This document shows, piece by piece, positions 1-29,995 of a stretch of DNA of 29,995 bases. The stretch's first letter is position 1. Each line of letters starts with the position of its first letter. The notes under the pieces were generated by a model. That model was not told where the DNA came from. It ran no database searches and saw only the letters and a program-made list of their open reading frames with translations. The stretch comes from an uncultured bacterium. Lineage in GTDB: Bacteria > Patescibacteriota > JACMRA01. A program made the position numbers and the translations under genes. Location: NCBI GenBank assembly GCA_963784355.1, contig CAWAQU010000011.1:1-29995 (forward strand). Reading direction: 5' to 3'.

Positions 1-52
1 CTACAGTTTATTTTTCGGTTTTGATTTTGTTGATAATGATACTTATACTAAA

Positions 53-280
53 ATGCAAGAAAAAGGTACGATTACTAAATTTATGACTTTAAAATATGGA
101 GATATTCTCAGTATGTTGGAATCTCTATTTATTGAGGCTTTTGATGCAGAGATAAATAATACGCCGGAAAAAATTCGTTTTTTTAGATCCCCTTATTTTA
201 ACAAGAGTGGAAATGATAGCCTGTTATCTAACATGAGGCGATATATGAAAGGATATTGTAGTGGATTAAAGCAGATATAA
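53..280 (+). CDS. small hypothetical protein (75 aa)
   Basis: ATG-started ORF in an otherwise empty region, convergent with the GGDEF gene; no recognisable motif. Confidence 0.4.
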   Translation: MQEKGTITKFMTLKYGDILSMLESLFIEAFDAEINNTPEKIRFFRSPYFNKSGNDSLLSNMRRYMKGYCSGLKQI

Positions 281-420
281 ATTAAACCTTTTTGGAGTTC
301 TTAATAATATTAATTTTAACCTACATTATCTTAAAAGTCACAAAGTTGCACTAAGCTATGGTATATATGTAAATTTATTTTTAACCTTTATAGAATAAAT
401 TAATAGTCCATAATAAACTT

Positions 421-2124
421 TTATTTAAACGGAATCTGTTCTTCAAATTTAATCTCACTATAGAAGACGTATTTTTGTTTATCATTCTTTTTAGCCATAT
501 ACATAGCAATATCAGCTTGACTCACAAAAGTAGCTAGGTCGTTAGCAGTATCAGGAAAAATCGAAATACCGATACTTGGAACAATATCAAGTAGATCATT
601 GTTAATTTTAAACGGTTTAGCTAAGGCTTTGATTACATTTTGGGCAACCACTTCCAACTGAGGTTTACCTTGAATATTTTTAACTAAAATTACAAATTCA
701 TCACCACCGAGTCTAGCTACCAAATCGTCGTCTCTCACCGCCATTTTTAACCTCTTTGCAGTGATTTGAAGTACTGTATCGCCTGCTAAATGTCCAAGAT
801 TGTCGTTGATGCCCTTAAATTTATCTAAATCAATATACAATAGTGCCAGCTTCTGCTTTTCTTTTTCAGATTCCTCAACAGCTTTATTTAAATTTTCAAA
901 AAAGGAAGTTCGATTTAAAAGCCCTGTAAGTTGGTCAAAATAGGCGAGATGATAGACTTTTTGTTGGTTTCTACGCCTTTCAGTAATATCATGAAATATA
1001 TTTACACAAAAAATAACTTTGCCGGTTTCATCAAATACAGGTGAAGATTTTAGCAAACTCCAAAGCGTTTCTTTACGGCCTCTTCTTCTAAATCCTAGTG
1101 CAGTTTGAGGAGGGGTTTTACCTTTCAAGGCCAATCTACCAGGTAGTTTTTCCATATCAAAAGGTTCGTTTTGCTCAGTTATTATTTCAAATTTGTCTAA
1201 GATATGGTCGGTGGGGGTTTGTATCAATTCTTGGACTGAATGATATCCTAAAACCTCGGCAGCAGTAGGATTTGCATAAATAATTTTTCCCTCGGGATTT
1301 TGTACTGTAATTCCATCTCCTACACCTTGCAATATAATGTCTAATTGATTTTTAGACTGCAATAATTCATTTTGAATATGATTTTTTTCTTCTAATTCAC
1401 TGGTGACTTCCAGCTTAGCATGTTTAAGATTTTTAACAGCCTCACGATTATAAGCACAGACAGCTGAGGCAAAAAGTGCGGTCAATAGTACAGGTATTGC
1501 ATGGCTAAGAGCTGCAAACTCATTATGACCATATGGGTATACCCACTCCGGCCTATAATGGCCTAGTATTTCGTGATGCAAAAATACCATTGCAAAAACA
1601 ATCCAATGCAATCTCAGATCAGTATAGATCGTTAAATAAGTCATCACTATAAAAAAGTGAAAGTGCATTTCAATAGATCCGCCACCGATAAAAATAAAGA
1701 GATATGAAAATACTGTTAAATTGATAGTTGTAAGAACTCTCCAAAAATAATGATTTTTAAAAAATTTGTGTGAAGCAATTGCAACAACAGTAGAGACAGC
1801 ACCTATAATCAAAACATAAATCGCTTCTGATTGAGGAATAACTCTCCAACCTAAGGGTGAAGGGGTGTGTTCGGGTAACTTAAGTACACTATTGAGAAAT
1901 GTAAGAAAAAGTAGACCAAAAAAATTGGCAATTAGGGCAACAATAGTAAGTTTGTCTATCTCTTTGTAGTTTAAAATATCTACATATTCAGCATTTACAT
2001 CATCAAATAAAATTCGCTTTGAATACAATCTGATTTCTCTAAATAAATTTTGCCAATAACTAACAGGAGATACGATATGAGACATCTCATATGTAATTTT
2101 GTTCTTAAGTTTGCTGCCAGTCAT
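421..2124 (-). CDS. membrane-bound PAS-GGDEF diguanylate cyclase
   Basis: Multiple N-terminal hydrophobic helices with His-rich motifs (EMHFHFF, LHH); PAS segment (GDGITVQNPEGKIIYAN...FHDITERR); GGDEF domain with DQLTGLLNR, IDLDKFKGINDNLGH and intact RLGGDEF preceded by an RxxD I-site (RDDD). Confidence 0.93.
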   Translation of the reverse strand: MTGSKLKNKITYEMSHIVSPVSYWQNLFREIRLYSKRILFDDVNAEYVDILNYKEIDKLTIVALIANFFGLLFLTFLNSVLKLPEHTPSPLGWRVIPQSEAIYVLIIGAVSTVVAIASHKFFKNHYFWRVLTTINLTVFSYLFIFIGGGSIEMHFHFFIVMTYLTIYTDLRLHWIVFAMVFLHHEILGHYRPEWVYPYGHNEFAALSHAIPVLLTALFASAVCAYNREAVKNLKHAKLEVTSELEEKNHIQNELLQSKNQLDIILQGVGDGITVQNPEGKIIYANPTAAEVLGYHSVQELIQTPTDHILDKFEIITEQNEPFDMEKLPGRLALKGKTPPQTALGFRRRGRKETLWSLLKSSPVFDETGKVIFCVNIFHDITERRRNQQKVYHLAYFDQLTGLLNRTSFFENLNKAVEESEKEKQKLALLYIDLDKFKGINDNLGHLAGDTVLQITAKRLKMAVRDDDLVARLGGDEFVILVKNIQGKPQLEVVAQNVIKALAKPFKINNDLLDIVPSIGISIFPDTANDLATFVSQADIAMYMAKKNDKQKYVFYSEIKFEEQIPFK

Positions 2125-2308
2125 AGTAGTTGTCTATCTAAAATTCTTCTCCAAACACATGTCAGGAATTAGATTAAAAACAAAAAAATTAAATTAATCA
2201 AGGTCTTTTCTCATCTCATTGTTTTTGCGATAAAATAATTGTTCAGATTTGACGTATTTTAAAATCATGTGTAAGGTAATTCTAATTTAAAAATTTTGTA
2301 TATTTGCT

Positions 2309-2683
2309 ATGGTTGACAATCAAAATGAGCTCTATTCTGTAAAAATTAGAGCCGGTTCAAGAACTTATTTTTTAAACGTCAAAGAAGATAAAAAAGGCAA
2401 CTTATATCTTGTGATCAAAGAATCCAAGCTTTTAGCTGAGGGTGGTAGTGAGGCACATCGCATTATGATTTTCGAAGATGACTTTCAAAAGTTTGTAAGC
2501 GGAATGAAAGATGCTTTGGAATTTATCAAAACTACTCAAAAAAAAGTTAGGGGAGAATCTGATAGTTCAGAAAACCAAAATTACCCTGCAAATGAAGAAA
2601 AGAACGAAGCTAATATCAGTAATCCTGGTGAAGTTGCGATAACTTCAGATATTACCAGTGATATTCAAGATTTACTGGATTAA
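2309..2683 (+). CDS. PUR-family (PurA/DUF3276) ssDNA/RNA-binding protein
   Basis: YSVKIRAGSRTYFLNVKE...YLVIKESK...RIMIFEDDFQKF matches the bacterial PUR repeat pattern; acidic low-complexity tail. Confidence 0.85.
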   Translation: MVDNQNELYSVKIRAGSRTYFLNVKEDKKGNLYLVIKESKLLAEGGSEAHRIMIFEDDFQKFVSGMKDALEFIKTTQKKVRGESDSSENQNYPANEEKNEANISNPGEVAITSDITSDIQDLLD

Positions 2684-2710
2684 AAATAGTTATATCTACT
2701 GCACCAAAAT

Positions 2711-2731
2711 ACTGCCACACCGGCGGTTTTT
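2711..2731 (+). terminator. intrinsic terminator after the PUR-family gene
   Basis: ACTGCC-ACACC-GGCGGT hairpin followed by a T run. Confidence 0.65.
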
Positions 2732-2807
2732 GTTGTATCTGATACCCATAAATCATGCTTTAGAATTTATTTAAAGGCATGTTATATACAAGTAATGTAT
2801 AGCCTAG

Positions 2808-4928
2808 TTATTTGATACAACTCTTTATCCTGTGTTCTACTTCCTCAGTATCTAAAATAGCCAAAATTTCAAAGGGGCTGGGTGATTTTAATTTGCCTGA
2901 TAAGCTAACCCTTAACGGCCAAAGGTAAGACCCTGTATCTTTCTGATTTTCTTGAAGCCAAAGCTTTATTTTAGTCTCAAAAGTCGTAGCTAAATTTAGG
3001 AATTTTTCATTTAAATTAGGTTCAAAAATCGAATTTTTCAGCTCAAGTCTTTCTTGTGATAGCTCTTTTGATAACTCTACTACTACAGGTAGTATGTCAC
3101 TTAGGTTTTGTAAGCTTTCTTCTGTAGTGATTTTTTTCCACTTTAGATCGTCTGCAAGTGGTTTCTGCCAATTCAAAATGCATCCTGATTCCCAACCAAA
3201 TTCAGATAAAACCGTGATTCGATTTTTGTCCAAATTCCAAGCAAGATATTGGGTCTTAATTTGCTCAGTGGGCTCAAAACATGGTAAATTGTGTTGTTTG
3301 CAAAATTCTCTCCAAATGGGGTAGGTAACGAAATCATTGGTTTGAATTACTTCTGAAATGTTGTGCCATTTAAAGATCCAACTTCCATTATCTTCAAGAG
3401 TATATTCATCTAAATCTTCAGTAGAAATCGGATAGAAATAAATATGCATTTCTTTGCCGGTCCAGGTCTTGCCTAAATATTCATAAGGTTCCTTGGCTGC
3501 TAAGCTGAAGTCGGCAATTTTTATAAGTTTGCTTGGATCGATTTTAATTTTTCCATAAGTTTCTTCATCAGTCTCTCTAATCAAATTTTCTATTCCCGTT
3601 TCTCCCTCTTCCCGACCTCCACCAATAGGATAAAATTGACCGTCTCCAGTGACATGATCAGGATTGTTTAGAGTGTGATTCATGAATACTTTTTGTTTTT
3701 CAACATCAATCAAATATACATAATCACCAACTCTCAAACTTTGATCAATCATTTTTTGTTGCAATTTTAGATCAAAGGCCCTAAATGTAAATTCTTCCAA
3801 GCTCATCATCTGAATATATTGCCTGTTGAACCAGTTTAATTTCTCTTGGTTGAATCTTGCAGGAGACCTGGATATTTTCTCTATGCTAAAATCGGCAGCT
3901 AAATTATTTATTAATGTGTTTAGACGTGTTTCGTTTGTGTTTGAAAGTGGTTTGTCTGATAAATCAAAGTCGGCTTGATCCAAATAAATTTCCTTTTCAG
4001 TTCCCGGATTCCAACCTAAAAATACTAAATAATTAATCAAAGCTTCAGGTAAATAGCCCTTATTTAAATAATCTTGCATATTGGTGTTGCCATCACGTTT
4101 GCTCATTTTTTTATTACCGGTCTCACCTAAAATCACAGGTACATGTAAATATTTAGGAACTTCGCCATAATAATCCATAAACATAGTAGTGTGGCGAGCA
4201 AAACTTGCATACCAATCTTGTGAGCCGCGAATAACTAAACTGGTTTCCATTAAACGATCGTCAATAAGATGTGCTAAATGATATGTGGGATAACTATCAG
4301 ACTTTAAAATGACCAAATCTTCTTCCAAGCTCAGATCAAACTCATTTTCTCCTAACAGTTCATCGTAGCATTTTACTTTTTGGTCTCGTTGGATTTTGTA
4401 CATGAGGGCCGGTTTTCTAGGATCTTTTAAACCTGTTTGCACGTCGACGTAAATTTCCTCACCAAATTTTTCTGAATTAATTTTATAATAATTTATAGGG
4501 CGTTTGTTCAGGTTTTTTAATTCCTGGAGCTCTTGTTTGTCTTGTTCGGTAAGGTAATTCCAATAGGCAAGTTTTTTGTCCAACATGTTTTGGGCATGTT
4601 TGTAGTACAGCTCATTACGTTGAGATTGCATATATGGGCCATACTCTCCTTTTTGATAAATACCGTAAAATTCATCTTTTTCACCAAACTCCTCTAGGGT
4701 AATGCCTTCATCAGGACTCAAGCCGATTGAGGATAAAGTTTTGAGCAAAGGGATGACTGCCTCAGGCTGTAGTCTGTTTCTGTCTGTATCGTCCAGCCTT
4801 AAATAATATACTCCATCATTGATTTTGGCAATCAGCTTTGTAAAAAGTACAATTCTGGCAGTACCGATATGTAAATATCCTGTAGGTGAAGGGGCTTGTC
4901 TGGTACGAAACTTTTTTGTGTTTGACAT
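2808..4928 (-). CDS. gltX: glutamate--tRNA ligase with inserted Nudix hydrolase domain
   Basis: RTRQAPSPTGYLHIG (HIGH motif), KKMSKR (KMSKS motif), LGWNPG, C-terminal WPLRVSLSG..SPSPFE; Nudix box GGGREEGETGIENLIRETDEETYG at ~3553-3623; likely start is the ATG at 4928 (MSNTKKFRT), not the TTG at 5003. Confidence 0.95.
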   Translation of the reverse strand: MSNTKKFRTRQAPSPTGYLHIGTARIVLFTKLIAKINDGVYYLRLDDTDRNRLQPEAVIPLLKTLSSIGLSPDEGITLEEFGEKDEFYGIYQKGEYGPYMQSQRNELYYKHAQNMLDKKLAYWNYLTEQDKQELQELKNLNKRPINYYKINSEKFGEEIYVDVQTGLKDPRKPALMYKIQRDQKVKCYDELLGENEFDLSLEEDLVILKSDSYPTYHLAHLIDDRLMETSLVIRGSQDWYASFARHTTMFMDYYGEVPKYLHVPVILGETGNKKMSKRDGNTNMQDYLNKGYLPEALINYLVFLGWNPGTEKEIYLDQADFDLSDKPLSNTNETRLNTLINNLAADFSIEKISRSPARFNQEKLNWFNRQYIQMMSLEEFTFRAFDLKLQQKMIDQSLRVGDYVYLIDVEKQKVFMNHTLNNPDHVTGDGQFYPIGGGREEGETGIENLIRETDEETYGKIKIDPSKLIKIADFSLAAKEPYEYLGKTWTGKEMHIYFYPISTEDLDEYTLEDNGSWIFKWHNISEVIQTNDFVTYPIWREFCKQHNLPCFEPTEQIKTQYLAWNLDKNRITVLSEFGWESGCILNWQKPLADDLKWKKITTEESLQNLSDILPVVVELSKELSQERLELKNSIFEPNLNEKFLNLATTFETKIKLWLQENQKDTGSYLWPLRVSLSGKLKSPSPFEILAILDTEEVEHRIKSCIK

Positions 4929-4999
4929 AGATTGAGCTTGATAATTATACACTTTAAGCTTGTTTAAATCCAGTTTCCTGTCAATTGTGGTATTTTTAA

Positions 5000-5029
5000 G
5001 CAATCAAAAACCGCCCCATGTGGAGCGGC
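5000..5029 (-). terminator. intrinsic terminator, copy 1 of a 30-bp exact direct repeat
   Basis: Minus strand CCGCTCC-ACAT-GGGGCGG-TTTTTG downstream of ORF 5058..5312; identical to 5427..5456. Confidence 0.85.
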
Positions 5030-5057
5030 AAATTTCTAAATTTTTCCTTAATTCGAA

Positions 5058-5312
5058 CTATTCTTCGTTATCATCTTCTTCATTTATTCCTCTTTTCTGA
5101 CTCTTTTTACCTCCAATTCTACCAGCTTTTCTTGCTTCATCTGAAGTAAACTCGTGAGCTGTTCCTCTTTGGTGAGCAATTTTTCCTCCTTTTGATCTAG
5201 CTTCTGTAGTAAGATTCTTCCCATTGTTTTTTCTTCCATCAGTTTTAGTTGCACCATTGGTTGCAGTTGCAGCAAAAAACACGCGTTCAATTAAAATAGT
5301 TTTATTTGTCAT
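5058..5312 (-). CDS. KGG-repeat (GsiB/YciG-like) general stress protein
   Basis: EARSKGGKIAHQRGTAHEFTSDEARKAGRIGG is the KGG stress-repeat pattern; has its own promoter and terminator. Confidence 0.85.
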   Translation of the reverse strand: MTNKTILIERVFFAATATNGATKTDGRKNNGKNLTTEARSKGGKIAHQRGTAHEFTSDEARKAGRIGGKKSQKRGINEEDDNEE

Positions 5313-5369
5313 ATATGTAAATTAGCTTTCAAAAACCCTATATTATAATACTAAGATTAGGGTAATCAA

Positions 5370-5399
5370 ACTATACTAAAAACCCTGGTAGTTTGTCAA
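5370..5399 (-). promoter_or_regulatory. sigma70-type promoter of the KGG gene
   Basis: TTGACA (5399-5394), 18-nt spacer, TATAGT. Confidence 0.55.
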
Positions 5400-5426
5400 G
5401 GTAAATTGCATTCATAACTTTTCACG

Positions 5427-5456
5427 GCAATCAAAAACCGCCCCATGTGGAGCGGC
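5427..5456 (-). terminator. intrinsic terminator, copy 2 of the 30-bp exact direct repeat
   Basis: GCAATCAAAAACCGCCCCATGTGGAGCGGC is identical to 5000..5029; lies downstream of ORF 5496..5738. Confidence 0.85.
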
Positions 5457-5495
5457 CCATACTTAAAATACAATCGAATCTACCTCGTAAACCTT

Positions 5496-5738
5496 TTATT
5501 TTAAACCACTGTTCTTACCAATTTCCTGATAAAGATTATCTCTAATATCTCCATTTTCGTCATTTCCAAATTTTTCTGCTGTTTTCTGTACAGCCATATT
5601 TTTAATTTTTTCTATCTCTTCTTTAGACTTGTTTGCTAGGTTTTCTAGATTTACATTCTCTCCATTGTCATTTGAACTGCCATTACCTGAACTGTTTTCC
5701 AATAAAACTTTAAATAGTCTGTTAATGTTACTTGTCAT
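5496..5738 (-). CDS. small hydrophilic protein, divergent GsiB/KGG-like
   Basis: KTAEKFG...LYQEIGKNSG resembles the GsiB repeat (FYQEIGxKGG); same cassette layout as the neighbouring KGG gene. Confidence 0.65.
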   Translation of the reverse strand: MTSNINRLFKVLLENSSGNGSSNDNGENVNLENLANKSKEEIEKIKNMAVQKTAEKFGNDENGDIRDNLYQEIGKNSGLK

Positions 5739-5888
5739 AGTTGTATATGTTTTTTATTTTAAAAAATCCTAGATTGCTTTCTAAGGGCATAATTATTAAT
5801 TAAAAATAGTCCCTAACTGTCAAGATGATCTGAAATGAAGTCCTAAATCATTGACAAAAACTGTCCTAAAATCAAAATTTAAAATTAT

Positions 5889-6629
5889 ATGTTACCCGAA
5901 TCAGTGCAAAAACTGGCAGAAAAATTAAGATATTTACCTGGAATTGGCCATCGTGGAAGTATGAAGCTTTCTTTGGATATTTTACAAATGTCGGAAGATA
6001 AATTTAAAGAACTTGAAGTATCATTATACGAAGTCAGAAATAAGATTACTTTTTGCTCAAATTGTGGTTTTTTTGCTCAAGTTATTGCAGATAATAAAAA
6101 TGAGCTTGTATCAGACACCAGAGCAAGCTCTGGACAGAAAAACTTACAGTTTTTGACCCCGTTACAAGCAACGGGGCACTCTGCTACTAATAACAAAGTC
6201 TTATGTGAAATATGCCTAAATAAAAATCGACACAAAAACGAAATTTGCTTAGTAGAGAAACCGACTGATGTTATTACTATTGAAAAAAGTCAGATTTATA
6301 GGGGGTACTATCATGTGTTAAATAATCTTATATCACCTCTTGATAACGTTTTTGCGGAGGATACAAATTTGTCGGATTTGATTGATAGGCGTATTCCCGA
6401 AATGCTAGAAACTAAATCTAATAACGTGGAAATTATTTTATTTTTCAAGCTCGGGTTTGCTTCTCAGGCTACAACAGCATATTTAAAAGAAATTTTAAAG
6501 CAGAAAGGTATTTTAGATTCAGTTAAAATCAGCCGTCTTGCACAGGGATTGCCTATGTATTATAATCCTGACACCTTGGATCAAGCGACTATGGCCAAGG
6601 CTTTAGAAGATAGAAGAGAAGTAGATTAG
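5889..6629 (+). CDS. recR: recombination mediator RecR with an in-frame insertion in its C4 zinc finger
   Basis: HhH LPGIG; CSNC...CEIC zinc finger; Toprim ICLVE..DVITIEKS..YRGYYHVL; KISRLAQGLP; ALEDRR. Confidence 0.93.
   Translation: MLPESVQKLAEKLRYLPGIGHRGSMKLSLDILQMSEDKFKELEVSLYEVRNKITFCSNCGFFAQVIADNKNELVSDTRASSGQKNLQFLTPLQATGHSATNNKVLCEICLNKNRHKNEICLVEKPTDVITIEKSQIYRGYYHVLNNLISPLDNVFAEDTNLSDLIDRRIPEMLETKSNNVEIILFFKLGFASQATTAYLKEILKQKGILDSVKISRLAQGLPMYYNPDTLDQATMAKALEDRREVD
6099..6193 (-). repeat. ~95-bp structured repeat element, copy A (in frame within recR)
   Basis: Three tandem hairpins (CCAGAG/CTCTGG, AAAAACT/AGTTTTT, CCCCGTT/AACGGGG) enclosed by GTATCAGA/TCTGCTAC; ~82% identical to the reverse complement of 6663..6755. 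Confidence 0.9.
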
Positions 6630-6662
6630 TATGAAAATGTATCTTCTGAATTTAAATTAGCT

Positions 6663-6755
6663 TTATTAGTAATCAGAATATCTCGTTGCTTGCAATGGGT
6701 CAAAAACTGTAAGTTTTTGTTTTCAAGCCTGCTTGGGTTCTGATACAAGCTCATT
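6663..6755 (+). repeat. ~93-bp structured repeat element, copy B (recR-rpsA intergenic, inverted relative to copy A)
   Basis: Shares exact blocks of 17, 22, 9 and 9 nt with copy A; same fold (ATCAGAAT/GTTCTGAT outer stem plus three hairpins). Confidence 0.9.
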
Positions 6756-6783
6756 AAATGGAAAAATGTTGCAGTAATTGGAC

Positions 6784-6812
6784 TTGACAAAAACTCAAGA
6801 CCAGCCTAATTA
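6784..6812 (+). promoter_or_regulatory. sigma70-type promoter giving a (near-)leaderless rpsA transcript
   Basis: TTGACA at 6784, 17-nt spacer, AT-rich -10 (TAATTA) ending 7 nt before the ATG at 6820. Confidence 0.55.
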
Positions 6813-6819
6813 TTGATTT

Positions 6820-7992
6820 ATGTCTGAAGTAAAAGAAGTACAGCCGACAATGGCTGACCTTTTAAAACGTGTTGCTAATACTACCGAACTAAATATCGGA
6901 GATCAAATATCAGGAAAAGTTATATTTGTAGCTAAAAATGAAGTTCTACTTGATATCGAAAATGTTGGTTTAGGTATAGTTAGAGGCCGCGAATTATATA
7001 ATGAAGAATATCTTTCAAGATTGAAAGTAGGCGAAACGATCGAAGCCATTATACTTGATCTGGATAATGAATTGGGTATGGCAGAAATGAGTTTCAGAGC
7101 AATAGGTAGAGATAAAATCTGGAGTGAGATCAAAGAAGCTTATGATGCAGGTGTACCTATCGAAGCAAAAATTCGAGATGCAAACAGAGGTGGCTTTTTA
7201 GTTAAAGTACATGGTATAGATGGATTTTTACCAGCATCTTTATTAGCTCCTACCCATGCAATTAAGCAAGTTGGGGTTGAAGATAAAAGCCTTTTGAATC
7301 AAATGAAAAAATACATTGGCCAAATATTCAATGTAAAAATCATAAGTATAAATCCTGAAGCTGACACACTGATTGTATCAGAGAAATCTGTAAGTGATGA
7401 AATTGCTCAAGTTAAACTTAGAAAATATAAAGTTGGTGATATTGTAGAAGCTACTATAGTTGGGGCAGTTGACTTTGGATTGTTTGTTAGATTTGATAGC
7501 GATTTAGAAGGGCTTATTCATATCTCTGAAATTGCTTGGAAAAAGGTGGAAGATCCTAGACAAGGCAATAAAGTAGGCGATAAAGTACAAGCTAAAATAG
7601 TTGAAATTGATAAAGATAACAGAATAAACCTCTCAATAAAACAACTTTTACCAAATCCTTGGATCGAATTTTCAAAAACTACTAAACCTGGAAGTAAATT
7701 TGTCGGAAAGGTAAGTAAAATAGTTTCATATGGAGCTATAGTTGTAAATGATGATGATATACAAGGTCTTTGTCACATTACTCAAATTAGCGAAACTCCA
7801 TTGGAGAGCCCAGCTAAAATACACGAAGTTTTAAAGCTTGGTGAAGTGAGAGAATTTACTGTTTTAGGCATTGACGCTGAAGAAAAACTATATCTGACTT
7901 TGTTAGATTTTGAAAAAGCTAGAGAAATTCAAGACACTTTAGTACAAAAGCAAAGAGAAAAACAAGATGTTAAAGAAGATACAGAGGAATAA
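6820..7992 (+). CDS. rpsA: 30S ribosomal protein S1 (four S1 domains)
   Basis: Four S1/OB repeats (ANRGGFLVKVHGIDGFLPAS; DFGLFVRFDSDLEGLIHISEIAW; SYGAIV...GLCHITQIS). Confidence 0.9.
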   Translation: MSEVKEVQPTMADLLKRVANTTELNIGDQISGKVIFVAKNEVLLDIENVGLGIVRGRELYNEEYLSRLKVGETIEAIILDLDNELGMAEMSFRAIGRDKIWSEIKEAYDAGVPIEAKIRDANRGGFLVKVHGIDGFLPASLLAPTHAIKQVGVEDKSLLNQMKKYIGQIFNVKIISINPEADTLIVSEKSVSDEIAQVKLRKYKVGDIVEATIVGAVDFGLFVRFDSDLEGLIHISEIAWKKVEDPRQGNKVGDKVQAKIVEIDKDNRINLSIKQLLPNPWIEFSKTTKPGSKFVGKVSKIVSYGAIVVNDDDIQGLCHITQISETPLESPAKIHEVLKLGEVREFTVLGIDAEEKLYLTLLDFEKAREIQDTLVQKQREKQDVKEDTEE

Positions 7993-8047
7993 TTAAAAAT
8001 CTTATTGTAGCTGCACTAAAACGTAGCAATTGAAATTATACTTAGCT

Positions 8048-9622
8048 ATGGATCCAAAAAAACCTATTATTTCCAAACTCCAATATCTTAAAATGGGTAA
8101 TGGTAACGACAATGATACAAATAATAGTAAAACATCTAGTAGCTCATTTAATAATAAATCTTCTGATCGGGTAGCGTATTCCGTAAAATCTACAGAAAGT
8201 AGCAGCACTCAAAGCTCTAATCAACTGAACCCTCACTCTAATAAAAAAATAGAATATTCTTCTAGTCCCCATGAGAGTGAGAGTGGATTTAATGTTCCTG
8301 GCTTTTTACGAAAAGCTTTTGTCCAAGATAAGGATCAGAGTCAAGATATTGCTGAAAAAACAATACAGCCTGCTGTTGAAAATGGTGATCAGAAGTTTTT
8401 ACCATACACCCCTGAATACAATTTTGGGCAAGAACCGGTGAATAATTTTAGCTCAGTATTTAATAATGATCATCAAAAGGTTTTTGGAATACAAAGAGTG
8501 TTTAAGAAATCAATCACGTTTTTAATACTTCACTTCATAAGCTTTTTCTTATTGGTAATTGCAAGTATAAATTTGTTTAACCTAAATATACTGCTAAGCT
8601 TATTTGTAAGTGTTTTATACATAGCTATAACAAACATATTTTATATTGTTGTTGCTGACAAAAACTATGTTTATCTAAATATACTAGCTCAGGGTATTAT
8701 ATTATTAATAGTTCATGCTTTTCTAGGCCTGAGTTTTGATAAAATTACGTTATTATTTACTTTAATTTCATTAATTCTGTTATATTTTGCATATAATGAA
8801 TTGGAAAAAATACAGTTAGGCAGTAGATTATTTTCTATTGCTCATATAACTTCGGAAAGTACGAGAATTATTTCTACAGTGGTTATTTTGATACTTTGCT
8901 TAGGAGTTTTCAATAAAGCTATTTTTGTAAGTCCTGAAAATTTTGTTTTAAACTCTTTTTTAGATAAACCTCTAGTATTAAATGATTTGGTTATAGGCAA
9001 ATACAAAAACTTATCTCTAAACAGATTTTTGATGAAGGGTAAGTTTTATACAGAGGCAGGGGTAGTAAAAAGTGACACTGTGAAACCAGATAAAAATAGG
9101 ACTAACTTACTATTTTCTGACTTCTTAACTTATAATTATAAACCTCAAGAGGAAATAGTGACGCAAGAACGACAGGATGAACTTTATGCTAATTGTGATA
9201 AAAAAGTAGTTAAAAATTGTGATACTTTGATTGATGCTGAAAGAGAGAAAAATCTTGATGCTTGGCGCAAAGAAGGGTATTCAAATTTACCTTACACACT
9301 TAATACTGAATTGACTCCAACCAGATTCCAAGAGATTACTAAACAGTATTATGTAAATGAAATAAAAAGATTTAGTGAGAGTAACAAAAAATCTGAGGCA
9401 AATGATGTAGTGGATAATTTGTCTAAATGGCTGATAATGCCAAAAACTTATATTTTACCTGCTGTAATAGCAGTAGTGCTATTTATACTCCTTAGTATAA
9501 TTAAGCCTATATTGCAGTGGTTAGCTTATTTAGCTGCTCTATTGATTTGGAGAATTTTAAAATGGGTAGGTTTCGCTAGAATTGATGTTGAACAAGTAGA
9601 AGCCGAGATTGTAAGTATTTAA
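8048..9622 (+). CDS. multi-pass membrane protein of unknown function
   Basis: Ser/Asn-rich disordered N-terminus, ~5 TM helices, a soluble loop with a Cys pair, C-terminal TM segments; the ATG at 8048 is preferred over the TTG at 8030. Confidence 0.8.
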   Translation: MDPKKPIISKLQYLKMGNGNDNDTNNSKTSSSSFNNKSSDRVAYSVKSTESSSTQSSNQLNPHSNKKIEYSSSPHESESGFNVPGFLRKAFVQDKDQSQDIAEKTIQPAVENGDQKFLPYTPEYNFGQEPVNNFSSVFNNDHQKVFGIQRVFKKSITFLILHFISFFLLVIASINLFNLNILLSLFVSVLYIAITNIFYIVVADKNYVYLNILAQGIILLIVHAFLGLSFDKITLLFTLISLILLYFAYNELEKIQLGSRLFSIAHITSESTRIISTVVILILCLGVFNKAIFVSPENFVLNSFLDKPLVLNDLVIGKYKNLSLNRFLMKGKFYTEAGVVKSDTVKPDKNRTNLLFSDFLTYNYKPQEEIVTQERQDELYANCDKKVVKNCDTLIDAEREKNLDAWRKEGYSNLPYTLNTELTPTRFQEITKQYYVNEIKRFSESNKKSEANDVVDNLSKWLIMPKTYILPAVIAVVLFILLSIIKPILQWLAYLAALLIWRILKWVGFARIDVEQVEAEIVSI

Positions 9623-9736
9623 ATTCATCTCACTACACTTTTAGAAGTAAAAATTATTAACTAAAAATCTGACTACTGAGAATTTATTGACAATATTAGC
9701 TACTAAATCTAGACATAAGTAATAAAAATAAAAGAT

Positions 9737-9952
9737 ATGTTTAAGATTAAAAATGAAGTGAGACTAAAAAAAAATTTACCCGAAAAAAATTTACCTGCCG
9801 GAGCTATTGGGGTAATTTTGCATATTTATCTTGGTATTAAAGATGGTCTTAGAAGCTATAAAGTGCAGTTTCAAAATAAAGATTTTAGCTCCATTGAAGT
9901 GGTTATAGGTGAAAATTTTTTAGAGGAGACCGGTAAGCCTATCAATATTTAA
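9737..9952 (+). CDS. DUF4926-like small SH3-barrel protein
   Basis: EVRLKKNLPEKNLPAGAIGVILHIY...YKVQF fits the DUF4926 pattern (DxVxL..DLP..GL.AG..GTIV.VY...YEVEF). Confidence 0.7.
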   Translation: MFKIKNEVRLKKNLPEKNLPAGAIGVILHIYLGIKDGLRSYKVQFQNKDFSSIEVVIGENFLEETGKPINI

Positions 9953-10055
9953 ATTAAATTCATTTTTGGAATTAAGTCCTTATTGACTTTCTATTTATGT
10001 GAGTTTGACAACACCAATCTAATTGCTTTAACTCAAGATAATATTAAGATCTATT

Positions 10056-10499
10056 GTGATGTTAGGTTCATATCGAGATCGTAGTCGATTAATTAAAAAA
10101 GTTATTTTCTGGGCTGTTATAACTGGAGGTGTTTTGGCCCTACTTTTTGTACAGACTGTTGCAAGAGCCGACACAAAACCTATAGATCCATGTGATGAAC
10201 TGGGTGGGTGTATAACAGGAATACAAAACTATAGCAATGCTAAAACGAGTCAAGAAAACATAGTTTCTTTTGTACTTACAATCTCAAGATTCTTGATATA
10301 TCTTGCTGGTGCTATTGCAGTACTTTATATCGTGCTTGGTGGTTACTATATGATAACAAGTAATGGTAATGATGCAGGGTATAAAAAAGGTTTAAATACT
10401 CTACTGTATGCCATTTTAGGTCTTATTGTAGCCATAATATCTGTAACTATAGTAAATATAATTAGTGGTTTAGCAACTACAGATTTGAAAATTTTCTAA
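10056..10499 (+). CDS. CPR-type pilin (VirB2/TrbC-like)
   Basis: Signal-like N-terminus, Cys pair, then LAGAIAVLYIVLGGYYMITSNGN...KKGLNTLLYAILGLIV two-TM hairpin. Confidence 0.85.
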   Translation: MMLGSYRDRSRLIKKVIFWAVITGGVLALLFVQTVARADTKPIDPCDELGGCITGIQNYSNAKTSQENIVSFVLTISRFLIYLAGAIAVLYIVLGGYYMITSNGNDAGYKKGLNTLLYAILGLIVAIISVTIVNIISGLATTDLKIF

Positions 10500-10547
10500 T
10501 TTAGACTCTTGACAAGGCAAGTAAATTACTTCATAAATTTTGTATTC

Positions 10548-10638
10548 GGTGAGGTGGCTGAGTGGTCGAAAGCGATTCACTGCTAACGAGTTGTCCCCTA
10601 AATCAGGACCCTGGGTTCGAATCCCAGCCTCACCGCCA
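10548..10638 (+). tRNA. tRNA-Ser(GCT)
   Basis: Acceptor GGTGAGG/CCTCACC, G discriminator and encoded CCA; anticodon loop CT-GCT-AA; long variable arm; T-arm CTGGG-TTCGAAT-CCCAG; TTGACA upstream at 10509. Confidence 0.96.
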
Positions 10639-10644
10639 TAAAAT

Positions 10645-11310
10645 ATGAAAATAAAAGATTTACACCCGGTTGATAGGCCAAGAGAAAAACTTATCAAATT
10701 GGGTGCAAGTAGATTAACAAACCAGGAACTTATTGCAATTCTTATAAATACTGGAATAAAGGGGAAAAGTGCATTGGAGATAGCAAATCAAATATTAAAA
10801 AAATATTCAGTTAAAGAATTTTTAGAGTTGGATTATAGTTCGCTTATCCAAATAGCTGGTATCAACGAAGCAAAAGCTTGTAAGATCTTAGCCGTAAAAG
10901 AACTAGTAGATAGAGATAAAAAAAGTGCAAACAAACCCTTAGAGGTCAATTCACCGGAAATAGCAGCCGGTTTTTTTCATGAAATCAAAAATTTAAAAAA
11001 AGAGCATTTTTTGGTACTCTATTTAAATATTCATAATGAGCTAATATGGAAAGAGATTATTTCAGTTGGAATATTAGACTCAGTACCAATTCATCCTAGA
11101 GAAATTTTTGAACCTGCCATTAGATATTTGGCTTCATCAGTTATCATTGGTCATAACCATCCTTCTGGAGATGTAAATCCATCAACTGCAGATTTAAATA
11201 TTACCAAACAAATTGCAGCAGCGGGGGATATTATAGGTATTGAAGTTGTGGATCATATAATTGTAAGCAAAGATAATTTTTTTAGTTTTAAAAATCACAA
11301 TCTCTTTTAA
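10645..11310 (+). CDS. radC: RadC family JAB-domain protein
   Basis: DRPREKL..LGA..LT..ELIAILI.TG, HPREIF, HNHPSGD..PS.AD, VVDHIIV. Confidence 0.95.
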   Translation: MKIKDLHPVDRPREKLIKLGASRLTNQELIAILINTGIKGKSALEIANQILKKYSVKEFLELDYSSLIQIAGINEAKACKILAVKELVDRDKKSANKPLEVNSPEIAAGFFHEIKNLKKEHFLVLYLNIHNELIWKEIISVGILDSVPIHPREIFEPAIRYLASSVIIGHNHPSGDVNPSTADLNITKQIAAAGDIIGIEVVDHIIVSKDNFFSFKNHNLF

Positions 11311-11380
11311 GCTGACCTTGACAGTATATTAGTTTTATATCTGCCCTTAGTATAGTAGATAAAAATTAAAAAAATATTGT

Positions 11381-12715
11381 ATGGCTATAAAATTAAATGA
11401 GAAATTTAAACTTACAGAATTATTAAAAAATACTAAATTTAAAAAAAGAGTAATATTATCAGCTCTAGGTATAATTACTGGACTCGGAATAATCGGATTT
11501 TTGTTTAGTCCGTTTAATCCCACTCAAGCTGAAGCTGCAAGTAGCTTTTGTTTTGATAATATGAATTGTATTGGGACTAACTATGTTTCCAGAATTGAAA
11601 ATTTAAATGACTCAGGGTATATTTGCTCTTGGGCCTATGACGCTTCAAATAGAAACAATCAATTGAAAATTAAGTTTTACATAGATGGTCAACCAATTGA
11701 TTTAAGTTACGGAGAAACTCGTTTAGATCCAAGAAACAATGATTATTCTTGTTCTAATCAATATCAAAATAACTCATTTGTGTATGTAGTTCCTGAACAA
11801 TATCAAGATAATAGAAACCATAATTTTTACTTTTGTGTAATAGATGAGCAAAAAACTTGTTATCGTTCGAGCAATACAATAAATTTTAATTCGCAAAACT
11901 TTTCCAATCAAAGTAATAACCAAATCTACAGTCAAAACCAGAATTACAATCAATATAACGGCAATTACTTCGACAACTATACAACAAATTTAGATGATAT
12001 AAGAGTGGTTGACCAATATGGCTCATTTGAAATTATGGGTTATGCCAAAAGTCAATCAAGCAATGAAACAGCAAGAATAGAGTTTTATTCAAATGGTGAG
12101 AGGTTTAGAGGTGGAAGATTGATAGGGAATACTACTGTTGATTTTAGTGGCAGATTTAATGCCAGATTTAATAGGGATATTTTAGGTGATCAAAATGCAG
12201 TAAGGATTTATGCATATGTTGTGGTAAATAATGATTATGCAATAATTAACGGCTCACCAAAATACTTTGAGGTTCCTAGAAACCAAACAAACACAAATGT
12301 AATTCAACCTCAGCAAGATATTTATGTAGATACTATAGAAACTTCTTCTCAGCAAAATACAAATTCTCAAGCACAGCAGACTCAGACAAGTACAAATCAA
12401 AGTCAAATTGCAAGTCAGCAACAAAGCCAACAAACGACTAGTCAAACTCAAGATAAAGAAGAATTGAGTCAAGATAACCCATGGCTTTCGGGAAATAAAA
12501 AGCTTAGTTATGAAAATGAAGACCCAAAATATATTGATTTAGATGGTGATAGCAATCTTGCAAAAATTGTAAGTAAACACGCTAACTGTATTGGAACACA
12601 GATGGGTAGTAGTGAACAATTGGATACTCTTAGAAGACAAGGAGTTATTTATAGAAATGGTGGTGAATGGTATTTTAATGGTAGTAGGGCAGCTCAAGCA
12701 GTGAGCAGTTGCTAA
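11381..12715 (+). CDS. secreted/surface protein with two beta-rich repeats and Q/N/T/S-rich linkers
   Basis: N-terminal hydrophobic segment ending AEA; repeated (W/Y)A...(K/E)FY.(D/N)G modules; low-complexity SQQQSQQTT tract. Confidence 0.75.
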   Translation: MAIKLNEKFKLTELLKNTKFKKRVILSALGIITGLGIIGFLFSPFNPTQAEAASSFCFDNMNCIGTNYVSRIENLNDSGYICSWAYDASNRNNQLKIKFYIDGQPIDLSYGETRLDPRNNDYSCSNQYQNNSFVYVVPEQYQDNRNHNFYFCVIDEQKTCYRSSNTINFNSQNFSNQSNNQIYSQNQNYNQYNGNYFDNYTTNLDDIRVVDQYGSFEIMGYAKSQSSNETARIEFYSNGERFRGGRLIGNTTVDFSGRFNARFNRDILGDQNAVRIYAYVVVNNDYAIINGSPKYFEVPRNQTNTNVIQPQQDIYVDTIETSSQQNTNSQAQQTQTSTNQSQIASQQQSQQTTSQTQDKEELSQDNPWLSGNKKLSYENEDPKYIDLDGDSNLAKIVSKHANCIGTQMGSSEQLDTLRRQGVIYRNGGEWYFNGSRAAQAVSSC

Positions 12716-12759
12716 TTTTAATTAATGATATTTAGCTAGAAAGTTATAGTTCGATAATT

Positions 12760-12783
12760 CCCGGGTTTAGTACTCGGGTTTTT
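12760..12783 (+). terminator. intrinsic terminator
   Basis: CCCGGGT-TTAGT-ACTCGGG hairpin followed by TTTTT. Confidence 0.75.
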
Positions 12784-12823
12784 AATTTGCTAATAACCTT
12801 AATTTATTAAAATATTAATCAAT

Positions 12824-13564
12824 ATGAAAAAACTTGTTGAAAAATCCAGCGAACGAGGCCATTTTAATTTCAATTGGCTTGATACTCATCATTCATTCAG
12901 TTTTGGGTCTTATTTTAATCGTGAGAAAATGGGATTCGGAGCTTTACGAGTACTAAATGATGACACAATTATGGCTGGGGCCGGCTTTGGTACACATCCT
13001 CATGAAGATATGGAAATTATCACTATACCCTTATCAGGTGTGTTGAATCATAAAGATAGTACAGGAACAGAGGGCAATATAGTTAGCGGCGACGTACAGG
13101 TAATGTCTGCAGGTACAGGTATTTTTCACTCGGAGTATAATGGTTCTGATAAAGATCCTGTTAGCTTGCTACAGATATGGATTTTACCTGAAAAATATGG
13201 AATCCAACCACGTTATGATCAGAAAAATTTTAATATCAGCAGTAGCTTGAATCAATTTAAAACTGTTGTTACCGGAGATTTAGATAAATTTATGGATATG
13301 GATCCTACAGAAAAACCCCTATGGATTAATCAAAAAGCTTATTTGTCACTAGCTAAAATTGAGCAAGGTAAAAAGATAAATTATAGCATAAATGATATAA
13401 ATAACGGAGCGTATTTTTTCTTGATTGAAGGAAAAGTAAATATTGATGATCAGAATTTAGAAGCTAGAGACAGTTTGTCTGTTTATGAATTTGACGATAA
13501 TACAGAAATTGAGATTGAAGCTCTAGACTACAGCTATTTGCTAGCAATTGAAGTGCCTATGTAG
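12824..13564 (+). CDS. pirin family protein (YhhW-like)
   Basis: WLDTHHSFSFG, FGALRVLNDD, GFGTHPHEDMEI, VQVMSAGTGIFHSE, LLQIWI. Confidence 0.95.
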   Translation: MKKLVEKSSERGHFNFNWLDTHHSFSFGSYFNREKMGFGALRVLNDDTIMAGAGFGTHPHEDMEIITIPLSGVLNHKDSTGTEGNIVSGDVQVMSAGTGIFHSEYNGSDKDPVSLLQIWILPEKYGIQPRYDQKNFNISSSLNQFKTVVTGDLDKFMDMDPTEKPLWINQKAYLSLAKIEQGKKINYSINDINNGAYFFLIEGKVNIDDQNLEARDSLSVYEFDDNTEIEIEALDYSYLLAIEVPM

Positions 13565-13677
13565 TAGCTAATTTGCACCAATAAACCAAAATTAAATAAA
13601 TAAACGGGATTTGGTTATACCAAAATAATTGTAACTCTCAAGATTAAATTAATATATAGAGCCGTTCAAATATTTGC

Positions 13678-13706
13678 TTGACAAAATCTCATATATGATA
13701 TATTTT
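13678..13706 (+). promoter_or_regulatory. promoter of the murA-murC operon containing a palindromic candidate operator
   Basis: TTGACA (13678), 17-nt spacer, TATTTT; the spacer holds ATCTCATATATGATAT with a perfect core TCATATATGA (13689-13698). Confidence 0.6.
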
Positions 13707-13736
13707 GCTAAAACTTGAATTTAAACTTTATTACTT

Positions 13737-15257
13737 GTGACTGAATTAACAGAAAGGCAGAAAATTGGCCAATTTATAGCAAATTTAAGAGAGCAAAAAG
13801 GACTTACCCAAGGGGATTTAGCAAGTAGATTAGATACATCTCAAAGTACAATTGCCAGAATAGAAAATGGTGAACAAAATTTCACAACAGATACACTCTT
13901 AAAAATTAGTCAAGCTCTAAATCACAAAATTATTGAACTAGCTGATAACTCAATTGATTTTCAAATTACCGGCGGGCACCAATTATCCGGGGAAATCACT
14001 ACCAATCGTTCTAAAAATGGGGCCATGGGTTTGCTATGTGCCAGTTTACTAAATCAAGGTAGGACAGTGCTCCATGGTATACCTAGAATTGAAGAGGTAA
14101 ATAGAATTATTGAGGTTATGGAAAGTATCGGGGTGAGCATACGCTGGGTAGACCATAACACCTTAGAAATACAACCGCCAAAAGAATTGGACCTTGATAG
14201 TATAGATGTTAAATCTGCTTCTAAAACACGCACCATAATCATGTTTATGGGTCCTTTGATTCATTTATTTAAGAATTTTAGCTTACCCCACTCGGCGGGT
14301 TGCAGTTTAGGTAAGAGAAGTATCAGTACTCATCTTTATGGACTCGAAAAAATGGGAGTAAAAATCAAAGTAACTCAAAATAGTTATGATGTGAGTGTAG
14401 GAAATTTGAAACCTTGTGAGATTATAATGTTTGAAGCCGGAGATACTCCAACGGAAAATTTATTAATGGCAGCTAGCAAAATTCCCGGAAAAACTATTAT
14501 TAAATACGCTTCTTCCAACTATATGGTCCAGGATGTATGTTTTTTCCTCCAAAGACTAGGGGTTAAAATAGAGGGGATCGGTTCACCGACTCTTACAGTT
14601 TACGGTGTAGAAAGTATTAAGCAAAATATAGAACATTACAATAGCGAGGATCCTATTGAGAGTATGATGTTTTTGAGTAGTGCTATTACAACAAACTCAA
14701 GTATTACAATCAAGGCAGCTCCAATTGATTTTCTTGAACTAGAATTATTGAAATTGGAGAAAATGGGCTTTAAGTACAAAATGAGTAAGAAGTATAAATC
14801 AGCTAACGGATTTACGGATTTGGTGGATATTACCACTTACCCTTCTGTTTTGAAAGCTTTGGATGACAAGATTACTTGTGGTGCTTACCCGGATATCAAC
14901 ATGGACAATTTACCGTTTTTCGTGCCAATTGCTACTCAGGCAAAAGGTACTAGTTTGATCCATGACTGGGCTTATGAGGATAGGGCAACTTCATTTTTGG
15001 AAATGCGTCGTTTAGGAGCTAAAATTAATTTGGCTGATCCGCATAGAGTTTTTATTGAAGGTCCTACAATTTTGTCACCAGCTCAGGTAGTTGCTCCTCC
15101 AATCATTCGTTCAGCTATGATAATACTGATTGGCATGCTTGCTGCAGACGGCACTTCCATTTTACGCAACGTGTATTCAATTAGACGTGGTTATGAAGAT
15201 ATTGCCAATCGTTTGAATAGCCTGGGCGCAAAAATCAAAGTTTTGAAGGATATTTAA
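13737..15257 (+). CDS. murA: UDP-N-acetylglucosamine 1-carboxyvinyltransferase with N-terminal XRE HTH
   Basis: LREQKGLTQGDLASRLDTSQSTIARIENGEQN (XRE HTH), then an enolpyruvyl transferase with SKN, catalytic loop AGCSLGKR and IRRGYE. Confidence 0.93.
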   Translation: MTELTERQKIGQFIANLREQKGLTQGDLASRLDTSQSTIARIENGEQNFTTDTLLKISQALNHKIIELADNSIDFQITGGHQLSGEITTNRSKNGAMGLLCASLLNQGRTVLHGIPRIEEVNRIIEVMESIGVSIRWVDHNTLEIQPPKELDLDSIDVKSASKTRTIIMFMGPLIHLFKNFSLPHSAGCSLGKRSISTHLYGLEKMGVKIKVTQNSYDVSVGNLKPCEIIMFEAGDTPTENLLMAASKIPGKTIIKYASSNYMVQDVCFFLQRLGVKIEGIGSPTLTVYGVESIKQNIEHYNSEDPIESMMFLSSAITTNSSITIKAAPIDFLELELLKLEKMGFKYKMSKKYKSANGFTDLVDITTYPSVLKALDDKITCGAYPDINMDNLPFFVPIATQAKGTSLIHDWAYEDRATSFLEMRRLGAKINLADPHRVFIEGPTILSPAQVVAPPIIRSAMIILIGMLAADGTSILRNVYSIRRGYEDIANRLNSLGAKIKVLKDI

Positions 15258-15264
15258 TCTTAAT

Positions 15265-16560
15265 ATGCATATATATATTTCAGGAATCGGTGGGGCAGGG
15301 TTGTCTGCTTTGGCTAATCTGTGTTTGGATTTAGGTTATACTGTTTCAGGCTCTGATATGCAGTCTAATGAAAACACCTTAAATTTAGAGCTAAAAGGGG
15401 TTAAAATTGCTTATGCTCAGACAAGGGAAAATATAGAAGAGATTAATCAGAAATTGAAAATTGATCGGTTTGTACATACACCACCAGTAAAAAAAGGTCA
15501 TCCTGAGTTTGATTTTTGTGTAGAAAATGGGATACTATTAGGTAAACAAAACTTTTTGGTAAATTTTATTCTAGAACAAAATAATCTAAAATTAATTGCA
15601 GTATCTGGTACTCACGGAAAAACCACAACCACTTCGATGCTAATTTGGTTGTTTAAAAAACTTGCTCTTCCGGTTTCTTACGTTGTAGGTACTAATCTTA
15701 GTTTTGGAAATTCAGGAGCCTACGAAAAAGGCAGCCAATTTTTAATCTACGAAGCTGATGAATATGATAAAAAGTTTTTGGACTTAAGGCCCTATATTTC
15801 GATTATTACGAGTCTAGACTACGACCATCCCGACACTTATCCCACACAAGCTGATTATTTTACAAGCTTTGAGCAATTTATCAAACAAACGACCGATTTA
15901 GTTTGTATGTGGCAGGAGGATAGCGTCAAGCTCGAAATGCAGCAAATCGGACCAAAACCAAAAATCTATGCACCGGATGATTCAATCGAACCCAATGTAA
16001 CTTATTTAAACAATATTCAGCTAAAAGGCTTGCATAATCGTAAAAATGCTTTTTTGGCTATTAGCGCGCTAAGTTTTGCCTTAAGAGAAAATTCGGAAAA
16101 AATGGGTGAAATAATTGGTACATTTCCGGGATCACAGAGAAGAATGGAAAAAGTAAGTGAAAATTTATACTCTGATTATGCTCATCATCCTGTTGAAATT
16201 AGAGCGACTTTACAATCAGTAAAAGAAATAGCAACTAGTAATCAGAAAATTGTAGTAATTTATCAACCCCATCAAAATGCAAGACAGTATGAGATTTTAC
16301 AAGAGTACAGGGATTGTTTTGAAAATGCAGATAAAATTTATTGGCTACCGACATATCTAACCAGAGAAAATCCCAATTTACCGATCTTAAAACCTGAGGA
16401 AATAATTGCTAATTTAATTGATTCTGATAAAGCTGTTGTGGCTGAAATGGATGATAACCTCGTGCAAGATATTGAATTGGAATTAAAAGCTGGTCATCTA
16501 GTGGTATTCATGGGAGCAGGAACAATAGATCAGTGGGCTCGAGACAGTTTGTTGAGCTAA
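15265..16560 (+). CDS. murC: UDP-N-acetylmuramate--L-alanine ligase
   Basis: GIGGAGLSALA, GTHGKTTT, EADEYD, DYAHHP, YQPH, MGAG. Confidence 0.93.
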   Translation: MHIYISGIGGAGLSALANLCLDLGYTVSGSDMQSNENTLNLELKGVKIAYAQTRENIEEINQKLKIDRFVHTPPVKKGHPEFDFCVENGILLGKQNFLVNFILEQNNLKLIAVSGTHGKTTTTSMLIWLFKKLALPVSYVVGTNLSFGNSGAYEKGSQFLIYEADEYDKKFLDLRPYISIITSLDYDHPDTYPTQADYFTSFEQFIKQTTDLVCMWQEDSVKLEMQQIGPKPKIYAPDDSIEPNVTYLNNIQLKGLHNRKNAFLAISALSFALRENSEKMGEIIGTFPGSQRRMEKVSENLYSDYAHHPVEIRATLQSVKEIATSNQKIVVIYQPHQNARQYEILQEYRDCFENADKIYWLPTYLTRENPNLPILKPEEIIANLIDSDKAVVAEMDDNLVQDIELELKAGHLVVFMGAGTIDQWARDSLLS

Positions 16561-16696
16561 TCTTGAGAGCTATTTTTTTTGAAATAATTAGCATTTTCGG
16601 CCACTATTGACTTATAAAAACAACTGATTAATACTAGATTTAGTGATTAAAATATTCTTAATTGTCTAATATTATAAATATTGTGGAGTCGAAAAA

Positions 16697-17683
16697 ATGG
16701 AAATAAAAAATAATTTACAAAAGTTTAATCTGTATAAAAAAAACCGTAAAAGCTTAAGTTTCATACCTCAAATTTTTTCTGCCATGGTAGTGCTATTTAT
16801 AATCACTTTCAGCATTTGGTATTTTAAATCTGGGCATAATAGTTTCGTTGAAGATAATAGTGCTGAAGTTGGTACTCCTAAAGATTTGGTAAAAGATGAT
16901 TTAGATATTGCTGTAAACGATCTACAGAATCCGGGTAAGACAAAAAAAGTTGATAACTCAGGTAAAATCCATATAGTGGATAAAAATAATCAAGAGTGTT
17001 TTCTAGCTTATAATGCGGTAAAACCTGAAAAAATTGAGAGAATAATTCAGAAAGATGTAGAGGGCTGGTGGTCTAGTGAAAATTGTTTTGATAAAAATTT
17101 AATTGCCCTACAAATTGTGAGGCTAAATACTCAAGAGATACAAGATTTAAGTAATTTGAGCACATCACTGAAATCAGAAAATCTTCAACTACTTGATCAG
17201 GAAAATAACACTTTTGCCATTGTATATACTGACCAATCCATCGCTACTATTTATAATTTCCAAAAATATTTGAAACCTCTTGTAGAGCCAGTCTTTAAAG
17301 ATAAAGAGTATATCGGCCAGCAAAATATTTATGACAGTAAATACGTATCTGATTATACCTATTATTTAGAAGGAAATTGCCAAAAAACTAATCAAAACAA
17401 TTTTTGTAATTTATGGCGAAGTAATAATTATACTAATGAAACTGAACTTTTAAAACAAAATATTTTTTCACTTGAAAAGTTGGATGTGGAATTAAAAGAA
17501 AACTATATTATTAAGTTTGCCAAGACTCAAGATTTTCCAGGTGGGGTTAATTTAATCCTTTATAATCCTAAGGAATCCTACCCGGGAATCAAGCTTTTTA
17601 ATCTGGATCTTGTAAGTTTAAATATTGTACAGTTTTTACCATATTATCCAAGTACGCAGGAATATGATACCTATTATAGATGA
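16697..17683 (+). CDS. membrane-anchored hypothetical protein
   Basis: Single N-terminal TM helix followed by an extracytoplasmic domain with four Cys. Confidence 0.75.
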   Translation: MEIKNNLQKFNLYKKNRKSLSFIPQIFSAMVVLFIITFSIWYFKSGHNSFVEDNSAEVGTPKDLVKDDLDIAVNDLQNPGKTKKVDNSGKIHIVDKNNQECFLAYNAVKPEKIERIIQKDVEGWWSSENCFDKNLIALQIVRLNTQEIQDLSNLSTSLKSENLQLLDQENNTFAIVYTDQSIATIYNFQKYLKPLVEPVFKDKEYIGQQNIYDSKYVSDYTYYLEGNCQKTNQNNFCNLWRSNNYTNETELLKQNIFSLEKLDVELKENYIIKFAKTQDFPGGVNLILYNPKESYPGIKLFNLDLVSLNIVQFLPYYPSTQEYDTYYR

Positions 17684-17740
17684 TTTGACAAACCGCCGAA
17701 AAGCATTAATATTTCCTTAAATCTTAAATTGCGAGAGCCT

Positions 17741-18094
17741 ATGAACAAAGTAATGGTTTATGATAGAGTCAAAAAAAATAAAAAGAAAGATAGAGAGCTT
17801 ATTCTTACCGTGTCCTTGTTTTTACTTAGTAAAGAAGAGTTGAGAAAGCAGTTTTGGAACGTAAAGTCCGTTAGCTACGATAAGCTTAATCAAAAAGTAA
17901 ATATAGGTGTAAGTACAACCAATGGTAAATACGGTACAACTTTGGCTAAACTTAGAAAAATTGCCAAGGAATTATCAAATCACCTTTATGAACAAGGTCT
18001 TACTTTCAGACAAGCTAAAATAAACTTCTTTATTGATAAAGAAGAAGAGCAAATTGAAAGGATTTATCAACTCTTAGACAAAATTTCCAATTAA
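17741..18094 (+). CDS. rbfA: probable divergent ribosome-binding factor A (KH-II fold)
   Basis: Length and pattern follow RbfA (basic N-helix, FWNVKSVSYDK, KVNIGVS, TLAKLRKIAKELSNHL, FRQAKINFFID); identity looks low; ATG at 17741 preferred. Confidence 0.6.
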   Translation: MNKVMVYDRVKKNKKKDRELILTVSLFLLSKEELRKQFWNVKSVSYDKLNQKVNIGVSTTNGKYGTTLAKLRKIAKELSNHLYEQGLTFRQAKINFFIDKEEEQIERIYQLLDKISN

Positions 18095-18099
18095 ATTCT

Positions 18100-19065
18100 A
18101 TGAATATCTTTCAGTGGCTATACAGGACCTTTGTATATGATCCGCAATTAAATCTGTTGCATTTTTTCTACAACCTTACCGGGGATACTGGTGTGGCTAT
18201 TGTTTTGATAGCTATTGTCGTGAATTTAATTCTCTGGCCTTTCTTTGCGGCTTCATATATCAACAGCCAAAAAATGAGGTTGTTGCAACCTAAATTGAAA
18301 GAAATTCAGGAAAAGTATAAGGGGAACCAACAAGAGATACTCAGGCATACAATGGAGTTTAACAAAAAGCACAAACTCAATAGTAGTAGTATTTTTTTGA
18401 CTTTGTTTGCCCAGCTATTCTTTGCATCTGGTGTATATTTTGTAATTACCGATGCTACAGCCGGCAAGAATTTAACCGACCATTTATATCCGTTTATTGC
18501 AAATTTACCAAAACAAAATTTTGATTCTTTAGCATTCGGTTTTATTAACATTAAGGGCTCCGGTTGGCAATACATTTGGTTACCTTTACTTAACTCCATA
18601 ATTTCATTTTTATATGGAATGTACAGTTTTAAGTGGGCTCCTCAAGTAAAATTGCCTGTAAAAGAGAAGAAAGCAGAAAAAAAGAAAAATCCTGATGACG
18701 CGCCTGCTTTTGACCCTGAGGCAATCCAAAAGAGTGTAGAATTTAATACAGTTTATGCTCTACCTTTTATTTTATTTATATTTAACTTTAATTTTCCTGC
18801 AGGTCTAAATATATATTTTACAGTAGTTAGTATAATGTCGCTTATAAGGCAGATATTCCTCACAAATTACTACGCCAGCCATACAGAAAAACTTTTACAG
18901 GATATTGCAAGCTCTGATCCACAAAGTAAAGACAACAACCCCTCAAACAATCTAGAACTTACAGCTGACCCTGCCTTATTAGCAGAAGCGGCAGTACCTG
19001 TAGAGTTTGTTAAAAAAGAAACTAAAAATCAGAACCAAACTAAAAAAACAGGAAAAAAGAAATAA
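18100..19065 (+). CDS. yidC: membrane protein insertase YidC/Oxa1
   Basis: GVAIVLIAIVVNLILWP, KMRLLQPKLKEIQEKYK, FPAGLNIYFTV..IMSLIRQ. Confidence 0.92.
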   Translation: MNIFQWLYRTFVYDPQLNLLHFFYNLTGDTGVAIVLIAIVVNLILWPFFAASYINSQKMRLLQPKLKEIQEKYKGNQQEILRHTMEFNKKHKLNSSSIFLTLFAQLFFASGVYFVITDATAGKNLTDHLYPFIANLPKQNFDSLAFGFINIKGSGWQYIWLPLLNSIISFLYGMYSFKWAPQVKLPVKEKKAEKKKNPDDAPAFDPEAIQKSVEFNTVYALPFILFIFNFNFPAGLNIYFTVVSIMSLIRQIFLTNYYASHTEKLLQDIASSDPQSKDNNPSNNLELTADPALLAEAAVPVEFVKKETKNQNQTKKTGKKK

Positions 19066-19073
19066 GTCTCTAA

Positions 19074-21212
19074 ATGTTGATACTTTTTTTGGATACGGAG
19101 ACTACAGGGGTCAATTTTTTGGAAGATCAGATCATTGAAATTGGAGGAGTAGTTATAGATTTTGATATAGATAGCTTAAATTGTAGAAAAGTCTCTGAGT
19201 TTGAAAATTTAGTAGCTCTAAGACAAAATTTGGAGGAGAAAATCACTAGGATTACAGGTATAACTCAAGAAGAGCTGAAAACCGCTGATAAACTTTTCAC
19301 TGCACAAGAAAAATGGACAGCCTGGCTCGAACCTTATATTGAGGATATAAAAATTGTTGTAGGGCATTCAATTGATTTTGATTTAAGATTTTTGAATAAA
19401 GAAAAATGGGCTTTACCTGAAAATTATAAGCTAGTAGACACCCTTGACTTAGCCAAAATCTTTTTACCTCACATGCAGGCTGTAAATCTAGAATACCTTG
19501 AGGAGAAGTTAGAGCTAAAAATTATAGATGATTCAGTGCAAACCAATTTGCGTTCTCATAGAGCTTTATTTGATACAAAAATTTGTTACTTACTGTTTTG
19601 CAATATAGTAAGCAGATTAAAAAACCTTCCACTTTCGACTCAGTTTTTTAATGTTATAGTTAAATATTTCTTGCCAATTGACGGACTGGTATTTTATCCT
19701 GACCTCAAAAATTTAAAGGGTAATACTACTGATTTTGCAAAATTAAATACTAAAATACAAAAGATTAATTTTAAAGGGCAGGTTATAGAAAAAAGTTTGG
19801 TAGAGAAAGCAAATTTACTAAACGAATTTGAATATGTAGAAAAGCTAAACACTTTAATCTCTACGGATTTACCACGGAATTTGGCTCTGATACTATTGCA
19901 ATTATATATTATAAATATTCTAAAAATTCAAAATCCCAATTGGATGCTGAGGCTACATGGGCAAAAAGGGCTTGGTTTTTCTTTTGCCGGTGCTATATTT
20001 GATTATCTGTTAGAAGAAAATGAAACCAGCACTTCTACTTCGGATTCAAGTGGCTCTGCTTTGCTAGAGTGTTTTGAAAATATAATTTGGCAAATAAAAA
20101 ATCTTGCAGAAAAAACCTTTGATTTGGGGCGTTTTGCAATTTATTTGGAAATTTACTCAAATCTAAAATCCCAAACCCAAAATTCAAACTCAAGTACTGA
20201 AACAATTTTAATAGACAAATGGCTTGCTAGCTATGATTTTTTAATGTTGAGTCTCGAGGCTTTCTGGAATCATCAGGAGTTTAGTTTTGCTAAAATAGAT
20301 CAAAATCACAAAAACCGAGTTGTTTGGAAAAAGTTTCACAGCTTGCTGGAAATAACTGATGAATTGAGGAAAGCTAGTTTTAAAGAAAATGATGCAGTTG
20401 CCAAAATAATAGTTGGAAAAATTTTGAATTGCCTTAAAAAATGTTTTTTAATTAACTATGAGGATTATACTTTTAAAAATAATAATGGCTCACTTTGTGT
20501 AAGTAAAGATAAAGAAAACTTTGATCTTGGTTTGCAGTTCGAAACTTTGCTCAAAACACACTCAAACCTTGAAATTACTAGCTTTTTACCATCTAGTGAG
20601 TTTGAAAAGATGTTAGTTGATTTGAGATTATACGAAGTCTATGATAAGTTTAAACCTACAGTAAATTGTCTATATAACGAAAATTTGCCCAGCATTAATT
20701 ATATCACTGTAGCAGAAAATAGGAAAGTATTACAGGTTGTAGATCAGTCGGGTCCATCTGAAAATATAGATATGAGAGAAATAATGCAGACTGATGTAGA
20801 TGAGGCTAAAATTAATAATAAAATAATATTTTACTTTACAGGGCAAAATTCTACACAAAAAGACATGCAAAAGGTTTTGATAGAAGATTTTAAATCTGAG
20901 GACTATTTAATTCTAGGTGAAAGCGGTAGTCTAACAAAAATAGCTTCAAAAATATTAAAAGGTTTTTCAGGGGTGGTAGTCGTAAAGGCTGGAGATGCAG
21001 GCTTTTTACTTAAGAATGAAGAGATAACTAATAGATTGATAAAAAGTAGAATAGTAAATCAGCCTTATTTTTGGATTCACAAGTATTGGAAAGCTAATTA
21101 TGGTGAGAGCGTCAGTATGGAATTGAAGAGATGGTATCTTTTGAGTCAAATAAGTCAATTTCAATACTATAGTAAAAAACCTGTGGAGTTTATTAAAAGT
21201 TATCAACTTTAG
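19074..21212 (+). CDS. DEDDh (DnaQ-like) exonuclease fused to a degenerate DinG-like region
   Basis: Exo I FLDTETTG, Exo II GHSIDFD, Exo III HRALFD; the C-terminus loosely follows the DinG helicase C-domain, but no Walker A or DEAH is visible. Confidence 0.8.
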   Translation: MLILFLDTETTGVNFLEDQIIEIGGVVIDFDIDSLNCRKVSEFENLVALRQNLEEKITRITGITQEELKTADKLFTAQEKWTAWLEPYIEDIKIVVGHSIDFDLRFLNKEKWALPENYKLVDTLDLAKIFLPHMQAVNLEYLEEKLELKIIDDSVQTNLRSHRALFDTKICYLLFCNIVSRLKNLPLSTQFFNVIVKYFLPIDGLVFYPDLKNLKGNTTDFAKLNTKIQKINFKGQVIEKSLVEKANLLNEFEYVEKLNTLISTDLPRNLALILLQLYIINILKIQNPNWMLRLHGQKGLGFSFAGAIFDYLLEENETSTSTSDSSGSALLECFENIIWQIKNLAEKTFDLGRFAIYLEIYSNLKSQTQNSNSSTETILIDKWLASYDFLMLSLEAFWNHQEFSFAKIDQNHKNRVVWKKFHSLLEITDELRKASFKENDAVAKIIVGKILNCLKKCFLINYEDYTFKNNNGSLCVSKDKENFDLGLQFETLLKTHSNLEITSFLPSSEFEKMLVDLRLYEVYDKFKPTVNCLYNENLPSINYITVAENRKVLQVVDQSGPSENIDMREIMQTDVDEAKINNKIIFYFTGQNSTQKDMQKVLIEDFKSEDYLILGESGSLTKIASKILKGFSGVVVVKAGDAGFLLKNEEITNRLIKSRIVNQPYFWIHKYWKANYGESVSMELKRWYLLSQISQFQYYSKKPVEFIKSYQL

Positions 21213-21218
21213 TTTATA

Positions 21219-21401
21219 TTATTGACTATTTAATATTTTGCGAAATTCTTCCTGCAGCTTTTCTATTTGACTTTTTGACAATTCTGGAGATAGATTGTAC
21301 ATTAGTTCAAATTGTTTTAGCCAATCCTCTAAATTATTGAACGCCATTTTAGAATTTTGATAATTCTGTGTATTCGATTTCGCTTGTGGATTTGGCGACA
21401 T
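21219..21401 (-). CDS. small hypothetical protein (60 aa)
   Basis: ATG ORF downstream of a minus-strand TTGACA-17-TAAGTT promoter (21474-21446). Confidence 0.5.
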   Translation of the reverse strand: MSPNPQAKSNTQNYQNSKMAFNNLEDWLKQFELMYNLSPELSKSQIEKLQEEFRKILNSQ

Positions 21402-21543
21402 AAATGGTTTATTAATAAATTTGTGTAAGAAATCTCGTTGCTGCGAACTTAAAAAATTTTTTTTAACTTGTCAACTAAGATACATTTAAGTATCATTCTA
21501 CCTACATTCTTAAGTCAATTAATTATAGCATAACTTAAAACTT

Positions 21544-22743
21544 ATGGCAATACTCAGAAATATTCAAGTAGCCAACAAATACAACGTGACTCCGGCCACA
21601 GTAGGAAATTGGATAGAACAGGCAAAAAATAGAAGGATCAATTTGGAGCTTTCTGGTATTAACGGTAAATTTTATATTGAAGATACAGAAAATAACCATA
21701 AAGAGCTTGCTAGGTTAAAAGAGCAGGGTGCTAAATTTAGAGCAAAATCAGCTGGTGCTCCTATCCAGATTACTCCTGATCCTAGATTGTATGAGGTATT
21801 TACTGAAGATCAGTTAATTGGGTTATTTTATAATATATCAAATTATAACACGATACCGGTAAAATATAGTTACTCAGGCAAAGGAGCTGATTACTATAAT
21901 ACAGGGATTCAGGAGCTCTTATCTGACAAAAATAGTAGTGAATATGATACAGTTCAGCTTGTCAATGCTAATTTTAAACAAATTGCGGAAAAATTTAGTG
22001 GTAAATTAAAAGCTAATCTCTTCGAAATTGGCCATGATTGTGCAACTTATGCAGTTAAAGGTGCAGTTGATACATTGCGACAACAGGAGGTATTAAATAA
22101 TTACTTCTCCTTAAGTATTAGTAAGCAAATGAACAGGATTAGACAGGCAAATTTATCCAAATGGTTCAATTTGGAGTTGAAAGCTTTTGATATTGATTTA
22201 GAGGAAGAATTAGCAAGAAAAGTACTATTTAATCAAAAAATAGATAGTGATGTAGTAAATATCTGCCTATTATTATTTTCAACAATAACAAATGTAAAAA
22301 ATCTTCCCAGATTATTATCAAATTTATATGACAGTATAGATTCTAATGATTATGTCCTTGTAAGTACTGCTTTAACTGACGAAACTAAGAAAGATAAAAT
22401 ATCTAAATACGCACCTTTAAGTTTTATACAAAGGTTTCAATGGCTTACCGATTATCTGGGGATATCAGATTATATCAATATGAATAATTTCAACTATGAT
22501 AGTGAACAAAGGATGAGAAGTAGGTATTTCGTTGTTAATCAAGATTTAGAAATAAATTTTAACATTGGAGGAGAGCAACATATGCTTAAACTACATAGAG
22601 ATCATAAAATAACGTATTTCTATAGTTATAGATATACCTTAATTGAGCTAATAGATCTTTTCAGAAAATCAGGATTTATTGTTGACCAGTACAATTCTTC
22701 ACAAAAAGAGGATCTTGGTTTATTCTATTTGCGAAAAAAGTAG
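21544..22743 (+). CDS. HTH + EgtD/Methyltransf_33-like (histidine N-alpha-methyltransferase-like) protein
   Basis: N-terminal HTH (VANKYNVTPATVGNWIE); IPVKYSYSGKGADYY resembles the EgtD P.KYFY...G motif; LFSTITN, YSYRYT; SAM motif degenerate (EIGHD). Confidence 0.7.
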   Translation: MAILRNIQVANKYNVTPATVGNWIEQAKNRRINLELSGINGKFYIEDTENNHKELARLKEQGAKFRAKSAGAPIQITPDPRLYEVFTEDQLIGLFYNISNYNTIPVKYSYSGKGADYYNTGIQELLSDKNSSEYDTVQLVNANFKQIAEKFSGKLKANLFEIGHDCATYAVKGAVDTLRQQEVLNNYFSLSISKQMNRIRQANLSKWFNLELKAFDIDLEEELARKVLFNQKIDSDVVNICLLLFSTITNVKNLPRLLSNLYDSIDSNDYVLVSTALTDETKKDKISKYAPLSFIQRFQWLTDYLGISDYINMNNFNYDSEQRMRSRYFVVNQDLEINFNIGGEQHMLKLHRDHKITYFYSYRYTLIELIDLFRKSGFIVDQYNSSQKEDLGLFYLRKK

Positions 22744-22745
22744 AT

Positions 22746-23174
22746 TTATTCAATGCGGTCACAAGCAAAATTAACCACCCCAAACATTTTTTGTTTATCA
22801 AAATTGAATACTACATTTCCAAAAACTTCTTGAGAAAGAACTTCGATTTTATGCCTGTTTTCTTCGAATCCCTGACCGCTATATTCAACAGGAGCATGGT
22901 GTATGTATCCTCCGGCAACTGAATTGCAAAAATTTATATAATCTTTGGTGTGTAAAATATGTGCATGCCAAATAAAATCTACAATTCTTGTAGGTATTGA
23001 TAAAAATTCACCGGTTAAAAGTGTAAGATAAATATAATTTTTATACTCTACTTCGGCTTTTCTAATATCACTTTCAGATAATTCGGGATTTTCTAGCACT
23101 ACATAATTTACAATTTTTTCTAAATCCCAGCTTAAAATTTTTTCTAAAAGTTGATTGTTTTTCTTGATAGTCAT
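22746..23174 (-). CDS. glycine-rich-domain/DUF1399-like protein
   Basis: EYKNYIYL...P..IVDFIWHAHILHTKDYINFC...GYIHHAP signature; promoter TTGACA-18-TAAAAT at 23264-23235 (minus). Confidence 0.8.
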   Translation of the reverse strand: MTIKKNNQLLEKILSWDLEKIVNYVVLENPELSESDIRKAEVEYKNYIYLTLLTGEFLSIPTRIVDFIWHAHILHTKDYINFCNSVAGGYIHHAPVEYSGQGFEENRHKIEVLSQEVFGNVVFNFDKQKMFGVVNFACDRIE

Positions 23175-23301
23175 AATTATTTAATAAATTGATACTTATA
23201 AAATGCGAAGTCAGATGATGTTCGGTTAGGCCACATTTTAGGCAGATTTTTTGGATATTGTCAAATTTATATTAATTCGCTATACTAAATCAAAACTATT
23301 A

Positions 23302-24579
23302 ATGACTAAAAAAGAAATATTTTGGAAAAAGATAAAATTTTTTTATAATATCTTAAATAAAAAACAACGCTGGTATACCGGCCTTGCTATTAAAAAAATG
23401 CTGAGGCAAAAAGTGTTTAGCTTATTAGATGGTTTTAATAATCCTGCTATTACAGCCGGTAGGTGGTCGGCGTATTGTCATTATTCACAGATTTTGGCAT
23501 TTAATAACCTGATTTATAAATTTAATCTAAAGGAAAATGCAGTGATTTTAGTGCATCCTTTACTACCGGCACCGCTTGTAGACCAGCTTTTGGCTTTCAA
23601 ATTTAAGATAGTCTCAGTGGATTTAGATAAGTCCAGTCTAGCTTTTGATGGTAAAAAACTGGCTGAATATATCAGACAACTAAGAGTAAGAAACGAGCAA
23701 CCGGAACTTATTATACATTATGGTTTTAATGGGATTTATGAACCGATTGTAGAGCTTGCCGAGGAGGCCTATAGATACACTATTCCTTCGATGGCTGTAA
23801 TAGATAATCCTAATGTTAATTTAGCACTCTTAGAGGTATTTAATAAATTACCTTTGGGTGGTGTGGTATGGAATTTTGGTGATAGCTTTTTTGACGAACA
23901 CCTCAACAAAATTACTAATTCAAATCTGCAATCAAAAGATTGGTATGTATCCTGGTATCTCGAAACTCGCACTAAATCTATTTTAGAATACCATTTGAGT
24001 AAAAGTCATACAATTTATCAAACTTTGATTGAGGCTGTTTTTTTAATTACCCTGGAAGATTATAAAAAATATGATTGGAAGGCAGGCGTATATATATTTT
24101 TGGCGCAGCGTTATTTTTTTGAAAGTAAGCTTAAATCCAAGAAAGAAGCTCAAGAATGGATAAAAAATAATTACACCGAAATTTTTAATGCGGCAGTACC
24201 TGATGTGGTATTTGATTTACAGCTATATTTCCCTGAAGAGTACAATGCAGACTATTTAAAACAGCTTAATAATGCAGTACATTTGAGAGAGCAGTCCAAA
24301 AAACTATATAACTTCTTTTTAGAAAAGCTACCTTACAGGCCACAGGGAAGTCTGGAAATCCCTGATTTTTATTTGGATAGAACTTATCTGAAGTATTTTG
24401 TGTTTACTACGGATTTTAAATATTGGAATGAGGCTATTGATATGATGGACTGTAAATTAGAAAATTCATTGGAAATCCATCCCAATTTTTGGCGGAAGCC
24501 AGGTCTTACACAGGCTAATTTCATTACTAAATTTTTAATTGACGTAGATTTATGCAACAACAGCTTAAAAATAAACTAA
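23302..24579 (+). CDS. degenerate DegT/DnrJ/EryC1/StrS aminotransferase-like protein
   Basis: AVILVHP...KIVSVDLDKSSLAFD..KL...ELIIHYGFNG...ELAEEA...VID follows the DegT N-terminal pattern; no SF..xK PLP-lysine motif; ATG at 23302 preferred. Confidence 0.6.
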   Translation: MTKKEIFWKKIKFFYNILNKKQRWYTGLAIKKMLRQKVFSLLDGFNNPAITAGRWSAYCHYSQILAFNNLIYKFNLKENAVILVHPLLPAPLVDQLLAFKFKIVSVDLDKSSLAFDGKKLAEYIRQLRVRNEQPELIIHYGFNGIYEPIVELAEEAYRYTIPSMAVIDNPNVNLALLEVFNKLPLGGVVWNFGDSFFDEHLNKITNSNLQSKDWYVSWYLETRTKSILEYHLSKSHTIYQTLIEAVFLITLEDYKKYDWKAGVYIFLAQRYFFESKLKSKKEAQEWIKNNYTEIFNAAVPDVVFDLQLYFPEEYNADYLKQLNNAVHLREQSKKLYNFFLEKLPYRPQGSLEIPDFYLDRTYLKYFVFTTDFKYWNEAIDMMDCKLENSLEIHPNFWRKPGLTQANFITKFLIDVDLCNNSLKIN

Positions 24580-25058
24580 TCCTGGGGCTCGTATTATTAG
24601 TTTTTGGGGCATTTTTAGTAATTAGTGTTAAGATATACCAAAATTATATTACTAGGCCTACAAATTGCAGTGGCAGAGATTTTTATAGAGGTCTTTCTAA
24701 AGTTGAAATTGCTGATACTGAAGCTGAGCGGGAAAAAGGACTTATGAATCGTAAAGAGCTTTGTGCTTCATTTGGGATGTTGTTTGTTTATGAGCAAGAT
24801 CAAATGTTGTCTTTTTGGATGAAAAATACTTATGTGTCTCTAGATATGATATTTATGGATAATCTAGGGGTGATAAATACAGTGCATAAAAATACTCTGC
24901 CACTACAAACCTTGCAAATATATAGTTCAGCGAAGCCAAGTACATATGTATTAGAAGTAGTGGCCGGATTTGCTGATAAGCATAATTATCAGGTTGGCAA
25001 TAAACTGGATATTCAAAAAATGAGGAATATGGGAGTGGAGTTTGATGAGAGTTATTAG
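24552..25058 (+). CDS. DUF192 family protein, membrane anchored
   Basis: VEIADTEAEREKGLMNR...GMLFVY...FWMKNT.VSLDMIF...YVLEV.AG. Confidence 0.92.
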   Translation: MQQQLKNKLILGLVLLVFGAFLVISVKIYQNYITRPTNCSGRDFYRGLSKVEIADTEAEREKGLMNRKELCASFGMLFVYEQDQMLSFWMKNTYVSLDMIFMDNLGVINTVHKNTLPLQTLQIYSSAKPSTYVLEVVAGFADKHNYQVGNKLDIQKMRNMGVEFDESY

Positions 25059-25143
25059 TAAAATTTGTACATTTGATTGAAGGCTAGTTGCCTAATTTTG
25101 TCTGTACTATGGTATTATTTAAAAGTAAGGGTTGTACTATTTA

Positions 25144-25893
25144 TTAATCAACTTTCAATATTTCCCTAGCATTTTCCAAGTCATCAATATTGCTTATTTG
25201 GAGCCACATGTCTGTGCTTGAGATTACTTTTATACCATATTTTTCTTCGTACGGGTTGAATAAATTTGTGGTGATGTAGTGTTCTTGTGTTTGGGAATCA
25301 TTCAAGCCTTTTGAAATTAGGCCTGTAACTTTGTTAGGAAAATAGTAAATCCCGCTGTTTGCAAGGGTGGAAACAAATTCTTGAGACTTTTCCCATACTT
25401 TAACCAAATCATTATTTTTAGTTATTTCATACACACCCAAACTTTTCAATTTTTCTCTATCTTCTATGATTTTAGCTGAAACTAAGGCTTTTTCCTCATC
25501 TTCTATAATTGATTCATAAAATTTGTTGTAAATTTCCGGTCCGTGAATATCATCGCTGTTTGTGATAAAATAGTTTCCATGTAAATTTTCCTTTGAAGAA
25601 TAAAATATAGCAGTTCGAAGAGCGTCTAAGGTTCCACCCTTAGGATTTTTTTGCCATACAAATTCAACATTCTTTCCTTGAAATTTATCTCCAATTTGGT
25701 CTATAATTTGCTGTCCTAAATAAGAAATAACTATTATAAATTTATCTGTAAATGGAACTAATTTTTCCAAATTCCACTCAAGTAAAGTCTTATTTTGAAC
25801 TTCAAGGAGAGGTTTTGGTGTAATATCAGTTAGGGGAGCCAATCTTGACCCTCTGCCTGCAGCAAAAATGATAGAAATAATAGGGGGTGTCAT
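25144..25893 (-). CDS. sugar-phosphate nucleotidyltransferase (NTP_transferase family)
   Basis: IFAAGRGSRLAPLTDITPKPLLEV, Q.NPKGGT, NSDD, EK, ANSGIY. Confidence 0.9.
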   Translation of the reverse strand: MTPPIISIIFAAGRGSRLAPLTDITPKPLLEVQNKTLLEWNLEKLVPFTDKFIIVISYLGQQIIDQIGDKFQGKNVEFVWQKNPKGGTLDALRTAIFYSSKENLHGNYFITNSDDIHGPEIYNKFYESIIEDEEKALVSAKIIEDREKLKSLGVYEITKNNDLVKVWEKSQEFVSTLANSGIYYFPNKVTGLISKGLNDSQTQEHYITTNLFNPYEEKYGIKVISSTDMWLQISNIDDLENAREILKVD

Positions 25894-26474
25894 ATAAACA
25901 AAATTTGTTTGTCTTGATCTCTTTTAGTATATTTAACGAGATTTAGCTGTATCAGCTGGTTTTCTTCATTGATACCCCATACTTCAAGTTCGCCGTCAAC
26001 TAAGGTTTTAATTTTGCCTGTATGGGTTAGATTACTCAATTTACAAATATTATCTTGAGTGCTACAAAATACCAAGTTCCAAGCTCCGCTATAGTTTTGC
26101 GGTTCAAGTATTACAGCTTCTTTAACGTACCCAAGGCTAGCTAAAAAATTTCTATAATCAATCCTATTAGCATAATTTGAATACTGGGTTTGTTTTGACC
26201 TAATTTTTAGTCCTGATGCTGATACGCCTATTGATGAGCTTCTATCAATTTCTTCCCAATCGTACCATCTAGTAGTTTTGCTATCAAACAATATTTCTGT
26301 TACCGGGATAGTTAAAATAGTGAATTGCTGCTCCCAAAAAAAGTAGTTTTTTCTAGTGTATTCCTGTGAGCTAAAAGCAAAAAAGCCATAGGCAATACCA
26401 ACATACACCGTGACTACTGACACAATTATTTTTAAGGTCCACGTCCAAAGATTTGGTGTTTTATATGAGGTCAT
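25890..26474 (-). CDS. membrane-anchored hypothetical protein
   Basis: N-terminal TM helix; 4-bp overlap with the downstream nucleotidyltransferase suggests translational coupling. Confidence 0.7.
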   Translation of the reverse strand: MTSYKTPNLWTWTLKIIVSVVTVYVGIAYGFFAFSSQEYTRKNYFFWEQQFTILTIPVTEILFDSKTTRWYDWEEIDRSSSIGVSASGLKIRSKQTQYSNYANRIDYRNFLASLGYVKEAVILEPQNYSGAWNLVFCSTQDNICKLSNLTHTGKIKTLVDGELEVWGINEENQLIQLNLVKYTKRDQDKQILFI

Positions 26475-26477
26475 GTA

Positions 26478-28115
26478 TTAAAACCAAGTAGGTTTATTTT
26501 TTGGATTATTACTGGGATTTTGATTTGGATTTATAATACTGGGGTTGTTTGAAATACCATTGTTACCATTATTATTGTAGGGAGCTTGAGGTGTTTGATT
26601 GTTCTGATTGTATGCAACACCGTAGCCATTACTCGGATTGTTGTAATTTTGGCCGGGGTTTGGAATTTGGTTTTGCTTATTTTGGTTAAAGTTTGGATTT
26701 GATTGGCTATTTAAATTTGATTGATTTTCGACATTTTGGTAGTTGTTATAATTTGTATTTGATTGTCTATCTCCATTTGAATCTGATACATTGTTATACC
26801 CATAAACTTGGTTGCTACCATATGCCTGACTAAGGGTTTGATTTGGGGTACTCGGGTTTGAGAATTGGGTTTGGTTTAAATCCTGGAAACTACCAGCCTG
26901 TAAGTTTTGAACTGGCTGATTATTTTGGTTAGTGGGATTAGCTTCTGCCTCTAAAGCCCTTCTAAATTCGCCATCAAGAGTAGGATTTTTTCTAATATCT
27001 CGTGTTGAGCTGGGCCTAAGTTTACTGTTTTTCTCTTTACTTTTCCTAAATAGACTAGCTCGATCAATTAATAGTAAAACAATGCTTAGAACAAAAAATC
27101 CGGTTGCAATCCAAACTGCAGTAGATACTAGATTGAAGCTAAATCTAGCTAATTGCCACGAGAAAATGTTGGCTATTTTAGCGGTACTTAAACCCGGCAA
27201 TATACTAAGTTGCAAATTTGAAGTTAGATAGCTACTACCCCCGATAATTACAATTATTGCTAAAGCAAACGTAATGGTGCTGAATCCTGAAAATAATAGT
27301 ATGCGTCGTAATTCTGCTAACTGATTTCGCTCTAAAGATTTGGCTAAAAATATCAAAAATATAATCAAAATAGTGTAACCTGCAAGAATTGGTAAAATAA
27401 TAGACCGGAGTATGACAAAATAATCTCTTGTCTGGTTTATAATATTAAAACTATTTTTTTGAGTTTGGCTTACCAGCTCTTCTGCTTTCAAAGTGTTATT
27501 TAAATCCTTAAAAGTATCATTTTTGAAAAGTTTGTCTAAAATATTTTGATTATTTGGGGTGTTTGGATTGTATGCCAAAAATTCAGTTAGCGATTGACTA
27601 CCTGTTTTGACAGTTTCAGGTAAGCAAAAATTTTGGTTAGTTTCGAATCCTTGAGATTTCAACTTATTTGCTTCTTCAGTTGAGCAGGTAGATATGTTGG
27701 TTTGGTATTTTTCAGCAAAGCCTTTAGTTTCTTGATCAATTCTTTTGGAAACAGCCAGATTTACATCTTGTGTAGGTAAATAGAAATTCCAGTTTTTATC
27801 GTCACCTTTCAACCAGGCCGAAGTTAGGTCAATATTTTTTTCAAATAAATTCTGTAACCATCCTGGAGTAGCCAATTCTTCAGCAACTGAAGCAAATATC
27901 AATTGAGTAAAAGCATTTTTTGAGCTATAACCGGGTTGATAATTTTTTAACTCACCACTCAATTGTTGATAAAAATCAGAATCTTTAAGTGTGTCTTTAT
28001 GTAGTTTTGCATTTGGTAGATTTGTAGATATGCTAAATAGTATCAATATAATTGGTAATGTTGCAATGGTGAAACCACGCAAAAATTTGTATAGAGGTGA
28101 GAGCGATTTTTTCAT
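26478..28115 (-). CDS. membrane protein with N/Q/P-rich C-terminal tail
   Basis: N-terminal TM, a loop with a Cys pair, three more TMs, and ~150 aa of Asn/Gln/Pro-rich sequence ending KPTWF. Confidence 0.8.
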   Translation of the reverse strand: MKKSLSPLYKFLRGFTIATLPIILILFSISTNLPNAKLHKDTLKDSDFYQQLSGELKNYQPGYSSKNAFTQLIFASVAEELATPGWLQNLFEKNIDLTSAWLKGDDKNWNFYLPTQDVNLAVSKRIDQETKGFAEKYQTNISTCSTEEANKLKSQGFETNQNFCLPETVKTGSQSLTEFLAYNPNTPNNQNILDKLFKNDTFKDLNNTLKAEELVSQTQKNSFNIINQTRDYFVILRSIILPILAGYTILIIFLIFLAKSLERNQLAELRRILLFSGFSTITFALAIIVIIGGSSYLTSNLQLSILPGLSTAKIANIFSWQLARFSFNLVSTAVWIATGFFVLSIVLLLIDRASLFRKSKEKNSKLRPSSTRDIRKNPTLDGEFRRALEAEANPTNQNNQPVQNLQAGSFQDLNQTQFSNPSTPNQTLSQAYGSNQVYGYNNVSDSNGDRQSNTNYNNYQNVENQSNLNSQSNPNFNQNKQNQIPNPGQNYNNPSNGYGVAYNQNNQTPQAPYNNNGNNGISNNPSIINPNQNPSNNPKNKPTWF

Positions 28116-28183
28116 ACTTTTAGGTTGTATATCTTGAATAAATCAAACAATGCTTCAATTTTGTCAATGAGATTAGGTTCTGC

Positions 28184-28212
28184 TTGACAGGAATTTTTTC
28201 ACCAGCTAGAGT
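28184..28212 (+). promoter_or_regulatory. sigma70-type promoter of tRNA-Ile(TAT)
   Basis: TTGACA, 17-nt spacer, TAGAGT. Confidence 0.65.
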
Positions 28213-28225
28213 ATAGTATATAAAT

Positions 28226-28301
28226 GGGTATGTAGCTCAGGGGTTAGAGCACAGATCTTATAAGTCTGCGGTCGGCGGTTCAAATCCACCCATACCCACC
28301 A
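28226..28301 (+). tRNA. tRNA-Ile(TAT/UAU)
   Basis: 76-nt cloverleaf: GGGTATG/CATACCC, discriminator A plus CCA; D-arm GCTC/GAGC; anticodon stem CAGAT/GTCTG with loop CT-TAT-AA (anticodon 28259-28261); T-loop TTCAAAT. Confidence 0.93.
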
Positions 28302-28308
28302 TTTTTTT

Positions 28309-28998
28309 GTGTTTAATAAAAATTTAGATCAATTAATTTGGGAAAAAGATTCTTTTCCTAGGAGAATCAACGATACAGAGGATGTAATTTTAGTATGCAG
28401 ACAAGACCTAGTAATCCTAGGTTTTAAATTTTTGTTTTTATTAAGCCTTTCAATAGTACTTTTAATAATCAGAGTAATAATTTCAGGATCTATAAGCGAT
28501 ATTTTTTGGCTATCTCTTTATGATACAATAATGTACTCAGTTAATATTATTTTACTGGTAGCCTTTACTTTAACTTTCCACAACTATTATTTATCCTTAC
28601 AGGTTGTAACTAGTGAAAGAGTAATTGATATAGATCAAAGAGGAATTTTCAGTAGGGAGGTTAATGAAATGTCTTTAGAAAAAATTGAAGACATAACTTA
28701 CAAACTGAGTGGCCTGGCCGGTGTGATATTTAACTTTGGTAATGTGATTTTACAAAGCACAAGTAGCAGTAGTCCGGGCAACCCCCTTACTGAGGATAAA
28801 ATGAATGGGTTTGTATTTAATAATGTTCCGCACCCTAAAGAAATTGCCGATGAGATTTCCAATACATACCAAAGGGATCAAGAGAACGAATATAAAACTG
28901 CGGCAAAATACAATGCTCACTTTTTGGCAGAGGAATTAAATGATTTAAAACAGCATCGTGGTGATTCAGTAAGTGATAGTAGTGAAAACAATCAATAA
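28309..28998 (+). CDS. two-TM protein with bacterial PH (bPH_2-like) domain
   Basis: VVTSERVIDIDQRGIFSREVNEMSLEKIEDIT...IFNFGNVILQS...FNNVPHP. Confidence 0.85.
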   Translation: MFNKNLDQLIWEKDSFPRRINDTEDVILVCRQDLVILGFKFLFLLSLSIVLLIIRVIISGSISDIFWLSLYDTIMYSVNIILLVAFTLTFHNYYLSLQVVTSERVIDIDQRGIFSREVNEMSLEKIEDITYKLSGLAGVIFNFGNVILQSTSSSSPGNPLTEDKMNGFVFNNVPHPKEIADEISNTYQRDQENEYKTAAKYNAHFLAEELNDLKQHRGDSVSDSSENNQ

Positions 28999-29006
28999 TT
29001 GGGTTT

Positions 29007-29995
29007 CTATTCTTGCTCATTTGTGCCTGCACTTTTACTCCATACCCACAATAAAGTCCAATACAAGCTAATTGTCTGATTTTCGAACAGATGTAAAAAT
29101 AGATTGCCAATAAGAATAGCTAAGAAAGCAGCATTTACCTGCAATTCTCTAAAGTCCGGCTTTTCTCCATTTATCAAAAATTTTAGTATTGATTTTATAG
29201 GGTAAAAAAGCAGTGCAATATAAAAAATAAAATAAAATAAACCACCGTTTAGCAATATTTGAATAAACCAGTTTTCCGGAATTGTTATTCTATGCGGCAA
29301 AATATACCATTTAAAACTCAGCCCAGAATTTAGTTTAAAAAGTAAATTTTCCTTTTCGAGGTTTTGATATTCCATTTTAGCAGCCGGTCCGCTGTTACCC
29401 AGTCCAAATCCGGTAAAAAATCTTGCCGGGGAATTTGTAAAAATCTCTATATTTGCAGCAGTATTTCTATAGTGCTCGACGGTAGAGGAAGGCTTGGTGA
29501 TACTAGTTGGTAAAAATGAAGGTAAGCTAAAATTTGGACTTTGGCTGGCTGCTCCAATAGTCACAGGAATTAAAAATACAAAAATAGGGATTATTAAAGC
29601 GGTTACAACTATAAGTTTTTGTAGGAATCGAGTTTTCAGCATTAAAATAAATTCTAAAATCAGCCACACAAATAAACCTAATAAAGCATATCGAGCTTTT
29701 GTTTGGTACAGAAATATTAAATTTAATCCTAGAGCTAAAGCGTAAATAGCAAGAGTAGGGCTCAATTTTCTCGAAACTAAGGCTATTACAGTCTTTTTTC
29801 TCAAGCTTATAATTATAATAGGTAAAATCAAAAGTAAGTATCCGGCAAAATGATTTGGATTTGAAAAACTGCCTGATAATCTACATTCATCTACCTCAAA
29901 ATCAACTTTATGACAGTCCGGGTTTTTTGAAACTAGGCTATTATTGCTACCTGTTTGCAAACCTAATAAATTGAAAGTCTGGTTTTGTCCAAGTG
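29007..29995 (-). CDS. O-antigen ligase/Wzy_C-like membrane protein (5' end beyond the window)
   Basis: RLSGSFSNPNHFAGYL, TKARYA, GFGLG, PENWFIQILLNGG and many TM helices; the frame stays open to the window edge. Confidence 0.8.
   Translation of the reverse strand, partial: LGQNQTFNLLGLQTGSNNSLVSKNPDCHKVDFEVDECRLSGSFSNPNHFAGYLLLILPIIIISLRKKTVIALVSRKLSPTLAIYALALGLNLIFLYQTKARYALLGLFVWLILEFILMLKTRFLQKLIVVTALIIPIFVFLIPVTIGAASQSPNFSLPSFLPTSITKPSSTVEHYRNTAANIEIFTNSPARFFTGFGLGNSGPAAKMEYQNLEKENLLFKLNSGLSFKWYILPHRITIPENWFIQILLNGGLFYFIFYIALLFYPIKSILKFLINGEKPDFRELQVNAAFLAILIGNLFLHLFENQTISLYWTLLWVWSKSAGTNEQE

Follow-up and report, generated by a model that had tools for sequence, protein, structure and literature searches.

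A repeat of about 95 bp that occurs in two inverted copies in the 29,995-nucleotide stretch of patescibacterial DNA analysed here (the window) is probably a non-autonomous derivative of IS200/IS605 insertion sequences, comparable to the palindrome-associated transposable elements (PATEs) of the haloarchaeon Haloquadratum walsbyi. For its movement, in the form of single-stranded DNA, it would depend on a Y1 HUH transposase that acts in trans. The original prediction had described the repeat as either a mobile element, possibly mobilised by an HUH enzyme, or a structured non-coding RNA. The first of these readings gained support, in that the element was found to be multi-copy, patchily distributed, absent at the corresponding sites of a sister genome, and without target duplication, and that its hairpins matched a model of hairpins found beside tnpA genes; the second gained none. 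The element itself, for which neither an Rfam match nor a describing paper was found, appears to be new, as had been claimed, but its kind, IS200/IS605-derived miniature elements, is already known.

A blastn search of the whole genome reproduced the earlier hand alignment (about 79/96) of the two copies: positions 6099 to 6193 (copy A) and the reverse complement of 6663 to 6755 (copy B) were 82.3% identical over 96 columns (79/96; E 1.7e-17), and the exact sequence blocks named at that time were both found in the two copies. Their number had to be corrected from two copies to a dispersed family, with 12 matches of a covariance model (R1; E ≤ 1) in the 1.14-Mb genome from which the window was taken (G000). 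Eight of these copies were full length and four were internally deleted or degenerate; lengths ranged from 84 to 97 nt, and the copies were 57–85% alike. Copies in a second genome of the family (G016) were up to 100% identical, which points to a recent spread of the element in that genome.

Across the element-bearing genomes, copy numbers ranged from 4 to 12 per genome, and 2 of 23 copies were intragenic. The element was present in three of the 26 genomes of the family (G000, G008, and G016), and in 3/27 genomes of the same patescibacterial class; it was absent from all 35 genomes that represented other families of the phylum. When 185,579 species genomes were scanned with a pattern of the element, only three records contained it, and no match was found in phage and plasmid collections. 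The same type of scan on metagenomes yielded four stretches, of which L080 (55.1 bits) and a variant, L078 (22.4 bits, E 0.024), were real. The remaining two (L077 and L079) did not match the element model and were rejected as chance or coding repeats. In a search of the window against Rfam 15, two tRNAs alone reached the gathering threshold and the element had no match; at E-values up to 10, the region from 6000 to 6850 gave only chance-level matches to snoRNAs and sRNAs. ARAGORN detected no tRNA at the element, in agreement with the original statement that it is not a tRNA. By these negative results, a tRNA, a tmRNA, and a known RNA family were ruled out.

Copies A and B were both absent from the orthologous sites of a genome of the same genus (G001). 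Repeats in the sequences flanking the 12 G000 copies were at most 0–2 nt long, and target-site duplications were therefore not detected in any of them. The base that precedes the terminal TTATTAG was a T in 10 of the 12 copies; the empty sites had diverged too far for a target to be distinguished from the conserved end of the element itself. The extreme ends of the element (TTATTAG... and ...GCTCATT) were not inverted repeats, and subterminal stretches of 8–9 nt were complementary and covaried. The element has no coding capacity. By GC skew, a lagging-strand orientation rule fitted 8 of the 12 copies, which was not significant at the weak skew of this genome. A truncated alaS gene beside one copy (C9:40984-41074) was considered as a possible effect of the element; a stand-alone N-terminal alaS frame of 301–354 aa occurred in 24 of the 26 family genomes, and this explanation was rejected.

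Evidence for an IS200-type origin came from the surroundings of transposase genes. An intact tnpA in G008 (L081:1513-1857, 114 residues; Y1_Tnp, 123.5 bits) has the hairpins CCCAGTCG-CTTG-CGACGGGG and CCTCGCTG-CTTG-CGGCGAGG to its two sides, both on the same strand as the gene. Among the 12 tnpA loci of the phylum that were closest to it, eight had hairpins with CTTG, TCTTG, or CTCTG loops at a distance of at most 260 nt on the strand of the gene. A covariance model (R2) constructed from 13 IS ends, without any sequence of the element, matched three copies in G008 (E 5e-8 to 8e-5), seven in G016 (E 3e-6 to 1e-4), and five in G000 (E 3.6e-5, 0.009, 0.018, 0.59, and 4.1). All 15 matches to element copies in these three genomes were on the predicted CTTG strand. 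R2 matched the GC-rich hairpin only; the second hairpin has just the loop and its closing pair in common with the IS ends. When a sequence-only HMM of the IS ends was used instead, its top genome-wide match was a copy of the element, and 6 of the 22 matches listed were located in copies. A hairpin class of the form (A)TACC-stem-CTTG-stem is common to the element and IS200-type elements of the same phylum. The original choice of functional strand (minus for copy A, plus for copy B, with CUUG loops) agreed with the strand of the IS-end hairpins and was right, because IS ends carry their hairpins on that strand relative to tnpA.

A source of transposase was sought in the same genomes. Searches of the G000 assembly, which has a completeness of 81%, detected no tnpA: neither PF01797 (E ≤ 0.01) nor tblastn (E ≤ 1) gave a match. 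With the G008 TnpA as query, tblastn found no tnpA within 1.5 kb of any copy, and a search of 14 Y1_Tnp loci with R1, with its filters off, revealed no full-length IS with ends that match the whole element (best E 0.24). PF07282, the zinc ribbon of TnpB, gave nothing above cut-off in four genomes. In G016, a 199-aa frame showed a weak match to Y1_Tnp (26.5 bits), and no element-like hairpins were found beside it. Y1_Tnp was present in 13/26 family genomes, as compared to 3/26 for the element; its presence therefore does not track that of the element, and an association of the two across the family was rejected.

Read along the CTTG strand, the element consists of a left end of ~18 nt, a GC-rich hairpin, an A/T hairpin, a second G-CTTG-C hairpin, and a right end of ~19 nt. 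Both GC-rich hairpins carry a G-CTTG-C loop on the same strand, 18–19 nt from the ends. The four-way junction originally described for both copies was recovered exactly in the minimum-free-energy fold of the plus strand of copy B, which consisted of the outer stem and three hairpins; the other copies, folded singly, were less consistent (z-scores from -0.2 to -4.3). The outer stem comprises 8–9 bp, and no such stem was present in five full IS elements, in which 12 to 256 of 300 shuffles equalled it.

Differences between the copies had been reported to preserve pairing in the stems. This proved real once copies from two further genomes were included, and did not exceed shuffled expectation in G000 alone. 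In the eight full G000 copies, 79.5% of cells were paired as compared to 78.8% after shuffling, a value reached by 138/500 shuffles, and RNAalifold returned only a partial structure of 10 pairs without a covariation term. After addition of the G008 and G016 copies in a model-fitted alignment, 87.4% of cells were paired versus 75.8% in shuffles (0/500), and 22 of 29 pairs had changed on both sides. In a plain MAFFT alignment, hairpins 1 and 3 paired in 85.6% of cells versus 77.4% (0/500 shuffles), and six pairs had changed on both sides versus 5.5 in shuffles (263/500). Helix 3, the central hairpin, was paired in 97.6% of cells and is replaced by CCGAAAC/GTTTCGG in the G016 lineage; helix 1, the outer stem, was paired in 84.9% of cells, with one pair that alternates between GC and AU across lineages. 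As judged from these alignments, compensatory changes between lineages have preserved the outer stem as well as the three hairpins. The covariation signal rests on few lineages. Wobble cells comprised 38 A·C (G·T on the CTTG strand) versus 22 G·U, a modest excess that is partly due to common descent and that suggests the CTTG strand as the functional one. Although the parent IS elements have neither the outer stem nor the central hairpin, both are preserved in the element through compensatory changes.

Copy A (95 nt, 6099 to 6193) was matched by R1 at 6096-6197 with 107.1 bits (E 1e-20), and its CTTG-loop top strand is the minus strand. A hairpin scan placed its LE-type hairpin, GCCCCGTTG CTTG TAACGGGGT on the minus strand, at 6156 to 6177, where the IS-end model R2 matched 6145-6189(-) at E 0.018. 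The RE-type hairpin, CCAGAG CTTG CTCTGG on the minus strand, was located at 6118 to 6133 by hairpin scan and pair counts, and the central A/T hairpin, AAAAACT TAC AGTTTTT, at 6138 to 6154 by helix 3 pairing. The outer stem is formed by a 5' arm, GTATCAGA (6108 to 6115; helix 1 pairing), and a 3' arm, TCTGCTAC (6180 to 6187; alignments and per-frame stop counts). Compared with most copies, the 3' arm lacks one base, as a result of which the terminal TAATAA falls outside the frame of recR, the host gene of copy A (5889 to 6629, plus strand, 246 codons; ORF list and alignment with relatives).

The recR frame is open through copy A, which is inserted in frame and encodes RecR residues ~71-102. The 32 codons that it adds lie in the zinc finger of RecR and separate its CxxC pairs; alignment with relatives showed that all four cysteines (4/4) are retained. 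Among the recR matches in 25 relatives from the family, none covered the insert (residues ~70-98). In an AlphaFold2 model, residues 69-100 had a pLDDT below 50 and no secondary structure. Copy A is thus predicted to add a disordered loop of 32 residues to the RecR zinc finger, which is most likely tolerated rather than put to use. A second in-frame copy was found in G008, in a gene for a class-I aminoacyl-tRNA synthetase (aaRS), at a position where the orthologue in G013 shows a 27-residue gap. The insertions in recR (G000) and in the class-I aaRS gene (G008) are independent of each other.

Copy B (93 nt, 6663 to 6755) is intergenic, between the recR stop at 6629 and the start of an S1-domain gene at 6820. 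R1 matched it at 6659-6758 with 94.1 bits (E 1.1e-17), with the plus strand as top strand. Its LE-type hairpin, CTCGTTG CTTG CAATGGG, was found by hairpin scan at 6682 to 6699 (plus strand), where the IS-end HMM gave a weak match at 6678-6699(+) (E 82). Sequence and fold placed the central A/T hairpin at 6702 to 6718 and the RE-type hairpin, TTCAAG CCTG CTTGGG, with two G-U/G-T wobbles on the plus strand, at 6722 to 6737. In the fold, the outer-stem arm GTAATCAGAA (6669 to 6678) pairs with 6738-6746, and the arm at 6738 to 6746, TTCTGATAC, was also recovered in a duplex test.

Three other explanations were weighed against an IS200/IS605 derivative. A classical MITE would be moved in double-stranded form by a DDE transposase, with the subterminal GTAATCAGA ... 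TCTGATAC as terminal inverted repeats. The element does have ends that are complementary over 8–9 bp and covary between lineages, and the end-to-end duplex of its copies is equalled by no more than 6 to 15 of 300 shuffles (for copy B, with -12.2 kcal/mol, by 14/300). However, the complementary stretches are subterminal and not terminal, a target-site duplication of more than 2 nt occurred in 0/12 copies, no longer element with the same ends was present among the partial matches of nhmmer or the covariance model, and the inner hairpins match IS200-type ends. Classical MITEs such as Correia/NEMIS, ERIC, and RUP share with the element a small size, the lack of coding capacity, dispersal in the genome, strong folding, an occasional position inside genes, and the supply of a transposase in trans, but, as described in PMC10969869, they possess terminal inverted repeats, and a DDE enzyme generates target duplications at their insertion sites, while no duplication was found for the element. 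Such an identity was considered very unlikely. A structured RNA family, whose function as a small RNA or cis-regulatory cloverleaf keeps the four helices, was judged highly improbable. Location of one copy within the recR frame and another within an aaRS gene argues against it, as do the absence of copies from orthologous sites of the sister genome, the restriction of the element to 3/27 genomes of its class, the lack of an Rfam match, and the orientation of copies between codirectional genes, where the CTTG strand is antisense at 7/9 and sense at 2/9. In favour of an RNA are the compensatory changes that keep the helices, the G-C-closed CUUG loop, which is a stable RNA tetraloop, and the position of 5/11 loci in G000 beside recombination or repair genes. 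Likeness to IS ends already explains the hairpins, and single-stranded DNA is a more likely substrate than RNA.

REPs occur as a single hairpin unit of 20–40 nt or as an inverted pair, in genomes that encode a Y1 RAYT, whose gene is often flanked by REPs; in a BIME, two REPs are inverted relative to each other. A repeat of this type, for whose maintenance a domesticated RAYT (TnpA-REP) and not an IS transposase would be responsible, was the least probable of the explanations considered. REPs, like the element, have hairpins that resemble IS200/IS605 ends and are described as dependent on a Y1 HUH enzyme (PMC3333891, PMC8266576), and the weak Y1_Tnp match in G016 could represent such an enzyme. 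The element, in contrast, is one ~95-nt unit with conserved ends, and its two hairpins are on the same strand, as in the left and right ends of an IS. Neither a RAYT-like nor any other Y1 gene was found in G000 (PF01797, tblastn), the Y1 gene in G016 is not accompanied by element-like hairpins, and 4–12 copies per genome is a low number for such repeats.

The preferred reading, a PATE-like derivative of IS200/IS605, draws on several described systems. PATEs of Haloquadratum walsbyi derive from IS605-type transposons and are defined by a length insufficient to encode a transposase, by near-terminal palindromes that are alike and related to IS200/IS605, by the absence of target duplication and of terminal inverted repeats, and by a left end that is always 3' of a fixed target of 4–5 nt, according to their description in PMC3119063. 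The element shares with them its short length, palindromes near both ends that resemble each other and IS200/IS605, the lack of target duplication, strain-specific insertions, and the occurrence of copies in a genome that has no intact transposase (PMC3119063). As far as that description extends, PATEs differ in their haloarchaeal host and in their hundreds of copies, as compared to 4–12 per genome in a patescibacterium; between its two ends, the element carries a central hairpin in addition, as well as an outer stem that covaries, whereas PATEs are defined without terminal inverted repeats (PMC3119063). The two are set side by side by description only, and two copies of the element lie in frame inside genes. 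With IS200/IS605 elements, as characterised in PMC5027513, the element shares subterminal hairpins at both ends, on one strand, and no target duplication; it differs by the absence of tnpA and tnpB and by its length (~95 nt vs ~0.6-2 kb).

We know of no sequence relation between the element and Rickettsia palindromic elements (RPEs). Both are short palindromic repeats that are intergenic or inserted in frame in unrelated housekeeping genes, to which they add a peptide (PMC10969869). Intragenic copies made up 2/23 for the element and about half in three of the ten RPE families treated in PMC10969869; according to the same source, the way in which RPEs move is unknown, whereas the element has IS200-type ends.

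Transposition by single-strand 'peel and paste' has been described for IS608, ISDra2, and the IS200 group (PMC5027513, PMC3201880). By analogy, a Y1 (HUH) TnpA made elsewhere would bind both hairpins of the element on the CTTG strand at times when this strand is unpaired, as it may be at a replication fork. The enzyme would then cleave both ends and free a single-stranded circle, which would be pasted 3' of a short target without duplication of that target. The copies in G000 are probably fossils that are no longer mobile.

It is unlikely, but conceivable, that the four-way junction represents more than two fused IS ends. In single-stranded DNA, the two ends might be held together in advance by the outer stem and central hairpin, which would allow a scarce transposase to act in trans. 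Alternatively, the structure may have been taken over by the host and, when formed in single-stranded DNA, may affect the adjoining recombination and repair genes (recR, ybaB, recA, ruvB, uvrB, and uvrA), beside which 5/11 loci in G000 and 1/4 in G008 are located. In a related reading, such elements may regularly supply new peptide loops to the proteomes of these bacteria, which are tiny.

Assignment to IS200/IS605 provides a testable identity for a repeat without an Rfam match. It would mean that in a patescibacterial (CPR) lineage, whose genomes are very small, single-strand transposition of this type has given rise to miniature derivatives; in the literature, no paper on IS200/IS605 miniature derivatives in patescibacterial genomes was found. 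For annotation, the 32 extra residues of RecR should be attributed to the repeat and should not be taken for a new domain, and in assemblies the repeat can cause breaks or mis-joins. Two in-frame insertions lie within genes of essential type, in the zinc finger of RecR and in a class-I aminoacyl-tRNA synthetase. In-frame insertion of repeats is best known from RPEs, whose mode of movement is unknown; the ends of the element point to a known enzyme family, and in-frame insertion could therefore be studied at the bench.

The two inverted copies of a cloverleaf element of ~95 nt in the window, copy A (6099-6193) and copy B (6663-6755), aligned by blastn with 82.3% identity over 96 columns (79/96, E 1.7e-17), in agreement with the original prediction, and both exact blocks named there were present in each copy. 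Both copies were real, but they belonged to a dispersed family rather than forming a pair. In the window's genome, G000 (1.14 Mb in 13 contigs, ~33% GC, 81% complete; the window represents contig C11), an HMM from seven copies found 13 places with E <0.05, and R1, a covariance model of the cloverleaf built from alignment A1, gave 12 matches at E ≤1, of which 8 were full length and 4 internally deleted or degenerate. Full copies extended from (A/T)AATGAGC to ACTAATAA over 84-97 nt, and identity among G000 copies was 57-85% (mean 72%). Extension of the R1 search to relatives yielded 4 copies in G008 and 7 in G016, 2 of the 25 other family genomes, and none in the same-genus relative G001, the class's one other genome examined or 35 genomes of other families. 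A scan with an IUPAC pattern across 185,579 species, each represented by one genome, found nine stretches in three records, titled Candidatus Saccharibacteria bacterium, Limisphaerales bacterium, and Woesearchaeota archaeon. Scanning of a metagenome collection added two real copies (L080 and the variant L078); two other stretches found there were chance matches. The element was not found in phage and plasmid collections. At the G016 loci (L014, L017, L020, L022, L025, L027, L029), the cloverleaf formed the middle of a ~330-nt composite repeat with flanks conserved on both sides, within which some copies were identical to each other.

The minimum-free-energy fold of copy B (plus strand) consisted of an outer stem and three hairpins, the four-way junction predicted for both copies, but the remaining copies were less uniform when folded alone (z-scores −0.2 to −4.3). 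ARAGORN gave no match at the element, and neither did Rfam at gathering thresholds or at E up to 10, consistent with the proposal that it is not a tRNA and with its not being recognized as a known family. Compensatory stem changes, originally read from the two copies, were real across three genomes but did not exceed shuffles in the 8 G000 copies alone, in which 79.5% of cells were paired versus 78.8% in shuffles (reached by 138/500). In A2, an alignment of 24 model matches from three genomes (one a reverse-strand self-match) that is model-fitted and thus leans towards structure, 87.4% of cells paired versus 75.8% in shuffles, 22 of 29 pairs were changed on both sides versus 12.3 expected, and 0/500 shuffles reached any of five measures; sliding partners by 1-3 columns lowered pairing to 26-47%. 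In A6, a plain MAFFT alignment of 20 copies in which only hairpins 1 and 3 were in register, 85.6% of the cells of these hairpins paired versus 77.4%, and 34 cells were changed on both sides versus 12.7 (0/500 shuffles each). Pairs with double-sided change (6 versus 5.5 in shuffles; 263/500) and further pair types (14 versus 17.1; 500/500) were not above shuffles. Given the shuffle results for A2 and A6, the compensatory changes are real but stem from a small number of events, most of which fall on the branches between G000, G008, and G016. Examples of pair switches were CCAAAG/CTTTGG versus CCAGGG/CCCTGG, CCGTTG/CAACGG versus CCGCCG/CGGCGG, and AAAAAC/GTTTTT versus CGAAAC/GTTTCG. The outer stem, in which the segment preceding the first hairpin pairs with the one following the second, covaried from GC to AU, and its complementarity was equaled by only 6-15 of 300 shuffles in the four copies tested. 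Such outer complementarity was absent from five full IS elements (12, 51, 69, 205, and 256 of 300 shuffles).

Copy A was located in frame inside recR (5889-6629), separating the zinc finger's two CxxC pairs. RecR matches in the 25 other family genomes were split into an N-terminal part that reached residue 63-69 and a C-terminal part that began at residue 99-111, or consisted of the latter alone (G009); the two parts were only a few bases apart in the DNA, and the residues between them were covered by no recR match in these genomes. The extra block was directly visible in a protein alignment of G000 with 10 of 16 relatives' loci, the other 6, from which a motif filter had not extracted recR, being left out. 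In a DNA alignment with G001, copies A and B were both absent and recR lay closer to the S1-domain gene, with a spacer ~100 nt shorter than in G000. A second in-frame copy (G008:C33:790-891) occurred in a 972-codon class-I aminoacyl-tRNA synthetase frame with NUDIX and HAD modules, and the closest orthologue of the same architecture, in G013, showed a 27-residue gap at its place. Both in-gene copies were 95-nt variants with a frame that ran from AAT GAG without a stop; in most G000 copies, this frame terminated at TAA TAA. AlphaFold2 modelling of the window's RecR (14 relatives as alignment, mean pLDDT 71.8) gave residues 69-100 a pLDDT <50 and no secondary structure, so that the insert is predicted, at moderate model confidence only, to form a flexible loop, the rest of RecR being ordinary. 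Since copies A and B have opposite orientations in a region transcribed in a single direction (recR first, S1-domain gene second), a read-through transcript could form an imperfect ~95-bp duplex around the final 470 nt of recR.

An intact IS200-type tnpA (123.5 bits) was found ~1.7 kb downstream of recR in G007 (C7:29430-32096; L040, L088), the same neighborhood as that of copies A and B in G000, which may be coincidence. Recombination or repair genes adjoined 5 of 11 element loci in G000 (recR, ybaB, recA, ruvB, uvrB; L015, L018, L021, L033, L034), 1 of 4 in G008 (uvrA, L019), and 0 of 7 in G016, a pattern noticed after the fact. In G011, an in-frame insert of ~210 nt separated residues 177 and 178 in recR (C38:2229-3257; L063/L064; 359-codon open frame), and one of ~2 kb lay in the N-terminal alaS piece (C72:4479-7394; 980-codon frame); either insert could be an intein or another intervening element. 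alaS was split in G000 (C9:41073-42011, equivalent to L028:1590-2528, minus strand, and C13:20102-20754). Its N-terminal catalytic piece was a stand-alone frame of 301-354 aa in 24/26 family genomes, and the next piece in G000 lay on a different contig, with frame breaks. A 731-aa ORF in the window (2808-5003, minus strand) resembled, by eye, a glutamyl-tRNA synthetase with a putative Nudix box, and G008:C33:322-2391 (L013) encoded a class-I synthetase with NUDIX and HAD domains; synthetase-hydrolase fusions seem to recur in the lineage. A 41-nt direct repeat in the window (5000-5040 and 5427-5467, 88% identity) showed, on the minus strand, a terminator-like GC-rich hairpin and T run behind two small ORFs of that strand (5058-5312 and 5496-5738).

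The two GC-rich hairpins of the element each carried, on the same strand, a CTTG loop closed by G-C, in the forms CC(T/C)NGTTG-CTTG-CAACGGGG and CCAAAG-CTTG-CTTTGG. The IS200/IS605 transposase domain (Pfam Y1_Tnp) was matched in 13/26 family genomes, among them G008 and G016, and in neither G000 nor G001; the occurrence of this domain by itself therefore does not follow that of the element. In G008, an intact tnpA (L081:1513-1857, 123.5 bits; homologues at E ≤1e-10 in 27/401 phylum genomes) had a CTTG hairpin on either side, in the strand of the gene itself: CCCAGTCG-CTTG-CGACGGGG upstream and CCTCGCTG-CTTG-CGGCGAGG ~90 nt downstream. At 8 of the 12 closest tnpA loci, an ungapped scan detected hairpins no more than 260 nt away, on the gene's strand, that had a CTTG, TCTTG or CTCTG loop and typically (A)TACC just before them; at least 2 further loci had, by eye, this hairpin interrupted by a bulged T. 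Both strands of the whole G000 genome held only 40 CTTG hairpins with stems ≥6 bp, 7 of them in element copies, which make up ~0.1% of the genome.

A sequence HMM and R2, a covariance model of IS200-type ends only, were derived from A4, an alignment of 13 IS-end hairpins from seven genomes that included no element sequence (consensus ATACCCCGCnGCTTGCnGCGGGGT). The top HMM match in G000 was an element copy (E 0.027), and 6 of the 22 matches listed were element copies, all on the CTTG strand. R2, for which E-values are rough owing to shortened calibration, matched, besides two training sequences, three copies in G008 (E 5e-8, 2e-7, 8e-5), 7/7 copies in G016 (E 3e-6 to 1e-4), and five in G000 (E 3.6e-5, 0.009, 0.018 for copy A, 0.59, 4.1). 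All R2 element matches were on the predicted strand, and only one of the two GC-rich hairpins fitted the model. Six further R2 matches in G016, at places other than cloverleaf copies (E 1e-4 to 0.03), make other IS200-type relics likely in that genome. That the IS-end models matched element copies solely on the CTTG strand supported the functional strand originally proposed from wobble pairs; wobble cells (38 A·C versus 22 G·U) provided modest strand evidence, and orientation relative to GC skew (8/12 copies) was uninformative.

The element had no coding capacity, and no flank repeat >2 nt was found at 12/12 copies. This missing target duplication disfavors a DDE-type MITE. A structured RNA gene, the alternative offered in the original prediction, is disfavored by copies inside genes, mixed orientation relative to neighboring genes, empty orthologous sites in a relative, and narrow distribution. 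A REP/RAYT system is likewise disfavored, as the element's hairpins are arranged on the same strand and no Y1 gene was found in G000. Taken together, the number of copies, their polymorphism as insertions, the conservation of the hairpins, their resemblance to IS ends on the expected strand, tolerance in two genes, and the lack of both coding capacity and target duplication make the originally suggested mobile repeat, possibly HUH-mobilized, a likely explanation that we hold with good confidence. A full-length parent IS with the element's ends was not found, and the textbook mechanism needs none of the two poorly fitting parts, the outer stem and the central A/T hairpin.

PATEs of Haloquadratum are too small to encode a transposase, carry palindromes near their termini that are related to the palindromes of IS605-type transposons, and do not duplicate the target (PMC3119063). 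The element shares these features; its covarying outer stem, however, fits poorly with the definition of PATEs as lacking terminal inverted repeats. Its in-frame insertions recall the Rickettsia palindromic elements (PMC10969869), although its ends, unlike theirs, point to a known transposase family. No literature joining Saccharibacteria with IS200 or with miniature inverted-repeat was found, and among the matches listed for CPR names and IS200/IS605, the sole mention was, by title, on another subject. Set against Rfam and this literature, the family therefore appears undescribed; the kind of element, PATE-type and IS200/IS605-derived, is already known.

In IS200/IS605 transposition, TnpA acts on single-stranded DNA, where it recognizes subterminal top-strand hairpins, and an excised single-stranded circle is inserted 3' of a short target (PMC5027513), a mechanism that the element's features fit. 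A Y1 HUH TnpA supplied in trans would mobilize the element through single-stranded DNA, with the CTTG strand, minus for copy A and plus for copy B, as the putative active strand. In view of their identity of 57-85% and of the lack of a tnpA in the 81%-complete assembly, the G000 copies are probably relics.
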